This document shows, piece by piece, positions 1 through 64,000 of a stretch of DNA of 64,000 nucleotides. The notes beneath the pieces were generated by a model. That model did no database searches. It was given only the letters and a program-made list of their open reading frames with translations, and was not told where the DNA came from. Source of the DNA: Candidatus Aminicenantes bacterium. Its GTDB lineage: Bacteria; Acidobacteriota; Aminicenantia; Aminicenantales; JAFGBC01. Position 1 is the first letter of the stretch, and each line of letters opens with the position of its first letter. The position numbers and the translations under genes are program-made. The stretch lies in assembly GCA_963702005.1 (NCBI GenBank), contig OY969696.1, positions 832,001 through 896,000 of the forward strand. Reading direction: 5' to 3'.

Positions 1-707
1 AGCTCATGGCCCGGACCCCGGACGCCCGCAGCCGAGGTTACCGGCCGGGCCGCTTCAGCTTCAACGTCAAGGGCGGCCGCTGCGACGATTGCGAGGGGGC
101 CGGCGTTAAAAGGATCGAGATGCATTTCCTGCCCGATGTTTTCGTGACCTGCGACCGCTGCGAGGGCCGCCGCTACAACAAGGAAACGCTGGCCGTCCGC
201 TACAAAGGCCGGACGATCGCCGATTTCCTCGACCTGACCGTCGACGAGGCCTACGAGGACCTCAAGGCCCATCCCGTCCTCAAGCGGAAGCTGACGGCTC
301 TGCGCCGGGTCGGCCTCGGCTACATCCGGCTCGGCCAGCCGGCGCCGACGCTGTCGGGCGGCGAAGCCCAGCGGATCAAGTTGACCAAGGAGCTCGGCCG
401 CCGCGCCACCGGGCGGACCCTCTACCTTCTCGACGAGCCGACGACCGGGCTTCATTTCGAGGACGTCCGCAAGCTCCTCGAGCTTCTCTCCGAGCTCGTC
501 GAGTTGGGGAATACGGTCGTCACGATCGAGCACAACCTTGAAGTCATCAAGTATTCCGACTATATTATTGACCTGGGACCCGAGGGGGGCGAGGAGGGGG
601 GCTGGATCGTGGCCGAGGGGACGCCCGAGGGCGTGGCGAACGTCGCGGCGTCCCACACGGGACGCTTCCTTAAGAAAACGCTGGCTTCGGGCCGCCCCAA
701 GCCCTGA
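1..707 (+). CDS. uvrA: Excinuclease ABC subunit A, 3' part (gene starts before the window)
   Basis: [11 protein letters not shown] zinc finger, ABC signature LSGGEAQR, Walker [13 protein letters not shown], and DLGPEGG: the C-terminal ATPase domain of UvrA. Confidence 0.97.
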
Positions 708-722
708 GGAGAGGACGACAAG

Positions 723-1781
723 ATGCCGTTTGCGGATATTCCGGGGAACCGGAGAGTCAAGGACTTGATCCGGATGGCCTTGGCCAAGAACCGGCTTCCC
801 AACTCCCTTCTTTTCTGCGGACCCCAAGGCGTCGGGAAGCGGACGGCGGCCGTGACGCTGGCTCAGGCCCTCAACTGTCTCCGGATGGGCGATGACGCCT
901 GCGGCGAGTGCGACCCCTGCAAGGCCATAATGTACGGCCATGACATTCCTGGAAAGGCGGGGATCTATCCGGATGTCATGGAGATAGACCTCAATGAGAG
1001 CAAGAGCAAACTCGGGATCGATCAGATCCGAGAGCTCAAGCACATCGCCTATCTCAGGCCGATGGCCGAGAAGAAGAAAAGGGTTTTTATCGTCGATGAC
1101 GCGGACCTCATGAGCGAGCCGGCCGCCAACTCGATCCTCAAGGTCCTCGAGGAGCCGCCCCTCTTCAGCCATATCATCCTGGTCACTTCCCATCCCGAGA
1201 TTCTTCTTCCGACCATCGTCTCGCGCTGCCGGGTCTTGAATTTTCTCCCCGTTTCGATCGACGAGATCGAGCGGGCGCTCCTCGACAAGGGACTGCCTCC
1301 GGAGCGGTCCCGAACCCTCGCCCTGCTGGCCCGGGGGAATCTCGAAATGGCCTTGACTCTGGATTGGGACGAAGTCCTGGCCGGGCGCGAGCTGGCCTGG
1401 CGGGAGTTCCTGTCGCTCGTGGCGGACCGGGAGGCATCGTCTCTCCTCCGGCTTTGGGCCTTCGGGCCGCGCAAGGCCATCGAGGACGACCTCGTCCGGA
1501 CCATGGAGTTTTTCGCCTCTTTCTTTCGGGACGCCCTCTACCTTGCGGAGGGAGGGCAACCCGAAGGGCTTCTGAACCCGGACGTCCCGGAGCGGGTCGC
1601 GGAGGCGGCCCGTTTCTTGAGCGTGCCCGAGGCCCTCCACGGCTTGGCCCTCGTCGATGCCGTCCTCCAGGCATTGGACAAGAACATGAACGTCAGCCTG
1701 GTCATGACCGATTTTGTCAGCCGCTATACTGGAAGGAACCATGTCAGAGATCATCTGTCTGCTGTCGCAGCGCACCGGTAA
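723..1781 (+). CDS. holB: DNA polymerase III subunit delta'
   Basis: LLFCGPQGVGK, C...CGECDPC zinc motif, AANSILKVLEEPP and LLPTIVSRC motifs. Confidence 0.9.
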   Translation: MPFADIPGNRRVKDLIRMALAKNRLPNSLLFCGPQGVGKRTAAVTLAQALNCLRMGDDACGECDPCKAIMYGHDIPGKAGIYPDVMEIDLNESKSKLGIDQIRELKHIAYLRPMAEKKKRVFIVDDADLMSEPAANSILKVLEEPPLFSHIILVTSHPEILLPTIVSRCRVLNFLPVSIDEIERALLDKGLPPERSRTLALLARGNLEMALTLDWDEVLAGRELAWREFLSLVADREASSLLRLWAFGPRKAIEDDLVRTMEFFASFFRDALYLAEGGQPEGLLNPDVPERVAEAARFLSVPEALHGLALVDAVLQALDKNMNVSLVMTDFVSRYTGRNHVRDHLSAVAAHR

Positions 1782-2421
1782 AATGGTGCGCGCCAAGAAG
1801 GGCGAGGAAGACGCCCAGATGGGAGACGTCTGCCTCATCGAGTCCGACTGGGGCGGGGACTTGGCCGTCGTCACGGCCGTGACCGGCATCCTCTGCGAGC
1901 GAGCCCAGTCCGTCAAGGACGCCGTCCGGATCGTCCGCAAAGCGACCGAAGAGGACCTGCGGAAATTCGACTGGCTGTCCGACAAGGAGGCGCGGGCCTA
2001 CGCCTTCTGCCTGGAGCGGATCAAGTCCCGCGGCCTGCCCATGAAGCTCGTCTCCGTCCGCTATTTCTTCAACGAGAAAAAAGGGATTTTCTACTATACG
2101 GCCGACGGCCGGATCGATTTCCGCCAGCTCGTCAAGGACCTGGCCAAGGAGCTGCGGATGAGGATCGAGATGCGCCAGGTTGGCGTCCGCGACGAGGCCA
2201 AGATGGTCGGCGGGCTGGGCGTCTGCGGAAGGGGCCTGTGCTGCTTCAGCTTCATGAAGGCCTTCGAGCCGGTCACGATCCAGAAGGCCCGCAAGCAGCA
2301 GATCGTCATCAACCCGACCAAGATCTCGGGGTTGTGCGGTCGTCTGATGTGCTGCCTGGGGTTTGAAGAGGGAAGCCGGGGCCGATTATATTCCGAGGAA
2401 GATAAGGTCACGGAGGATTAA
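1741..2421 (+). CDS. PSP1 C-terminal domain / RicT (YaaT)-like protein
   Basis: YTADGRIDFRQLVKDLA, RIEMRQVGVRDEAK, GVCGRGLCC, KISGLCGRLMCCL. Lies downstream of holB. Start moved to ATG 1741, which has an RBS (GGAAGGA). Confidence 0.9.
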   Translation: MSEIICLLSQRTGKMVRAKKGEEDAQMGDVCLIESDWGGDLAVVTAVTGILCERAQSVKDAVRIVRKATEEDLRKFDWLSDKEARAYAFCLERIKSRGLPMKLVSVRYFFNEKKGIFYYTADGRIDFRQLVKDLAKELRMRIEMRQVGVRDEAKMVGGLGVCGRGLCCFSFMKAFEPVTIQKARKQQIVINPTKISGLCGRLMCCLGFEEGSRGRLYSEEDKVTED

Positions 2422-2500
2422 ATCCTCCGCGATCGAGCCTTTGTCCTCGGCTTCTGCGGGCTCGGCCCCGGCTTAACCTTGAGAAAGGAGGGGTAGCGAG

Positions 2501-3129
2501 CTAACGGGCCGGTTTGACCCTGAACCGGATCCGATCCGATACGGCCGTCAAACCTCCCTGAGCTGAGAAAGCCTTGACCTGCCAGGAGTACTCTTCCCCG
2601 TCCGCGAGCCGCCGCCGGATGTCTTCCGGCAGCGCGATCGAATTCGTCCGGGTCACCTCCGTCCAGACAACGTCGGACTGGAACAGATAAACCCGGAACT
2701 CGAGGTCCGTCCCGGCCGGCCGCCATTCGAGCGAGGCCGGCGGCTCGGCGAGATCGCCCCGGGGCGAAACGAGCATGATCGTCCCTCCCCGGACTGTTCC
2801 GTCGCCCGTCAGGACGAATTCCGGGGCCGTCCCCTGGAATCGCGGCAGCAGAATCAGAGCGACCGCCATAAGAACGAGGCCGATCGCCGCCGCAGCCAAG
2901 GTCCGGGTGAGAATGCCCAGAGAACTCGCCGAGGCCGTTCCGCTTTGCCGGCTGAAACGAGCGCCGGGCCTCGGGCCTTGACCATCCGGATCAGGATGTC
3001 ACGCTCCCGGAGCTTCTGGAAACAGCTCGCGCAGTTGAAGTAGTGCTCCTCGAATTCCTCTCTTTCGGTCCCTCCCATCCGGTTTAAGAGGTAACCGTCG
3101 ATTTTGTCCTCGAACCGACACTTACTCAT
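2501..3129 (-). CDS. Zinc-finger (zf-HC2) anti-sigma factor with a TM helix and extracytoplasmic domain; frameshifted near 2893
   Basis: HYFNCASC (HxxxCxxC) in ORF 2854-3129; the TM helix and C-terminal domain lie in another frame (2501-2899). One extra G joins them (..PWLAAAIGLVL..). Confidence 0.8.
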
Positions 3130-3682
3130 CGCCAGTCCCTTTCGATACTTTAGTCGCCCGGGAGCCCGAAAAATGGAAAAAATCGTCCTGGAGAAGCTTG
3201 CGGAGGAGTTTGTGGGCGTAGTTGACCCGCTCGCTGACGCGGCGCGGAGTCAGCCCCAGCCGGCGGGCGACCTCTTCGCGGGGCAGCTCCTGGAAATAGT
3301 AGAGATAGAGGACCTCCTTGAACCGGGGCTTGAGCTTGTCGATGGCCCGGGCGAGCAATTCCGCGCTTTCGCCCCGCTCGGCGAGCTCCTCGGGATCGGG
3401 GAGGGGGGCCGGCTCGGGGGCGTGGCGGAGAGGCTTCGTCTTGAGCCGGATGAAGTCGACGATCCGGCGCGAGGCGATCGTATAGATAAAGGTTCCGATT
3501 GAAGACCGGCCCTCGAACTCGCCGCTCCGGACCTTGGCGATGACGTCGGCCATGATCTCGTTGACGACGTCCTCCCAGTCCGGGTTGGCCGGACCGAGCG
3601 CCCGCTTGACCCGGAAGCCGACGATGGGCCGGTAACGGGCGACGATCGCGTCCAGGTCGAGCTCTTCGTCCTTTTGCTTCAT
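3122..3682 (-). CDS. ECF-type sigma-70 family RNA polymerase sigma factor
   Basis: Region 2 (EDVVNEIM..FIYTIASRRIVDFIR) and region 4 HTH (LYYFQELPREEVARRLG); overlaps the anti-sigma gene. Confidence 0.92.
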   Translation of the reverse strand: MKQKDEELDLDAIVARYRPIVGFRVKRALGPANPDWEDVVNEIMADVIAKVRSGEFEGRSSIGTFIYTIASRRIVDFIRLKTKPLRHAPEPAPLPDPEELAERGESAELLARAIDKLKPRFKEVLYLYYFQELPREEVARRLGLTPRRVSERVNYAHKLLRKLLQDDFFHFSGSRATKVSKGTGDE

Positions 3683-3688
3683 TCCGGC

Positions 3689-6025
3689 TTATTTCTCCCG
3701 CTCTTTTCTCTTGAGGTACTCGGCGGGGTCGACCAGGATCTCCCGGGGTTTGCTGCCCTCGGACTGGCCGAGGATGCCCTCCTGCTCCATCTGGTCGATG
3801 ACCCGGGCGGCCCGGGCGTAACCGAACTTCATCTTCCGCTGGAGGTAGGAGGCCGAAGCCTGGCCGGTCAGGAGGACCAGCTCGACCGCCTTTTCGTAGA
3901 GCTCGTCCCGCTCGCCCGAGTCCTCCCAGAAGTCCTCGGCGCTGCCCTTGATGACCCGGACGATCTTCTCGTCGTAAACGGGCGCCCGCTGGCCCTTGGC
4001 GAACTTGACGATCCGGCTGATCTCGGGCGACGAGATGAAGGCCGAGTGGAGGCGGAGCAGGCGCGGGTAGTTGGGCGGCATGAACAGCATGTCGCCCAGT
4101 CCGAGCAGCTTCTCGGCGCCGGAGGTGTCGAGGATGATCCGGGAGTCGATCTTGGAGGGAACCCGGAATGCGATCCGGCTTGAGAAGTTGTTCTTGATCG
4201 TTCCGGTGATGACGTCGATCGATGGCCGCTGGGTCGCCATGACCAGATGGATGCCGACGGCCCGGGCCAGCTGGGCCAGCCGGGCGATGCAAAACTCGAC
4301 CTCCTGGGAGCCGATCATCATCAGCTCGGCCAGCTCGTCGATAATGATGACGAGGTAGGGAAGAGGCTTGAGCTTCTCCTTTTCCTCGTCCGTGAGCTTC
4401 CCCCGCTTCTCGGCGATCATCTGGCGGACCATCTGGTTGTACTGTTCGATGTTCCGAACCTTGAAGGAGAGGAGCATTTGGTAGCGCTCCTCCATCCGCT
4501 TTATGGCGTCCATCAGGATGATGCCGGCCTTCTTGGGGTCGTTGATGACCGGGCTGATCAGGTGGGGGATCCCGTCGTAGAGCGTGAACTCGATCCGCTT
4601 GGGGTCGATCAGGATGAGCTTGACTTCGTCCGGGGTCGCCTTATAGAGGATCGAGGCGATCAGGGCGTTGAGGGCGACGCTCTTTCCCGTCCCGGTCGCG
4701 CCCGCGATCAGGAGGTGGGGCATGACGCCCAGGTCGGTGATGTAGGTCTCGCCGTGGACGGTCTTGCCCAAGGCGATCGTCAGCTTGGAGGGCGAGTTCC
4801 GGAATTTCTCCGACTGAAGGATGTCGCGAATGCGGATGGTCTCCCGCTTGTTATTGGGAATTTCGACACCCAGCGAGGACTTGCCGGGAATGCGCTGGAT
4901 GCGGACGGACTCGGCCCCCAGGGCCAGCGAAAGATCCTCGGTCAGGTTGGCGACCTGACTGACCTTGATGCCGGGGAACGGGTAGAATTCGTAGGTCGTA
5001 ATGACCGGGCCCGGATGATACTCGCGGACCTCGCCCTCGACCCGGAACTCCTTGAGCTTCTCCTCGATCCGTGTCTTCTTGTCGTAGAGCTCATCCTTGT
5101 CGACCTGCTCGGCCGGCGCGCTTTGGTCGAGGAGGTTGAGGGGGGGGAAGGTATAGTCGCCCTTTTTCCCCATTTCCGGGAAGAGATAAAGCTCGGGCCG
5201 GGCCGGGGCCGATCCCGGGAGCGGCGCGGTCAGCCTCCCCTCGCGCTTCGGCTCCCGGGCTTTCCTTTCCCTTTCCTCGCGGAGGGGGGGCGGCTTCTCC
5301 TTCCCCGCCTCGGGTTTGATGTCCTCTTCCGCCTTTTCGGCGGGGGCCGCGTATTTCTCGATGACCTTCTTCTTCATCTTTTCCCGCTCCTTGGAGCGCT
5401 GGTAGCGGGAGACCTTGATCCGGACCTCTTTGACGGCGAAATGGAAGAGGCCCGAAGCCATATGCAGCAGCTGCCGCAGGGAAAGCTTGGTCGTGAAGAT
5501 GGCCAGGAGCAGAAGAAGGACGGCCAAGGCGAGTATGGCCCCGGCCCTGTTCAGGTAGCGGACGAGAAAGGAAGATAGAGACGCGCCGAGGAGCCCTCCC
5601 GAAGAGATGTCGACGCCCCGCCAACCCAGGCGCCCGAAGACCAGGGACAGGAAGGGGGCGAGGAGGACGATGAGCCAGGCAAAAAAGCCGGCCCTGACGA
5701 AAAGCCGCTTGTCGCCGTGGCTCAGGATGGCCCGCACGCCGAGGGCGCCGAGCATGAACGGGACGAGGAAGGCGGCGAGTCCGAGCGCTTGGAGGAGGGC
5801 GTCGGCCAGCGAGGCGCCGACCTTCCCCCCGACGTTGCGGGTCGCGGCCTCCGAGGCCGAGAACCAAGAAGGGTCGGAGGCGTTATAGGAGATGAGGCTG
5901 ATCAGGGAGAACAAGGCCAGGGCGACGAGGACGATGCCCGCGATCTCGGCCGCCGGGCCCGGGCCGCGACGGCTTCCGCCGGACTTGGCCGTGGACGGCC
6001 GGGCCCGTTTCTTGGTCTTTGCCAT
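3689..6025 (-). CDS. ftsK: DNA translocase FtsK/SpoIIIE
   Basis: N-terminal TM helices, PHLLIAGATGTGKS Walker A, IIIDELAELM Walker B, ATQRPS, and gamma domain ASASYLQRKMKFGYARAARVIDQME. Confidence 0.97.
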   Translation of the reverse strand: MAKTKKRARPSTAKSGGSRRGPGPAAEIAGIVLVALALFSLISLISYNASDPSWFSASEAATRNVGGKVGASLADALLQALGLAAFLVPFMLGALGVRAILSHGDKRLFVRAGFFAWLIVLLAPFLSLVFGRLGWRGVDISSGGLLGASLSSFLVRYLNRAGAILALAVLLLLLAIFTTKLSLRQLLHMASGLFHFAVKEVRIKVSRYQRSKEREKMKKKVIEKYAAPAEKAEEDIKPEAGKEKPPPLREERERKAREPKREGRLTAPLPGSAPARPELYLFPEMGKKGDYTFPPLNLLDQSAPAEQVDKDELYDKKTRIEEKLKEFRVEGEVREYHPGPVITTYEFYPFPGIKVSQVANLTEDLSLALGAESVRIQRIPGKSSLGVEIPNNKRETIRIRDILQSEKFRNSPSKLTIALGKTVHGETYITDLGVMPHLLIAGATGTGKSVALNALIASILYKATPDEVKLILIDPKRIEFTLYDGIPHLISPVINDPKKAGIILMDAIKRMEERYQMLLSFKVRNIEQYNQMVRQMIAEKRGKLTDEEKEKLKPLPYLVIIIDELAELMMIGSQEVEFCIARLAQLARAVGIHLVMATQRPSIDVITGTIKNNFSSRIAFRVPSKIDSRIILDTSGAEKLLGLGDMLFMPPNYPRLLRLHSAFISSPEISRIVKFAKGQRAPVYDEKIVRVIKGSAEDFWEDSGERDELYEKAVELVLLTGQASASYLQRKMKFGYARAARVIDQMEQEGILGQSEGSKPREILVDPAEYLKRKEREK

Positions 6026-6088
6026 TAAAATGAATTATATCCGATTTTAAGGCTCTTGCGAAGACCGCCTCCCGGAGGGAGGGGCGCT

Positions 6089-6116
6089 TTGACTTTTTCC
6101 TCTCATCCTGTATAAT
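6089..6116 (+). promoter_or_regulatory. Sigma70-type promoter for the first propeller/FN3 gene
   Basis: TTGACT-16 nt-TATAAT in the AT-rich divergent intergenic region. Confidence 0.6.
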
Positions 6117-6146
6117 CAATTCCATGAAATCGGAGAAAATTGCCAA

Positions 6147-8665
6147 ATGAAATTGAAATTCGCGGCCTTTTTAGTTTTTTTGCTCGCGGCCATCGTCTTC
6201 ATCGGAGCCGCCCCGGGAATTCAGCAGAAGCCGACCCCAGCCCTGAAAAACAAGGCCCTGCCCCCCGGCTGGTCGACGCCGGTCGACATCTGTCCGAAAT
6301 TCCAGTACTGGAGCTATGACTCTCGGGTCACGACCGACGCAACCGGGACGAAGGTCGCCGCCGTCTGGGTCGAGGAAGGCGGGGGCGGCAAACGAATCGG
6401 ATTCAATACCAACGAAACCGGAACCTGGGAGACCGCGAGGTTCATCAACGATGGGTACATGATCGGCGAATACCCCGCGCCAGAGCTTGCCTTCGACATG
6501 AACGGCGACATCTGCGTCACCCACCAGTCGCGGATGGGGAGCGGCAACTACGAGATCCTCTTCCTCAAACGGCATGCCGGAACGTGGAGCGATCACGAGA
6601 ACGTTTCCAGAACGGGCACCGGCGGATCCATGTCGTCCTCGATGATGATCGATCCGACGACCAATGATTATTATATTCCCTGGCAGGACGACTGGGAGCG
6701 GCCTTATGAACTCGCTACCTATTGGGGACTCTACGTCGACCGGAAGACCCAGGGTGCCGGTGAGTGGAACCCCGAGGGCCGCATCCCCGACCCGACGAAT
6801 CGGAGCTACTTCCCCGACGGCGTCATTAACAGCCGGGGACACGCTTTTGTCGTCTGGGACAACCGGGCCGACATGGGGATCTCCCACGTCTTTTTCTCCG
6901 AGAACAAGACCCCGATCGACGGGGCGGCCTGGACGGCCTACTTCGACGTGTCCGGGAACACCGGCACGGCGGACAACTGGGGCTTCGCCTATCCCCGGAT
7001 CACTTGCGACGACAAAGACAACATCTATGTCTGCTGGCTCCAGAACATCGGAAACTGGGAGGCGTTCTTCCGGAAGCGAGTCGATGGAATATGGCTCGGC
7101 CGCGAGAATGTCTCCAGCACGCCCGGCAAATCGGCGCGTCCGACGGTGGCCGTCAGCCGCAAGACGGGAGAGATCTATATGGCCTGGGGGGAAAACATAA
7201 CGACCGGCTGGTCCGTCCTCATGAAGATCTGGACCAACCAGAACACCCAGAAGAAATGGCAGTGGAGCGATGCGATCAACATGACGCCGGACTCTCAGAC
7301 CGCCGATTATCCCAGCCTGTTCGCGGATGCCAACGGCGGCATCCACCTCGTCTACACCAGCAACATATCGGGCGTCTACCACATCTGGTACACAGGCAAG
7401 CTCGGCGAGATCGCGGGCTATCCTCCGCTCAACGTCGCGGCCGCCAGCAAAGCGACCGCGGCCGACCCCCGGCGCAAAGACACAACCATCAGCTGGGAGG
7501 AAAATCCCGATAACAAGCCGATCACCCTCCTGAGCTACAAGATCTACCGGAAGAAAAAGGGCGATCCGGATTCGAGCTATATAACCGCGGGAACCGTTGA
7601 CGCGAGCGCCCTTCAATTCAAAGATCCGAACCTCCTGGGCGTCCAAATCTATACCTACAAAGTGACCTCGATCGCCAGGGGAGATCTCGAAAGCCCGGCC
7701 TCGACTGCCGTCGACGACCAGCTTGTCGCGCCGCCCTTTTTCCCCCGACCAACCTGGCCGTCGTAAGCGCGTTGGGCGACGGCATCTACAAGAAGGACAA
7801 CACCCTGACCTGGCAGAAAAACACTCAGAACCGGGCCAGCGAGGTCGCCAAATATCGGATCTACCGGAAGAAGGTCAATGAGGACGACGCCGCCTACGTC
7901 CTGGCCGGAGAGGTCGCGGCGACCGTCTTCAGCTTCAAGGACGTCGGCCTGGTCAACGACCAGAAGTTTACCTATACGGCGGTCTCCTATTCCATCTACA
8001 GTTTGGAAAGCGCCCGCTCGGCTCCCGTCACGGACCTCAAGGTCTACGCGATGACCTACCCGCCGGCCTCGCCGGCTTTGTCCTCCCAGCTCGACACGAC
8101 TTCGGGGACCAAGATCAACGTCCTGACCTGGCAGGATAACCCCCAGAACCAGGGCCTTCCGATCAAGAGCTATCGGATCTACCGGAAGCCCTTGGGCGGG
8201 ACATCTTACGCGCTGCTCGGAACCGTGACCTCCGACGTTCATCGTTTTGACGACGACAATCTGGCGACGAACGGCAAGTACTACTATAAGCTGACCTCCG
8301 TCCCCGAATGGAAGATCGAGAGCGACCGATCGTCGGCCCTGCCCGAGAATTGGGTCTTCCCTCCGATCAACATCGCCCTCCTGACGGTCGTCAACGATTA
8401 CCTCCTGTACCAGGAGAAGGTCAATAAGCTGACCTGGGCCCGGAGCGCCCTGAACGATCCGGTGACCGTGGCGAGTTATAATATCTACCGCCGCAAGAGC
8501 ACGGAGGACGACGCGGCCTTCAGCGTCCTCACTACGGTCAGCGGCACGGTCTTCGAATACCTCGACCGTAAGCTCCCCTTGACCGAGAAATACGTCTACC
8601 GGATCACGGCCGAGGACAGCGCAGGGCACGAAAGCGCCGTTTCGGCCAGCTTCAGCGAAAGCTGA
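6147..8665 (+). CDS. Secreted beta-propeller + 4 FN3-like repeat protein (paralog 1); frameshifted in a C-run near 7742-7746
   Basis: Signal peptide. ORFs 6147-7766 and 7772-8665 are collinear with intact paralog 2; the run is C5 here and C6 in paralog 2 (FFPPTNL). Confidence 0.85.
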
Positions 8666-8723
8666 GCGGGGCCCCCTGAAATATCTTGGCTGGAATATGC
8701 ATCGTCCAGAGGAGAGATAGAGA

Positions 8724-11210
8724 ATGAAAAGAACGATCGTGCCGGCGCTTGCGATCTGCGCGGCTCTTTTGCTGATGGCGGGATTCGTTCTTGCCAAGGA
8801 CCAGCCCGCCAAGTCCGGGAAGACCGTCCAGGCCGCCGCCGATTGGACCACGGCCGTCGATATCAGCCCGACCCTGGTCGGTTATAACGTCGACGCCCGG
8901 CTCGTGACCGATCCGGTAGGCCAGAAAGTCTATGTCGTCTGGCCGGAAACCCACCAGACCAAGAGGCTCTATTTCGTCACCAACGAGTCTGGCGCGTGGG
9001 GTACGGTCCAGGATATCAGCTCGTACCAGATCGGCGAGTACCCCGGGCCGGAGATCAACCTGGACAACGACGGGAACGTCCTCGTCGCCTCCCAGGCGCG
9101 GATGTCAACCGGCAACTACGAGATCGTCTTCAAGGAGCGGAAGAACGGGACCTGGTCCCCGGTCGAAAACGTATCCCAAACCCCGACGGGCGGCTCCCAA
9201 TCGGCCTCCATCCTGGTCGACCGGAATACGAACGATTTTTACGTCATCTGGCAGGATGATTTCGAGCGGCCCTCCGATGACGTTGCCTACTGGAAGGGCT
9301 ACCTCAGATACAAGATCAAGGGCGAGGGCCCCTGGATCTATTCGGGCGTCATCGCCGAAGAAACGGGACGCTGCTATTTCCATATCGCCGACATGGATGC
9401 CCAAGGCAAGGCCTATGTGGCCTTCGACAATCGGGCCACCGGCAACAAGGCGATCGTCCAGTTCGCCCAGAATCCGACGCCCAAAGACCATACGACCTGG
9501 ACGCGGCCGATCAACGTCTCGGATTTCACTTATCTGTATTTTTCCTATCCCAAGATGGCCTGCGACGGTAGCGGAAACGTCTACGTCGTCTGGACCAAGC
9601 AGCTTGACAACGGAAACATCGACATCTTCTTCCGGAAGCGGATCAACGGCGTTTGGACGCCGAACGAAAACCTGTCCGATACCCAGACCGTTTCCTATAA
9701 TCCCACGATCGCCGTCAACAAGCTCACCGGGCAGGTCTGCGTCGCCTGGGCCGAGCAGAGCGGCGCCAACTCCGAAATCTATTACCGGGAGAGCACGGCG
9801 ACGGGCTGGACCGACGTCAGGAACATGACGAAGAATGCGTCGTATTCCGATTATCCGGCGCTCTACGTGGACCTGATCGGCGGCGTTCATCTCGTCTACT
9901 CGGACAACCTGACCGGGAACTATCACGTCTACTACATGCACAGGGCAGGCGAGGGCGGCTGCTTCCCGCCGCTCAACCTGACCGCGGTCAGCAAGGCGAC
10001 CGCCGCCGACCCCCGGAAGAAGACCAATACCCTGACCTGGGAGAAAAACCCCTACAACGGGAAGCTGACGGTCACGAATTACAAGATCTACCGGAAAAAG
10101 AAAGACGACCCGGACACGGCCTATAAACTCCTGACGACGTTAGGCAACAACGTCTTCCAGTACCAGGACGCCGACCTGCTCGGCGTCCAGCAATACACCT
10201 ACCGGGCGACGACCGTCGTCAAGGGAAATCATGAAAGCGAAGGCTCGACCCCGGCCGACGATCAGTTCATCTCGCCGCCGTTCTTCCCCCCGACCAACCT
10301 GGCCGTCATGAGCGCGCTGGGCGACGGCATCTATAAGAAGGACGACACCCTGACCTGGCAGAAGAACGCTCAGAACAGAGCCAGCGAAGTCGCCAAGTAC
10401 CGAATCTACCGGAAGAAAGTCGAGGAGGACGACACCGCTTACGTCCTGGCCGGAGAAGTCGCGGCGACCGTCTTCAGCTTCAAGGACGTTGGCCTGGTCA
10501 ATAACCAGCGGTACAGCTACGCCGCGGTCTCCTATTCCATCTACAGCCATGAGAGCCTGCTCTCGGCGTCGGTCACGGATCTTGCCGTTTTCGCGACGAC
10601 CTACCCGCCGGTCTCCCCCGAGCTCTCCTCGCGGCTCGATACTACGACGTCGACCAAAATCAATACGCTGAGATGGCTGGACAACTCCCAAAATCAAGGC
10701 CTCCCGATCAAAAGCTATCGGATTTACCGGAAGGCCGAAAGCGATTCGAGCTACGCTTTGGCCGGCACCGTCGGCGTCGAGACCCACCGCTTCAACGACT
10801 TCAGCCTGGAAACATCGGTCAAATACGTCTACAAGCTGACGTCGGTTCCCGACTGGGACATCGAGAGCGGCCCGACCTCCGTCCTGAGCGAGGCCCGGGT
10901 CTTCCCCCCCGAAAACATCGTCCTCCAGACCGTCGTCAACAGCTTTCTTTTATACCAGGAGAAGGTCAATAAGCTGACTTGGGTTCTGAATGCCCTTAAT
11001 GACCCGGTGACCGTCGCGAGCTATAAGATCTATCGCAAAAAGACGGGCGAGGACGATTCGGCCTACGCCCTCGTGGGCACGGCCGGCGGCGCGTCTGTTG
11101 AATATCTCGACCGGAAGCTGCCGTTGACCGATAAATACGTTTACCGAATCACGGCCGTGGACAGCTTGGGGAACGAGAGCAACGCTTCGACCGGCTACGG
11201 TGAGAGCTGA
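8724..11210 (+). CDS. Secreted beta-propeller + 4 FN3-like repeat protein (paralog 2)
   Basis: Signal peptide; repeated W...N.S...S..P blade motifs; four PP.N...N.LTW..N...Y.IYRK modules. Confidence 0.88.
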   Translation: MKRTIVPALAICAALLLMAGFVLAKDQPAKSGKTVQAAADWTTAVDISPTLVGYNVDARLVTDPVGQKVYVVWPETHQTKRLYFVTNESGAWGTVQDISSYQIGEYPGPEINLDNDGNVLVASQARMSTGNYEIVFKERKNGTWSPVENVSQTPTGGSQSASILVDRNTNDFYVIWQDDFERPSDDVAYWKGYLRYKIKGEGPWIYSGVIAEETGRCYFHIADMDAQGKAYVAFDNRATGNKAIVQFAQNPTPKDHTTWTRPINVSDFTYLYFSYPKMACDGSGNVYVVWTKQLDNGNIDIFFRKRINGVWTPNENLSDTQTVSYNPTIAVNKLTGQVCVAWAEQSGANSEIYYRESTATGWTDVRNMTKNASYSDYPALYVDLIGGVHLVYSDNLTGNYHVYYMHRAGEGGCFPPLNLTAVSKATAADPRKKTNTLTWEKNPYNGKLTVTNYKIYRKKKDDPDTAYKLLTTLGNNVFQYQDADLLGVQQYTYRATTVVKGNHESEGSTPADDQFISPPFFPPTNLAVMSALGDGIYKKDDTLTWQKNAQNRASEVAKYRIYRKKVEEDDTAYVLAGEVAATVFSFKDVGLVNNQRYSYAAVSYSIYSHESLLSASVTDLAVFATTYPPVSPELSSRLDTTTSTKINTLRWLDNSQNQGLPIKSYRIYRKAESDSSYALAGTVGVETHRFNDFSLETSVKYVYKLTSVPDWDIESGPTSVLSEARVFPPENIVLQTVVNSFLLYQEKVNKLTWVLNALNDPVTVASYKIYRKKTGEDDSAYALVGTAGGASVEYLDRKLPLTDKYVYRITAVDSLGNESNASTGYGES

Positions 11211-13618
11211 AGCCGGGAGAGGACCGCGAGGCCCGCGGGAAGAAGGAACTCGACCGTCGCCGGCCCCCCGGCCTTTTCCGGCTTCTCCTTGTCGTAGTAG
11301 TAGTCGTAACCTGCGAATAAGCGCGGCTTCTCGGAGAAGGGCGGGAGCTTAAAAATCGCGCGGACTCCCCCCAGATTAGCGTTTTCGTAAGATCCGACCT
11401 TGCCCTTGAACAGGACGAGCCGGGCCGTCTCCTTCCCGGCGGCGTCCGCGACTTCGAGGAAGGGGTTGAGGACGTAATCGTCGCCGAAGCGGAGTTCCCC
11501 CCCGTAGATGGAACTCGTCAACCTCCAGCCGGAGCCCGTCCGAGCGAGCGTCACGGCTTGGAAGTAATCATCCCCGCGGGTGTTGGGAAGGGCCGCGTAG
11601 CTGAAAATGTATTCGATCTTTTTTTTGGGTTTCCCTGCATCGAGCCGGACGTCGGCCAGCGGCATCTCTTTCCGGAGGCGGCGGGCGGGGTCGAGTCCGG
11701 GGACTTTTGAGGTGAAAGCGAATTCGTATCCGATCAGAGCCTTATAGCGGCCGGGAGCGAGCTCCAGGGACACGGACTTGGAGAAGGCCGCGACCCCGCC
11801 GCCCGGCTTTCCGAAATCGCCGTTTTTAAGGACGAGACGGGCCGCCTCGCGTTCTCTCTCGTCGACGAGACGGACATAGGGCATAAAGACCCGTTCATCC
11901 TTGCGGCGGAGGCCGGCCGCCTTGATCGAGCTCCTGAGCGTCCAGGCTTTGTCCGATGTCCGGACCAAGGTCGCCGACTGGGTGTACTCTTTAAAGTTGC
12001 CGGGAAAGCCGGGGTCGGGGCAGGTGCTGAGACGATAGATCTTGATGGTCGGATTGTGGAGGTCGATCAGCTTATCATCCCACTTGGGGACGAAGGTTTT
12101 GATGAGGACGGCCTTTTCATCGAGCGAGCGATAGAAAGCGGCCTGGGCCGGAAAGTCCTTGGGATAGGGAACAAACCGGCCGTATTCGAGGTCGCTGATG
12201 ACGGCGTATTCAACCCCGCGGCGGGCCAGCCAGTCGAGGTTGATCTGGCTGAGGCTGGGGGTCTTGAAATAGACGCGGTAGACCCCGGGCGATATAGGCG
12301 GCCCGTATTGCTCAAGGGCTATCTTTGTCTTGGGGGGGAGGTTGGCCTCGATCCAGTCCTTGGCGACGGTTCGGGTGTCGGGGCGGATGAGGTTGATGTC
12401 GAATTTTGCGACCTTGACGGCCGAAGGCAAGACGACCAAGACGATCAGGGCCGCGCTCAGCCAGCCGCCTCGCCTCGTCCCGGGCCGATCCCCGGGCACG
12501 GCCGCCCCTCCGCTGAATGGGCGCCGGGACAGCAGCCAATCCAGGAAGAAAGCCGCGATCAGGATGAAGAAAGGCGCCGCCGGAAGCATATAGCGCGTCG
12601 CATAGGTCTTCCAGGTCGAGACCGTGACCTGAAGGACTAGAGGGGCGGAAAACAGGATCCACTCCCGCCTCCGACTCTTGATGAAGCCGAGAATGAAGCC
12701 CCCCAGGGCGAGGACCTGAATGATGAGCCCCAAGTTCTCAAGGAATCCGTACCGCAAGTAGAAGAGAGGAACGCTGACCGACGGGGCCGTTCCATAATGG
12801 CCGAAGCTGAAGAGGTGGCCCGACTGCCAATTGAAATGGGATTTGAAGGTCGAAAAATCGGACAGGATATAGGGGCAGGATCCCAGGAAGGCCAGGATGA
12901 AAGCGACTCCCGAGCCGATCAGGGGGAGGCTGAATACGATCTTCCACAGCGGCTTTTTGCGTTCGAGCCCCCGAAAGAGGTGGGCCAGGAACAGGGGGAT
13001 GAATAGCACGTGGCCCCCGTACTTGGTCGCGAAGGCCAGGCCGGCGAAAAGGCCGGCCAGGAGGTAATCCCGTGTTTTTCCTTCTTGGTAAACGGCCCAG
13101 ACGAACAGAAAGGAGAGAACGATGAACAAGATCATCGGGCCGTCCGGATTCAGGTAGTGGGACGCCCGGTTATGCTCCAGGGAGAATATGAGGAATAGGG
13201 CGGCCAAGGCACCGACTCTTGGACCGTACATCTTCTTCCCGAGGACATACATGAAAAAGACAGTCAAGACGCTCATCAGGGCCGTCAAGAGGCGGCCGGC
13301 CATATAGAGGAGAGAAGGGTCCTTGGCGAAGCGACCGAGCAGGTCCTCTCTGGTGTTGAATTGGCCGGAGACCTTGCCCGTTAAATAGACACCTTCCCAG
13401 GCTGCCGCGACTAAATAAATATAGAGCGAAGGAATATAGAAGAAATGAGGGTTGAGATCACCTCTGAGGACGCCCGCCGAGAGCTGGGCGAATCGGGCTT
13501 CATCGACATGATAGACGTTGGGGAGCCCAAAGGACAGGCCCGCCAGCCTGACCACGACCGCCAGCAGGATGAGGGCGGCGACGAGGGCCTTGTCGCGGGA
13601 GCGCGTTTGAGTGTCCAT
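11195..13618 (-). CDS. GT-C (GT39/ArnT/PMT-like) membrane glycosyltransferase with a C-terminal soluble domain
   Basis: N-terminal YHVDE loop, many TM helices, GLAFATKY motif. Confidence 0.85.
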   Translation of the reverse strand: MDTQTRSRDKALVAALILLAVVVRLAGLSFGLPNVYHVDEARFAQLSAGVLRGDLNPHFFYIPSLYIYLVAAAWEGVYLTGKVSGQFNTREDLLGRFAKDPSLLYMAGRLLTALMSVLTVFFMYVLGKKMYGPRVGALAALFLIFSLEHNRASHYLNPDGPMILFIVLSFLFVWAVYQEGKTRDYLLAGLFAGLAFATKYGGHVLFIPLFLAHLFRGLERKKPLWKIVFSLPLIGSGVAFILAFLGSCPYILSDFSTFKSHFNWQSGHLFSFGHYGTAPSVSVPLFYLRYGFLENLGLIIQVLALGGFILGFIKSRRREWILFSAPLVLQVTVSTWKTYATRYMLPAAPFFILIAAFFLDWLLSRRPFSGGAAVPGDRPGTRRGGWLSAALIVLVVLPSAVKVAKFDINLIRPDTRTVAKDWIEANLPPKTKIALEQYGPPISPGVYRVYFKTPSLSQINLDWLARRGVEYAVISDLEYGRFVPYPKDFPAQAAFYRSLDEKAVLIKTFVPKWDDKLIDLHNPTIKIYRLSTCPDPGFPGNFKEYTQSATLVRTSDKAWTLRSSIKAAGLRRKDERVFMPYVRLVDEREREAARLVLKNGDFGKPGGGVAAFSKSVSLELAPGRYKALIGYEFAFTSKVPGLDPARRLRKEMPLADVRLDAGKPKKKIEYIFSYAALPNTRGDDYFQAVTLARTGSGWRLTSSIYGGELRFGDDYVLNPFLEVADAAGKETARLVLFKGKVGSYENANLGGVRAIFKLPPFSEKPRLFAGYDYYYDKEKPEKAGGPATVEFLLPAGLAVLSRLQLSP

Positions 13619-13783
13619 GAGCCAAGCTTTAATCTACAAAATGGGGGCGATTACGTCAACCTCGGAGGGCTGAGCGGCGCCGGGAGGGGCTGAGCGTCGT
13701 TTTTTCTGGTAGAGTGGAAACGGCGGGTCCATATGATATCACTATTTGCGGTTAGCCGATGAGGGTGATCCGGGGTCATAATA

Positions 13784-13842
13784 AATCATCGCGGGAATCA
13801 CCGCCCGTGATGATTGACCATTCCGATTCCGTCCCCTATCTT
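13784..13842 (+). promoter_or_regulatory. Promoter (TTGACC-17-TATCTT) with a 12-bp inverted repeat overlapping the -35
   Basis: AATCATCGCGGG (13784-13795) and CCCGTGATGATT (13804-13815); -35 at 13814, -10 at 13837. Confidence 0.5.
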
Positions 13843-13873
13843 GATAAGCGGAGTATCTGGATAAGGTAGCGCC

Positions 13874-16672
13874 ATGAGGAAAAAAACCCTAATTTGTTTT
13901 TTTTGCGCCGTTCTCGGCCTGATCCTCGTTCTTCTGGGCGGTAAGCCCCTGGCCGGCGGCGATACCCTGAAGAAAGTCTCGCCCTATAAGCTGAAGGTGG
14001 GAGCGCCCATTAACATCTCGAGCACGGGAGCGCCCTCCGAAGACCCCGAGATCGTGGCCGGCAACGGCGGCAAGGCCTATGTCGTCTGGGTCGAGGTCAA
14101 GGGGCCCAAAGAGCTCTGGTTCAACACCAACGAGACCGGAAATTGGGGGAACAAGGCCCGCGTCGACCCGCCCTTCTCCCTGGGGTCGGGCGAAGGCGGC
14201 CGCCCCTGCCTGGTCATGGATAAGACCGGCCGGCTCCACTACGTCTATCAGGGCAAGTCGTCCTCGGGCAATTACGAAATCATCTACAACAGCGGCAAGA
14301 ACCGGAGCTGGGCCGGGAACGAGAACGCCTCCCAGACGGACGGGGGCCAGGTCTGGGGCGGTTCGAACTACCCGAGCGTCGACGTTTCGCCCACGGATTT
14401 ATATCGTTACGCGGTCTGGATGGACGATTCGAGCTCCCCGGACCACTGGGAGCTCTTCATGCGCTTCAAGGGGCCGGAATCGACGGCTTGGAGCTCCCTC
14501 CAAGTCCTGCCGGGCTATCCGAACTGCTATGAACCCGAAATCACCATCGACGGGACCGGGACGGCCCACGTCATCTACACCCGGCGGGCCTATGGCAGCG
14601 CCGTCATCTGGTACATGTCGAACAGCACCCCGGCGGATCTGAAAGCCTGGACAACTACGACCATAATCTCGGGCCAGAGCGGAATCGATTTCCCCGAGCC
14701 GACGGCGACCTCTGACAACTACGGAAACGTCTATGTCGTCTGGCCCAATATGGTCAACGGCCAGAGCGACATCTATTTCCGGAAGAAGATCAACGGGGCT
14801 TGGCAGCCGATCGAGAACGTCTCTAAAACCGAGAGCGGCTCCTTATACCCGGACGTCGCCGTCGATAAGAACACCGGCGTCGTCGGAGTCGTCTGGCAGG
14901 AGAAGGTCGGCGCCACCTGGCAGATATTCTTCAAATACTTCCAGAACGGGGGCTGGGCCAGCGCCGTCAATGTCAGCAACAACAGCGGCCATAGCATGGA
15001 CCCAACCATCGCCTTCGACGAGACGGGGCAGGTCCACATCGCCTATGTCGGCTACGTCAACGGCCAGGAGGATATCTTCTACTCGGGGGCCGAAGGCGGG
15101 GCCATGATCTATCCCCCCATCAATCTCGCCGTCGAGAGCAAGGCGGCCAGCGAGCCCCATAAAAAATTCAACACCCTGACCTGGGAGGCCAACCCCGACA
15201 ACAAGGGGATTACGATCACGAATTACAGGATCTACCGCAAAAAAAAGGACCAGCCCGACGCCGATTACGCGCCGATCGGCACCGTCGGGAATACCGTCTT
15301 TTCCTACCGGGACACGGACCTCCCCAGCAACCAGCAGTTCACCTATAACATGACCTCGATCGCCGACGGAAACCAGGAGAGCATGGGCTCGGAGTCCGTG
15401 ACCGACGAGATCGTCCTCCCGCCCGTCTTCCCGCCGACCGGATTCGCGATCGTGAGCGATATCGGAAGCGGTCCCCACAAGAAGGACAACACCCTGACCT
15501 GGGCCAAGAACTCCGTCAATAAGGAGAGCGAGGTCGCCAAGTACAAGATCTACAGGAAGAAGGCCGAACAGTCATCGGAGGAATTCGCCTTCATCGGATC
15601 GGTCGGGCCGTCGGTCTTCAGCTACCGGGACCGGGATCTGGTCAACGACCAGAAATACACCTACAACATGACGACCTTCTCGACCTACGGGAACGAAAGC
15701 GATCCGACCCCTTCCCTGACCGACAAGGAAGTTTGGCCTCCGATCTATCCTCCGGTCAATGCGGCCGTGGTCAGCGCCCTGGGGGACGGCCCCTACAAAA
15801 AAGACAACACCCTGACCTGGGCCAAAAACGCGGACAATAAGCCCAGCGAGGTCGTCAAGTACAAGATCCTCCGCAAAAAGGTCGAGGACTCGCCGGCCGC
15901 TTACGAGGTCATCGGGTCGGTCGGGCCTGACGTCTTCAGCTACAAAGACAAGAACCTCGTCAACGACCAGCGCTACACCTATACGCTGGTGACCCTTTCC
16001 TACTTCGGGAACGAGAGCGACCGATCCGGGTCCGTAACCGACCGGGCCGTCTACGCTCCGACCTATGCTCCTTTAAGCCTCGCCCTCACGACGCGGCTCG
16101 ACGAAACCCAGACCAAGAAAATCAACGTCCTGACCTGGCAGGACGACCCCCAGAACGAGGACCTTCCCATCAAGAACATCCGGATCTACCGGAAGCTCGA
16201 CGGGAACGGGGACTACCTCTTGTTCGCGACCGTCTCGGCCGGCGTCCATCGCTTCGAGGATAAGAGCCTGGCCACGACGAAAAAATACCTCTACTTGCTG
16301 ACCTCGGTCCCGGCCTGGGGGATCGAGAGCGCGCGGAGCTTGCCCGTCTTGGAGGAGTGGGTCTTCCCGCCGATCAGCCTCAACCTCCAGACCCAGGTCA
16401 ACGACGGCCTGTTCTTCAAGGAAAAGATCAACACGATCCGCTGGAAGAAGAACCCGCTCAACGACGCCCGGACCGTCGTGAAATACGGGCTGTGGCGCAA
16501 GCTGGTCGGTCAGGACGACTCCGCGTTCAAAGTCCTGGCGGAACTCGACGCGTCCGTCCTGGAGTACCTGGACCGGGGCTTAGGGCTCGACGATAAATAC
16601 GTCTACGTCCTGACGACGGTCGACTCGGTCGGGAACGAAAGCAACAAGTCGAGAAACCTGCCCAAGGACTGA
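13874..16672 (+). CDS. Secreted beta-propeller + 5 FN3-like repeat protein (paralog 3)
   Basis: Signal peptide; same architecture as paralogs 1 and 2 with one extra repeat. Confidence 0.88.
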   Translation: MRKKTLICFFCAVLGLILVLLGGKPLAGGDTLKKVSPYKLKVGAPINISSTGAPSEDPEIVAGNGGKAYVVWVEVKGPKELWFNTNETGNWGNKARVDPPFSLGSGEGGRPCLVMDKTGRLHYVYQGKSSSGNYEIIYNSGKNRSWAGNENASQTDGGQVWGGSNYPSVDVSPTDLYRYAVWMDDSSSPDHWELFMRFKGPESTAWSSLQVLPGYPNCYEPEITIDGTGTAHVIYTRRAYGSAVIWYMSNSTPADLKAWTTTTIISGQSGIDFPEPTATSDNYGNVYVVWPNMVNGQSDIYFRKKINGAWQPIENVSKTESGSLYPDVAVDKNTGVVGVVWQEKVGATWQIFFKYFQNGGWASAVNVSNNSGHSMDPTIAFDETGQVHIAYVGYVNGQEDIFYSGAEGGAMIYPPINLAVESKAASEPHKKFNTLTWEANPDNKGITITNYRIYRKKKDQPDADYAPIGTVGNTVFSYRDTDLPSNQQFTYNMTSIADGNQESMGSESVTDEIVLPPVFPPTGFAIVSDIGSGPHKKDNTLTWAKNSVNKESEVAKYKIYRKKAEQSSEEFAFIGSVGPSVFSYRDRDLVNDQKYTYNMTTFSTYGNESDPTPSLTDKEVWPPIYPPVNAAVVSALGDGPYKKDNTLTWAKNADNKPSEVVKYKILRKKVEDSPAAYEVIGSVGPDVFSYKDKNLVNDQRYTYTLVTLSYFGNESDRSGSVTDRAVYAPTYAPLSLALTTRLDETQTKKINVLTWQDDPQNEDLPIKNIRIYRKLDGNGDYLLFATVSAGVHRFEDKSLATTKKYLYLLTSVPAWGIESARSLPVLEEWVFPPISLNLQTQVNDGLFFKEKINTIRWKKNPLNDARTVVKYGLWRKLVGQDDSAFKVLAELDASVLEYLDRGLGLDDKYVYVLTTVDSVGNESNKSRNLPKD

Positions 16673-16688
16673 AAAACTACCGCCCCGC

Positions 16689-18056
16689 TTATCTCTTGGG
16701 GAGGTCGAAACAAAGATTGAGGCCGAGCCCGAACTCCGTCCCGCCCAGCTTGATATCGACTCCGTTCTGGGTCGCGGTCGCCTGGGTGAATTTGATGTAG
16801 AGCTTGGCCGCCAGGAAGTCAAGCCCGGGGATGCGATAGTAAACGCCGGCCTGGGCATGGAAGCCGACGGTGTTTCCGGACACCTCGTGGACTGCGCTCT
16901 TCTCTTTGTAGCCGAACAAATCCATCCCGATCCCCGCGAAGGGCATGACCTCCCGGCCCTTGAGCAGGGCGAGAGCCGTGAATGAGATGGGGTGGAGGGT
17001 CAACGTCGTCGCGTCCTTGGTAAAGGTCGCCTTCCCATCCTTGGAGAAGTACCGGTAGGCGGCGGAGAGTCCGAACGAAAACTTCTCGGCCGAGACGAAA
17101 TACTTGGAGAGCTCGCCCCCGAAAATATAACCCGCGTTTCCGTAGACGTCGGTGTAGGCTGAGGAGGCGATGCCGTAGCTTCCGCCCAAGATACCGATTA
17201 GGGTATTCTGGAAGGGCCGGACGACGGCGGGCCCTTCGGCGATGGGCCGGACGGCCTGGGCCGCTTCTTTCCGGCCTTTAGCCGCTTGGGCCGGCCGGGC
17301 CTGGACGTCCTGCCAGAACAAGGTTTCGACGGCGTTGGGACCGGGCGTGACGGTAAAGGACGGCTGGTTTTCGTCCAGGGCGAAGACGACCTGGTAAGCC
17401 TGGCCGTCCGTCTTTTCGATCGTGATCCGCTTCAGGCCGGCTCGATTGATGTCGACGAATGGAGGAGCCGAAATCTTCTCGACCGGCGAGAAGAGGAGCA
17501 GGAGCCTGCCCGGCTGGGCCAGCCGGAAGCCCTGGAAGACCACCGGGCCTTCGGTCAGGACCTTGATTTTCATCTGGTCGTTGACCTTTTCGAAGGTGAT
17601 GTCCTTGAGGTCGGCGGGGACCGCTCCGGCCGCCGGAGCGGCTTCGGGCGCGACGGCTTCGGCCTGGGCCTGGGCTTGCCAGAAGGTCACGACGACCTGG
17701 TTCTGATTCTGGCTGATCTTGTAGAGCGGGAATGTCCCGGGAACGTCGAAGACGATCCGGGCGACCTGGGGCTGATACTGGGCGGTCCGGACCGCCGTGA
17801 CCCCGAAGGCGCTGACGTCATAGGCGGCCTCGGTCAGGACTTTGGTGACGGGCGTGAATTCGACGACGAGCCGGCCGGGATCGGCCATCTCGAAGGTCTG
17901 ATAGGTGAAATCGCCCTCGCATTCGATCTGGGCGACGAGCTCGGTTTCCGTTTTTTGGAAGGTGATCGACTTCAGAGTCGCCGGCTTGGCCTGCGCGGCG
18001 GCCATGACGCTTGCGGCTAAGATCAGGGCTAAGGCCATCAGGGTCTTTTTTTTCAA
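16689..18056 (-). CDS. Exported protein with two AMIN-like domains and a C-terminal outer-membrane beta-barrel-like domain
   Basis: Signal peptide; two AMIN-like repeats (YQTFEMADPGRLVVEF..VRTAQYQPQVARIVFD; FQGFRLAQPGRLLLLF); Gly/aromatic-rich alternating strands at the C-terminus. Confidence 0.75.
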   Translation of the reverse strand: MKKKTLMALALILAASVMAAAQAKPATLKSITFQKTETELVAQIECEGDFTYQTFEMADPGRLVVEFTPVTKVLTEAAYDVSAFGVTAVRTAQYQPQVARIVFDVPGTFPLYKISQNQNQVVVTFWQAQAQAEAVAPEAAPAAGAVPADLKDITFEKVNDQMKIKVLTEGPVVFQGFRLAQPGRLLLLFSPVEKISAPPFVDINRAGLKRITIEKTDGQAYQVVFALDENQPSFTVTPGPNAVETLFWQDVQARPAQAAKGRKEAAQAVRPIAEGPAVVRPFQNTLIGILGGSYGIASSAYTDVYGNAGYIFGGELSKYFVSAEKFSFGLSAAYRYFSKDGKATFTKDATTLTLHPISFTALALLKGREVMPFAGIGMDLFGYKEKSAVHEVSGNTVGFHAQAGVYYRIPGLDFLAAKLYIKFTQATATQNGVDIKLGGTEFGLGLNLCFDLPKR

Positions 18057-18080
18057 TGCGAGTCCTCCTCTACTTTTTTC

Positions 18081-20138
18081 TCAATCGTGGATCGCCTCGG
18101 ATATCGGTCCTTCAACGCTGTCCCGTCTTACGGCTTGGAGGTAGTAGACATAGCGGCGGGCGGGATCGATGAGCGCGTCAACGTACCGAAATCTCTCGGC
18201 GACTCCTGTTATGGGATATCGCGCCAGGAAGGTCAATCCTTCCTGCGGGGAATGATCCTCATTCCGAAAAACATTATACCCTATCAGGACGATAGGATGC
18301 AACACCTTGGGATTATGAACCCAGGTCAGGAGGTTGACGGGCCGGCTCATAAGGAGGCTCCTCTGGGTCGTCCGCTCAACCGCGGGAGAGGCCGGCCCGA
18401 AGGGCAGGACGATGACTTCATCATACCAGGTCCGGGTCATGATCTCATAGCCCTTGTCGGTCGGATGGACCTTATCGGAAAGAAGAGACCTCCAGCCTCC
18501 GTCGGCTTCGGGATAGTCGTAGAAAGCGTAAAACTGTTCGACCAAGGGAAGCCTCAGATTTCCGGCTAGGGCTCTGATCATGTCGTTAAGATTGAAGATC
18601 CGGTCCCGGTAGAATTTCACGCCCCAGCGCCAGTCGCTGCGGGGTATGATCGTGGCCAAGACCGGATAGACCCCGACCGCCCGGGCTTTATCGATCATCT
18701 GCTTGAGGTGGAAGGCCGTGGCGCTCATGGCGATCTCGCTGAAGATGACATCGTTCGTGCCTTCCATCAGGAGGAGGTACCGCGCCGGGTGGGCGGCCAG
18801 GACCGGCCCCATCCGGCCCATGCCGTTAATGGTGATCTCGCCCGGCCAACCTTCGTTGACGATCGAGGCCGCGCCGAATCGGGTTTCGAGCAAAGCCGCC
18901 AACCTGGGAATATAGCCTCGCTCCGGAGCGTACTGGTTGTCGATGACGCCGTAGGTGATGCTGTCTCCGAACCCGATATAGGTGTCCTCGACGCTGGCTT
19001 CTCCCCGGGAGGTCCGGGAAGCGGGGGCGGAAGGCGGGGGCGACGAAAGTCCCGCCAAGGCCGAGATTTCGAAAACCGCCGTCCTGACGGTCTCGTTTTC
19101 TTCCCAGGCTAGGGCGAGCCTTCCGGCGTCGGCGGCCGCCCGGATTGGGCGGCTCAAGGGGGATTCGGTCGCGGCGAGGGTCATTTCCCGCCCCCAAGCG
19201 CCGCCCGAACGACGCCTGGCCAGGATACGGCCGTTCCCGCTGGCGGAACGGTACCATATAACGAGAGGGCTTCCGTCAGGAAGAAAAACGAGGGACGGGA
19301 AGAAATCCTGCTCTCCGTTGTCGGTGAGGGCGCTTTCGGTCCTCCAGCGATTCCCATCCCGGCAGGCGGCCTGGACCTCATAGTCGTTCCCGTCGAAGCC
19401 GGACCAGACGAGCCAAGGTCCCCCCTCCCGGTCGGCCGCCGCTTGAAGGAAGAGGCGGGGCGAGACGGAGGCGGGCGCGATGGCCTCCGGAGAGCTGAAG
19501 GCGTCGCCGTCAGCGATCCAGGATGCGGCGAAGATCTCGGACCGGCCGGGCGCGTCTTGCGTCCAGAACGCCCAGAGTCGCAAAGGTCCGGCCGCGAGCC
19601 TTGTGCAGGAGATCTCGTTTTCCGAGGTGGCGATCGTAAGAAATGCGCCGCGCCGGGGGGACCAAACTCGGACGGAGTAAGAGAGGCCGGAATAGAAAAC
19701 GCCGGCGAGCCAGGGCCGATTGGCCAGGTCGAAAGCCAGATCGAGCGAAACCGGAAAATCCGTCCCGATCCGGGATTTCAGAATCGTCTCGAGCCGTCGG
19801 TCCAATAGGCGGGCGAGCCTAATTTCGTTCCCGGCCGGTCCTTCCTCGCCCCAGGCCGCCCAGAGCCCGCCGGAACGGTCCTTGCGGAGGATGGGCGCCT
19901 GGGTCAGGAGGTGACCGGATAAAGAACGGGCGATATAGTCCGGGCGCGAGCCGTCCGAGGAGGCCAGCCCCAGACGCTCTCCCGCATCCCGGAAGAGGAC
20001 CGTGAGATCGCCGCGCTCTGAGAACGCCGGAGAGGGCGAATGCCCCGTGATCGGCGGATTCTGATCCCCCTCTCCCGAGAAAAGCGCGGCCATCATGAGA
20101 AGGGTCAGCAGAGGGGACAACCGGAGAAAACGTCTCAT
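18081..20138 (-). CDS. Secreted SGNH/GDSL hydrolase with an N-terminal propeller-like region and a C-terminal FN3-like module
   Basis: GFGDSITYG (block I), EGTND (block III), DKVHP (block V). Start set at MRRFLRL, a signal-peptide-like sequence. Confidence 0.85.
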   Translation of the reverse strand: MRRFLRLSPLLTLLMMAALFSGEGDQNPPITGHSPSPAFSERGDLTVLFRDAGERLGLASSDGSRPDYIARSLSGHLLTQAPILRKDRSGGLWAAWGEEGPAGNEIRLARLLDRRLETILKSRIGTDFPVSLDLAFDLANRPWLAGVFYSGLSYSVRVWSPRRGAFLTIATSENEISCTRLAAGPLRLWAFWTQDAPGRSEIFAASWIADGDAFSSPEAIAPASVSPRLFLQAAADREGGPWLVWSGFDGNDYEVQAACRDGNRWRTESALTDNGEQDFFPSLVFLPDGSPLVIWYRSASGNGRILARRRSGGAWGREMTLAATESPLSRPIRAAADAGRLALAWEENETVRTAVFEISALAGLSSPPPSAPASRTSRGEASVEDTYIGFGDSITYGVIDNQYAPERGYIPRLAALLETRFGAASIVNEGWPGEITINGMGRMGPVLAAHPARYLLLMEGTNDVIFSEIAMSATAFHLKQMIDKARAVGVYPVLATIIPRSDWRWGVKFYRDRIFNLNDMIRALAGNLRLPLVEQFYAFYDYPEADGGWRSLLSDKVHPTDKGYEIMTRTWYDEVIVLPFGPASPAVERTTQRSLLMSRPVNLLTWVHNPKVLHPIVLIGYNVFRNEDHSPQEGLTFLARYPITGVAERFRYVDALIDPARRYVYYLQAVRRDSVEGPISEAIHD

Positions 20139-20252
20139 TTTATGGGAGTGTAATATAGCATAGCCCCCGACCGTTGGCAACGAAGCTACGGTCATTGACT
20201 CCAGGTCCATGCTGATATAAGTTAATCGTTGATTTTGCATTCAAGCCAGGAG

Positions 20253-21308
20253 ATGCGGAGAGTGAAAGCCCGGCTCGAACATCCCCCTCTATTGATGTTC
20301 CTCTTGGGCGGTATCGCCGGCGCGGCGGTCAACCTCGGGGTCACGCTCGCCCTCCGGGCGGGCTTGGGGGCGCCCGAGACGATAGCCTTTTTCCTGGGCA
20401 CCATGGCAAACCAGCTCTTCCATTATCTGTATTACAACTTCCTTTATGTGAATCGCGAAATCCGGCTCCGGACGCCCTTCCCGGTCAACCTTAGCCTCTA
20501 CGCTCTCGTGGCGGCCGGAGCGACCGTTCTTCTCATCCTCATCCGGAAGTCTCTCGGCTGGCCGCTCGTCCCGTCGCTTCTCGCCGTCATCGTGCTCCTG
20601 TCCGTCCTCAACTCCCTGGTGAACCGGATCTCGACCTTTTCGTCGGCCACTCTGGCCGAAGTCGAGTACCGCAACGTGGGAGAAAGTTTTTACGACGACC
20701 AAACCGACCGCGGCAAGGTCAGTCGCTTCCGGGCTTGGTACCACCGCTCCCGTTATGAGCGCCTCAAGGCGCTCATCGGTTCGGTTTGGCGTCAAGGGAT
20801 GAGGATCGTCGATTTAGGCTGCGGGAACTGCTGGTGGAACACGGACGGGATCCCGGTCACCGGGCTGGACGTGAACGAGAAGATGCTCCAGTGGGCCAAG
20901 CGCCACGGGCGCCTGACCGAGTATCGGGTCGAATCCGACCTGTCGCGGACCGGGCTGCCCGATCGGGCCTTAGATATTGTCGTTTGCTCAGAAACCCTGG
21001 AGCACCTCCTGAACTTCGAGGACGTTCTCAAAGAGATCCGCCGCATCCTCAAGGACGACGGGACGCTGGTCGTCACGGTTCCCTGGGATTTTTTCCTGGG
21101 TCCCTTTTTCGTGCTTTTCAATTTAAATTGTTTGTTCATGGCCTATGTCAAGGGCAGCCGTTATCATTTGTTTCGCTGCGGTCATATCAACCACTTTACC
21201 CGGAGACGCCTGAAGAAGGTCCTTGGGGAGGCGGGCTTCGAGGCGACTCGCTTGTCCGTGGTCAACGGGCTCCTTCTCTATGGAACCGCCCGAAAGAAAA
21301 CCTCCTAG
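20253..21308 (+). CDS. GtrA-like 4-TM domain fused to a class I SAM-dependent methyltransferase
   Basis: Four N-terminal hydrophobic helices; IVDLGCG, DIVVCSETLEHL, GHINHFT motifs. Start uncertain (20253 or 20262). Confidence 0.8.
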   Translation: MRRVKARLEHPPLLMFLLGGIAGAAVNLGVTLALRAGLGAPETIAFFLGTMANQLFHYLYYNFLYVNREIRLRTPFPVNLSLYALVAAGATVLLILIRKSLGWPLVPSLLAVIVLLSVLNSLVNRISTFSSATLAEVEYRNVGESFYDDQTDRGKVSRFRAWYHRSRYERLKALIGSVWRQGMRIVDLGCGNCWWNTDGIPVTGLDVNEKMLQWAKRHGRLTEYRVESDLSRTGLPDRALDIVVCSETLEHLLNFEDVLKEIRRILKDDGTLVVTVPWDFFLGPFFVLFNLNCLFMAYVKGSRYHLFRCGHINHFTRRRLKKVLGEAGFEATRLSVVNGLLLYGTARKKTS

Positions 21309-21363
21309 GCTGAGCCTTCGTCCGAGGTTTGACTCACCCCGGCGGTTAAACTAAAATGCGCCT

Positions 21364-22587
21364 GTGAAAAACAACGGCCGCCGCCCACGTTTCGGATTCT
21401 TCGCGCGCAGGTTTGGCGCCGCCGCGGCGGTCCTCCTCGGCATTTTGCTGCTGACCGAAACGGGCCTTCGGATCGCCGGGTATCGGCCCGTGAAGCCGGC
21501 GGCTCTCGTCCCGAGGGCGGAAAGCTCCTACCTGAGGCTTTCCCGGAATCCCGTCCTCCGCTATGAGCTCGGGCCCGGTTTCCAGCGCTCCATCCGGAAG
21601 ATCAGGGTTGCCGTCAACTCCCGCGGCATGCGGGGACCCGAGGTCGTCCCGGCCAAAGGCGATCGGATCCGGATCATCCTGTTAGAGGACTCCGTCCATG
21701 CCGGAACCCGCGAGCCTCAAACCTTCAGCCGGAAGCTCGAGCTTCAACTCCGCGCCGTCGATCCTCGCTTCGAGGTCCTCGACATGGGGGTGGACGGATA
21801 CGATACGCTCCAGGAAATTACGGCCCTCGGGCTGTACGGGCTTTCCCTCTCTCCCGATGTTGTCGTCCTCTGCTACGATCTGAACGATATCGGGATCACG
21901 CCCGTCGACCTTAGAGGGGCCGCACCCCCGCCCGGAGAAGAGAAAAAGTCCGCGCCCCGGCTCCTGACCTTCCAATGGATCAGCCGAACCCTAAGGCCGC
22001 GCGGAGAGGGCCGGCCGTCGGAAGGGCCGGCCGGCGGGGCCGATCCCTACGGGGATCTGTTCCCTCCCGCCCCGACGGATCCCTTCCTGGAGGGACAGTT
22101 CAAGCTCATCGCCGAAAGCCAGGCGGTCTTCGCCGCGGCGTCGGGGAACGGCGCCGCGCAAGCCGTGGTCGAAAAGCCGGGGCGTCTCTGGCTCAACCAA
22201 TACCTGAACCTCAAGAATATCGGGAAGATCCGCTACGCCTTCAATAAGCTCGAAGACATGGCCTTGGAATACGGATTCAAAGTCCTCATCGTCATTCTTC
22301 CTTTCTTTTATGAGGTCAACGGTCGCTACCTGGACGAGCCCGCCCATCGGATCATCCGGGAAGAAGCTTCCCCGCATGGATTCCCGGTCGCGGACCTCCT
22401 CCATCGTTTCCAAACCGCCGGGTTCGAACGCGTCAGCCGGGACGGCGTCAACTTGAGCGATTTCGGCCACGTCGTGCTGGCCAAAGCCTTATTCCGAGTT
22501 TTGGGCCGGTTCTATTATCCCGAGTTGGAGCGGGCCGCTGAAAGTCCGTCCAAAGCCGCCAAGACAAAGGAGAGTACGAGACGATGA
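21364..22587 (+). CDS. Membrane-anchored SGNH/GDSL-like protein
   Basis: N-terminal TM helix; NSRGMRG, LLEDS (variant block I), GVDGY, YDLND; DGVNL where DxxH is expected. Confidence 0.7.
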   Translation: MKNNGRRPRFGFFARRFGAAAAVLLGILLLTETGLRIAGYRPVKPAALVPRAESSYLRLSRNPVLRYELGPGFQRSIRKIRVAVNSRGMRGPEVVPAKGDRIRIILLEDSVHAGTREPQTFSRKLELQLRAVDPRFEVLDMGVDGYDTLQEITALGLYGLSLSPDVVVLCYDLNDIGITPVDLRGAAPPPGEEKKSAPRLLTFQWISRTLRPRGEGRPSEGPAGGADPYGDLFPPAPTDPFLEGQFKLIAESQAVFAAASGNGAAQAVVEKPGRLWLNQYLNLKNIGKIRYAFNKLEDMALEYGFKVLIVILPFFYEVNGRYLDEPAHRIIREEASPHGFPVADLLHRFQTAGFERVSRDGVNLSDFGHVVLAKALFRVLGRFYYPELERAAESPSKAAKTKESTRR

Positions 22588-25004
22588 CCACAAGCGAAGC
22601 GAAGCGCGGCCCGGCCCTGACCTATCTATTCCTGTTCCTGACATCGTTCTCGATCCTGACGCTGGAGATCACCTATGCCCGGATCTTCTCCGTCCTGACC
22701 TACTACCATTTTACCTCGATGATCATCAGCGTCGCCCTGCTCGGGTTCGGGGCGGCCGGCGCCTCCATCAGCCTCCGCTTCCGGAAGGATCGAATGGAGG
22801 AGGGGTTCCTGGGGTCGAGCCTTCTCTTTTTCTTCGGCTCGATCCTGTTCTCCTTCTACCTCATCATCAAGATCAGCTTCTATCCCCTCGAATGGAGCGC
22901 CGATTGGACGAACCAGCTGACCCTGGTCTTCTTCTACCTCGTCCTCGGGCTCCCGTTCTTCTTCGGCGGCCGGGTCATCAGCGGACTGTTCAGCCTCTAC
23001 CCGGAGCGGGCCAACGCCCTCTATTTCTTCGACCTGGTCGGCGCCGGGCTGGGGAGCCTGGGGGTCGTCGTCCTGTTCGAGGTCCTGTCGGCTCCGCTCA
23101 TCCTTCATGTCCTGGCCCTCGCCGGATTCCTGCTCCTGCTGCCGGCGGCCCGCTTCGGCCGACGGGTTCGACTCGGCGCGTTGGCTTGTCTTCTTCTCTC
23201 CGGCTTCTTCACCTACAAGCTGGCCGTGGAAAATCCGATCCTCGTCTACCCGCCGCCCTCCAAAGCCATGTTCCAGTATGCGCCGCCCTGGAAGGGGTCC
23301 GGGGCCATCGACTATTCCAAGTGGAACGTCATCGAACGGGTCGACGTGACCAAGCCCCAGGTCCGGAACGTTTGGGGGTTCGGGGGCGAGATCAGCCCCA
23401 TCTTCAGCGACCGGCAATGCGAGCTCCGCTACATTTTCAAGGACGGGATCCTCTCCTCGGGGATCATGAAGATCGATAAAAAGATTTCCGATTACGATTT
23501 CTTTTCCGGCTATATCATGGCGGCGCCCTACTACCTGTCGGCCGAACGCTTCCGCTCGACGGTCGTCATCGGCCCGGGCGGCGGCATCGACATCCTGATC
23601 GCGCTCTACCACCGGGTCTCAAACGTCATCGGCGTCGAGCTCAACCCGGAGAAGGTCCGGCTCCTCGAGGACAGGTACTATCAGTATTCGGGCCGGCTCA
23701 AGGACCACTGCACGCTCGTGCCCTGGGAAGGCCGCCATTTCCTGAGCCGCTACCGGGGCAAGGTCGACGTCATCACGACCAGCGGGCTGGACGACTACCC
23801 GGCCCTGTCCTCCGGCTCCTATGCCCTGTCCGAGCATTATATCCTGACCGTCGAGGCGATCGGGGCCATGCTCGATCACCTGACGGAGCGGGGCGTCATC
23901 TCCATCACCCGGGTTGCCTTCGACCCGCCCCGAGAGGAATTCAAGCTCGTCACGACCATGAAGGAAGCCCTGGCCCGGGCCGGCGTCGCCGACCCTTCGA
24001 AGCATTTCGCCCTGGTCAAGGGGCAGCTCTGGACCAACGTCATGCTTAAGAAGACCCCCTTCGAGCCCGGCGAGATCGCCGGACTTAAAGAGTGGGCCGC
24101 GCGGATGAAGTATAATTTCCTGTATCTGCCGGACGAGCCCCGGGACAATCCGGTCGATCAGTACATCAGGCTGGCCCGGACCGCCGAGAAAAGCTTCGTC
24201 AAGGACTATCCCTATAAGATCTCGCCGGCCTGGGATGACGCGCCGTTCTTTTTCCAGTACTACAAGTGGAGCAGCCTGTTCGCCCGGAAATCCTACCGCT
24301 GGGTCTACGACCAACTCGTCCCCCTCGGCATGCGGATCGCCTTCTTCAGCCTCGTCCAGGTGACCCTGCTCGGCCTGTTGTTCATCGCCGTCCCGCTCGG
24401 CGCCCTCAAGCTGGGCCGGAGCCGCGACTGGACGCGGCCGCTCCTCTATTTCGGGGCGCTCGGGTTCGGCTACATCCTGATCGAGATCGTCCTCATCCAG
24501 AAGTTGAACTATTTCCTGGGCGGGGCGGTCTACGCCCTGGCGGTGACTCTGTTTGCGCTCCTGACCTTCTCGGGCCTGGGAAGTTTCTTCGCCCGCAAGA
24601 AGGCCGTCAACCGGCCGTTCCTGATCCGGGTCATCGGCGCCGTCATGGGCCTCTGCCTGATCTATTTGGTGGGGCTCCACGGGCTCTTGGGCCTTCTGAT
24701 GCCTCTCGGCCGGACCCTGCGCATCGCCGCGACGGCCCTCATCATCGCGCCGCTCGGCTTCGTGATGGGCATCCCCTTCCCGTCCGGAATCCGGATGCTC
24801 AAGGTCCGGAGCCTGGAGGCGATCGTTCCCTGGTGCTGGGGCGCCAACTCGATCTTCACCGTGTTCGGATCCGTCTTCTCGCTCATCGTCAGCCTCAATT
24901 GGGGATTCAACTTGACCCTCCTCCTCGGCGTCGCGGCCTACGGCGTCGCCCTGGCCGGAGTTTCGGCCTTTTTCCCGGCGACGAAACGGACCGGCCATGT
25001 TTAA
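22584..25004 (+). CDS. Multi-TM protein with a central spermidine-synthase-like (SAM/dcSAM-binding) domain
   Basis: TM blocks flank a soluble domain with VIGPGGGIDI and GVELNP; YFFDLVGAG and WGANSIFTV motifs typical of the family. Confidence 0.8.
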   Translation: MTTSEAKRGPALTYLFLFLTSFSILTLEITYARIFSVLTYYHFTSMIISVALLGFGAAGASISLRFRKDRMEEGFLGSSLLFFFGSILFSFYLIIKISFYPLEWSADWTNQLTLVFFYLVLGLPFFFGGRVISGLFSLYPERANALYFFDLVGAGLGSLGVVVLFEVLSAPLILHVLALAGFLLLLPAARFGRRVRLGALACLLLSGFFTYKLAVENPILVYPPPSKAMFQYAPPWKGSGAIDYSKWNVIERVDVTKPQVRNVWGFGGEISPIFSDRQCELRYIFKDGILSSGIMKIDKKISDYDFFSGYIMAAPYYLSAERFRSTVVIGPGGGIDILIALYHRVSNVIGVELNPEKVRLLEDRYYQYSGRLKDHCTLVPWEGRHFLSRYRGKVDVITTSGLDDYPALSSGSYALSEHYILTVEAIGAMLDHLTERGVISITRVAFDPPREEFKLVTTMKEALARAGVADPSKHFALVKGQLWTNVMLKKTPFEPGEIAGLKEWAARMKYNFLYLPDEPRDNPVDQYIRLARTAEKSFVKDYPYKISPAWDDAPFFFQYYKWSSLFARKSYRWVYDQLVPLGMRIAFFSLVQVTLLGLLFIAVPLGALKLGRSRDWTRPLLYFGALGFGYILIEIVLIQKLNYFLGGAVYALAVTLFALLTFSGLGSFFARKKAVNRPFLIRVIGAVMGLCLIYLVGLHGLLGLLMPLGRTLRIAATALIIAPLGFVMGIPFPSGIRMLKVRSLEAIVPWCWGANSIFTVFGSVFSLIVSLNWGFNLTLLLGVAAYGVALAGVSAFFPATKRTGHV

Positions 25005-25983
25005 AAGGAAGCGGAAATCCCTGCCGAATATCCTGGCCGCCGGGCTCGTCCTGGCCGGGGCGTTCACCTGCTGCGGAAACAAAGACCGGGAGCCCGGACG
25101 AGCGGCGACGGGATTCCAATCGTCCGGCCCTCAGACGCCGTTCAAGGGACGGATCGTCTTTCAGTCCGACCTCGACGGGGACGACGAAATCTTCCTCCTG
25201 ACCCCGGACGGGTTGAAGAAGCTGACCGATAACGCCTGGAACGACGAATTCCCCAAATGGTCGCCGGACGGCACCCGGATCGCGTTCATGGCCAATCCCG
25301 ACGGACCCTATGAGCTGTTCGTGATGAACGCCGACGGGAGCGGGCTGGCCCCGCTCGGCCCCCGGGAGGGCCGGGCGCGGAGCCGGATCGGGTTCGCCGG
25401 TCTGGCCTGGTCTCCGGACGGGGCGACGATCGCCTTCACCGTCGAGAAAAAGAAGGGCCTTTTCCGGAGCTACAACACTTGGGCCGTGGACGTCGCGACG
25501 GGCCGGATCGAAAAATTCCTACCCTGGTTCGACGGCCAGATCGCCTCCCCCAATTTTTCGGCGCCGACGCCGTTTGTGGTTTTTACCGGCAAAAAAACCA
25601 TAGGCTGGGACGTCGCCCTGGCCGATCTCAACGCGCGCAAGGCCGTCTTCATCTCGGAAGGCCAGGGAGCCTGCCGGCCTCATTTCGCGCCGGACGGGCG
25701 GACCGTCGCCTACGTCTCGCACGCCGCGGACGGGAAGGGCGACATCTGGCTCATGGACCCGGACGGGGCGAACAAGCGGCGGCTGACCGAAAGGGACGGA
25801 ACTTACGATTATTTTCCGGGCTGGTCGCCCGACGGGAAACGGATCGTCTTCTGCTCGAATGCCGAGAGCCAATACCCCTACGAGGGACACTGGGCGCTCT
25901 GGATCGTTGAGGTCGAGACCAAGGCGGCGTCGCTTCTTTTCGATTCTCCCGGCCGGGACGTCTTTCCCGACTGGCATGAATGA
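24997..25983 (+). CDS. TolB-like PD40-repeat beta-propeller, probable lipoprotein
   Basis: Repeated P.WSPDG..I.F motifs; Cys at the end of the signal peptide. Confidence 0.85.
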   Translation: MFKRKRKSLPNILAAGLVLAGAFTCCGNKDREPGRAATGFQSSGPQTPFKGRIVFQSDLDGDDEIFLLTPDGLKKLTDNAWNDEFPKWSPDGTRIAFMANPDGPYELFVMNADGSGLAPLGPREGRARSRIGFAGLAWSPDGATIAFTVEKKKGLFRSYNTWAVDVATGRIEKFLPWFDGQIASPNFSAPTPFVVFTGKKTIGWDVALADLNARKAVFISEGQGACRPHFAPDGRTVAYVSHAADGKGDIWLMDPDGANKRRLTERDGTYDYFPGWSPDGKRIVFCSNAESQYPYEGHWALWIVEVETKAASLLFDSPGRDVFPDWHE

Positions 25984-26004
25984 GGGGACGTCCGGGCGGT
26001 CCGC

Positions 26005-26982
26005 TCAGGGCATCTTCTTGAACAGAGCCTTCCAGAGATACTCGGTCGGGATCCCCAGAACCTGCCTCCGCCACAGCCGGTCGCAGCTCGCGCAGGGCTC
26101 GAGTCCGGCGTAATCCTTCCGCAACAGCCGTTCCCTGAGCCCGACCAAGGCCGGGCCGTTCCAGATCTCGGCCAACGATTGATCCCTGACGTTGTCCAGC
26201 TTGAGGAGGCCGGTGAAGTCTTGGGTGCAGGGGAGGACGTCCCCGCTCCAGAAGATGATCAGGGCCGACCAGAGGAAAGAGCAGGGAGAGTACCCGTGAT
26301 CGCGCCGGAGAGTCCCCAGGTCGCCCGCCCAGTTGTGGTACTCCTTGATGTCCAGGCCGTCGAGGGGGAGGCCCTTGAACTGGGCCAGAAATTTATTCCT
26401 GGCGTCTTTGTCCCTGCTCCTATAGCGTTCGGGCATGTCGATGAGCTCGAGGAACGTCGCCGGCTTGCGGGCGCCGAGCTCCTTCTTGAGCTCGAGGAAG
26501 CGGAGGATGTTGCCGACGGTCCGCTCGAAATCGGACTTGACCCGGATCGCCTGGTAAGTTTCGGCGTCGTAGCCGTCGAACGAGAAGGAGAACTGGTCGA
26601 GGCCGGAGGCGAGGAGTGCCCGGGCCTTGTCCTCGTCGAGGAGGGTCCCGTTCGTATGGAACTTGGTCACGATCCCCTTGTCGTGGGCGTAGCGGACCAT
26701 GTCGAAGAAGCGGGGATGGAGGAGGCTCTCGCCCCGGTGGAGGAGATGGACTTCATAGACGAAGCCGGCCGCTTCGTCGGCGATCTTCTTGAACAGGTCG
26801 AAATCCATGTATCCCTTCTGCTCTTGGGGGAGGTTCTTGTTGGGACACATGACGCAGGCCAGGTTGCACCAGCTGGTGGCCTCGATCCAGAGCCGGATCG
26901 GGAGGTAGGCGAGACGCGTCCGCTTCCGCTTATAGCTCCTGAAGATTCGGGCCAGCCGCTTGTAGTACTCGAGTTTCGTCAT
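26005..26982 (-). CDS. Radical SAM/SPASM (twitch) domain protein
   Basis: CNLACVMC, GESLLHP, TNG, and C-terminal C..G.V.PC...C..C. Confidence 0.92.
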   Translation of the reverse strand: MTKLEYYKRLARIFRSYKRKRTRLAYLPIRLWIEATSWCNLACVMCPNKNLPQEQKGYMDFDLFKKIADEAAGFVYEVHLLHRGESLLHPRFFDMVRYAHDKGIVTKFHTNGTLLDEDKARALLASGLDQFSFSFDGYDAETYQAIRVKSDFERTVGNILRFLELKKELGARKPATFLELIDMPERYRSRDKDARNKFLAQFKGLPLDGLDIKEYHNWAGDLGTLRRDHGYSPCSFLWSALIIFWSGDVLPCTQDFTGLLKLDNVRDQSLAEIWNGPALVGLRERLLRKDYAGLEPCASCDRLWRRQVLGIPTEYLWKALFKKMP

Positions 26983-27031
26983 GAGCGGCCTCTATCTTAG
27001 CATGTTCCTCGCGCTTCGGGAATGCTCGATC

Positions 27032-27308
27032 GCGCAGGAACGGCGGAGACCCGACCGGCCTTGTTCCCCTTCGGGTTTTTAACGCCGTTTCCTCGCCGCT
27101 CTTCTCGGCTCCTGCGGAGCTCGCACGTTCGATCTTAGCCTTCGAGCATGATCCAGTAGTTAATATGCCAACCTTCATAGCTTTGGGGAATAGCTCGAGA
27201 GTCCTCGTCGCCCGCAAAGCCGGGTTCCCTCGAAGCGCGGCTCGGAAAGGCTAAACCCTCAATGGTCGCTGCGGCCGGTCGGGTCTCCGCCGAGTGCGCA
27301 GTCCCTTG
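27032..27308 (-). ncRNA. Candidate structured non-coding RNA, family unknown
   Basis: Perfect 20-bp closing inverted repeat (27041-27060 / 27273-27292), nested internal stems, G-U pairs that favour the minus strand, and TATAAT at 27320-27315. Confidence 0.55.
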
Positions 27309-27373
27309 AGCGGAATTATAGTTGCGCAATAAACAAGCCTAAAAGGGGAGCAAAGCCGGCCCGTTCTCCGGCA

Positions 27374-28171
27374 CTATCCTTTAAGCAATCCTAATAAGCG
27401 GACCCAGCGTTCGATGGAAACCTCCTCGGGCCGGGCGGTTTTCGGGAGGTCGAGCGCGGCCAGAGCCCGTCCGGCCGCTTCGGCCGGGATGCCGTAGCGG
27501 AGGAGGCCGTTATACAGGGTCTTGCGGCGCTGCTCGAACACGGTCCGCAGGAAGTTCCGGAAGCCCGGCTCGTCCTCCAGGGCATAGAGGGGGGCCGGCC
27601 GCGGACGCAACGAGATGAGGGCCGAGTCGACCTTGGGCGGCGGCGCGAACGAGCCCGGCGCCACTTTGAAAAGGAGCCGGACTTCGAAATGGAGCTGAAA
27701 CAGGATGGACAGGGGCGCGAAGGCTTTCCGGCCCGGCCCGGCCGCCAGCCGCTCGGCGACTTCCTTTTGGATGAGGAAAACGCCCTGGGCGAAGCGAGTT
27801 CGCAGGTCGAGGACCTTGAACAAGAGGGGCGTCGAGATCGAATAGGGGAGGTTCCCCGCGATCTTGACGGTCCAGTGAGAGGGCGCGCTTTCGAGGAGCG
27901 GCGCCCAATCGAGCTCGAGGGCGTCCCCCTCGACGAGGGTCAGTCCGGGAAGGCCCAGCTCCGCCAGACGGCGGACGAGGGCGGGGTCCTTTTCGACGGC
28001 GACGACGCGTCCCGCTTTCCCGCACAGTCGCGCCGTCAAGGCCCCCGGCCCCGGCCCGATCTCCAGGATGAAGTCCTCCGGGCCGGGCGCGATCGCGGCC
28101 GTGATCCGGTCCAGGATGCGGGGATTCTTGAGGAAGTGCTGGCCGAGGACTTGCCGTTTCGTTCGTTTCAT
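27374..28171 (-). CDS. rsmA: 16S rRNA (adenine1518/1519-N6)-dimethyltransferase
   Basis: LGQHFL, LEIGPGPG, GNLPYSIS, QKEVAER, FAPPPKVDS. Confidence 0.96.
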   Translation of the reverse strand: MKRTKRQVLGQHFLKNPRILDRITAAIAPGPEDFILEIGPGPGALTARLCGKAGRVVAVEKDPALVRRLAELGLPGLTLVEGDALELDWAPLLESAPSHWTVKIAGNLPYSISTPLLFKVLDLRTRFAQGVFLIQKEVAERLAAGPGRKAFAPLSILFQLHFEVRLLFKVAPGSFAPPPKVDSALISLRPRPAPLYALEDEPGFRNFLRTVFEQRRKTLYNGLLRYGIPAEAAGRALAALDLPKTARPEEVSIERWVRLLGLLKG

Positions 28172-28190
28172 GGGGGCCCGAAGCCGGCGC

Positions 28191-28937
28191 TCAGACCCTT
28201 TTCACGTTCGCCGGCGTGTATCTCCGCTTGAACTTGACGGCCATGAGCAGGGTCTCGATGAGCGTCAGCGCGCTGAGCTTGGTCTTGCCCCGGGTGCGGT
28301 CGATGAATTCGATCGGGACTTCCCCGATCCGGAACCCGAGGAGCTGGGCCTTGCGCAGGGTTTCCAGGACGACCGAGGGGCCGACCGAGATGAGGTCGTC
28401 GAGGTCGAGCGCCTCGAGGACCTCGCGCCGGAAACAGCGGAAGCCGGAGGAAACGTCCTTGACGCGGATCCGGAACAGGCGCCGGATGAAGAGACTGACG
28501 AGAATGGTGACGATGCGGCGGATGAGGCCGCGGTCGGCGTCCCGGCCGCCCTTGACCAGCCGCGAGCCGAGGACGAGGTCGTAGTCCCGGGCGGCCGCGA
28601 CCAGGGCCGGGATGAATCGGGGCTGGTGGGAGAAATCGCCGTCCATCTCGACGACGAGGTCGGGAGCTGGGACAAGGCTGGCCTTGAAGCCGTCGATCCC
28701 CCCGCTCCCCCGCCCGCGGCGTTTGGTCCGGAGAAGGAGGTGGACGCGACGGTCGGCCGCGGCCATGTCTCGGACGACGGCGGCCGTCCCGTCCGGCGAG
28801 TCGTCGTCGGCGACCAGGACTTCGAGGTCGGCGTCCAGGGGCAGGGCCAGGATCGCGGCGACCAGGTCGCGGATGTTCTCCGCCTCGTTGTAGGTCGGGA
28901 TCATGGCCACGACCTTGGGACGCAGGCTTCCGCTCAT
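28191..28937 (-). CDS. GT2 polyprenol-monophosphomannose synthase-like glycosyltransferase
   Basis: IPTYNEAENI, DDDSPDGT, MDGDFSHQP, DVSSGFRCFR. Confidence 0.9.
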   Translation of the reverse strand: MSGSLRPKVVAMIPTYNEAENIRDLVAAILALPLDADLEVLVADDDSPDGTAAVVRDMAAADRRVHLLLRTKRRGRGSGGIDGFKASLVPAPDLVVEMDGDFSHQPRFIPALVAAARDYDLVLGSRLVKGGRDADRGLIRRIVTILVSLFIRRLFRIRVKDVSSGFRCFRREVLEALDLDDLISVGPSVVLETLRKAQLLGFRIGEVPIEFIDRTRGKTKLSALTLIETLLMAVKFKRRYTPANVKRV

Positions 28938-28944
28938 GGTCCCG

Positions 28945-30039
28945 TCAGATGAGCTTCCGGACTTCTTCATAGACACGCTCGGGGGAGAGGCCTTTCATGC
29001 AGACGGTGTCCGGGCAGGTCTGTCTGTAACAGGGCGCGCAGTCGGCGCCGGCGAAGAGCTTGACGCCCCGCCCGTAGAGGTCGATCTCCTGGGGGCAGGT
29101 CGGACCGAACAGGGCGACGATCTTTTTCTTGAGGCCGATCGCGATATGCATGCCCAGCGTGTCCGAGGTTACGACGGCGTCCATACGGGCGATAAATCCG
29201 GCGAATTCGAGAAGCGTGTTGTCGCAGCCCGTGTTGTGGACGCGCGGGCCCGCGCCGCGCGCCAGGGTTTCGTTCATCTTTTTCTCGCGGGGCCCGCCCA
29301 GGAGGAAGACGTCGGCGCCGAGCTTGCCGGTCAGCATCCCGATGAGCTTCCTGTAGTAAGCCACCGGCCACTGTTTGGTCTCGAACTTCGTCCCGGCCCC
29401 GGTGTTGAGGCCGACGGCGGGCTTCTTTCCCGCGATCCGCTTGGTCTTGAAGAACGCCTCCGCCTTGGCGCGAGCCTCGTCCCGGAGCTCGAAGACATAT
29501 TCGTTGCGGCGGTAGTCGACTTCGGCCGCTTCGGCGGCGATCTCCTGGTAGGTCTTCTCGTTCCGGCGGAACTTGAGGTCGTCGTCGACGCCCAGCCGGT
29601 AGGCGTAGGAAGCCGCTTCGTTGAAGGTTATGAGCGCCCCGTCCTTGTTCAGGCCGAACCCGTACTTGCGGCCGCTCCGGACCCGGGTCGCCAGGGCCGT
29701 CAGGGCCGGCTCCTTATCGAGGCAGTAGAGGGCGTCGAATTCCTCGACCTGGAGGGAAAGGATGCTCTCGAGGTTGAAGGGCAGAATCCGGTGGAGGTAG
29801 GGATTGTTGTCCAGCAGCTCGACGCTCTCCGGATCGACGACCCAGCTGATGATGCCTCCGGAATGCTTGAGGCGGAGACCGGGCAGGAGCGGCGTCGTCC
29901 TCAGGACGTCGCCCTGGGCCCGGCACTTGATGACGAGGACTTTGGGGCCGATCGCCTTGAAATCGGGGCAGTCCTCGCAGACCCGCTTGAAGCGGCAGGG
30001 CTTGTCGCCCCGGAAGTGCACGCAGTCGTTTCGGATCAT
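28945..30039 (-). CDS. GT9 (heptosyltransferase-like) glycosyltransferase
   Basis: GDVLRTTPLL, KQWP, DTLGMHIA, ALFGPT; Cys-rich N-terminus. Confidence 0.9.
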   Translation of the reverse strand: MIRNDCVHFRGDKPCRFKRVCEDCPDFKAIGPKVLVIKCRAQGDVLRTTPLLPGLRLKHSGGIISWVVDPESVELLDNNPYLHRILPFNLESILSLQVEEFDALYCLDKEPALTALATRVRSGRKYGFGLNKDGALITFNEAASYAYRLGVDDDLKFRRNEKTYQEIAAEAAEVDYRRNEYVFELRDEARAKAEAFFKTKRIAGKKPAVGLNTGAGTKFETKQWPVAYYRKLIGMLTGKLGADVFLLGGPREKKMNETLARGAGPRVHNTGCDNTLLEFAGFIARMDAVVTSDTLGMHIAIGLKKKIVALFGPTCPQEIDLYGRGVKLFAGADCAPCYRQTCPDTVCMKGLSPERVYEEVRKLI

Positions 30040-30125
30040 CAGGGAAGCCTTCCGTCCGGAATTAATAGTTATTTATGCCACAACTCGGCGGGAAAGACAA
30101 GGGATGGGCGGCCCAGCCGTAGCGG

Positions 30126-31520
30126 CTACTTGATAAACATGGCCCGGGCCTGGTCGAGGAGGAGGGTCAGGTCGCGGAAGCCGCGGATGCCCAGCACTTT
30201 TTTGATGAGGTAGGAGGGCCGGAGGTAAAAATCGCGCACGGCCTTCTGGCGGAGAGTCCAGATCTCCTCCTTGGTCATGGTCTCGGAGCTGAAAACGGGG
30301 AAGTCCGTGCTGTCGAAGCTCATCATGTCCCGCGCCAGCCAGCCCTTGGCGATGGCTTCCTCCCGCATCTTCGAGCCGATGTCGGGAGTCGGGACCGTGA
30401 AGGAGGCGAAGTCGCAATCGATCGCCTTGGCCAGCTTGATCGTCTCCAGGGTCGACTCGCGCGTCTCGCCGGGCAGCCCGATGATGAAGTAGGCCAGCGT
30501 TTTAATCTTGTGCCGGCGGCAGGTCCGGAAGGCCTCCAGGACCTTGGCCCGGGTCGTCCCCTTGCTGTAGCTGGCCAGAATCTCGTCCTGGGCGCTCTCG
30601 ACGCCCATCATGACCGTGTGGCAGCCGGCTTCGCGCATGGCGGACATCATCTCATCCGAGACGGTCGCGACGTGGGCGTTGGCGATCCAGCCGAAGCCCA
30701 TCCCTTCGGCCTCCATCTTCCCGCACAGTTCGGCGACCCGCTTTCGGGAGACGGTGAAGGTCGGGTCGTTGAACATGATCTCGCGGATGCCCAGCCCGCG
30801 CAGGACGCGGAGCTCCTTGACGACGTTGTCGATGTTCCGCCAGCGATAGGGCATCGAGCCTGCGACGCAGAACCGGCAGGAATAGGGGCAGCCGATCGAG
30901 GTGACGACGAGGGCGAAGGGCCGGCGCCGGGCCAGCGGGCTCCGGTTGAGACCGTGCTTGAAAAGCTCCTGGCGCGGAATCGGGATCGCGAAATCCTGCT
31001 GCTTGGGCCAGCCGGGCATCGGGTCGGGGACGGGCCGCCCCGGCAGGACGAGCGTTTTGAACGGGCCGGGCGCGCCGTCGATGAAGGCGGCGATCTCCGG
31101 ACTGACCAGGTCGAGGATGAGGGCGTCCAGGAACGGGGCCGAGCGCAGGAAATAATCGGCCTCGAACAGGAAGACCGATCCCGATCCGATAAGGAGGCAG
31201 GGGCGTTTGGCCTTGAGCCCTTCGAGAAAGCGGCGGTCGCCGGCCCAGGTCGCGGTCCCGGTCGTGAAGACGACGGCGTCGGGCTCGAAGTCAAGGATGC
31301 GCCGCTCGGCTTCCTCGGCGGTGAGCTTCTCGGCGATGGCGTCGAGGACGGCCAGGTCGAATCCGCCCAGCATCCCGCTCAACAGGACGAGGTCCGAGGG
31401 CGGCCAGTAATAGTTGGCCTTTGAGGAATAGCTCGTGTAGTAGTCGTGGAGGTAGACCTTATCCCCGGGGCAGTGGAGGAGGAGGACCTTCTTGCGGCTC
31501 CGCGCGCCGGCTTCGGCCAT
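30126..31520 (-). CDS. Cobalamin-binding-domain radical SAM protein
   Basis: TSIGCPYSCRFC, FNDPTF, GVES, FIIGLPGET. Start set at 31520, just after the upstream stop. Confidence 0.88.
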   Translation of the reverse strand: MAEAGARSRKKVLLLHCPGDKVYLHDYYTSYSSKANYYWPPSDLVLLSGMLGGFDLAVLDAIAEKLTAEEAERRILDFEPDAVVFTTGTATWAGDRRFLEGLKAKRPCLLIGSGSVFLFEADYFLRSAPFLDALILDLVSPEIAAFIDGAPGPFKTLVLPGRPVPDPMPGWPKQQDFAIPIPRQELFKHGLNRSPLARRRPFALVVTSIGCPYSCRFCVAGSMPYRWRNIDNVVKELRVLRGLGIREIMFNDPTFTVSRKRVAELCGKMEAEGMGFGWIANAHVATVSDEMMSAMREAGCHTVMMGVESAQDEILASYSKGTTRAKVLEAFRTCRRHKIKTLAYFIIGLPGETRESTLETIKLAKAIDCDFASFTVPTPDIGSKMREEAIAKGWLARDMMSFDSTDFPVFSSETMTKEEIWTLRQKAVRDFYLRPSYLIKKVLGIRGFRDLTLLLDQARAMFIK

Positions 31521-31525
31521 GGCCT

Positions 31526-32710
31526 TCACCATCTCGACAGGATGAGCTTGGACAGCCAGTTTCCAAGGAAGAACCGCCGTTTGGGCTGGATGGCTTGTTC
31601 GGGACAGATCTCGTTGCAGCAAAAACAGCGGATGCAGGCGGCGCGGTCGATGACGATCTTGTCGTCGGCCAGGGTCATGGCCTTGACCGGGCAGGAGGCG
31701 ACGCATGTTTTGCAGCGGGTGCACATGGCGCGGGCGACGTGAGGCTCGCTCTTGGTTAAGGCCAGGATGAGCTTGTAGAGCGAGGGGTTGACGACGGCCG
31801 TGGCCGGGAGCTTGAAATTTCGAATCACGCTTCGACGGAGGTCTTCGCCGAGGACCTCGATGTCCTCCAGACGGCCCTGGCCCAGGCCGGCCTTGGCGCA
31901 GAGCTTCGTCGTCAGGACTTTCTCGGCCGGGACGCCGATGAGCTCGGAGGCGACCGCGTCGGCGGCCACGCCGTCCGCGCCGGCGATGATGAAGCCGGTT
32001 GAGACCAGGTTTCCCGCCGAAGGGCCGTTTCCCTCCATGGCGTCGACGGCGTCGAAAATCGTGAGCCCGGGCCGGATGATCCCGTACAGGTCGCGGACGA
32101 CCGTGTAGAACTCGGACGGCCGAGGGGCGAGGCGGTGGAAGTCGGCCTTGATCTGGCCGGGGATCGTCCCGTACATGTTTTTGACCGCGCCGGTGATGAC
32201 GTTGGCGAAGGTGTGGGTCTTGAGCTTGGGGAGGGACACGACGAGGTCGGCGTCGAGGACGGCCCGGGCGACCGGGATCCGAGGGACGTAAGGATTGTTG
32301 ACCGGGAGCCGGGTCGCGTCGGCGAGGTCGAAGTTGACGAGCTTGGCGCCGATCTCGCGGGCGATCTCCTCGAGGCCGCTCTTCGCGAGCGAGGCCTTGG
32401 TAAAGCTGACGCCGGCTTGACTCCCCGCCGCGCTCTCGCCGATCGTGACCTCGGCGCCCTTCTCCAGGAACAGCTCGGCCACGGCCCGGATGAACAGCGA
32501 GTGGGTGTTGGCCGGGAACCCGGCCGGCTTGGGCATCATCAGGTTGGGCTTGAGCAGGACCTTGCGGCCCCCGGAGAGGAAGGATCCGATCCCGCCGATG
32601 AGGTCGAGGGCGGCCCGGATCGCCCGTTTGAGGACGGGCAGGTCGTAAGCCGCGCACTTGACCAGGGCGACGCGGCTCTTCAGCGCGGGACGTTTCGGAT
32701 GATCATTCAT
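31526..32710 (-). CDS. DUF362 domain protein with a C-terminal 2x[4Fe-4S] ferredoxin domain
   Basis: VLLKPNL, LPKLKTH, GAVKNMYG, MEGNGP; CTRCKTCVASCP and CIRCFCCNEICP. Confidence 0.92.
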   Translation of the reverse strand: MNDHPKRPALKSRVALVKCAAYDLPVLKRAIRAALDLIGGIGSFLSGGRKVLLKPNLMMPKPAGFPANTHSLFIRAVAELFLEKGAEVTIGESAAGSQAGVSFTKASLAKSGLEEIAREIGAKLVNFDLADATRLPVNNPYVPRIPVARAVLDADLVVSLPKLKTHTFANVITGAVKNMYGTIPGQIKADFHRLAPRPSEFYTVVRDLYGIIRPGLTIFDAVDAMEGNGPSAGNLVSTGFIIAGADGVAADAVASELIGVPAEKVLTTKLCAKAGLGQGRLEDIEVLGEDLRRSVIRNFKLPATAVVNPSLYKLILALTKSEPHVARAMCTRCKTCVASCPVKAMTLADDKIVIDRAACIRCFCCNEICPEQAIQPKRRFFLGNWLSKLILSRW

Positions 32711-32859
32711 GATTGTGACCTCGGCCGGAATCTCTGTTTATATAACAGACGGCCGAAGCCAAGTCAAATAATAAGCAGGCTCCGGAAATGTCGTTCCTGG
32801 CTTCGGTTGACACCTCTTCTGTCCGATGCTATGGTTTGATTATCTCAGGACAAAAACGA

Positions 32860-34110
32860 TTGCGATTCCCCTTTTTTCGCCGAAAGCGGACGGCGGCCCC
32901 TTCCGACGCCGACGGGACTAACGTCCGGGAGATGACGCCTCGGGCTTCCCTCGAAGAGCTCAACGCTGCGGCCGATAAATACTACGCGCAGCGAGAGGAC
33001 GGCGTTTATTTTCTCGCCAAACCCCTGGCGGCGATCCATGAGACCCCCTTGATCCTCATCCAGTTCGGGAAGCTCCTCCAGGGACTCCAGCTCCTGCCGG
33101 ATCATCATGTCCTGGATTTCGGCGCGGGCTCCTGCTGGACGTCGCGCTGGATGACGCAGCTTGGCTGCAAGGTCTTCGCGCTCGACGTGTCTGCGGCCGC
33201 CCTGCGGATCGGGGCCCGGCTGTTCGAGGTCTTGCCCGTCGTCGGGGATCACCATCCTCCGGTCTTCCTGCCCTACGACGGCCGCACCATCCCTCTCGCC
33301 GACGAATCGGTCGACCGCATCTGCTGTTTCGATGCTTTCCATCATGTCGTCAACCCCGAAGAGGTGCTCCGAGAAATGGCCAGGGTCCTGAGGCCGGGGG
33401 GAATCGCCGGATTCGCCGAGCCGGGGCCCAACCATTCGCGCCTCCCCCAGTCTCTGGCCGAGATGGAGGATTTCAAGGTCATCGAGAACGACATCATCAT
33501 CGAACAGATAGGAGACATAGCTCGCCAAGCCGGTTTCAGCGACATGAAGGTTGCCCTTTTCGACGGCGGATTCCGGACCTTCTCGGTCGACACATTCAAC
33601 GATTTTGTCCACGGCAGCGAAGCAATGACCGCGACGATCGTCGCCGGCATGCGGGACTTTCTGCAGACATGCCGGATATTTTTCCTGGCCAAAGGCGAGC
33701 CGCCGGCGCCGGACAGCCGCACGCGAGTCGGCCTGACGGCGGACATCCGGATTGATATCGACAACCGCCGAGTGCGTCATGAGGCGGGAATGGTCAGCGG
33801 ACTGGCGCGCGTCAAGAATTCCAGCCCCTTGACCTGGCTGCCCGCGACGACGCGCGTCGGCGCCGTCCATTTGGGATGCCATCTTCTGAGCGCGGACGGG
33901 CAGATGATCTCTTATGATTTTTTCCGGACGAGCTTGACTCCGGGCATCGATCGGCCCCTGGCTCCGGGGGAAGAGGTCGAGGTCAGGCTCGAGATTCCCG
34001 TCCCCCCGCCCGGCGCCTGCGTCCTTGAGTTCGACATGGTCAGCGAGTGGGTCTGCTGGTTCTCGTTCAACGGATCGCCGACGGTGAAAGTGAACCTGGA
34101 GATCATTTAG
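32860..34110 (+). CDS. Class I SAM-dependent methyltransferase with a C-terminal Ig-like domain
   Basis: VLDFGAG, CFDAFHH, RVLRPGG. Start uncertain (32860 or 32932). Confidence 0.85.
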   Translation: MRFPFFRRKRTAAPSDADGTNVREMTPRASLEELNAAADKYYAQREDGVYFLAKPLAAIHETPLILIQFGKLLQGLQLLPDHHVLDFGAGSCWTSRWMTQLGCKVFALDVSAAALRIGARLFEVLPVVGDHHPPVFLPYDGRTIPLADESVDRICCFDAFHHVVNPEEVLREMARVLRPGGIAGFAEPGPNHSRLPQSLAEMEDFKVIENDIIIEQIGDIARQAGFSDMKVALFDGGFRTFSVDTFNDFVHGSEAMTATIVAGMRDFLQTCRIFFLAKGEPPAPDSRTRVGLTADIRIDIDNRRVRHEAGMVSGLARVKNSSPLTWLPATTRVGAVHLGCHLLSADGQMISYDFFRTSLTPGIDRPLAPGEEVEVRLEIPVPPPGACVLEFDMVSEWVCWFSFNGSPTVKVNLEII

Positions 34111-34235
34111 TCTGGACCGTCTCGATAAAAGCCGCGCGGATTAATGACCGGCCCGGCCCCTATTTCCGCCTCAGATACTCGTAGGCCCTGCTCGCCAGCC
34201 CAATTCTCTTTCGGAGCGGAGCTCCGCGCCTCAGC

Positions 34236-34883
34236 TCAGTTCCTTTTCGTACAGACGAACAATATATGCGGGTAGCATTGGCCGCGGCCGAGCGGGACAA
34301 CCTGGACTTTGAAGCCGATCCCCTCCAGGAGGCGGGTGTAGTCCTCCCGGTTCCGGAAATAGAACTTGCTCCCGAGCGTGAACCCGATGATCTTGACCGA
34401 GACCGTCTCTTGAAAATAGTTCCAAGCGTATTTCCGGCGGGGCCGGGTGTCCATATCCTTGAGGAGGAGGACACCGCCGGGGCGGAGCGCGGCGAAGGCG
34501 CGCCGTAAAATCCGCTCCTGGACATCACAGGGAATCAGGTAGAGGACGTCGATGATCGAGACGATGTCGGCCGGTGGATATTCGGCCTCGGCGATGTTCC
34601 CTTCGCTGAACGAGAGGCGCTCGAACCGCTTCTCGAGGAGCCGAGCCTGTATGATCTTCTTGGGATCGAGATCGATGCCGACGACGGCCCGCTCCGGCGA
34701 GCCGAGTTTGAGGAGCGAAGAGAAAAAACCGTTACCGCATCCTAAATCGAGGACCGTCCCGCGCGCCGGGAAATGGGACTCGACCGCCAGCAGGGGGCAG
34801 ATCCGGAGCTTGATCGCGATGTAGAGCCGGCTCCCGAACGAGCTCTTCCGGAAGAGGCGGAGGACGTTTTTTCTTGTCAGCAC
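34236..34883 (-). CDS. Class I SAM-dependent methyltransferase
   Basis: VLDLGCGNG, IDVLYLI, ALRPGG. Confidence 0.88.
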   Translation of the reverse strand: MLTRKNVLRLFRKSSFGSRLYIAIKLRICPLLAVESHFPARGTVLDLGCGNGFFSSLLKLGSPERAVVGIDLDPKKIIQARLLEKRFERLSFSEGNIAEAEYPPADIVSIIDVLYLIPCDVQERILRRAFAALRPGGVLLLKDMDTRPRRKYAWNYFQETVSVKIIGFTLGSKFYFRNREDYTRLLEGIGFKVQVVPLGRGQCYPHILFVCTKRN

Positions 34884-34890
34884 CGCGGCC

Positions 34891-36783
34891 TCAAGCTTTC
34901 AGGTAGTGGTCGTGCCAGAACTGGAAGATGATGAGCGGCCAAAGCAGCTGGCGGTGGTTGTGGCTTCCGTCCATGTGCTCCTTGAGGATGCGCTGGACGT
35001 AGTCGGCGTCGAAATAGCCGTGGCCGCGGAGCCGGTCCGGCGCCAAAACGTCCCGGACGAAATCGCAGAGCTCCTCCCGGATCCAAACGCCGAGGGGGAT
35101 GTCGAACCCGATCTTGGGGCGCTTCAGGATGGCCGGCGGCAGGCTTGGCCCGACGGCCTTCTTGAGGATGTATTTCGTTTCCATTCCCTTGAGCTTGAGC
35201 CGGCTGGGGACGGCCGTCGCGAAATCGATGAAGGTGTAGTCGAGGAAGGGGACGCGGATCTCGAGCGAGTTGGCCATGCTCATCCGGTCGACCTTGACCA
35301 GGAGGTCGTCCTGGAGGTAGAGCTTGAGGTCCAGGTAGCAGATCCGGTCGAGCGGGTCGGCGGCTTCGTCGTTGCGGAGGTGGAAGGCGATCGGCGCGAA
35401 GGGATCCTCATGAACCGCGGCCGAGAGCTCGGGGGAGAGAAGGCGGCTTTTCTCGTCCGGCGGGTAGGCCCCCCACCAGATCGTATTGGCGACCTCGGGC
35501 GGATAGTCGATCCCCGAGATGAACTTCTTGGCCTTGAACTCGAAGCTCAGCCGCTTGGCCGAGGCGGGAAGACTCCGGACGAAGGGCTTAACGAGGCCGT
35601 TCCGGATGAGACGAGGCACCTTCCGATAGAAGCGGGCCCACTTGAACGCTTTGTAGGTGTCGTAGCCGCCGAAGAGCTCGTCGCCGCCGTCGCCGGCCAG
35701 GGCGACCGTGACGTACTCGCGGGCCAGCTTGGAGATGATGTAGGTCGGTATGATCGAGGCGTCGGCCAGGGGCTCGTCGAGATACTTCATGAGGACGGGC
35801 ACCAGCTCCTTGACCAGGGTCGACTCGACCACGAACTCCTTGTGCTTGGTGTTGAAACGACGGGCGACCTCGCGGGCGTAGCCGAGCTCGTCGAAGCTTT
35901 TTTCCTTGAAACCGATCGAGAAGGTCTTGATCTCGGAGGCGGCGGCGACCTCTGCCATCAAGGCCGTGACCGTGCTCGAGTCCATCCCGCCGCTCAGGAA
36001 AACGCCGAGCGGAACGTCGCTGATGAGCCGCATCCGGACCGATTCCTTGAGCCGGGCGCGGAGCTCGGCGGCGATCGTCTCCTCGCTCCGGGCGTCGTCG
36101 GGCGAGACGCGGTAGCGGACGTCCCAATAAGGCCGGACTTCGCGGCCCTTGGGTCCGACGATCATGATGTGGCCGGGCAGGAGCTTGCGGATGCCCTTGA
36201 AGATCGTCCGCGGCGCGGGGATGTACTCGAAGGTGACGTACTGGGACAGGGCCTCGAGGTCGATCTCGCGGGGGCAGCCGGCCCTCAGGACGGCCTTGAT
36301 CTCGGAGCCGAAGACGAGGCGATCCCCGTCTTCCCAGTAGTGAAGCGGCTTGACGCCGATCCGGTCCCGGGTCAGGATGAACGTCCGCGTCCGCTTGTCC
36401 CAGAGGGCGATCGCGAACATGCCGTTGAGCTTATGGACGAAGTCGGCGCCGTGCTCCTCGTAGAGGTGGACGATGACCTCGGTGTCGGCCTTGGTCGCGA
36501 AGCGGTGGCCCTTGGCCTCGAGCTCGGCCTTGAGGACGGGGAAGTTGTAGATCTCGCCGTTGTAAACGGTCCAGACGGACTTGTCCTCGTTCGAGATGGG
36601 CTGATGGCCGGTCGCAAGGTCGATGATGCTCAGACGCCGCATGCCCAGGGCGACCGAGTCGTCGAAGTAGTAGCCGTCGTCGTCAGGGCCGCGGTGGACG
36701 ATGGCGTCGCACATGGAGCGGACGAGGCGCTCGTCGGACGGGTCCCGTCCCTTGAGATAGTGGATGCCGCAAATCCCACACAT
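34891..36783 (-). CDS. asnB: Asparagine synthase (glutamine-hydrolysing)-family amidotransferase
   Basis: N-terminal MCGI, HRGPD, RRLSIID, NGEIYN, FLSGGMDSS, GDGGDELFGGY. Confidence 0.93.
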   Translation of the reverse strand: MCGICGIHYLKGRDPSDERLVRSMCDAIVHRGPDDDGYYFDDSVALGMRRLSIIDLATGHQPISNEDKSVWTVYNGEIYNFPVLKAELEAKGHRFATKADTEVIVHLYEEHGADFVHKLNGMFAIALWDKRTRTFILTRDRIGVKPLHYWEDGDRLVFGSEIKAVLRAGCPREIDLEALSQYVTFEYIPAPRTIFKGIRKLLPGHIMIVGPKGREVRPYWDVRYRVSPDDARSEETIAAELRARLKESVRMRLISDVPLGVFLSGGMDSSTVTALMAEVAAASEIKTFSIGFKEKSFDELGYAREVARRFNTKHKEFVVESTLVKELVPVLMKYLDEPLADASIIPTYIISKLAREYVTVALAGDGGDELFGGYDTYKAFKWARFYRKVPRLIRNGLVKPFVRSLPASAKRLSFEFKAKKFISGIDYPPEVANTIWWGAYPPDEKSRLLSPELSAAVHEDPFAPIAFHLRNDEAADPLDRICYLDLKLYLQDDLLVKVDRMSMANSLEIRVPFLDYTFIDFATAVPSRLKLKGMETKYILKKAVGPSLPPAILKRPKIGFDIPLGVWIREELCDFVRDVLAPDRLRGHGYFDADYVQRILKEHMDGSHNHRQLLWPLIIFQFWHDHYLKA

Positions 36784-36848
36784 GTCCCCTCATTTTATCC
36801 CAAATCGCTCCGGCGCGGCCAATTGAAAATTCGGTGACGCTTATCGGT

Positions 36849-37181
36849 TTACCGTATCGCGTAGCGCCGCGGCTCGTTGAAGAAGGTTACGTCCGCGTAT
36901 CCGCGATATATCTTTCCGGAATGCTTGACGCCCGAGGGGATGTAATATCGATCGCCCTTGCTGAAAGTCCGCTTCTCGCCGCCGATCGTCAGGTCGATCC
37001 GGCCTTCGAGGACTATCCCCACTTGAGCCGCGTGCGCGTGCTCGGGCAGGTCGACGTCCTCCTCGAATTCCATGAAGATGATCTGGTGGGTCGCTGCCTG
37101 CGAGAGATAGGCCCTGACTCCCTTAAAAGGGATATCGGCTTCGGGAAGGTTCCTGATCGGTTCGGGAAATATCGGTTCCAT
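36849..37181 (-). CDS. Cupin domain protein
   Basis: PEHAH..Q.G.V.EG and GD..YIPSGVKH cupin motifs. Confidence 0.9.
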   Translation of the reverse strand: MEPIFPEPIRNLPEADIPFKGVRAYLSQAATHQIIFMEFEEDVDLPEHAHAAQVGIVLEGRIDLTIGGEKRTFSKGDRYYIPSGVKHSGKIYRGYADVTFFNEPRRYAIR

Positions 37182-37200
37182 TATCGTCTCCTTCGCGCGA

Positions 37201-38373
37201 TCAGCGGCCCTTGAGAAGCGGCAGTACCCTGTCGATCGGCAACGCCTCGGCCCGGTTGCCGTCGCGCCCGACCGTCGTCCGGGCCGCGAACAGGGAATTG
37301 TAGATCGCCTCCTCGGTCGCCTCCTCGACGGCGCGGAACAGGTCGCTCATCGAGTCGTTGGCGATAAGAGCGGGCATCTCGACCGTCTCCCCCCGGCCGA
37401 AGTGGGGGATTGTATAGGCGGTGCTGAAGGCGATAGCGTAGTCGCCCGAGCCGTTCGTCATATGGGTCGTGGTTCGTCCCATGCCGATAAAGGCCCGCTT
37501 AGCCAGGCGCTCCAGATTGCGCTCGGAGAGGGGCGCGTCGGTGGCGACGACGATCATACAGGAGCCGTCGCCGGAGGATGCTCCCGGCGGCAGGCCCGCT
37601 TCCTTCTTCTCCAGGCGCAGCTTCCGGTTGACGGGAACTCCGAGCATGACGAGCTCGCTCCCGAAATTCGTCTGGACCAGGACGCCGACCGTGTAGCGCT
37701 TTCCGCCCCAATCGTCGGTCACGCGGGACGAGGTGCCGATGCCGCCCTTCCAGCCCAGGGCGATCGTCCCGGCGCCGGCGCCGACGCAGCCCTCGGCTAC
37801 CGGGCCATCCTTGGCCGCACGGATCGCCTCCAGAACGTCCTCCTTGCGGACGTGGAGGCCGCGGATGTCGTTGAGGGTTCCGTCGTTGGTTTCGCCCACG
37901 ACGGCGTTAACCGAGCGCACGTCCTCGCAGCCGGGCTGCTCGAGCGTATAGCGGACAACCGCTTCCATGGCGGTGCCGACGCTAAGAGTATTGGTCAGGA
38001 TGATGGGAGTCTCAATATTGCCCAACTCGCGAACCTGGGTGTATCCGGCCAGCTTCCCGAATCCATTAAAGACATGGATAGCCGCCGGCGCCTTCTGCAG
38101 GAAGATATTTCTCCCGTGGGGAAGAACAGCCGTGACGCCCGTGCGCACGGAATCGCCCTTGATGATCGTAACGTGACCGACCTTCACCCCGGCCACGTCC
38201 GTGATGGCGTTCAGCGGGCCGGTGGGCATGACCCCGGTGATAAGCCCTAGGGCGCGCGGCCGCGGCCGGGCGGCGTCTTCGGCGCTCGTTCCCGGCGAGG
38301 GCCCGAGGATGGAGAAGCAGGCGATGAGAACGATGACGCCAACGAAAGCCGCTTGTCTTGGTTTCCCGTTCAT
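37201..38373 (-). CDS. DmpA/P1 family aminopeptidase with a signal peptide
   Basis: GPLNAITDVAGVKVGH, VVGETND, KGGIGTSSR, GDG/SCMIVVATDAPL autoprocessing site, NGSGD. Confidence 0.93.
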   Translation of the reverse strand: MNGKPRQAAFVGVIVLIACFSILGPSPGTSAEDAARPRPRALGLITGVMPTGPLNAITDVAGVKVGHVTIIKGDSVRTGVTAVLPHGRNIFLQKAPAAIHVFNGFGKLAGYTQVRELGNIETPIILTNTLSVGTAMEAVVRYTLEQPGCEDVRSVNAVVGETNDGTLNDIRGLHVRKEDVLEAIRAAKDGPVAEGCVGAGAGTIALGWKGGIGTSSRVTDDWGGKRYTVGVLVQTNFGSELVMLGVPVNRKLRLEKKEAGLPPGASSGDGSCMIVVATDAPLSERNLERLAKRAFIGMGRTTTHMTNGSGDYAIAFSTAYTIPHFGRGETVEMPALIANDSMSDLFRAVEEATEEAIYNSLFAARTTVGRDGNRAEALPIDRVLPLLKGR

Positions 38374-38409
38374 GAAAGAATTATTCGACGGCGCGCCCCG
38401 ACTTGTCAA

Positions 38410-39130
38410 CCCACCTGATCTGTTCTCTTTTATTCTAAGATAAGTTATTTGGAGTGAATAACGTCAAGGATTATTTCATCAAAACCAAGTCCTGGTAGTA
38501 AAGTTGCATCAAGCGCAAGCGTTAGTGACTCTCGGATTGATTGTGGAATGCGTTTTGCTTTGACCGCAATAGATTCATGAAGTGCAGCTAAGACTTCTTC
38601 TGAATTTAGTGAACGCTCGGCTGAGCCAGTATAGCTGAGCTGGCTCCACAAAGCTTGATCTGTTCCGCTTGAGGGAGATTAGACAGATCGGAAAGAAGCC
38701 TTCCACATGATCCGCAATACACCTGCCGTTCTGAGACATTATTCTTTTCAGCTACTGACATATAAGCCTTCTTACTTTGTTCAATAAATATCTTTTCTTC
38801 CGACCCGATTAATCGTCATTCCTACAATAATAGCTACGTGTTCAGGCTTGTAGCCCCGCTTAAGTAAGGATAGGCCTTGAGACACGCGGATTGTATTAGA
38901 TGATCCAAATTCTGGAGGCCGGAAATCTGCTAGAACTAACCTCTCCCCAAGAATATTGTAAATAAAGCATAATAATTTCTTGGTTTGATTACAAGCCTGC
39001 CTTTTCCATGTGTCTAATATAAATATCATTGACCGAAGCACAATTGAGGCCACCATAGGCACCGACGAGTCATCAAAGGTGGAGATAGATGAGGTCAGGG
39101 AGAGGCTTTGGATAAAAGGCCCTTGGGATT
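38410..39130. other. AT-rich segment with gene-like fragments (probable relic of foreign DNA)
   Basis: Abrupt drop in GC content; only short ORFs (38445-38651, 38781-39062) with AT-rich codons. Confidence 0.6.
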
Positions 39131-39511
39131 TCAGTCTGGGCGGAAGACTTCGAGATCCAATTCCTTAATCATCCGGTAATGGCGGTCGTTGGCGGTCAGG
39201 AGGGATTCCCCGTGGACGATGGCCGTCGAGCAGATTAGGGCGTCGGGCAGGGTCAGGCTCTTGCTCAGGAAATGCCGCTCGATGTAGAAGATCGCTTTGG
39301 CCGAGATGTCTTCGCTGATATAGAGAAGCCGGGCGTTCCAGGCCCGGAACGCCTTCCTCAAGTCCTGAAGCTCCCGCTTGTTTCTCATTCCCTGGAGGAG
39401 TTCCGCGTAGGAAACGGCCGAAACGGCCAATGTCCGTCCCCTTTCGATGGCGGCGCGGGCCTTGCGGTTGCCCCGCATGTACCAGATCAGGACGTCGGTA
39501 TCGACGATCAT
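39131..39511 (-). CDS. vapC: VapC-family PIN-domain toxin
   Basis: IVDTDVLI, ELLQG, PDALI, TAND acidic positions; ATGA overlap with the antitoxin gene. Confidence 0.9.
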   Translation of the reverse strand: MIVDTDVLIWYMRGNRKARAAIERGRTLAVSAVSYAELLQGMRNKRELQDLRKAFRAWNARLLYISEDISAKAIFYIERHFLSKSLTLPDALICSTAIVHGESLLTANDRHYRMIKELDLEVFRPD

Positions 39512-39750
39512 TCGAAGCGGCCTTTCCTGATCTTGCGAACGTACCCGTTGACGTCGGCGACGGCGGGATTGTCCTTCCACATCCCGAAAAGCCCGAGCTC
39601 CGCAGGAGCCGAGGGCGTTTCCCGCTCTTTGAAGGGAATGATTTTCGCCCTGGGCTGGCCCCGGAAGGTAATCACGACCTCTTCCCCCCGGGAGACGGCA
39701 TCCAGAATTTCCTTGGAGTGAAACCTCATGTCTTTGGCTGTCGCGCGCAT
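39508..39750 (-). CDS. Phd/YefM-family antitoxin
   Basis: AKDMRFHSKEILDAVSRGEEVVITFRGQPRAKIIP Phd signature. Confidence 0.9.
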   Translation of the reverse strand: MRATAKDMRFHSKEILDAVSRGEEVVITFRGQPRAKIIPFKERETPSAPAELGLFGMWKDNPAVADVNGYVRKIRKGRFE

Positions 39751-39769
39751 AGTCGCTCGGCTTTCGATA

Positions 39770-39814
39770 ATAGTTGACATTATGAAATGTAAACTATCAA
39801 CAAGCCCTTGTCAA
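39770..39814 (-). promoter_or_regulatory. TA promoter (TTGACA-17-TACATT) with an operator palindrome
   Basis: ATAGTTGACATT-4 nt-AATGTAAACTAT (39770-39797) covers the -10 box. Confidence 0.7.
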
Positions 39815-40135
39815 GCTGTTTTTCGGGCGGATTCGCCCCGAATGGCCAGCGCATCGACGAAAACCTCCTTTCCCTCAAAGAGGACGCGCCGGCAGCCGGG
39901 CCGTTCTCAATGAAAATATTCGGCGGCGCCTGTCGGCGGCTGGAACCGCGGCGAGGAATATCAGGCTGCCGATGACGATTGGCCGGTCGGCTTTTTTAAA
40001 TGAAGCGAAAGAGTGCGGGCGACGCCCCGCCCGATTCCGACACGGCGGTTACGCGATTATTCATTTTCCTTGGGAACGGCGCAGATGAACAGGAGGGGCG
40101 GGTCCTTGGTTCTATTCCGGACTGGTGTTTCTCGT

Positions 40136-42166
40136 CTATAGTTTTTTCTTCCAGATTCCGGCGCTGTAGGTTCCGGCGAACAGGGTCCGGCTGGCGGCAT
40201 GAAATTCGAGATGGAGGATGTTTTTATCGATCAGCCCTTCGGAGATGTCGGTCCAGGTCAGGCCCCGGTCCTTGCTCTGAAATACGCCGCCGCTTCCCCC
40301 GCTAAAGATCTCGTTCGGGTTGCTTTTGTTGGCGATGATGGAATATGCGCCGTTCGGGCCCGAGCACTTGGTCCATGTTTGGCCGCCGTCCGCGCTCCGA
40401 TAAATTCCATCCCATGAGGTTCCGGCGTAGACGATGTTCGAGTTTCCCGGATCGACGGCGATGGACTTGATGTCCCTGTAGGTCCAGGGGAGCCGCGTCC
40501 AGGACGCGCCGCCGTTCGTGCTCTTGTAGATAGCCCCGACATTGTAGTCGGAGGTGTAGCCTCCCGCGAAAATAACGCTGGAGTTCGAGGGGTCGAAGGC
40601 CGCGGTGTTGATGGTGTAGGCCGTCTCGTTGGCGATTTTGGCCTGGGTCCAGGTATCACCCCCGTTCGAGGTGAGATACAGCCCGATATAATTCGGGTCG
40701 CTAGACGTGTTGTAAATCCACCCCGAGACCGCGATCCGGCTGGGATTCCGGGGGTCCCCGGCGATTCCGGTGACGTTCTTGTGGAGGATGTTCGTTTTCG
40801 TCTGGGCTCCGTCTACAGACCTGTAGACGTCGTCCTCGCCTCAACCCCCGGCCAGGAAAAAGACCGTCTTTGGGTTCGAAGGATGGACGACAAAACCCAG
40901 AATACTCTCACAGCGGTAAAAATCAGGGCACTTGGTCCAAGCCCCGCCGCCGTTCGCGGTCTTGAACAGGGCGTAGTTCGCGACCTCGGTGTAGATCGTC
41001 TGAGCGGAGGAGGGCGCGACTCCGAAGGAATCAGGCCTGGAGGCCCTGATCCCTGTGTGGCTCGCTTTCCAGAGGATCCCTGCGTTCTGGCTCTTGAAGA
41101 TCCCGGCCCAGGTGCCGCCGATGATCGTGTTGCCGTTCACCAGGAGCCGGGTGCCGTATCCGTAGATCCCGTTTCCGTAATGTGTCCAGGTCTTCCCGCC
41201 GTCCACGCTCTTCCAGCAGCCCCGATCGTTCTCCTCGTTGCCGCTGCCCAGGCCATAGAGCGTGCCGGGCTTGGCCTTATCCACTGCGAGGGCGCTCACG
41301 TTCAAGTAAAATGGTGAGGCTTGGTTCTGCCACGAGCCCCCTCCGTTCGTCGTCCTCGCGACTCCATTACTGTAAGCGACGAAGACGGAGTTCGGGTCTA
41401 TCGGATGGAGGACCAGTCCGTCGGCTCTGGGATTGATGACAGTGCCGGGATTGAAAACAGCGTCCTTGGTGATGTTCTTGTAGCTGCCGCCGCCGTTCGT
41501 GGATTTAAAAATCCCGACCTTCCCTTTGCCCGCTTTAGTATAGTTCCCGCAGAGGTAGATGATATTCGGATTCTTGGGATGGATTCCGATGTCGAGGATG
41601 TCGCCGTACTGGGCCGTCGGCTCGAGCTTGACGATCGTCCAGGTTTGGCCGCCGTTCGCGGACTTGGCGACGGCCGGGCAATAGGCCCACGTCGAAAAAT
41701 TTGTGACGAAATGTCCCGTGATGAAAAAAATCTTCGAGTTCGAGGGATGGATCGCCATGCGGCCGCTGTAGGCCTGAAAACCGAACGGGCAGGCGATGCT
41801 GTCGGGAAAAGTGACGCCCCGGTCCGAGGACTTGAGAATGGCATAGCTCGAGTAAGCGAAGACGACGTTGGCGTTTTTCGGGTCCGTCACTATATCATTG
41901 ATGCTGTTTTGGAGGATAAGGGTCCGCGTCCAGGTCAAACCGTTGTTCGAGGACTTGAAGAATTGAGAGGGATAGACGGCAGCGGAGGCGTAGATCTCGC
42001 TGGGATATTTTGGGTTCCGGGCCAGCCCTCGGACTTCTCCCCCGTAGGGGCCGATGGCCGTCCAGGCGGAGGCGCCGCCGGGCGCCCTGTCAGCCGGCGT
42101 CTCCCGCCCGCCGAAAAGCAGGGCGCAACACAGGACGATGATAGCGACGAGGACAATCCTCTTCAT
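40136..42166 (-). CDS. Secreted Asp-box/BNR (VPS10-like) beta-propeller protein, 676 aa, with in-frame TGA (candidate selenocysteine 442)
   Basis: RBS GGAGGAGG and a signal peptide; K/R-S-x-N/D-G-G-x-T/S-W repeats both before and after TGA 40841-40843; the frame stays open to TAG 40136-40138; SECIS-like hairpin follows the TGA. Confidence 0.85.
40805..40843 (-). promoter_or_regulatory. Bacterial SECIS-like element
   Basis: UGA-GGCGAGGACGA-CGUCUACAGGUCUGUAGACG-GAGCC: hairpin 11 nt after UGA with the apical CAGGUCUG found in E. coli fdhF. Confidence 0.8.
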
Positions 42167-42373
42167 GGCCCTCCTCCCAGGCGGCTTTGAGGCAAATCCC
42201 TTTAGCCAAATAATAGCGCCACAGGCCACGTGCGTCAATCTTAGAGAACTGGATTCACGCGCAAGGTGGAATTCCGGGGACACGATACCGAATTAAGAAA
42301 TTCGATTCATGTCCCCGGAATTCCGGGCCGGTCTTGATTTCGCCGCCGCCTTGCGGATAATATGGTCGGGAAC

Positions 42374-43222
42374 ATGATCAAGGTCATCGTCAACGCCGAC
42401 GATTTCGGCTTCTGCCCGAGCGTCAACGAGGGCATCGTCCTCGCCCACCGCGAGGGGATCCTGACCAGCGCGACCTTGATGGCCAACGCCCCCGGCTTCG
42501 ACCAGGCCGTCGCCCTCTCCCGCGAGAACCCGAACCTGGGCATCGGCGTCCACCTCAACATCGTTCGGGGACGGCCCCTGTCGGACCCCGCCCGGATCTC
42601 GAGCGCGGTCGCCCCGGACGGCCGTTTTTGGGGGAGCGTCTACAAGATCATCCGCAAGCACTATGCGCGCTCCATCCGCCTCGCCGACGTCGAAACGGAA
42701 TGGCGGGCCCAGATTGAGAAGGCCCTGAGGGCCGGGATCGCCGTGACCCATCTCGACAGCGAAAAGCACATGCACACCTTCCCGCCCTACTTCAGGATCG
42801 CGCTCAAGCTCGCCGGCGACTTCAACATCCGGGCCGTCCGCTTCATCAACGAGCGCTGCCTATCCCTCTCGCCGGCCCAAAACGTCAAGTCCTTCTTCAT
42901 CGCGGCCTGCTGCCGTTCGATGCGTAAGACGATTCGCAATCATGGTATAATGACCGTCGACCGCTTCTACGGCGTGTGCCATAGCGGCCGGATGACGGCC
43001 CCCCGGATCCGGAGGATCCTGGAGCGGGCCGGGGAGGGCTGCAGCGAGATCATGGTCCACCCCGGCCGCCTGACGGAGGAGCTCGTGTCTCTGGAGAAGG
43101 AGTTCGGGTCTTATTACATCAACAACCTCCGGGAGGTCGAGTTGGGGGCCCTGCTCGACCCGGACCTCAAGCGCGTCGTCCGCGAGCGCGGGGTCCGGCT
43201 GATCTCCTACGGCGGGATGTGA
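42374..43222 (+). CDS. YdjC/ChbG/HpnK-family carbohydrate deacetylase
   Basis: IVNADDFG, GVHLN, THLDSEKHMH, EIMVHPG. Confidence 0.92.
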   Translation: MIKVIVNADDFGFCPSVNEGIVLAHREGILTSATLMANAPGFDQAVALSRENPNLGIGVHLNIVRGRPLSDPARISSAVAPDGRFWGSVYKIIRKHYARSIRLADVETEWRAQIEKALRAGIAVTHLDSEKHMHTFPPYFRIALKLAGDFNIRAVRFINERCLSLSPAQNVKSFFIAACCRSMRKTIRNHGIMTVDRFYGVCHSGRMTAPRIRRILERAGEGCSEIMVHPGRLTEELVSLEKEFGSYYINNLREVELGALLDPDLKRVVRERGVRLISYGGM

Positions 43223-44220
43223 GAATGAACAGAGTCCGAAACGCCATCGACCTTTCCATCGTCGTCCCCTTCTTCAACGAGGAGGCGAGCATCCCCGAGC
43301 TCTACCGGCGGCTGGCCGACGTCCTCCGCAAGACGCGGCTCCGCTACGAGCTTATCTTCGTCGACGACGGCAGCCGCGACCGGACGCCCCAGGTTCTGGA
43401 CGGCATTTTCCGCAAGGACAAGGCCGTCCACGTCATCCGCCTCAAGAAAAACTTCGGCCAGACGGCGGGGCTGGCGGCCGGGTTCGATTTCGCCCAGGGC
43501 GAGACGATCATCTCTATGGACGGCGACCTCCAGCACGCGCCCGAGGACATTCCCCTCTTCCTGGAGAAGATGAAGGAAGGCTACGACATCGTCAGCGGCT
43601 GGCGCAAGCGCCGGGTCGACAACTTCATCCTGCGCCGGCTTCCCTCGCTTGTCGCCAACCGGATGATGAAGAAGCTCTCGGGCGTCGACATCCACGACTT
43701 CGGGACGACCTTCAAGGCCTACAAGAAGGAGGCCATCAAGAGCGTCGATCTCTACGGAGAGCTCCACCGCTTCATCCCCGCCCTGATCAGCCGGACCGGC
43801 GTCAAGATCGTCGAAATTCCGATCAAGAACATCGTCCGTCCCAAGGGGAAGTCCAAGTACGGGCTGTCCCGGGTCCGGCGGGTCTTCTTCGACTTGATGA
43901 CGGTCAAGTTCCTGATCTCTTTCCTGGATCGGCCCCTTCAGTTTTTCGGCCTGATCGGGCTCATCCTGGGGGGGCTGGGATTTCTGATCGCCCTTCTCCT
44001 GACCCTCGGTTTCTACCTGCTGGGCTGGTCCATCCGGGAGAACATGGGGAATCTCGTCCTGGCCGTGTTCCTGATGATCCTGGGCGTCCAGTTTGTCATG
44101 ACCGGGCTCCTGGCCGAGATGATCTCCCGCATCTACTTCACGACCCATAAAATCAAAATCTATACCCTGGAAAGGGTCCAGACCCACCGGAAAGACGACC
44201 GTGCGGCCCATTCCCGATAA
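43219..44220 (+). CDS. GT2 ArnC-like undecaprenyl-phosphate glycosyltransferase
   Basis: VVPFFNEE, VDDGSRD, NFGQTAG, MDGDLQH, LYGELHRFIP; two C-terminal TM helices. Confidence 0.92.
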   Translation: MRMNRVRNAIDLSIVVPFFNEEASIPELYRRLADVLRKTRLRYELIFVDDGSRDRTPQVLDGIFRKDKAVHVIRLKKNFGQTAGLAAGFDFAQGETIISMDGDLQHAPEDIPLFLEKMKEGYDIVSGWRKRRVDNFILRRLPSLVANRMMKKLSGVDIHDFGTTFKAYKKEAIKSVDLYGELHRFIPALISRTGVKIVEIPIKNIVRPKGKSKYGLSRVRRVFFDLMTVKFLISFLDRPLQFFGLIGLILGGLGFLIALLLTLGFYLLGWSIRENMGNLVLAVFLMILGVQFVMTGLLAEMISRIYFTTHKIKIYTLERVQTHRKDDRAAHSR

Positions 44221-46309
44221 GACAAGGAGCCTCGTCCTCTGGGCGGCCGTCGCCCTGCTGGCCCTGGCCGCGCTCCTGGCCCTCCTCCCCAGGCTCGGGT
44301 CGCTCGCCCTGTGGATGGACGAAGGCTTTCACTGGCTGGCCGCCCGCGGCATCCTGGATCACGGCTACCCGCTTTTTCCCTCGGGCCATGTCTATTACAA
44401 GGCCATCCTCTATACCTATTTTCTCGCCCTTTTTTCCTTGCTCTTCGGGCTCTCGGCGACGAGCCTCCGGCTGGTGAGCGTGCTAGCCTTCGCCGGCCTG
44501 CTGCCGGTCGCCTTCCTGACCGTCAAGCGATTCTTCGGCCGGACGGCCGCCCTGGTCGCGGTCCTCGGCCTCGCCTTCTCCGCCTGGCAGGTCGAATTCG
44601 GCCGAGCCGCCCTCTACTTCGCCCCGCTCCAGGTCGCTTACCTGGCTTGTCTCTACTTGTTCTATAGAGGCTATTTCGAGGAGGACGCCCGGGCGCGGCG
44701 CTGGGCGCTCGTCCTGTTCCTGCTCATCCCGCTCATCCACCAGCTCGGCGTCGGCGTCTGGTTCTGCTTTCCCGCTCTCCTCTTCATCCGCGGAGCCAAG
44801 CGTTTCTTCCGGAAGGACGTCCTCGTGCCGCTGGGCGTCATCACGGGCTTCTACGCCGCGGTCCAGCTCCAAGAATTCTTCTTCTGGCAGGTCGGCTACG
44901 TCTACGAGCGGACCGACCAGAGCCTGAGCGGGCTCGTCCACTACTTCATCTCGGGATTTTCGCTGAGCTACTTTCAGGAGTTTTTCAAGAGCTTCCCGGT
45001 CATGAGCCTGGTCGTGGCCGCCGGATTCTTCCTCTGCCTCGGCGTCCGGCTCCGGGCCGGGGACGATGAAAAACGGTCGGGCGGGGGGATGTTCGGCGTC
45101 CCCTGGCTGTTCATGAACCTCGGCCTCCTCTTCCCCGTCCTGTTCCTGGGCTTCTTCCGCACCCATGTCCAGCCGCGCTACCTGGCCCAGCTCTACCCCG
45201 TCTTCCTGATCCTGTTCGTGGCCGCCCTCTTCGCCCTGGCCGCGGTCCTGTTCGACCTCGTCGTTTCACCCCTCGTTTCGTTCAAGACGGAGGGGCTCCG
45301 CAAGGCCGTGGCCGGGGGGCTGGCCGTCCTCCTCTTCGTCCTCCTGGCGGAGGGAATCGGCGTCGGCCGGGTCGAAAAAATCCTCCAGCGCCGCTACGGC
45401 GATCCCATCGCGTCGGACATCATCACCCGCTCCGGCCGCTTCGAACATTACGATAATGAGGGCGTCGGATCCTATGTCCGCCGCTTCCTCGCGCCCGACG
45501 ACATCGTCATCGCCGTCCACGTCGTGTTCGGATATATTTACGCCGGCCGGGTCGACTACTGGTTGTGGACCGGGGGGCCGGGGACCTGGGACGCCTGGGA
45601 GAAGACGGCCGAAGGCTGGAAGGATTTCTACATCGGCGCGAAGTGGGTCAACACCCTGTCCGACCTGAGGACGATCATCGATGGAAATCCGGCCAAGCGG
45701 ATCTGGCTGATCGCCTCGCCCTCCCTCGATAATCCGGCCCACGTCCGGACGGAGGTCGCGGACTACATCAAGAGCGATCCGGGGCGGCTCGTGTTCCGGG
45801 GCCGGGACGGAATGTCCGGAGTCTATCTCTGGCACGACGCCAAGGGCGAATTCGCCGGACCGCCCCGCAGCCTCGAGGGCGAATGGATTCCGGAACCGCC
45901 CGGCCGGCTCGTGTTCGCCCCCGACGCCTCCAGGCAGTGCGCCCTTCTTCTGGAGAAAAAAAGGATGAGGAGGCCCGCGGCCTTCGAGGCCGCTCTCGAG
46001 GCGAAGCTTCCGGCCGGCCGCTATAAGCTCGTCATGCGCGCTAAGACCGACGAGGCGGGCATCCTGGAGAGGATTTTGGGCGTCTCCCTTCAAGCGGGGA
46101 AGGCAGAGTCCGAGGTCCGTTCCTTCACGGTCGCCGGGTCCGATTTCGAGGGGCCGGACCGCTACCGGGAGTTCGCCTGGGATATCATCCTCGAGCGCGC
46201 TGAACCGCTTGTCCTCAAGTTCCTGTTCACGGGCCGGGCGAACTTGACCCTGGATTATATCGACATCCGGCCCGCCGACGCCGCGGAGAGGGAAGGGGGG
46301 AGGCGATGA
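44201..46309 (+). CDS. GT-C (GT39/ArnT-like) membrane glycosyltransferase
   Basis: LWMDE loop, many TM helices, PRY motif, C-terminal periplasmic domain. Confidence 0.85.
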   Translation: MRPIPDKTRSLVLWAAVALLALAALLALLPRLGSLALWMDEGFHWLAARGILDHGYPLFPSGHVYYKAILYTYFLALFSLLFGLSATSLRLVSVLAFAGLLPVAFLTVKRFFGRTAALVAVLGLAFSAWQVEFGRAALYFAPLQVAYLACLYLFYRGYFEEDARARRWALVLFLLIPLIHQLGVGVWFCFPALLFIRGAKRFFRKDVLVPLGVITGFYAAVQLQEFFFWQVGYVYERTDQSLSGLVHYFISGFSLSYFQEFFKSFPVMSLVVAAGFFLCLGVRLRAGDDEKRSGGGMFGVPWLFMNLGLLFPVLFLGFFRTHVQPRYLAQLYPVFLILFVAALFALAAVLFDLVVSPLVSFKTEGLRKAVAGGLAVLLFVLLAEGIGVGRVEKILQRRYGDPIASDIITRSGRFEHYDNEGVGSYVRRFLAPDDIVIAVHVVFGYIYAGRVDYWLWTGGPGTWDAWEKTAEGWKDFYIGAKWVNTLSDLRTIIDGNPAKRIWLIASPSLDNPAHVRTEVADYIKSDPGRLVFRGRDGMSGVYLWHDAKGEFAGPPRSLEGEWIPEPPGRLVFAPDASRQCALLLEKKRMRRPAAFEAALEAKLPAGRYKLVMRAKTDEAGILERILGVSLQAGKAESEVRSFTVAGSDFEGPDRYREFAWDIILERAEPLVLKFLFTGRANLTLDYIDIRPADAAEREGGRR

Positions 46310-47083
46310 GCCGGGACTACTACGGCAGCATCCACAAGGAGCTTCTTCGAGAAGGACCGGACCTTGTCCGAAAAATACGCGGACATCGTCATCGGCCGCA
46401 AGGGACTCTTCCGGCTCCTCAAGCACGAGCTCATCGTCCTGTGTTTCTCGGGATTGCCCGGCGCGCTGGGCTTCTTTCTGAGGAAGATCTTCTACCCGCG
46501 CTTGTTCGGGAGCGTCGGCCGGGGCGTCGTCTTCGGGCGGAACATCGTCTTCCGCCATCCCGGCAAGATCGCGATCGGCGACAACACGATCATCGACGAC
46601 GGCGTCGTCCTCGACGCAAAGGGGAAGGGGAGCGAAGGGATCCGGATCGGCCGCCACGCCTATATCGGCCGCAACACTATCCTGAGCTGCAAGGACGGCT
46701 CCATCGTCGTCGAGGACTACTGCAACATCTCGGCCAACTGCACGATCCTGTCCGAGACCGAGGTCCGGCTCGGGACGTACTGCTTCCTGGCCGGGAACTG
46801 CTACCTCGTCGCCGGCGGCAACCACCGTTTCGACGACGTCGCGACGCCCATCATGTTCCAGCCCTCGATCACCAAGGGCGGGATCCGGGTCGGGTCGGAC
46901 GTCTGGCTCGGGGCGGGTGCCGTCGTCCTCGACGGGGTCACGGTCGGAAAAGGCGCCGTCATCGGGGCCGGTTCGGTCGTCACCGGCGACGTCCCCGACT
47001 ACGCGGTCGCCCGGGGCGCCCGCCAGCTCAAGATCCTGGGCCGCCGCGGCGAGCCGGAAAATAATAGTCAAAAAAAAGCTTGA
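46306..47083 (+). CDS. Hexapeptide-repeat (left-handed beta-helix) acyltransferase; frameshift near 46343
   Basis: IGDNTIID, VGSDVWLGAGAVVLDGVTVGKGAVIGAGSVV. ATG 46306 overlaps the upstream stop; removing one base joins it to ORF 46364-47083. Confidence 0.85.
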
Positions 47084-47110
47084 CCCTCCCCCTGGGGGAG
47101 GCTCTACCCT
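47080..47110 (+). promoter_or_regulatory. MerR-family (BmrR-type) promoter/operator
   Basis: TTGACC-19 nt-TACCCT with palindrome CCTCCCCC-T-GGGGGAGG (47085-47101) in the long spacer. Confidence 0.8.
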
Positions 47111-47142
47111 GGGACTGAAATTTATGATATGGAGGTATGATC

Positions 47143-47787
47143 ATGAGTCCCACCAAACCCGCCCGGGGCAAGCTGGATTTCAAGAAGGATTTCAAGAAGC
47201 TGTACGCGGCCTCTCCCCAGGAGCCTTCGCTCGTGGACGTTCCGGTCTTCAACTGCCTGATGATCGACGGCCGGGGACATCCCGGGAAATCTCCCGATTT
47301 CCAGAAAAAAATCGAAGTCCTCTTCGGTCTGGCCTACACCTTGAAATTCACGTTCAAGTTCGACAAGAAAAAGCCGCTCGATTTCGCCGTGGCGCCCCTG
47401 TCCGGCCTCTACACGGCCGACGATCCGTCCTGTTTTCTGGACGAGCGCCGTCAAGCGGAATGGAAATGGACGCTGGCCATTCCGCTGCCGGACGAAATCG
47501 GCGCCGCCGCACTGGACAGGGCTAAGGCCGGCCTCCGCGAGAAAAAAAATCCCGAATTCCTGGATCAAGCCTACTTGAAAGTCCTCGACGAGGGGCTTTC
47601 GGTTCAGATCATGCACGTCGGTCCCTACGATAAGGAGGGGCCGACCATCGAGAAGCTCCATGCCTTCATGAAAGAGAACGGCTATAAGTTCAACGGCGCC
47701 CACAACGAGATCTATCTCGGGGACCCGCGCCGTGCCGATCCGGCGAAGCTTAAGACTATCATCCGCCAGCCCGTGAAAAAAGGATAA
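47143..47787 (+). CDS. GyrI-like small-molecule-binding domain protein
   Basis: KLDFKKDFKKLY, IDGRGHP, QIMHVGPYD, HNEIYLGDPRR..KTIIRQP; GGAGG RBS. Confidence 0.9.
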   Translation: MSPTKPARGKLDFKKDFKKLYAASPQEPSLVDVPVFNCLMIDGRGHPGKSPDFQKKIEVLFGLAYTLKFTFKFDKKKPLDFAVAPLSGLYTADDPSCFLDERRQAEWKWTLAIPLPDEIGAAALDRAKAGLREKKNPEFLDQAYLKVLDEGLSVQIMHVGPYDKEGPTIEKLHAFMKENGYKFNGAHNEIYLGDPRRADPAKLKTIIRQPVKKG

Positions 47788-47790
47788 CGG

Positions 47791-47913
47791 ATGCTTTCGA
47801 TCGGCGAGTTCTCCCGGGTGACGCAGATCGAGGAGTACGTCAAGGGACCAGGCTTCATTTTCCGCGGGAACCCCAAGAACTACCTGACCAAGCTCATGGT
47901 GCTCTTATCCTGA
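47791..47913 (+). pseudogene. Internally deleted MerR/GyrI (BmrR-like) regulator remnant, 40 codons
   Basis: MLSIGEFSRVTQ (MerR N-terminus) fused directly to EEYVKGPGFIFRGNPKNYLTKL (GyrI-type C-terminus). Confidence 0.75.
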
Positions 47914-48297
47914 CAAAGATTCCCGTCTTCCTCGGAAGGGCTCGGGGCAGGATGGCTCGAAGGCACGTTCGCTTTCCCCAGACAGACTCGGCCGATGGGA
48001 TTCGAAGGACGCGAAATGATCCCAGCGAGCCCATTTCGCTCCGGCTTCGGGTCTCGCTCCCCTCAAGAGAGGAACCATGCCCGCTCGACCCTCCGACGGC
48101 CTTCTCCACCCCATCGACCTCGCCTGTTCCCCCTTTTCACATTCATGCCCGCTCGGTCTCTCATACGGCCTTCTTCACCATCCTCCCCTCGCCCTTACCT
48201 CAGGAGCTGATGTTGACCATTCCACCCAAAAAATTGACAGGCGGGGCCGATTATGTTAATTTGGCCGGTTTCATAACGCGTTTTGGGAGTCTGTCCG

Positions 48298-48387
48298 ATG
48301 AAGAAGTGGTTTCTGATCCTTCTGGGCGTCGTGGGCGCCGTGGCCGCCGTCCTGACCTTCCAGAAGATCCGTAAAAATAAGTCTTAA
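48298..48387 (+). CDS. Small single-TM protein, 29 aa (MKKWFLILLGVVGAVAAVLTFQKIRKNKS)
   Basis: TTGACA promoter at 48234, GGGAG RBS, host-like GC-rich third positions, stop 10 nt before the next gene. Confidence 0.65.
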   Translation: MKKWFLILLGVVGAVAAVLTFQKIRKNKS

Positions 48388-48397
48388 AGGCGGGCCC

Positions 48398-49381
48398 ATG
48401 ACCAAACGAAAAGCCCAGGAGAAGACCTTGTCTCGAGGGCGTAAGACAGCGGTATCCCGTCCCCGGCGTCCGGCGGTAAGGCCGTCTCAGGCCGCGGCGA
48501 AAACCTCCGCTCCGCCGCCCGCGCCGGCCAGGGCGGCGTCCTCCGTCAAGAACGAAGTCGCCCTCATGTTTTCGGGCGGCATCGACTCGCTCCTGGCCGC
48601 CGTCCTTCTCGCCAAGGAATACGACCGGGTCCATCTCCTGACCTTCAAGAAGGGCTACCTGGAATTCGGGCTCAAGAACAGCCGGCCCAACGTCGAGCGG
48701 CTCAAAGCCCTCTGCGGCGAGGACAAGTTCATCCACAAGATCGTCAACATCAAGCCCATGGTCCGGCGCTTCTCGATCCGGACAATCGTCCGCGACCGGT
48801 TTCGGTACGGGACCGAGGTCGTCTGGTGCGTCGCCTGCCGGACGACCATGAACGCCGCGGCCATGCTTTACGCCCTCGAGAACAAGCTGGCCGCCATCTC
48901 AGACGGCTCGAACCGGGAGCAGATCCCGGGCGAGAAGCACCTGACCGGGACGGCCGAGAATTATCCGAGCGTCGTCACCCGGCTCAAGGATTTCGCCCTC
49001 AACCACGGCGTCGAGTTCGCTACTCCCGTCTACGATTTCGGAAACCGCGAGGAGCGGCGCCGCAAGCTCGGGGAGCTCGGGTTCGAGATCGACTACCTCA
49101 GCAAGGACCCCACCAAGACCCTGAAGGGGATGCTCCGGAAAGATTTTTTCAAGCGCTCCCAACCCCTGTGCCTGTCGGGTTGGATTATCCACTGGAGGCG
49201 GAACCTGTTCGGGGTCCCGGTCAAACAGGACGAAGCCAAGACCCTGGAGTTCGTCGCCAAAAAACAAAACACCGTCATTAAGAAATACATCGCCGCCCAT
49301 TTCCGGAAGAAGGGGATCGACCTCGATTCTCTCATCCGCGAGCGGACGGAATTCCTGCGGGCCAAAACCGGCCGGGGATAA
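48398..49381 (+). CDS. PP-loop (adenine nucleotide alpha hydrolase, QueC-like) protein
   Basis: MFSGGIDS PP-loop, CVAC motif and a distal QPLC. Confidence 0.78.
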   Translation: MTKRKAQEKTLSRGRKTAVSRPRRPAVRPSQAAAKTSAPPPAPARAASSVKNEVALMFSGGIDSLLAAVLLAKEYDRVHLLTFKKGYLEFGLKNSRPNVERLKALCGEDKFIHKIVNIKPMVRRFSIRTIVRDRFRYGTEVVWCVACRTTMNAAAMLYALENKLAAISDGSNREQIPGEKHLTGTAENYPSVVTRLKDFALNHGVEFATPVYDFGNREERRRKLGELGFEIDYLSKDPTKTLKGMLRKDFFKRSQPLCLSGWIIHWRRNLFGVPVKQDEAKTLEFVAKKQNTVIKKYIAAHFRKKGIDLDSLIRERTEFLRAKTGRG

Positions 49382-49419
49382 TAGCCGAATTTCCCGGCCG
49401 TCGGCGATGTTTGTCCGAA

Positions 49420-50256
49420 TTACAGGAGGACGGCGTCCCCGACGGCGTAGCGGCCTTTCTCGTCGATCTTGACGCGCGCCGCGGCGACATCCGGGTCGTG
49501 CTCGAAAACGACGATCCAGCGGCGGTCGACGGCCGCGGCCAGGAATTCCGCTTTCTCCCTGAGAAGAATCTCGGCCGACATGTCGTAACCCATCAAATAG
49601 GGAAGAGGCAGGTGGCGCGAGGTCGGCACCAGGTCGCTTGGGAAGACGACCGATTCGGCGCCGTTCCGGACTTCCAACCACTGATGGCCCCGGGTGTGGC
49701 CGTCGGTCCGGTGAACCCGAAGACCGGGCGCGATCTCTTCTTCGCCGCGCGTGAGCCTAAGGTCGGCCTCGCGGAGAACGGAGATATTCTCCTTTAAATA
49801 GCTGGCCCGTTCGCGGGGGTTGGGGTCCAGGGCGGTCTCGTAGTTCGCGGCTTGGACCCAGACGCGGGCCCGGGGATAACGGAGCTCGACGTCGGTCGCG
49901 CTCCCCGGCTTGAAGACAGAAATCCCTCCGGCGTGGTCGAAGTGGAGATGGGTGATGACGATGTCCGTGACATCGTTCGGGTCGAGCCCGACTTCCCCGG
50001 CGGGGAGATTCTCGATGCCATAAAGCTGGCGGAGCTTGTCCGGCCATTTATCGCCGTTCCCGAGGTCGACCAGGACAATCCTTTCGCCGTCCTCGATGAG
50101 GAGCGTGCGCGTGGCGAGACGGATGCGGTTCTCCTCGTCGGGCGCGATCAGACGGGACCAGATCGTTTTCGGCACCGCCCCGAACATGGCCCCGCCGTCG
50201 AGGCGGAAAAAACCGCGGTTAAGGGCGGTGATCCGGAAACGTCCGAACGCCATCAT
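49420..50256 (-). CDS. MBL-fold metallo-hydrolase (YtnP-like)
   Basis: LDGGAMFG, THLHFDHAGG, GHTRGHQ, FEHDP. Confidence 0.92.
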   Translation of the reverse strand: MMAFGRFRITALNRGFFRLDGGAMFGAVPKTIWSRLIAPDEENRIRLATRTLLIEDGERIVLVDLGNGDKWPDKLRQLYGIENLPAGEVGLDPNDVTDIVITHLHFDHAGGISVFKPGSATDVELRYPRARVWVQAANYETALDPNPRERASYLKENISVLREADLRLTRGEEEIAPGLRVHRTDGHTRGHQWLEVRNGAESVVFPSDLVPTSRHLPLPYLMGYDMSAEILLREKAEFLAAAVDRRWIVVFEHDPDVAAARVKIDEKGRYAVGDAVLL

Positions 50257-50395
50257 GACCGCTCGCAGTATACCATAGGGTCTGGTTGCCGGCCAGGGCT
50301 CTCCTCGCGGCGTCCCCGGCTCTTCCGCCCCTCTTCGTGTTGGACTATAATAGATAAGAAATTTTTTTGTTTTTCGCAATTAGAGGAGTCGTCCC

Positions 50396-51814
50396 ATGAG
50401 CCATCAGCCGACGGTCATAAAACTCGGCCAGATCCCCGAGGTGCTTGCCAAGGAATTCGCGGACAGGGACGTCGTGACCTGCTATATAGGCTCCAACGCC
50501 GCGACGCCGACGGCCTGCCTCGATGCCGTGACGGCGGCCGTCAAGTCCAGAACGCCCCGCCTGCCCTTCCTGAGGATGGTCCATCTCCTCCTCCAGGGGC
50601 CCGTCTCCTACGTGGAGAAGGGGATTCAGGACCGCATCATGACCTATTCGATCTTCTCGACGGGTGACGTCCGGAAGGCGGCCAACGAGGGCCGCGCGTT
50701 TTATCTCCCCTGCACCCTGGCCAACCTCGAAAGTCTCATTGGAAAGGGACGGCCTTACCAGCCCGATGTCGCCATCTTCAAGATCCGGCCCCACGAGATC
50801 ACCGGAGAGTTCAGCCTGGGCCTGTCCGTCGAGGCGATGCACACGGCCATCGACCACGCCAAGTGCGTTATCGCCGAGCTCGATTTCAGCATGCCCTTCA
50901 CCCAAGGGCAGAGCATCGTCGACGCCCAGTCGATCGACTACCTTGTCGATGACGACGACATCAAGGGCGTCTACAACTTCCCGGCGCCCGACTTCGCCAA
51001 CCTTCCCGGCGCCGAGCAAAGGATCGGCGAGCTCGTCGCCCGGCATTTCATCCGCGACGGCGTCACTCTCCAGGTCGGGATCGGGCAGATTCCCGACGCC
51101 GTCGTCGGGGTCATCAATGAAACCCGCCCCAAGGACCTCGGGATCCAGACCGAGCTGTACGGGGACGGCCTGATGATCCTTCAAAAAGCGGGGATCGTGA
51201 CGAACCGGCGCAAGAAGCAGCATATGGGATACAGCACGACTTCCCTGATCATGGGCTCGATGGAGCTTTACGAATACGTCCACATGCGGGCGGGGATTCA
51301 GATGCGGCCCTGCATGGAAACCAATTCGGCCGAGGTCATCCGCAGGAACAGCCCCTTCATCTCGATCAACACCGCCATGGGCGTCGACCTGTTCGGGAAT
51401 GTCTGGGCCGATTACATCGACGCCCGGCGCTATTACAGCGGGGTCGGCGGCCAGCCCGATTTTGTCAATGCCCTGAACGACCCCTCCTACGGCGTACCGA
51501 TCATCGCGCTCAAGAGCACGACCGATAAAGGGCAATCGAAGATCGCAAAAGTCCACCCCCCCGGCGTGAGCCTCACGGCTTCGGCCTACGACGGCGTCGT
51601 CATCGTCACCGAGTACGGCATCGCCGACCTCCGGGCCATGACGGCCGGAGAGAAAGCCCTGGCCATCGCCAGCATCGCCCATCCCCGCTTCCGCGAGCCG
51701 TATCTGAAAAGCATCGTCGACGACCGCCTGTTCACCAAGCCCCTCGGATTTTCCCTGGACAAGACTCCGCGCGGGGTGATCATGTACCAGGGCGACGTCA
51801 AGATCGAGGACTAA
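50396..51814 (+). CDS. Acetyl-CoA hydrolase/transferase family (4-hydroxybutyrate CoA-transferase-like)
   Basis: TLQVGIGQIP, GIQTE, SGVGGQPDF, VTEYGIADLR, IAHPRFRE. Confidence 0.9.
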   Translation: MSHQPTVIKLGQIPEVLAKEFADRDVVTCYIGSNAATPTACLDAVTAAVKSRTPRLPFLRMVHLLLQGPVSYVEKGIQDRIMTYSIFSTGDVRKAANEGRAFYLPCTLANLESLIGKGRPYQPDVAIFKIRPHEITGEFSLGLSVEAMHTAIDHAKCVIAELDFSMPFTQGQSIVDAQSIDYLVDDDDIKGVYNFPAPDFANLPGAEQRIGELVARHFIRDGVTLQVGIGQIPDAVVGVINETRPKDLGIQTELYGDGLMILQKAGIVTNRRKKQHMGYSTTSLIMGSMELYEYVHMRAGIQMRPCMETNSAEVIRRNSPFISINTAMGVDLFGNVWADYIDARRYYSGVGGQPDFVNALNDPSYGVPIIALKSTTDKGQSKIAKVHPPGVSLTASAYDGVVIVTEYGIADLRAMTAGEKALAIASIAHPRFREPYLKSIVDDRLFTKPLGFSLDKTPRGVIMYQGDVKIED

Positions 51815-51839
51815 GGGCCGGGACGCTTTCGGCCGCGTC

Positions 51840-52364
51840 TCAAAGGATAAGCGACAGCCGGTACCGATAGCCGAGGTCCTTCCGGACAAACTTCAGGGAC
51901 TCGATGACTTTGAGCTCCGCTTCGTTCCATTTGGCGATGCAGGCGTAGATCTCCTTATGCCCCTGCCGGCGGGCGTAGGAGACGATCTCCCGGTGAAGAG
52001 CCGTCGAGACGCCCCTGTTCCTGAAGGGCCGGGAGACGAAGGTGATCTGGATGTAGAACTCGGCCGGCCGCCAGGAAGAGGTCTGGGGGAGGATGTCGTA
52101 AATCTGGTCGACATCGGGAGCCCCCAGGGAAGGATAGCCGATGAGATAGGCGATGACCTTCCCCTCGAACTCGGCGACGAACGTTTTGTACTTCGTGCCG
52201 GGCTTCAGGTAGCGGACCCGGTAATTGCCGGTCTCGGACAGGATGCGGACGTCGCTGAATTTTTCGGCGAGCTCGGCTTCGAGCTCCCGGACCAGGTCCA
52301 GGACTTGATCCAGGTCGGCTGGGGCATACTCTCGGATCAGGACATCGAGCCTCCGCTCTGACAT
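51840..52364 (-). CDS. GNAT family N-acetyltransferase
   Basis: FVSRPFRNRGVSTAL acetyl-CoA-binding motif A. Confidence 0.8.
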   Translation of the reverse strand: MSERRLDVLIREYAPADLDQVLDLVRELEAELAEKFSDVRILSETGNYRVRYLKPGTKYKTFVAEFEGKVIAYLIGYPSLGAPDVDQIYDILPQTSSWRPAEFYIQITFVSRPFRNRGVSTALHREIVSYARRQGHKEIYACIAKWNEAELKVIESLKFVRKDLGYRYRLSLIL

Positions 52365-52398
52365 ATTCCGAATTCCCTTCTCTACATTGGGGCGCGGC

Positions 52399-53169
52399 CT
52401 AGCTCAGGAAGATCCTCTCGGGATCGACGTCCTCGCGCAGGATGCGGAGCTCCTCGGCCGAGGGAGGGGGGGTCTCGGTCGCGCCCGTGACGTCCAAATG
52501 GAAGCCGGTCGCTTCGGCGACGGCTTGGGGCGTCAGGCCCGGATGGAAGCTCGCCAGATAAGCCTCTTTGCTCTCGGGCTTGAAGCGCAAAACGCCCATG
52601 GTCGTGACCACGGAGCTCGGCCCGCCCCGGATGAGGCCGGACTCCCTCCGGCTCGTTCCGCCCGCCAGCCATCCGGGGCTCGTGACGTAATCCACTTTGT
52701 CCGGGAAACGCCTTTTCTCGTGCTTGGCGATGATGATCGTGCGCCGGGCGAGACAGGCGATGTCGCACGCTCCGCCGCTCCCCGAGAAACGGACGGAAGG
52801 GCGCCGCGGGTCGGAACCGATCGAAGTGCTGTTGATGTTTCCGAACCGGTCGACCTGGGCCCCGCTCAGAAAACCGACGTCCACCCGGCCCGCCTGAAGG
52901 ACGAAGGTAAAAACTTCCATGAGCCCGGCCGCGGTCGCGGCCCCGCGCATGACGCGCGGGTCCCCGACCGACATCGGCAGGTGGGCGAGCCGACTGGCGA
53001 CCGTTCCCGCCTCGAAGATGATGATGCAGCGAGGGGCGTGGGTCCGCTGGGCCAGCATGACGCCGAGCATCGGGAGGCCGGTCCCGGCGAAAACGACCTC
53101 GCCGTCCGCGATTTCGCGGGCGGCGACCACGGCCATGAGCTCGGTCAGGGTGTAGCGGGGTGTCGTCAT
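52399..53169 (-). CDS. Family I CoA-transferase subunit B (GctB-like)
   Basis: VFAGTGLP, IFEAG (catalytic Glu), GAQVDRFGNINST, GSGGACD. Start set at MTTPRY. Confidence 0.9.
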   Translation of the reverse strand: MTTPRYTLTELMAVVAAREIADGEVVFAGTGLPMLGVMLAQRTHAPRCIIIFEAGTVASRLAHLPMSVGDPRVMRGAATAAGLMEVFTFVLQAGRVDVGFLSGAQVDRFGNINSTSIGSDPRRPSVRFSGSGGACDIACLARRTIIIAKHEKRRFPDKVDYVTSPGWLAGGTSRRESGLIRGGPSSVVTTMGVLRFKPESKEAYLASFHPGLTPQAVAEATGFHLDVTGATETPPPSAEELRILREDVDPERIFLS

Positions 53170-53171
53170 GG

Positions 53172-54134
53172 TTAAACTCTCCGCTTGAGGTCGGGGCGAT
53201 AGCCGAAGGGCGGTTTCGCTTTCAGGGATGCGAGCCGGGCCGATCCGCCGATCGCTTCGAGGTATCCGACCTGATCCTTGACGCCGTACACGTACGCGTC
53301 GAGGTAGCGCCGATAGGCGGCGTCGTCCTTGGCGCTCCCGTGGTACTCCTTGAGCTGGAGGGGGTCGTAATCGTAATAGTTGAACACGGCGTAGGGGTGG
53401 GCTCCGTACGGGACGTGGCAGACGTGGTTCACGGCGAGCGAGGGGATCGGATTCCTCTCCGGCTCCCTGCGCAGGACGTCGTCCTCGACGATCTCCTCGG
53501 CGGTCACGATCACGACATCGGCGCACATGGCCTGCTGGACATCCGCGAAGGTCTGCCCCTCGATCCGGACCGTCCCCTGGTCCGTCGCCTTCTGGACGTG
53601 GAGGACGGCGAAGTCGGTGTGGATGGCGGGCACCAGCACGACCCGGTCGCCGGGCTGGAAAGGCGAGTCCATGACGTGGAGTTTCTTGGGCGAGGTGCGG
53701 GAGTCGGCCGCCCTCTGTTCCGACGAGAGAGTCTCCTGACTGATCAGGTCGCTCCCGAGCAGGCTGCGGACGGGCATGAAGGGGATGCCCATCGCTCCGG
53801 CCGTGAAGCGGGCCACCATCGAGAAGTTGCTGTAGTCTTCCCACTCGATTTCGCCCCGTTCGACGGCCCTCCGCCAGCGAGGTCCGACCGTGTTGAACGC
53901 TTCATCGGCCTCGTAGGCGAGCTCAACCCGTTTGACGCATCCCGCGCCGATGAGAATATCCCAGTCTCCTCCCGGCGAATGCCCGAAAAGGTACAGGTTG
54001 CGCCGTCCGAGCCGGATGAGCTCGTAGATGAAGGCCATCGGGTGGCGCTGGGTCGTGAATCCGCCGAAGGAGATCGTCGCCCCGTCGGGGACGAGGGCGG
54101 CCGCGGTTCTGAGGTCGATGATCTTGCCGGTCAT
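53172..54134 (-). CDS. Family I CoA-transferase subunit A (GctA-like)
   Basis: ISFGGF..RHPMA, AGAMGIPFMP, LHVQKA, PYGAHP. Confidence 0.9.
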   Translation of the reverse strand: MTGKIIDLRTAAALVPDGATISFGGFTTQRHPMAFIYELIRLGRRNLYLFGHSPGGDWDILIGAGCVKRVELAYEADEAFNTVGPRWRRAVERGEIEWEDYSNFSMVARFTAGAMGIPFMPVRSLLGSDLISQETLSSEQRAADSRTSPKKLHVMDSPFQPGDRVVLVPAIHTDFAVLHVQKATDQGTVRIEGQTFADVQQAMCADVVIVTAEEIVEDDVLRREPERNPIPSLAVNHVCHVPYGAHPYAVFNYYDYDPLQLKEYHGSAKDDAAYRRYLDAYVYGVKDQVGYLEAIGGSARLASLKAKPPFGYRPDLKRRV

Positions 54135-54369
54135 CTGGCGGCTCCTTTTCAGGAATGCGGAGTTGATGTTCCTGTGCCCGATCCCGTTCTTGTGTTTTTC
54201 ACTCTATATCAGCCTTTTTTGAAAATCAAGCGTCGGGGTTGACTTCGCGGGAGAGATATGGAAGGATAGCATCATCTTGCGGAATCATGGGCTGCCCCAT
54301 CTTGCTTCGTCGAATAAATCCATGACAGAGAAAAAGGTGGTCTATCTTTCTCGAAAGGAGGTCCCAGCC

Positions 54370-55416
54370 ATGGCCGGCATCATCGGCTACGGGGCATACA
54401 TCCCGAGGAACAGGATCAAGGTTGAGGAGATCGCCAAGGTCTGGGGGGCCGACGCCCCGAGCTATAAAAAAGGGCTGATGCTCGAGGAAAAATCCGTTCC
54501 TTCGCCCGATCAGGACACGATCACCATGTCCGTCGAGGCGTCCCGGAGTGCCCTGAAAAGGGCGGGGATCGATCCCCGGGAGATCGGGGCCGTCTATGTC
54601 GGGTCCGAATCCCATCCCTACGCCGTCAAGCCGAGCGGGACGGTCCTGGCCGAGGCGATCGGGGCCACGCCCGAGTGCCACACGGCCGACCTCGAGTTCG
54701 CCTGCAAGGCGGGGACGGAGGGGATGTTCATCGCCTTGAACCTTGTCCGGTCCGGGGCGGTCAAGTACGGGCTGGCCGTCGGCGCGGACACCTCGCAGGG
54801 CGCCCCCGGCGACGCCTTGGAATATTCGGCCGCGGCCGGGGCCGCCGCCTTCCTGTTCGGGAAGGACGACCTGGTCGCCGAGGCGGTCGAGAGCTACGCC
54901 TTCATGACGGACACGCCGGATTTCTGGCGCCGGGAATACAAGTATTACCCCCGGCACGGCGGCCGTTTCACGGGGGATCCCGCCTACTTCAAGCACACCA
55001 CGGGCGCGGCCGAGGGAATCATGGCCAAAGCCAAGCTGAAGCCCGCCGATTTCGCCTACGTCATCTTTCACCAGCCCAACGGGAAATTCCCGTTCCGGGC
55101 GGGCGAAATCCTCGGCTTCGCCCGAAAACAGATCGAGCCCGGTTGGCTGGTCAACCGCCTGGGTAATACCTACTCGGCGTCCTCGCCCCTCGGGCTGACG
55201 GCGACGCTCGACATCGCCAAGCCGGGCGACCTGGTCCTGATGGTCTCCTACGGCTCGGGCGCGGGGAGCGACGCTTTCATCTGGCGCGTCACCGACCGTA
55301 TCGACAAGGTCCGGAACCTCGCTCCCCGGACGCGGGACCTCCTCGACGGCAACAAGGCCTACCTCGATTACGGCGTGTACGCCAAGTTCCGCCGTAAAAT
55401 CAGGAAGGCGGAATAG
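54370..55416 (+). CDS. Hydroxymethylglutaryl-CoA synthase, archaeal type
   Basis: GIIGYGAYIPRNRI, GSESHPYAVKP, EFACKAG, TDTPDFWRR, FHQPN, GNTYS, SYGSGAGSD; AAGGAGG RBS. Confidence 0.93.
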   Translation: MAGIIGYGAYIPRNRIKVEEIAKVWGADAPSYKKGLMLEEKSVPSPDQDTITMSVEASRSALKRAGIDPREIGAVYVGSESHPYAVKPSGTVLAEAIGATPECHTADLEFACKAGTEGMFIALNLVRSGAVKYGLAVGADTSQGAPGDALEYSAAAGAAAFLFGKDDLVAEAVESYAFMTDTPDFWRREYKYYPRHGGRFTGDPAYFKHTTGAAEGIMAKAKLKPADFAYVIFHQPNGKFPFRAGEILGFARKQIEPGWLVNRLGNTYSASSPLGLTATLDIAKPGDLVLMVSYGSGAGSDAFIWRVTDRIDKVRNLAPRTRDLLDGNKAYLDYGVYAKFRRKIRKAE

Positions 55417-55425
55417 GAGGCGGCC

Positions 55426-56580
55426 ATGAGAGACGTCGCTATCATCGGCGTGGGCATGACGAAATGGGGCGAGCTCTGGGAGAAATCGCTCCGAACCATT
55501 TTCACCGAGACGGCCTTGCTGGCCTTTGAGGACGCGGGCGTGGATAAAATCGACTCCATGGTCGTCGGCTGCATGTCCTCGGGATTGTTCGTCGGGCAGG
55601 AGCATCTCGGATCGCTCCTTTCCGACTATCTGGGAAAAAACCCCGTGCCGGCGGCGCGGGTCGAGTCGGCCTGCTCCTCGGGCGGCCTGGCGCTGCGCCA
55701 GGGCTTCATCGAGGTCGCCTCCGGCCTGTCGGACGTGGTCCTCGTCGGCGGGATCGAGAAGATGACGGACGTGACCGGCTGCGAGGCGACCTACGCCCTG
55801 GGGACGGCGGCCGACCAGGAATACGAAGGCTTCCACGGCCTGACCTTCCCCGCCCTGTACGCGATGATGGCCGTGGCCCACATGCACAAGTACGGGACGA
55901 CCCGCGAGCAGCTCGCCCTAGTCGCCGTCAAGAACCACCTGAACGGCTCGAAGAACCCGCTGGCCCAGTTCCCGTTCACGATTTCGGTGGAAGCCGTCCT
56001 CTCCTCAGTCCTCGTCTCCGATCCGCTCCGGATCCTGGACTGCTCGCCGATCACGGACGGCGCCGCGGCCCTCGTCCTCTGCTCCCTGGAAACGGCCCGG
56101 AAGCTGAAGAAGCCTTTTATCCGGATCGTCGGGAGCGGTCAGGCCTCGGATACGATCGCCCTCTCCTCGCGGAAGGATTTGTGCTGGATCGAGTCCACTC
56201 ACGTCGCCGCCCAGAAGGCCCTGTCGATGGCGGGCCGCAAGGTCGAGGACATTCAGCTGTTCGAAGTCCACGACTGTTTCACGATCGCCGAGATCATGGT
56301 CACGGAAGCCCTGGGCCTCGTCAAGAAAGGGCAGGGCGGCAAGGCGGTCGAAGACGGCTTGACCGCGATCGGCGGCAAGTTCCCCGTCAACCCGAGCGGC
56401 GGCCTGAAAGCCAAGGGCCATCCCGTCGGGGCGACCGGCGTCGCCCAGGCCGTCGAGGTCGTCAAGCAGCTCCGGGGCGAGGCCGGGGAGCGGCAGGTCA
56501 AGGGCGCCAAGCGCGGACTGACCCAGAATATGGGCGGCACGGGCGGGAGCTCGGTCGTCCATGTCTTCGAGGCGGACTGA
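55426..56580 (+). CDS. Acetyl-CoA acetyltransferase (archaeal/SCP2-type thiolase)
   Basis: [40 protein letters not shown]. Confidence 0.93.
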
Positions 56581-56592
56581 GAGGAGGACGAG

Positions 56593-56985
56593 ATGCCGAC
56601 ACCATCGAGATATTGGCGCGAAATCCCCCAGCGCTACAGATACGAGGCCGGGCGGTGCAAGGCCTGCGGATTCATCTGTTTCCCGCCCCGCCTGGTCTGC
56701 CCCCGATGCGGTGCCCGGGAATTCGAGCCGACGAAGCTTGCCGAAGCCGGGACCGTTCTGACCTACACGATCATCCGGGTCCCTCCCGAGGGCTTCGAGG
56801 ACCAGACTCCCTACGCCGTGGGGATCGCCGAGCTTGAGGACGGCGTCAAGCTCACGGCCCAGATCGTCGACTGTGATCCGGCCTTACTCAAAGTCGGGAT
56901 GAGGGTCCGGCTTGAGTTTCGCAGGCTCTCCGAGGACGGGGAGGCCGGGATCATCCACTACGGCTACAAGTTCGTCCCGGCCTGA
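56593..56985 (+). CDS. DUF35 Zn-ribbon/OB-fold protein (thiolase partner)
   Basis: CKACG..FPPR..CPRCG followed by an OB fold and YGYKF; directly after the thiolase. Confidence 0.92.
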
Positions 56986-56992
56986 GCCCGCC

Positions 56993-58600
56993 ATGTTCAG
57001 GATGGAATCCAAGGTCGATACCCAGAGCTCCGAATACCGGCAGAACCTGGAGCATATGAACCGGGTTGTCGCCGAGTACAGGGAACGGCTGGCCAAGGTC
57101 CGGGAGGGCGGTCCGCCCAAGTCTCGCGAGCTTCACGCCTCGCGCGGCAAGCTCCTCGTCCGCCAACGCCTGGAGATGCTTTTCGACCGCGATACGCCCT
57201 TCCTGGAGCTCAGCCCCCTGGCCGCCAACGGCCTGTACGATGACGAAGCGCCCGCCGCCGGCATGGTGACCGGCATCGGCGTCATCCACGGCCGCGAGGT
57301 TCTCATCGTGGCCAACGACGCGACCGTCAAAGGCGGGACCTATTTCCCGATGACGATCAAAAAACACATCCGCGCCCAGGAGGTCGCCCTCGAGAACCGG
57401 CTTCCCTGCGTCTACCTCGTCGACTCGGGCGGGATCTTCCTCCCCCATCAGTCGGGGACGTTCCCCGACAAGGAGCATTTCGGGCGGATCTTCTACAATC
57501 AGGCCCGCCTCTCGGCCCTGGGGATTCCCCAGATCTCGATCGTCATGGGGTCCTGTACGGCCGGCGGCGCCTACGTCCCGGCCATGAGCGATGAGACGGT
57601 CATCGTCCGCCGCCAGGGGACGATCTTCATCGGCGGGCCGCCCCTGGTCAAGGCGGCGACCGGAGAGGACGTCTCGGACGAGGACCTCGGGGGGGCCGAC
57701 GTCCATTGCCGGATCTCGGGCGTCTCGGACTACTACGCCCAGAACGACGAGCATGCCCTGGAGATCGCCCGTAACATCGTCGAAACGCTCGACCCTCCCC
57801 GCCGCTTCGAGCTCGACCGGGCCGAGCCCGAGGAGCCGCATTACGACCCGGCCGAGATATCCGGGATCGTCCCCCGCGACCTCCGCAAGCAGTTCGACAT
57901 CAAGGAGATCATCGCCCGGATCGTCGACGGGAGCCGCTTCCAGGAATTCAAGGAACTCTACGCCCGGACGCTCGTCTGCGGGTTTGCCCGGATCATGGGC
58001 TATCCGGTCGGGATCTTGGCCAACAATGGCGTCCTCTTCTCCGAGAGCTCCCTCAAGGGGGCCCACTTCATCACGCTGTGTGCCATGCGTAAGATCCCGC
58101 TCGTCTTCCTTCAGAACATCACCGGCTTCATCGTCGGAAAGGACTACGAGCATCGCGGGATCGCCAAGGACGGCGCCAAGCTCGTCCACGCCGTAGCCAA
58201 CGCCGACGTCCCCAAGCTCACGGTCATCGTCGGCGGTTCCTACGGCGCGGGGAACTACGCCATGTGCGGCCGGGCTTATGGGCCGCGCCTTCTCTGGATG
58301 TGGCCCAATGCGCGGATCAGCGTCATGGGCGGCGAGCAGGCGGCCAATGTGCTGGTCACGGTCAAGATCAAGAAGCTCCAGGAAAAGGGCGTGGTCATGA
58401 CCGAAGAGGAGAAGGCCAAGATGATGAAGCCCATCCTCGACGCCTACGAGGCCGAGGCGAGCCCTTACTTCAGCACGGCCCGGCTCTGGGACGACGGCAT
58501 CCTCGAGCCCCTCGAGACGCGCCAGGCCCTGGCCCTGGGGATCGCCATGAGCCTCAACGCGCCCATCCCCGACTACAAGGTCGGGATTTTCAGGATGTGA
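56993..58600 (+). CDS. Methylcrotonoyl-CoA carboxylase-like carboxyltransferase subunit (LiuB-like)
   Basis: [48 protein letters not shown]-terminal FRM. Confidence 0.93.
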
Positions 58601-58612
58601 GAGGACGAGGCC

Positions 58613-59404
58613 ATGGCCGAGACGACCTATAAGACGATCCTGGTCGAGAAAGAAGGCCGCGTCGGCCGCGTCTGGCTCAACCGGCCGGACCTCCGGAACG
58701 CTTTCAACGCCGTCATGATCCGGGAGCTGCGGGACGCCCTCCGAGCCTTGGGCGGAGATGAAGCCCTCCGAGTCGTAGTCCTTTCCGGCCGGGGAACGTC
58801 CTTCTGTGCCGGGGCGGACTTGAACTGGATGCGGGAGATCATCCGTTTCTCGTACGATCAGAACCTGGCCGAATCGCTCGAACTGGCCGCCCTTCATTGG
58901 GAGCTCTACAGCCTGCCCAAGCCGACGATCGCCCGGGTCAACGGCCCGGCCATCGGCGGCGGCACCGGCTTTCTCTCCGCCTGCGACATGGCCGTCGCCT
59001 CGACGGACGCCGTCTTTGGGCTGAGCGAGGTCAAGATCGGCCTTGTCCCGGCCTGCATCGCGCCCTACGTCGTGAGGCGGATCGGAGAGAGCCGGGCCCG
59101 CCAGTATTTCCTGACCGGCGAGCGGATCGACGCGCGGAGGGCCTGCGAGATCGGCCTCGTCCACGCCGTGGCGGAGCCCGAGAAGCTGGATGGGAAAGTC
59201 GAAGAATGGGTCGGGCTCCTGCTCTCCTCGGGCCCGGAGGCCGTGGCCAAGGCCAAGGAACTCCTGAGCAAAGTCCCCGGCATGGACGCGTCGGAGGCCC
59301 AGCGATTCACGGCCGAAATGATCGCCGGGCTGCGGACGAGCCCCGAGGGCCAAGAGGGCATGGCCGCCTTCCTCGGGAAACGGAAGCCCCGCTGGACGGC
59401 CTGA
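58613..59404 (+). CDS. Enoyl-CoA hydratase (methylglutaconyl-CoA hydratase, LiuC-like)
   Basis: LNRPDLRNAFN, FCAGADLNWM, LSEVKIGLVPA, EGQEGMAAFL. Confidence 0.9.
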   Translation: MAETTYKTILVEKEGRVGRVWLNRPDLRNAFNAVMIRELRDALRALGGDEALRVVVLSGRGTSFCAGADLNWMREIIRFSYDQNLAESLELAALHWELYSLPKPTIARVNGPAIGGGTGFLSACDMAVASTDAVFGLSEVKIGLVPACIAPYVVRRIGESRARQYFLTGERIDARRACEIGLVHAVAEPEKLDGKVEEWVGLLLSSGPEAVAKAKELLSKVPGMDASEAQRFTAEMIAGLRTSPEGQEGMAAFLGKRKPRWTA

Positions 59405-59405
59405 G

Positions 59406-60932
59406 ATGTTTAAAAAGATCCTGATCGCGAACCGCGGCGAGATCGCCGTCCGAATCATCCGCGCCTGTCGGGAAATGGGGATCACGACCGTCGCCGTGTA
59501 TTCCGAAGCGGATCGGACCAGTCTCCACGTCCAGCTGGCCGACGAGGCCGTTCCGATCGGGCCGGCCCCCGCCGTCGAGAGCTACCTGGATATGAACCGG
59601 ATCGTCCGGGCCGCCCATGACACCGGGGCCGAGGCGATCCATCCCGGCTACGGCTTCCTGGCCGAAAACGCGGCCTTCGGCCGTCTTTGCGAAAAGGAGG
59701 GGGTCGTCTTCATAGGGCCCAACTCCGCGGCCCTCGAGCTGGTCGGCGATAAGGTCCGGGCCCGCCAAACGATGGAAAAGGCGGGGATCCCCATCATCCC
59801 GGGCATGAAGTCCGTCGCTAAGAGCCCGCACGAATGCGAAGCCGCGGCCCGCTCCCTGGGGTACCCGGTCATCGTCAAGGCTTCGGCCGGGGGCGGGGGC
59901 AAAGGGATGCGTATCGTCGCCGATGAAAAGGGCCTCGCTCCGGCTCTTGAAGCCGGCTGCCGCGAAGCCAAGTCCGCCTTCGGCGATGAGTCTGTTTACC
60001 TCGAAAAGTACATCGAGGACCCCCGGCACGTCGAGTTCCAGGTCCTGGCCGACGGCGCCGGACATACGGTTCACCTCTTCGAGCGGGAGTGCTCGATCCA
60101 GCGGCGCTTCCAGAAAATCGTCGAGGAGACGCCCTCGCCGGCGCTTGATCCCGAGTTAAGGGCCCGGATGGGGGAGACGGCCACCAGGGTCATGAAAGCG
60201 GCGGGGTACACGAACGCCGGGACCGTCGAGTTCCTCCTCGATAAAGACCGCAACTTCTACTTTCTCGAGGTCAACGCCCGGCTCCAGGTCGAACATCCCG
60301 TGACCGAGCTCGTGACCGGCCTGGACCTCGTTCGCCGCCAAATCATGATCGCGGCCGGCGAGCCGCTGGGGCTGAATCAGGACGACCTCCGCCAGCGGGG
60401 CCATGCCCTCGAATGCCGGATCTACGCCGAAGACCCCCGGCGCCGTTTTCTGCCCTCCTCCGGCCGGATCGTCTTCCTCAAGGAGCCCCAAGGCCCCGGC
60501 GTCCGCTGCGACAGCGGGATCTACGGCGGCTGGGAGGTCCCGGTTTATTACGATCCTATCCTGGCCAAGCTCATTGTCTGGGCCGAGAACCGCGAGGCGG
60601 CCTGCCGGAGGATGGCCTCCGCCCTCGACGACTATGTCGTCCTGGGGATCCATACCACGATCGATTTCCTCAAGGACGTCGTCCGCCACCCCGAGTTTCT
60701 GGCGGGCCGGACGACGACGGCTTTCCTCAAGAAGCATTTCGAGGGATGGGGAGAGGGCGGGGCGGACGAGGATACGCTTCGGCTGGCCCTGGCGGCGGCC
60801 GCTTATGACGAGATGACCCGCGCCCGAATTCCGGGGCCGTCCCGGGCCGGGGGACCCGCGCCGGGCATCCCTTCGCCATGGACAACGCTGGGCGGCTGGA
60901 GAAACGGAGGAACGGGATCCCATGAAGTTTGA
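59406..60932 (+). CDS. Biotin carboxylase subunit
   Basis: KILIANRGEIA, IHPGYGFLAEN, GGGGKGMR, ERECSIQRR, RLQVEHPVTE. Confidence 0.95.
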   Translation: MFKKILIANRGEIAVRIIRACREMGITTVAVYSEADRTSLHVQLADEAVPIGPAPAVESYLDMNRIVRAAHDTGAEAIHPGYGFLAENAAFGRLCEKEGVVFIGPNSAALELVGDKVRARQTMEKAGIPIIPGMKSVAKSPHECEAAARSLGYPVIVKASAGGGGKGMRIVADEKGLAPALEAGCREAKSAFGDESVYLEKYIEDPRHVEFQVLADGAGHTVHLFERECSIQRRFQKIVEETPSPALDPELRARMGETATRVMKAAGYTNAGTVEFLLDKDRNFYFLEVNARLQVEHPVTELVTGLDLVRRQIMIAAGEPLGLNQDDLRQRGHALECRIYAEDPRRRFLPSSGRIVFLKEPQGPGVRCDSGIYGGWEVPVYYDPILAKLIVWAENREAACRRMASALDDYVVLGIHTTIDFLKDVVRHPEFLAGRTTTAFLKKHFEGWGEGGADEDTLRLALAAAAYDEMTRARIPGPSRAGGPAPGIPSPWTTLGGWRNGGTGSHEV

Positions 60933-61428
60933 ATTCCTGGTCGACGGTGCTCTCAGGAAGGTCTCCCTGGAGAAAAAAGACGCCGGGTTCGTCTTCCGCG
61001 AGGGCGGGACCGTCTTGGACGCTGAAATCCGGCCCGTCTCGGAGAACACCCTCCTGATCCTGGCGGGCGGCCGGTCCCATCTCGTCCGGCTCGCGCGCGC
61101 GGGCGAACGGACGCTCGTCGCCCTCCACGGGCGCGAATATGCGCTTGTAAAACCCGCCGCCGAGGCCGCGCGCTTCGGGCGGGGGGATGACAAAGTCCAC
61201 GAAGGAGAGAGGCAGGTTCGGACCCCGATGCCGGGCAAGGTCATCAAGCTCTGCGTCTCTCCCGGCGAGGAGATCCGGAAAAACCAGGTCCTGGTCATTG
61301 TCGAGGCCATGAAGATGGAAAACGAGATCGTGTCCGGGACGCCTGGCGTCGTCAAGAAGATCTTCGTCGCGGTCGGCGAACTCGTCGATCCTCAGAAGAT
61401 CCTGATCGAGATCGAGCCCCGGCCCTGA
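60922..61428 (+). CDS. Biotin carboxyl carrier protein
   Basis: PMPGKV and the EAMKMEN biotinylation motif. Confidence 0.93.
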   Translation: MKFEFLVDGALRKVSLEKKDAGFVFREGGTVLDAEIRPVSENTLLILAGGRSHLVRLARAGERTLVALHGREYALVKPAAEAARFGRGDDKVHEGERQVRTPMPGKVIKLCVSPGEEIRKNQVLVIVEAMKMENEIVSGTPGVVKKIFVAVGELVDPQKILIEIEPRP

Positions 61429-61473
61429 CCGGGAAGCGGAAGCGACGCGTAAATCCAAACGGAGGAGAAGGCC

Positions 61474-62616
61474 ATGACCAACCAAGACGCGGAATCTTTA
61501 AAGGAATGTCGGGAGATGGTCCGGGATTTCGCCCGGGCCGAGATCGGCCCCCACGTCCGGGAGTGGGATGACAAGGCCGTCTTCCCCCGCGACGTATTCC
61601 GCCGGCTGGGCGAGCTGGGCCTGATGGGGATTCTGATCCCGGAGGAGCACGGCGGCGCGGGGATGACCTACCGCCACTACGTCGCCGTCCTGGAAGAGCT
61701 GGGGGCCGTCGAGGGCGGGATCGCCCTTTCCGTCGCGGCCCACAACTCTCTGTGCACGAATCATATCTACACCTACGGGAGCGAGGGCGTCCGCCGCGCC
61801 TGGCTGGCCCGGCTGGCGAAAGGGGAAGTCCTGGGGGCCTGGGGCCTGACCGAGCCCGAGGCGGGGTCCGACTCGGGCGCGACCAAGACGACCGCCGTCC
61901 GCGAAGGCGACGGCTGGATAATAAACGGCAACAAGAATTTCATCACCCACGCCGGCGTCGGCGGCGTGGCCGTCATCATGACCCGGACGAAGCCGGGAAC
62001 CGACCACCGCGGGATCTCGGCCTTCGCCGTCCCCCTCGACGCCCCCGGCGTCACCGTGGGCAAACACGAGGACAAGGTCGGGATGAGGATCTCGGACACG
62101 GCTTCGCTCATCTTCGAGGGCTGCCGCGTCGGCGCGGAGGCCCTGCTCGGCCGCGAGGGCGAGGGCTTCATCCAGGCCATGGAGATCCTCGACGGCGGCC
62201 GGATCTCGATCGCGGCCCTGTCCGTGGGCATCGCCCGGGGCGCGCTCGACGCGGCCGTGGCCTACGCCAAGGAGCGCCGCCAGTTCGGCAAGCCCCTGGC
62301 CGCCTTCCAGGCGATCCGCTTCAAGCTGGCCGACATGGCGACCGAGGTCCAGGCGGCCCGCCTTCTGACCGAGCGGGCGGCCGAGGACAAGGACGCCGGC
62401 CGAAAAACGACCCTCCTCTCCTCCCAGGCCAAGCTCTATGCTTCCGAGGTCGCCGTCCGGGTCGCGGAGAACGCCGTCCAGATCCTGGGCGGGTACGGCT
62501 ACTGCAAGGATTACCCCGTTGAGAAATTCTGGAGGGACGCCAAGCTGTGCACGATCGGCGAGGGGACGAGCGAGATTCAGCGCCTGGTCATCGCCCGCGA
62601 AGTCATCGGGGAGTGA
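61474..62616 (+). CDS. Acyl-CoA dehydrogenase (short/branched-chain type)
   Basis: LTEPEAGSD, NGNKNFIT, RRQFGKPL, QILGGYGY, IGEGTSEIQR. Confidence 0.94.
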   Translation: MTNQDAESLKECREMVRDFARAEIGPHVREWDDKAVFPRDVFRRLGELGLMGILIPEEHGGAGMTYRHYVAVLEELGAVEGGIALSVAAHNSLCTNHIYTYGSEGVRRAWLARLAKGEVLGAWGLTEPEAGSDSGATKTTAVREGDGWIINGNKNFITHAGVGGVAVIMTRTKPGTDHRGISAFAVPLDAPGVTVGKHEDKVGMRISDTASLIFEGCRVGAEALLGREGEGFIQAMEILDGGRISIAALSVGIARGALDAAVAYAKERRQFGKPLAAFQAIRFKLADMATEVQAARLLTERAAEDKDAGRKTTLLSSQAKLYASEVAVRVAENAVQILGGYGYCKDYPVEKFWRDAKLCTIGEGTSEIQRLVIAREVIGE

Positions 62617-64000
62617 ACGGGATCATCACTTGCTGCCGTCTTTTCCCTTCCGCTCCGGAGACGTATTCATAGGCTCCGAGATCAAAGGCCGAGCCCTGGG
62701 GCCTGGCCGTACCGAGAAGATCCCTCTTGACCACCGAAGAGAGGTTCGAGCCGGCGTCTATACAAGGGCTGCCGGATTTGAGCTCAAAGTTCTTCCCGCC
62801 GGGAGCAGTGAAGCGGGGATCCTGGTTGATCGCGCTCGTATCCCAGGAGGGCGGAGCGCCCTTGCCGAACCAGCAGTTTCGGTAGGCCGCCGAGGAAAGC
62901 GAGACGGATTCCGCGGCCATATACGGCGCGCCCTTTGAAAAGATGATGTTATTCCTGATATCCGCTTTCGTGCCCGTTGCGACGGCCTCGGGACTGATCA
63001 GCAGGTGGCCGCTGGAAGCCGGGTCCGCGGCTCCGGACCAACCGCAGCCGTAGAGCGTGTTGTTGTAGCAGTAAACACGCGCGTTGCGTCTCGCCTCATG
63101 CCCCGTATTGATCCGGATTCCGGTATGGTAGGAAGCGTCATCGGACCACTCCGGGCCGAGTCCCGCGTTGACAATGAGGTTGTTGGTGATCCAGTTGTCG
63201 CCCGTAACGTAGTAACCCAGCATGATGCCGTCGCCCCGCTGGTTGACGATGACGTTGTCATGGATGCGGTGCCGCTCGATGAAGGCCGCGTACTCCTGCT
63301 CGCTGTAGACGTTGATCCCCCGGTTGCACTTGTTGTCGTGGATGTAGTTCCAAGCGATCTCACGATTCGATTCCGTCGGCGCTCGCGGAGGATCATCCTT
63401 TCTCCACCCTTTGCCGTAGACCCCGTGATAGAGCTTGCTGCAGGAGGCCTTCCCGACATTTTTCAACTCATTGCCGAGGACGAAGACGTCATTCCCTTCG
63501 ACGTTGATGATCCCGTCCATGCCGTCGCCGTTGGGCGCCGTCATCACGTTTCCGATGACCCGGAATCCCGTTCTGGCGGCCACGCCGATGGTTCCCGTCG
63601 TAATGGTAAACTTGGCCACAACCCAGTGGGAGGTGTAAGCGTCGTCATCCCACGAGTAATTATAGAAAGCGCGCTCGATCCCGCTGTTTCCCACCCGAGA
63701 AGTCGCTCCCGGGTAGACCACGAGGGCCTTCGGCTTGCCTTTCTCGCCGTTGGAGCCGAGGTTGACGCAGGCGCTGGAATCGGTTTCCGTCGTCTGATCG
63801 ACTCCGTTCCCGATATAGGCGATATCGCCCGGAGCGAGCGCCTGCACCGCGGTCGGGATTGTCCTCCAGGGCTTGGACCAACTGCCGTTACCGGAATTAT
63901 CCTTGCCGTCGGTCTTGACGAAATAGATGCGCCCCGCGCGCACGGTGAACTTAAGCGAATTCGATTTCCGGCCGTTCACTATGACGTAGATCTGGCCGTT
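62603..64000 (-). CDS. Secreted-type parallel beta-helix (pectin lyase-like) protein, partial (starts beyond the window)
   Basis: GSWSKPWRTI, Asn-ladder repeats, C-terminal L.SGSPCIDAG..DL.G..RPQG...DLGAYE motif; the frame is open to the window edge. Confidence 0.8.
   Translation of the reverse strand, partial: NGQIYVIVNGRKSNSLKFTVRAGRIYFVKTDGKDNSGNGSWSKPWRTIPTAVQALAPGDIAYIGNGVDQTTETDSSACVNLGSNGEKGKPKALVVYPGATSRVGNSGIERAFYNYSWDDDAYTSHWVVAKFTITTGTIGVAARTGFRVIGNVMTAPNGDGMDGIINVEGNDVFVLGNELKNVGKASCSKLYHGVYGKGWRKDDPPRAPTESNREIAWNYIHDNKCNRGINVYSEQEYAAFIERHRIHDNVIVNQRGDGIMLGYYVTGDNWITNNLIVNAGLGPEWSDDASYHTGIRINTGHEARRNARVYCYNNTLYGCGWSGAADPASSGHLLISPEAVATGTKADIRNNIIFSKGAPYMAAESVSLSSAAYRNCWFGKGAPPSWDTSAINQDPRFTAPGGKNFELKSGSPCIDAGSNLSSVVKRDLLGTARPQGSAFDLGAYEYVSGAEGKRRQQVMIPFTPR

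Follow-up and report, generated by a model that had tools for sequence, protein, structure and literature searches.

The window, a stretch of 64,000 nucleotides, comes from the 4.3 Mb genome of a Candidatus Aminicenantes, an uncultured sediment bacterium. On its minus strand lies a frame that reads ...VFFLAGG from its ATG, meets a TGA at codon 442 and then continues through 234 sense codons, none of them ATG, to a TAG. The ORF list stops at the TGA and contains no separate ORF of at least 60 amino acids in the same frame 3′ of it. The features of the locus are as follows.

40136–42166, minus strand: putative propeller selenoprotein gene, 676 codons plus TAG (from the frame, the Pfam match and the predicted fold)
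42169–42178, minus strand: purine-rich, Shine–Dalgarno-like stretch GGGAGGAGG just 5′ of the ATG (inferred from the letters only)
42164–42166, minus strand: ATG start of the gene
42113–42163, minus strand: N-terminal hydrophobic helix, residues 2–18 (predicted structure; a similar segment is found in all paralogues)
40910–40912, minus strand: Cys419 (in FYRC), candidate partner of Sec442 (strand register and co-occurrence counts)
40841–40843, minus strand: in-frame TGA, read here as selenocysteine 442 (frame, column shared with paralogues, Cys homologues)
40810–40829, minus strand: putative SECIS hairpin CGUCUACA-GGUC-UGUAGACG (fold energy, pairing, covariation and consensus model)
40818–40821, minus strand: apical loop GGUC of the hairpin
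40808–40828, minus strand: Asp-box VYRSVDG, residues 447–453, encoded by the hairpin itself (paralogue alignment)
40139–40840, minus strand: 234 codons 3′ of the TGA, the remaining C-terminal propeller blades (purifying selection from dN/dS)
40136–40138, minus strand: TAG stop of the gene

Both the 676-residue read-through frame, with its TGA at codon 442, and the perfect hairpin starting 11 nt after the UGA (40829–40810) had been pointed out in a preliminary description of this DNA, and both are present in the sequence. No tRNA gene is found in the window; nor does the window contain an Rfam match at the gathering score, and around the hairpin there is none at E-values up to 10.

The gene is not alone in its genome. 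Fourteen paralogous loci carry a single TGA at the same alignment column, followed 11–14 nt on by the same hairpin, and six of them flank the cluster of selenocysteine (Sec) genes described below. A search for the 18-nt core of the hairpin (up to three mismatches) returns 15 sense-strand sites in the 4.3 Mb; at 14 of these an in-frame TGA precedes the core by 12 or 15 nt, and the remaining site, a degenerate copy, belongs to a fragment without the TGA. Twelve of the 14 TGA-bearing genes are intact, the other two being frameshifted elsewhere, and all 12 have U in the one alignment column despite only 31–41% identity to the window protein (tblastn). The same TGA and hairpin recur at five loci of a genome of the same genus (G001), in a genome from another family of the order (G040) and in seven of nine metagenome loci, so that the comparison of homologues proposed in the preliminary description comes out in favour of a retained TGA in paralogues, orthologues and metagenomes alike. 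A match in a further genome (G016), listed with two TGAs, was rejected as a Sec form: its TGAs lie off the Sec column, at which its copies have sense codons.

One alternative reading of such a TGA is that it is a nonsense mutation or a genuine stop, with a 441-residue product and 234 codons of decaying remnant. Gene callers do indeed store the window product as a 441-residue protein (P0002), in line with the ORF list, and the frameshifts at two of the 14 loci indicate that some copies may be decaying or mis-assembled. Independent mutations, however, cannot explain one TGA column shared by all 12 intact paralogues and by other genomes. Moreover, the part downstream of the TGA retains its Asp-box residues, is needed for a complete second propeller and is held by purifying selection as strongly as the upstream part: dN/dS is 0.20–0.28 over 222 downstream codons and 0.21–0.28 upstream (441 codons in three orthologues and 221 in a fourth, truncated by the end of its contig). 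We therefore give next to no credence to a nonsense mutation or real stop. The short database relatives that were aligned all end exactly before the Sec column: all 14 short proteins of one alignment do so, and all 15 short representatives of another. As all of them stop at the TGA codon, they have been truncated by gene callers, and about a third of each is missing from the databases.

Homologues without the TGA are informative about the residue at this position. Cysteine occupies the Sec column in six of the 19 full-length public homologues (P0003, P0004, P0006, P0007, P0009 and P0025), in five of the 32 full-length representatives at 50% identity (among them P0126, P0133, P0155 and P0161) and in paralogue 2125121 of the same genome; cysteine homologues, which the preliminary description had proposed to look for, thus exist. 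The other representatives of the 32 have S, T, G, N, R, A, K, E, F, Y, P, V or a gap. Such mostly non-Cys replacements are unusual for a catalytic Sec and suggest that the site is dispensable or changes its role. In a quick tree the TGA-less homologues branch from within the TGA forms, a pattern that resembles recurrent Sec loss and not nonsense mutation; in the same tree the Sec state looks ancestral, with later losses to Cys, Glu, Ser and others.

We then considered the hairpin as a bacterial SECIS. It consists of a perfect 8 bp stem and the 4-nt loop GGUC, the loop lying 19 nt from the UGA (22 nt in some paralogues), and in isolation it folds at −9.6 kcal/mol, a value matched by none of 200 dinucleotide shuffles. 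The published bacterial SECIS model calls for a loop of 3–9 nt with a G in its first two positions, a stem of 4–16 bp, 16–37 nt from the UGA to the loop and a minimum free energy of −7.5 kcal/mol or lower, and the window hairpin satisfies all four constraints of this consensus. Among 24 distinct sequences, standard pairs occur in 99.5% of the alignment cells, and two stem pairs show compensatory changes (G-C to A-U in four sequences and A-U to U-A in two). The covariation score was reached by none of 500 shuffles, and registers slid along the alignment pair at only 15–55%. The hairpin is therefore conserved among homologues, as would have to be the case if the preliminary description was right. 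Its proposal that a GGC/GCC lower pairing closes the stem did not hold beyond this copy and its close orthologues, as the paralogues do not keep that pairing.

It should be noted that the stem is also a near-perfect palindrome at the DNA level and scores on the opposite strand too, and that paralogues in a tandem array could exchange sequence. The palindrome might then act on DNA or transcription, for instance by binding a protein, by serving as a tract for recombination or gene conversion, or by attenuation, and its place after the TGA would be incidental. Several observations are at odds with this. The loop is asymmetric, and on the coding strand each of the 24 sequences has either GGUC or GUUC there; the distance from the TGA is fixed at 11–14 nt (12 or 15 nt to the 18-nt core); and the changes in the stem preserve RNA pairing, one of them as a G-U pair. 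Where the TGA has become TGC, in the Cys-form locus L146, the stem decays, pairing being lost and the fold weakening to −4.9 kcal/mol, compared with −9.6 kcal/mol. No U-run follows the stem in the window sequence, so the hairpin is not an intrinsic terminator, and a conversion tract of exactly 18–20 nt among proteins that are about 30–40% identical, across genera, is implausible. A role of the palindrome in DNA or transcription alone thus has almost nothing to recommend it, and we return to the hairpin as an element of the mRNA.

This element is also protein-coding sequence. Since the hairpin encodes the Asp-box VYRSVDG, the same stretch codes for both the SECIS stem and part of the protein. 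The Asp-box residues Tyr448, Ser450, Val451, Asp452 and Gly453 are each kept in all 12 Sec forms; Val451 is kept in only one of nine TGA-less paralogues. The preliminary description had found the AGG-TCT-GTA codons of this box atypical, and they are uncommon in the genome: over 1637 long ORFs, AGG makes up 9.7% of Arg, TCT 6.4% of Ser and GTA 7.6% of Val codons. Within the paralogue family AGG-TCT is used in all ten Asp-boxes after a TGA, against one of 56 other Asp-boxes of the form xxRSx[D/N]. The dual coding of a hairpin that would recruit SelB thus fixes both rare codons and residues of an Asp-box.

The machinery for decoding UGA as Sec is available in this genome. The preliminary description had remarked that the sel genes lie outside the window and had suggested a search of the genome; they are indeed outside, in a single cluster 62 kb away (765451–770102), in the order selA (765451–766824), selD (767020–767940), selB (768099–769995) and tRNA-Sec (770011–770102; 73.8 bits against a cut-off of 47), all four above their curated cut-offs. 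Absence of this machinery would have refuted the preliminary reading, and it is present. All three genomes that contain TGA forms have selA. Two further genes of the genome, each coding for a Thioredoxin_7-TPR protein (1013502 and 2163945), have a classical UGSC redox motif with a hairpin 9–11 nt after the UGA and the same GGUC apex. No Sec-type FdhA was found in the genome (the best match reaches 59 bits against a cut-off of 814 and has no internal stop), and neither FdhA nor SelD, which are the customary Sec users, is a Sec form here. Of the 16 credible Sec sites found, 14 belong to the propeller family. The hairpin-based scans behind this count rely on frames open to either side and on stems of at least 6–7 bp, and other selenoproteins may escape them; they replaced a scan for read-through TGAs by coding potential, which passed only two of the 14 family sites and was too insensitive.

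We may wonder at this stage whether the TGA is read through without Sec, either because it is reassigned (to Trp or Gly, as in codes 4 and 25) or by a near-cognate tRNA inserting Trp, Cys or Arg, the hairpin merely slowing termination. In other systems read-through can be promoted by a hairpin 3′ of the stop codon, and the inserted residue cannot be deduced from sequence alone. Genome-wide reassignment is excluded, since TGA is a common stop of ordinary genes, ending 37 of the 62 ORFs listed in the sel island. Against the remaining variants stand the complete Sec machinery beside six of these genes, the presence of selA in every genome with TGA forms, the fit of the hairpin to the SECIS model, its match to the element of the two UGSC genes and to the apex of E. 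coli fdhF, and the occurrence of Cys among the sense-codon homologues. Read-through without Sec consequently remains conceivable but very improbable, if slightly less so than the two explanations discussed above.

We consider it highly likely that the TGA at 40841–40843 is decoded as Sec, which is what the preliminary description had inferred and what the Sec machinery, the retained TGA column, the conserved hairpin and the Cys homologues jointly support; Sec insertion itself is inferred, without direct evidence of selenium or of read-through. According to the mechanism that we propose, the hairpin 11 nt after the UGA would act as a bacterial SECIS during translation, SelB of this genome carrying Sec-tRNA(Sec) would bind it and insert Sec442, and the ribosome would continue to the full 676-residue protein. 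There is no RNA record among the public runs that contain the stretch. Support from reads consists of assembled contigs of four DNA runs with thin cover; one of them, a 158-nt contig of run X3, covers 40839–40996 without a difference, with the TGA at its extreme edge. A loose end from run X1 reads as a different type of paralogue, which has a TGA of its own.

The protein belongs to the Asp-box propellers. The Pfam family Sortilin-Vps10 (PF15902) matches at 116 bits, against a gathering cut-off of 33, in seven stretches. The NCBIfam model NF045728 (F510_1955 family glycosylhydrolase), for which residues 478–672 match best, is not reached (160 bits against a cut-off of 175), and none of the three NCBIfam families matching at E-values up to 0.1 is a selenoprotein model. 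The predicted structure has high internal scores (pLDDT 94.1, pTM 0.91), and Foldseek aligns it with GH74 structures at TM scores of 0.60–0.66 and 15–18% sequence identity; a profile match to 6p2n has an E-value of 4e-68, and sortilin (8t8s) reaches a TM score of only 0.21 with the model. The predicted fold is thus that of two tandem seven-bladed Asp-box propellers resembling GH74, and judging from this model the PF15902 match reflects the Asp-box repeats and not a ten-bladed Vps10 fold. The helix at residues 2–18 is followed in the model by a low-confidence linker (residues 19–29); we tentatively interpret it as a signal peptide or as an anchor in the membrane, and export is inferred from it.

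In the model, Sec442 is placed in a glycine-rich loop (GG-U-G) between strands 2 and 3 of a blade that, by blade count, is the second in the C-terminal propeller, on the predicted face opposite the Asp-boxes, which is the active-site face of Asp-box propellers. The protein has no CxxU or UxxC motif. Cys419 stands three residues before the strand 422–427, which pairs in the model with the strand 435–439 that leads into the Sec loop; its proximity to Sec442 is inferred from this predicted strand register, the distance not having been measured. The association between the two residues is only partial: Cys419 is present in eight of the 12 Sec forms of the genome and, in two alignments, in 11 of 14 and nine of 15 truncated forms, against three of 19 and seven of 32 non-Sec forms, and three of the five Cys-form representatives lack it.

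The catalytic residues of GH74 enzymes are not conserved. At the N-terminal site, 6p2n has ARTD-IGG, and opposite its Asp the alignment shows Ala/Val of IYASAAVY. Structure 2cn3, which reads ARAAIGG at this site, is presumably the D70A mutant, marking this Asp as catalytic. At the C-terminal site, residues 393–396 (EVAN, in the loop TEVANYA), identified by blade count and hence less certain than the N-terminal site, contain no Asp. The fourth stretch of the 6p2n profile would place Sec442 within two residues of the C-terminal catalytic Asp, an alignment that we rejected as probably shifted by one blade, since the profile advances by 53 positions between the third and fourth stretches while the chain advances by 16, and there are about 58 more 6p2n residues at the end. 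Single-sequence searches of the PDB gave only alignments with ambiguous repeat register, and the 121 stored proteins and all loci offer no GH74-type Asp motif to align against. In XccXeg74 (PMC8245568), Gly465 at subsite −1 and Arg510/Arg513 at subsites +2/+3 are 45–48 residues apart. By analogy with this enzyme, the second-blade loop in which Sec442 is predicted to sit may line the cleft, although its position there has not been measured.

What Sec442 does is a matter for more tentative inference. It could be a reactive residue lining the cleft between the propellers, possibly redox-active, forming a selenylsulfide with Cys419 and being recycled by TlpA-like thiol:disulfide reductases of the sel island; we think that this is possible but rather doubtful. 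The island does encode three AhpC/TSA-redoxin (TlpA-like) proteins with WCxPC, a DsbD_N protein and a Fer4_5 protein. The association of propeller and TlpA-like genes in the sel island is known from one genus only and is weak evidence. A broader proposal, no less speculative, is that the family represents a new class of extracytoplasmic selenoenzymes, with a reactive Sec in the cleft of a GH74-like scaffold deprived of its aspartates, that it is the main Sec user of its lineage, that its SECIS was exapted from an Asp-box and that the Sec state is ancestral with repeated losses. The exaptation is suggested by the codons available for V-Y-R-S-V-D, from which a perfect hairpin with GGUC in its loop can be composed.

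The majority of the bacterial selenoproteins known are oxidoreductases with either a thioredoxin fold or a metal centre. The 2026 catalogue of 119 prokaryotic selenoprotein families, as far as the article and its Table 1 go (PMC13188914), supplementary tables aside, contains no Asp-box propeller family or GH74 enzyme. In the literature searched we found no Asp-box, BNR or glycoside hydrolase selenoprotein and none from Aminicenantes, a mention in supplementary tables or subscription journals being possible, and no report of a genome with 14 paralogous selenoprotein copies, nor of a SECIS doubling as an Asp-box. Very probably, then, this gene and its copies use a stop codon for Sec, and the propeller is a kind of selenoprotein unlisted in that catalogue and literature. 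If this is true, Sec is found in an exported, carbohydrate-hydrolase-like double propeller without a recognisable redox motif, in 14 copies in one genome, which raises the question of the role of a selenol on such a scaffold outside the cell. It would also mean that, with a third of each truncated relative absent from the databases, the selenoproteomes of Aminicenantes-like sediment bacteria are undercounted.

Among known systems, a close parallel at the RNA level is E. coli fdhF, to which the preliminary description had likened the hairpin. The likeness is borne out: in E. coli K-12, the fdhF TGA is followed after 11 nt by GGUUGCAGGUCUGCACC, and the two elements have the octamer CAGGUCUG in common, which forms the apex with its GGUC loop. 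In both, the stem-loop starts 11 nt after the in-frame UGA, lies inside the coding sequence and constrains the encoded residues. The propeller SECIS differs from that of fdhF in being a perfect 8 bp helix without the bulged U and in lacking a conserved lower stem, and the propeller protein is unrelated to the molybdopterin enzymes. With the GH74 xyloglucanases (6p2n, 2cn3 and 5fkq) the protein would share two tandem seven-bladed Asp-box propellers and a place outside the cytoplasm, export of the propeller being inferred; in contrast to them, it lacks the catalytic aspartates and has its Sec in the blade after the equivalent of the C-terminal Asp loop. Like the TonB-dependent receptor of FCYXU type, the MtrB/PioB-like barrel and SaoX/SaoB of the 2026 catalogue (PMC13188914), it is a predicted protein with one Sec, outside the cytoplasm and with a non-thioredoxin fold, although its fold and family are different from theirs. 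Finally, the two UGSC Thioredoxin_7-TPR genes have the genome, the SECIS design and N-terminal signal-like segments in common with the propeller genes, but their products have a thioredoxin fold in which Sec stands in for the leading Cys of a CxxC redox motif, whereas the propeller carries its Sec without such a motif.

The selenoprotein gene is read on the minus strand of the window, where an ATG (42166–42164, preceded by GGGAGGAGG) opens 441 codons, followed by an in-frame TGA (40843–40841), 234 further sense codons and a TAG (40138–40136). The part after the TGA contains no ATG, and the ORF list holds no separate ORF of at least 60 amino acids in this frame. Eleven nucleotides past the TGA lies the hairpin CGUCUACA-GGUC-UGUAGACG (40829–40810), which in isolation has a folding energy of −9.6 kcal/mol, a value that none of 200 shuffled sequences reached. 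The fdhF gene of E. coli K-12 reads UGA, 11 nt and then GGUUGCAGGUCUGCACC, and shares the octamer CAGGUCUG with the window hairpin. The frame continuing past the TGA that was announced in the preliminary description was read at the same positions, and the fdhF spacing and octamer that it had given are therefore correct. It had also called the hairpin codons AGG, TCT and GTA atypical; they are indeed rare, accounting for 9.7%, 6.4% and 7.6% of their own codon families in 1637 long ORFs of this genome (60.4% GC). The bacterial SECIS consensus model, as set out in the 2026 review (PMC13188914, section 5), has a loop of 3–9 nt with a G within its first two positions, a stem of 4–16 bp, a UGA-to-loop distance of 16–37 nt and a minimum free energy of −7.5 kcal/mol or lower. 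The family hairpin meets all of these conditions, with a GGUC or GUUC loop, an 8-bp stem, a distance of 19 or 22 nt and, in the window copy, −9.6 kcal/mol. We hold with high confidence that the window TGA and its hairpin are a real selenocysteine codon and SECIS, and that the codon is decoded as Sec.

A read-through search of the genome (G000) returned many paralogues with exactly one TGA. The 18-nt hairpin core, with up to three mismatches allowed, occurs at 15 sense-strand sites genome-wide, 14 of which have an in-frame TGA 12 or 15 nt ahead. The fifteenth is a degenerate copy inside a TGA-less propeller gene fragment (G000:C1:4061292-4062185, minus strand); it has three mismatches and a broken stem, encodes VFRSVN and looks like a relic SECIS after loss of Sec. 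Twelve of the 14 TGA-hairpin genes are intact, and the other two, which carry a frameshift elsewhere in the gene, may be decaying pseudogenes or assembly errors:

G000:C1:756153-758184, minus strand: frameshifted TGA-hairpin locus
G000:C1:3454954-3456883, plus strand: frameshifted TGA-hairpin locus with a compensated stem, GUCUUCA/UGAAGAC, also present in its orthologue in the same-genus genome G001

When 21 paralogues are aligned, all 12 U residues share one position (one is displaced by an alignment gap); in the nine without a TGA this position is taken by S, P, E, E, S, C, Q, I or a gap. The paralogue proteins are 31–41% identical to the window protein (tblastn), yet the hairpin nucleotides are almost invariant. 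The stem-encoded residues Y448, S450, V451, D452 and G453 are found in 12/12 Sec forms, with V451 in only one of the nine TGA-less paralogues, and AGG-TCT spells 10/10 Asp-boxes following a TGA, compared with 1/56 other Asp-boxes in the same proteins. Hairpin conservation in homologues, proposed as a check in the preliminary description, was borne out: across 24 distinct TGA-hairpin sequences standard pairs fill 99.5% of the stem pair cells, compared with merely 15–55% when the stem register is slid by 1–3 columns. G–C is changed to A–U in four of these sequences and A–U to U–A in two; the 24 are kin, and each count is a number of sequences that cannot be read as a number of independent events.

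Of 60 relatives of the same order, two were confirmed to have full-length TGA forms, G001 (five loci) and G040, a genome from another family; the copies in a further relative, G016, have sense codons at the Sec column. Seven of nine metagenome loci have the TGA and a perfect hairpin, one is partial and one (L146) is a Cys form with codon TGC, a 3′ arm UGCGGAC and a stem weakened to −4.9 kcal/mol. The alternatives that had been sought in homologues, TGA or Cys, are thus both found, the latter in L146 and in public homologues. Against four orthologues, dN/dS is 0.20–0.28 after the TGA (222 codons) and 0.21–0.28 before it (441 codons in three orthologues and 221 in the fourth; a fifth, cut after 24 codons, was left out). 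No full-length Sec form is among the 120 best matches of a search of 5.8 billion protein clusters. Nineteen of these matches are 413–479 amino acids long and cover about 58–65% of the query; all 14 that were aligned end exactly ahead of the Sec column, at which 19 aligned full-length homologues have Cys (six), Glu (two), Asp (one) or other residues or a gap. Likewise, all 15 short single-stretch matches among the best 150 of an exhaustive search of 50%-identity representatives end at this column, and 32 full-length representatives show Cys in five cases and other residues or a gap in 27. On a quick maximum-likelihood tree (37 sequences, midpoint root), explaining the U label takes seven changes; forms with a sense codon fall within groups of U forms, and none of the five rows in the sister group at the root has U. 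With the same SECIS throughout, a single origin of Sec followed by repeated loss is, we infer, the simpler reading. In G040, the Sec propeller (L026, G040:C127, match 1501-3516) sits inside an open frame of 1006 codons and may carry extra domains relative to the 676-residue window protein.

The genome is a single 4.31-Mb contig, 94% complete, in which the window spans bases 832001–896000. The Sec machinery that the preliminary description had proposed to look for (selA, selB, selC and selD) is all present: selA, selD, selB and tRNA-Sec, each above its curated cut-off, form one cluster at 765451–770102, 62 kb from the window. The SelD protein (G000:C1:766858-768063, plus strand) carries a Cys-rich extension at its N-terminus, about 45 residues long (HCICNPKDPCPCD...CLC), ahead of its Pfam AIRS domain. 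Across the order, selA was found in 27/61 genomes, including all three with TGA forms; no selA was found in G002, an 83%-complete genome with a propeller copy that lacks the TGA. Besides the propeller family, hairpin-based genome scans gave two further credible Sec sites:

G000:C1:1013349-1015058, plus strand: Thioredoxin_7-TPR gene, UGSC motif, in-frame TGA with a GGUC-apex hairpin 9–11 nt downstream
G000:C1:2162569-2164092, minus strand: Thioredoxin_7-TPR gene, UGSC motif, in-frame TGA with a GGUC-apex hairpin 9–11 nt downstream

The two are paralogous to each other, each with a signal-like N-terminus, a Thioredoxin_7 domain and TPR repeats. They are probable selenoproteins, which a table-11 ORF model would truncate in annotation. 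As their hairpins also have a GGUC apex, one genome has this element in two gene families that are unrelated to each other. A Sec-type FdhA was not found in G000, and its SelD is of the Cys type (GCASK); of the 16 credible Sec sites that these crude scans gave, 14 therefore belong to the propeller family.

Pfam assigns Sortilin-Vps10 (116 bits) and BNR repeats to the window protein; with NCBIfam only a sub-threshold F510_1955 glycosylhydrolase match was obtained and no selenoprotein model matched. The AlphaFold model (88-row alignment; pLDDT 94.1, pTM 0.91) has 14 Asp-box-type blades, arranged 7+7. In structure searches it comes closest to GH74 xyloglucanases (TM 0.60–0.66), with a profile match to 6p2n at 4e-68, but the N-terminal Asp of GH74 (ARTD-IGG) aligns with Ala/Val; the family thus has a GH74-like fold and fails the catalytic-residue test. 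In the model, Sec442 lies between strands 435–439 and 445–450 in blade two of the C-terminal propeller, in a loop on the face opposite the Asp-boxes. Asp-box glycosidases have their active site on that face (PMC2716378). Cys419 is located three residues ahead of the strand pairing with the one that leads into the Sec loop. It is present in 8/12 Sec forms of this genome versus 0/9 of its TGA-less paralogues, in 11/14 truncated forms versus 3/19 full-length homologues, and in 9/15 truncated forms versus 7/32 full-length 50%-identity representatives. In these alignments Cys419 co-occurs with Sec more often than with other residues; as the compared sequences are kin, this serves only as a lead and does not test the link.

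The window gene stands alone between two gene pairs:

Window 39131-39780, minus strand: PIN-domain toxin and Phd/YefM-type antitoxin, overlapping ORFs, directly downstream of the selenoprotein gene
Window 42362-44220, plus strand: YdjC-like carbohydrate deacetylase and family-2 glycosyltransferase, diverging from the selenoprotein gene

Beside the orthologue at metagenome locus L142, ORFs of equal lengths (286 and 333 amino acids) occupy the matching place, a match of length only. Another PIN gene adjoins tRNA-Sec at 770135–770539. Elsewhere, four Sec-propeller copies stand in tandem directly upstream of selA, with two more within 13 kb downstream of tRNA-Sec, in what we call a 'selenium island':

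G000:C1:756153-782771 (loci L135 and L136): four tandem Sec propellers, DsbD_N protein, selA-selD-selB-tRNA-Sec, PIN gene, amine-oxidase-like flavoprotein, fifth Sec propeller, three AhpC/TSA-redoxin genes, Fer4_5 protein, outer-membrane barrel, sixth Sec propeller

The three AhpC/TSA-redoxin proteins have WCxPC motifs, one being fused to DUF6029 and one to a CarboxypepD_reg domain, and the Fer4_5 protein is a membrane protein. These neighbours suggest an extracytoplasmic thiol-redox setting for the Sec propellers, in one genus only.

We could not find a description of this selenoprotein family in the literature searched. None of the 119 families or subfamilies in Table 1 of the 2026 review (PMC13188914) is a propeller, BNR, sortilin or GH74 family, and term searches of this review and of the deep-Sep paper found no such family. 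Nor did we find literature linking selenocysteine to Asp-box propellers or to Aminicenantes, supplements and subscription journals not being covered. The recoding mechanism is already known from other systems; what is new is the family itself, with its fold and the number of its copies, and a SECIS that overlaps an Asp-box.
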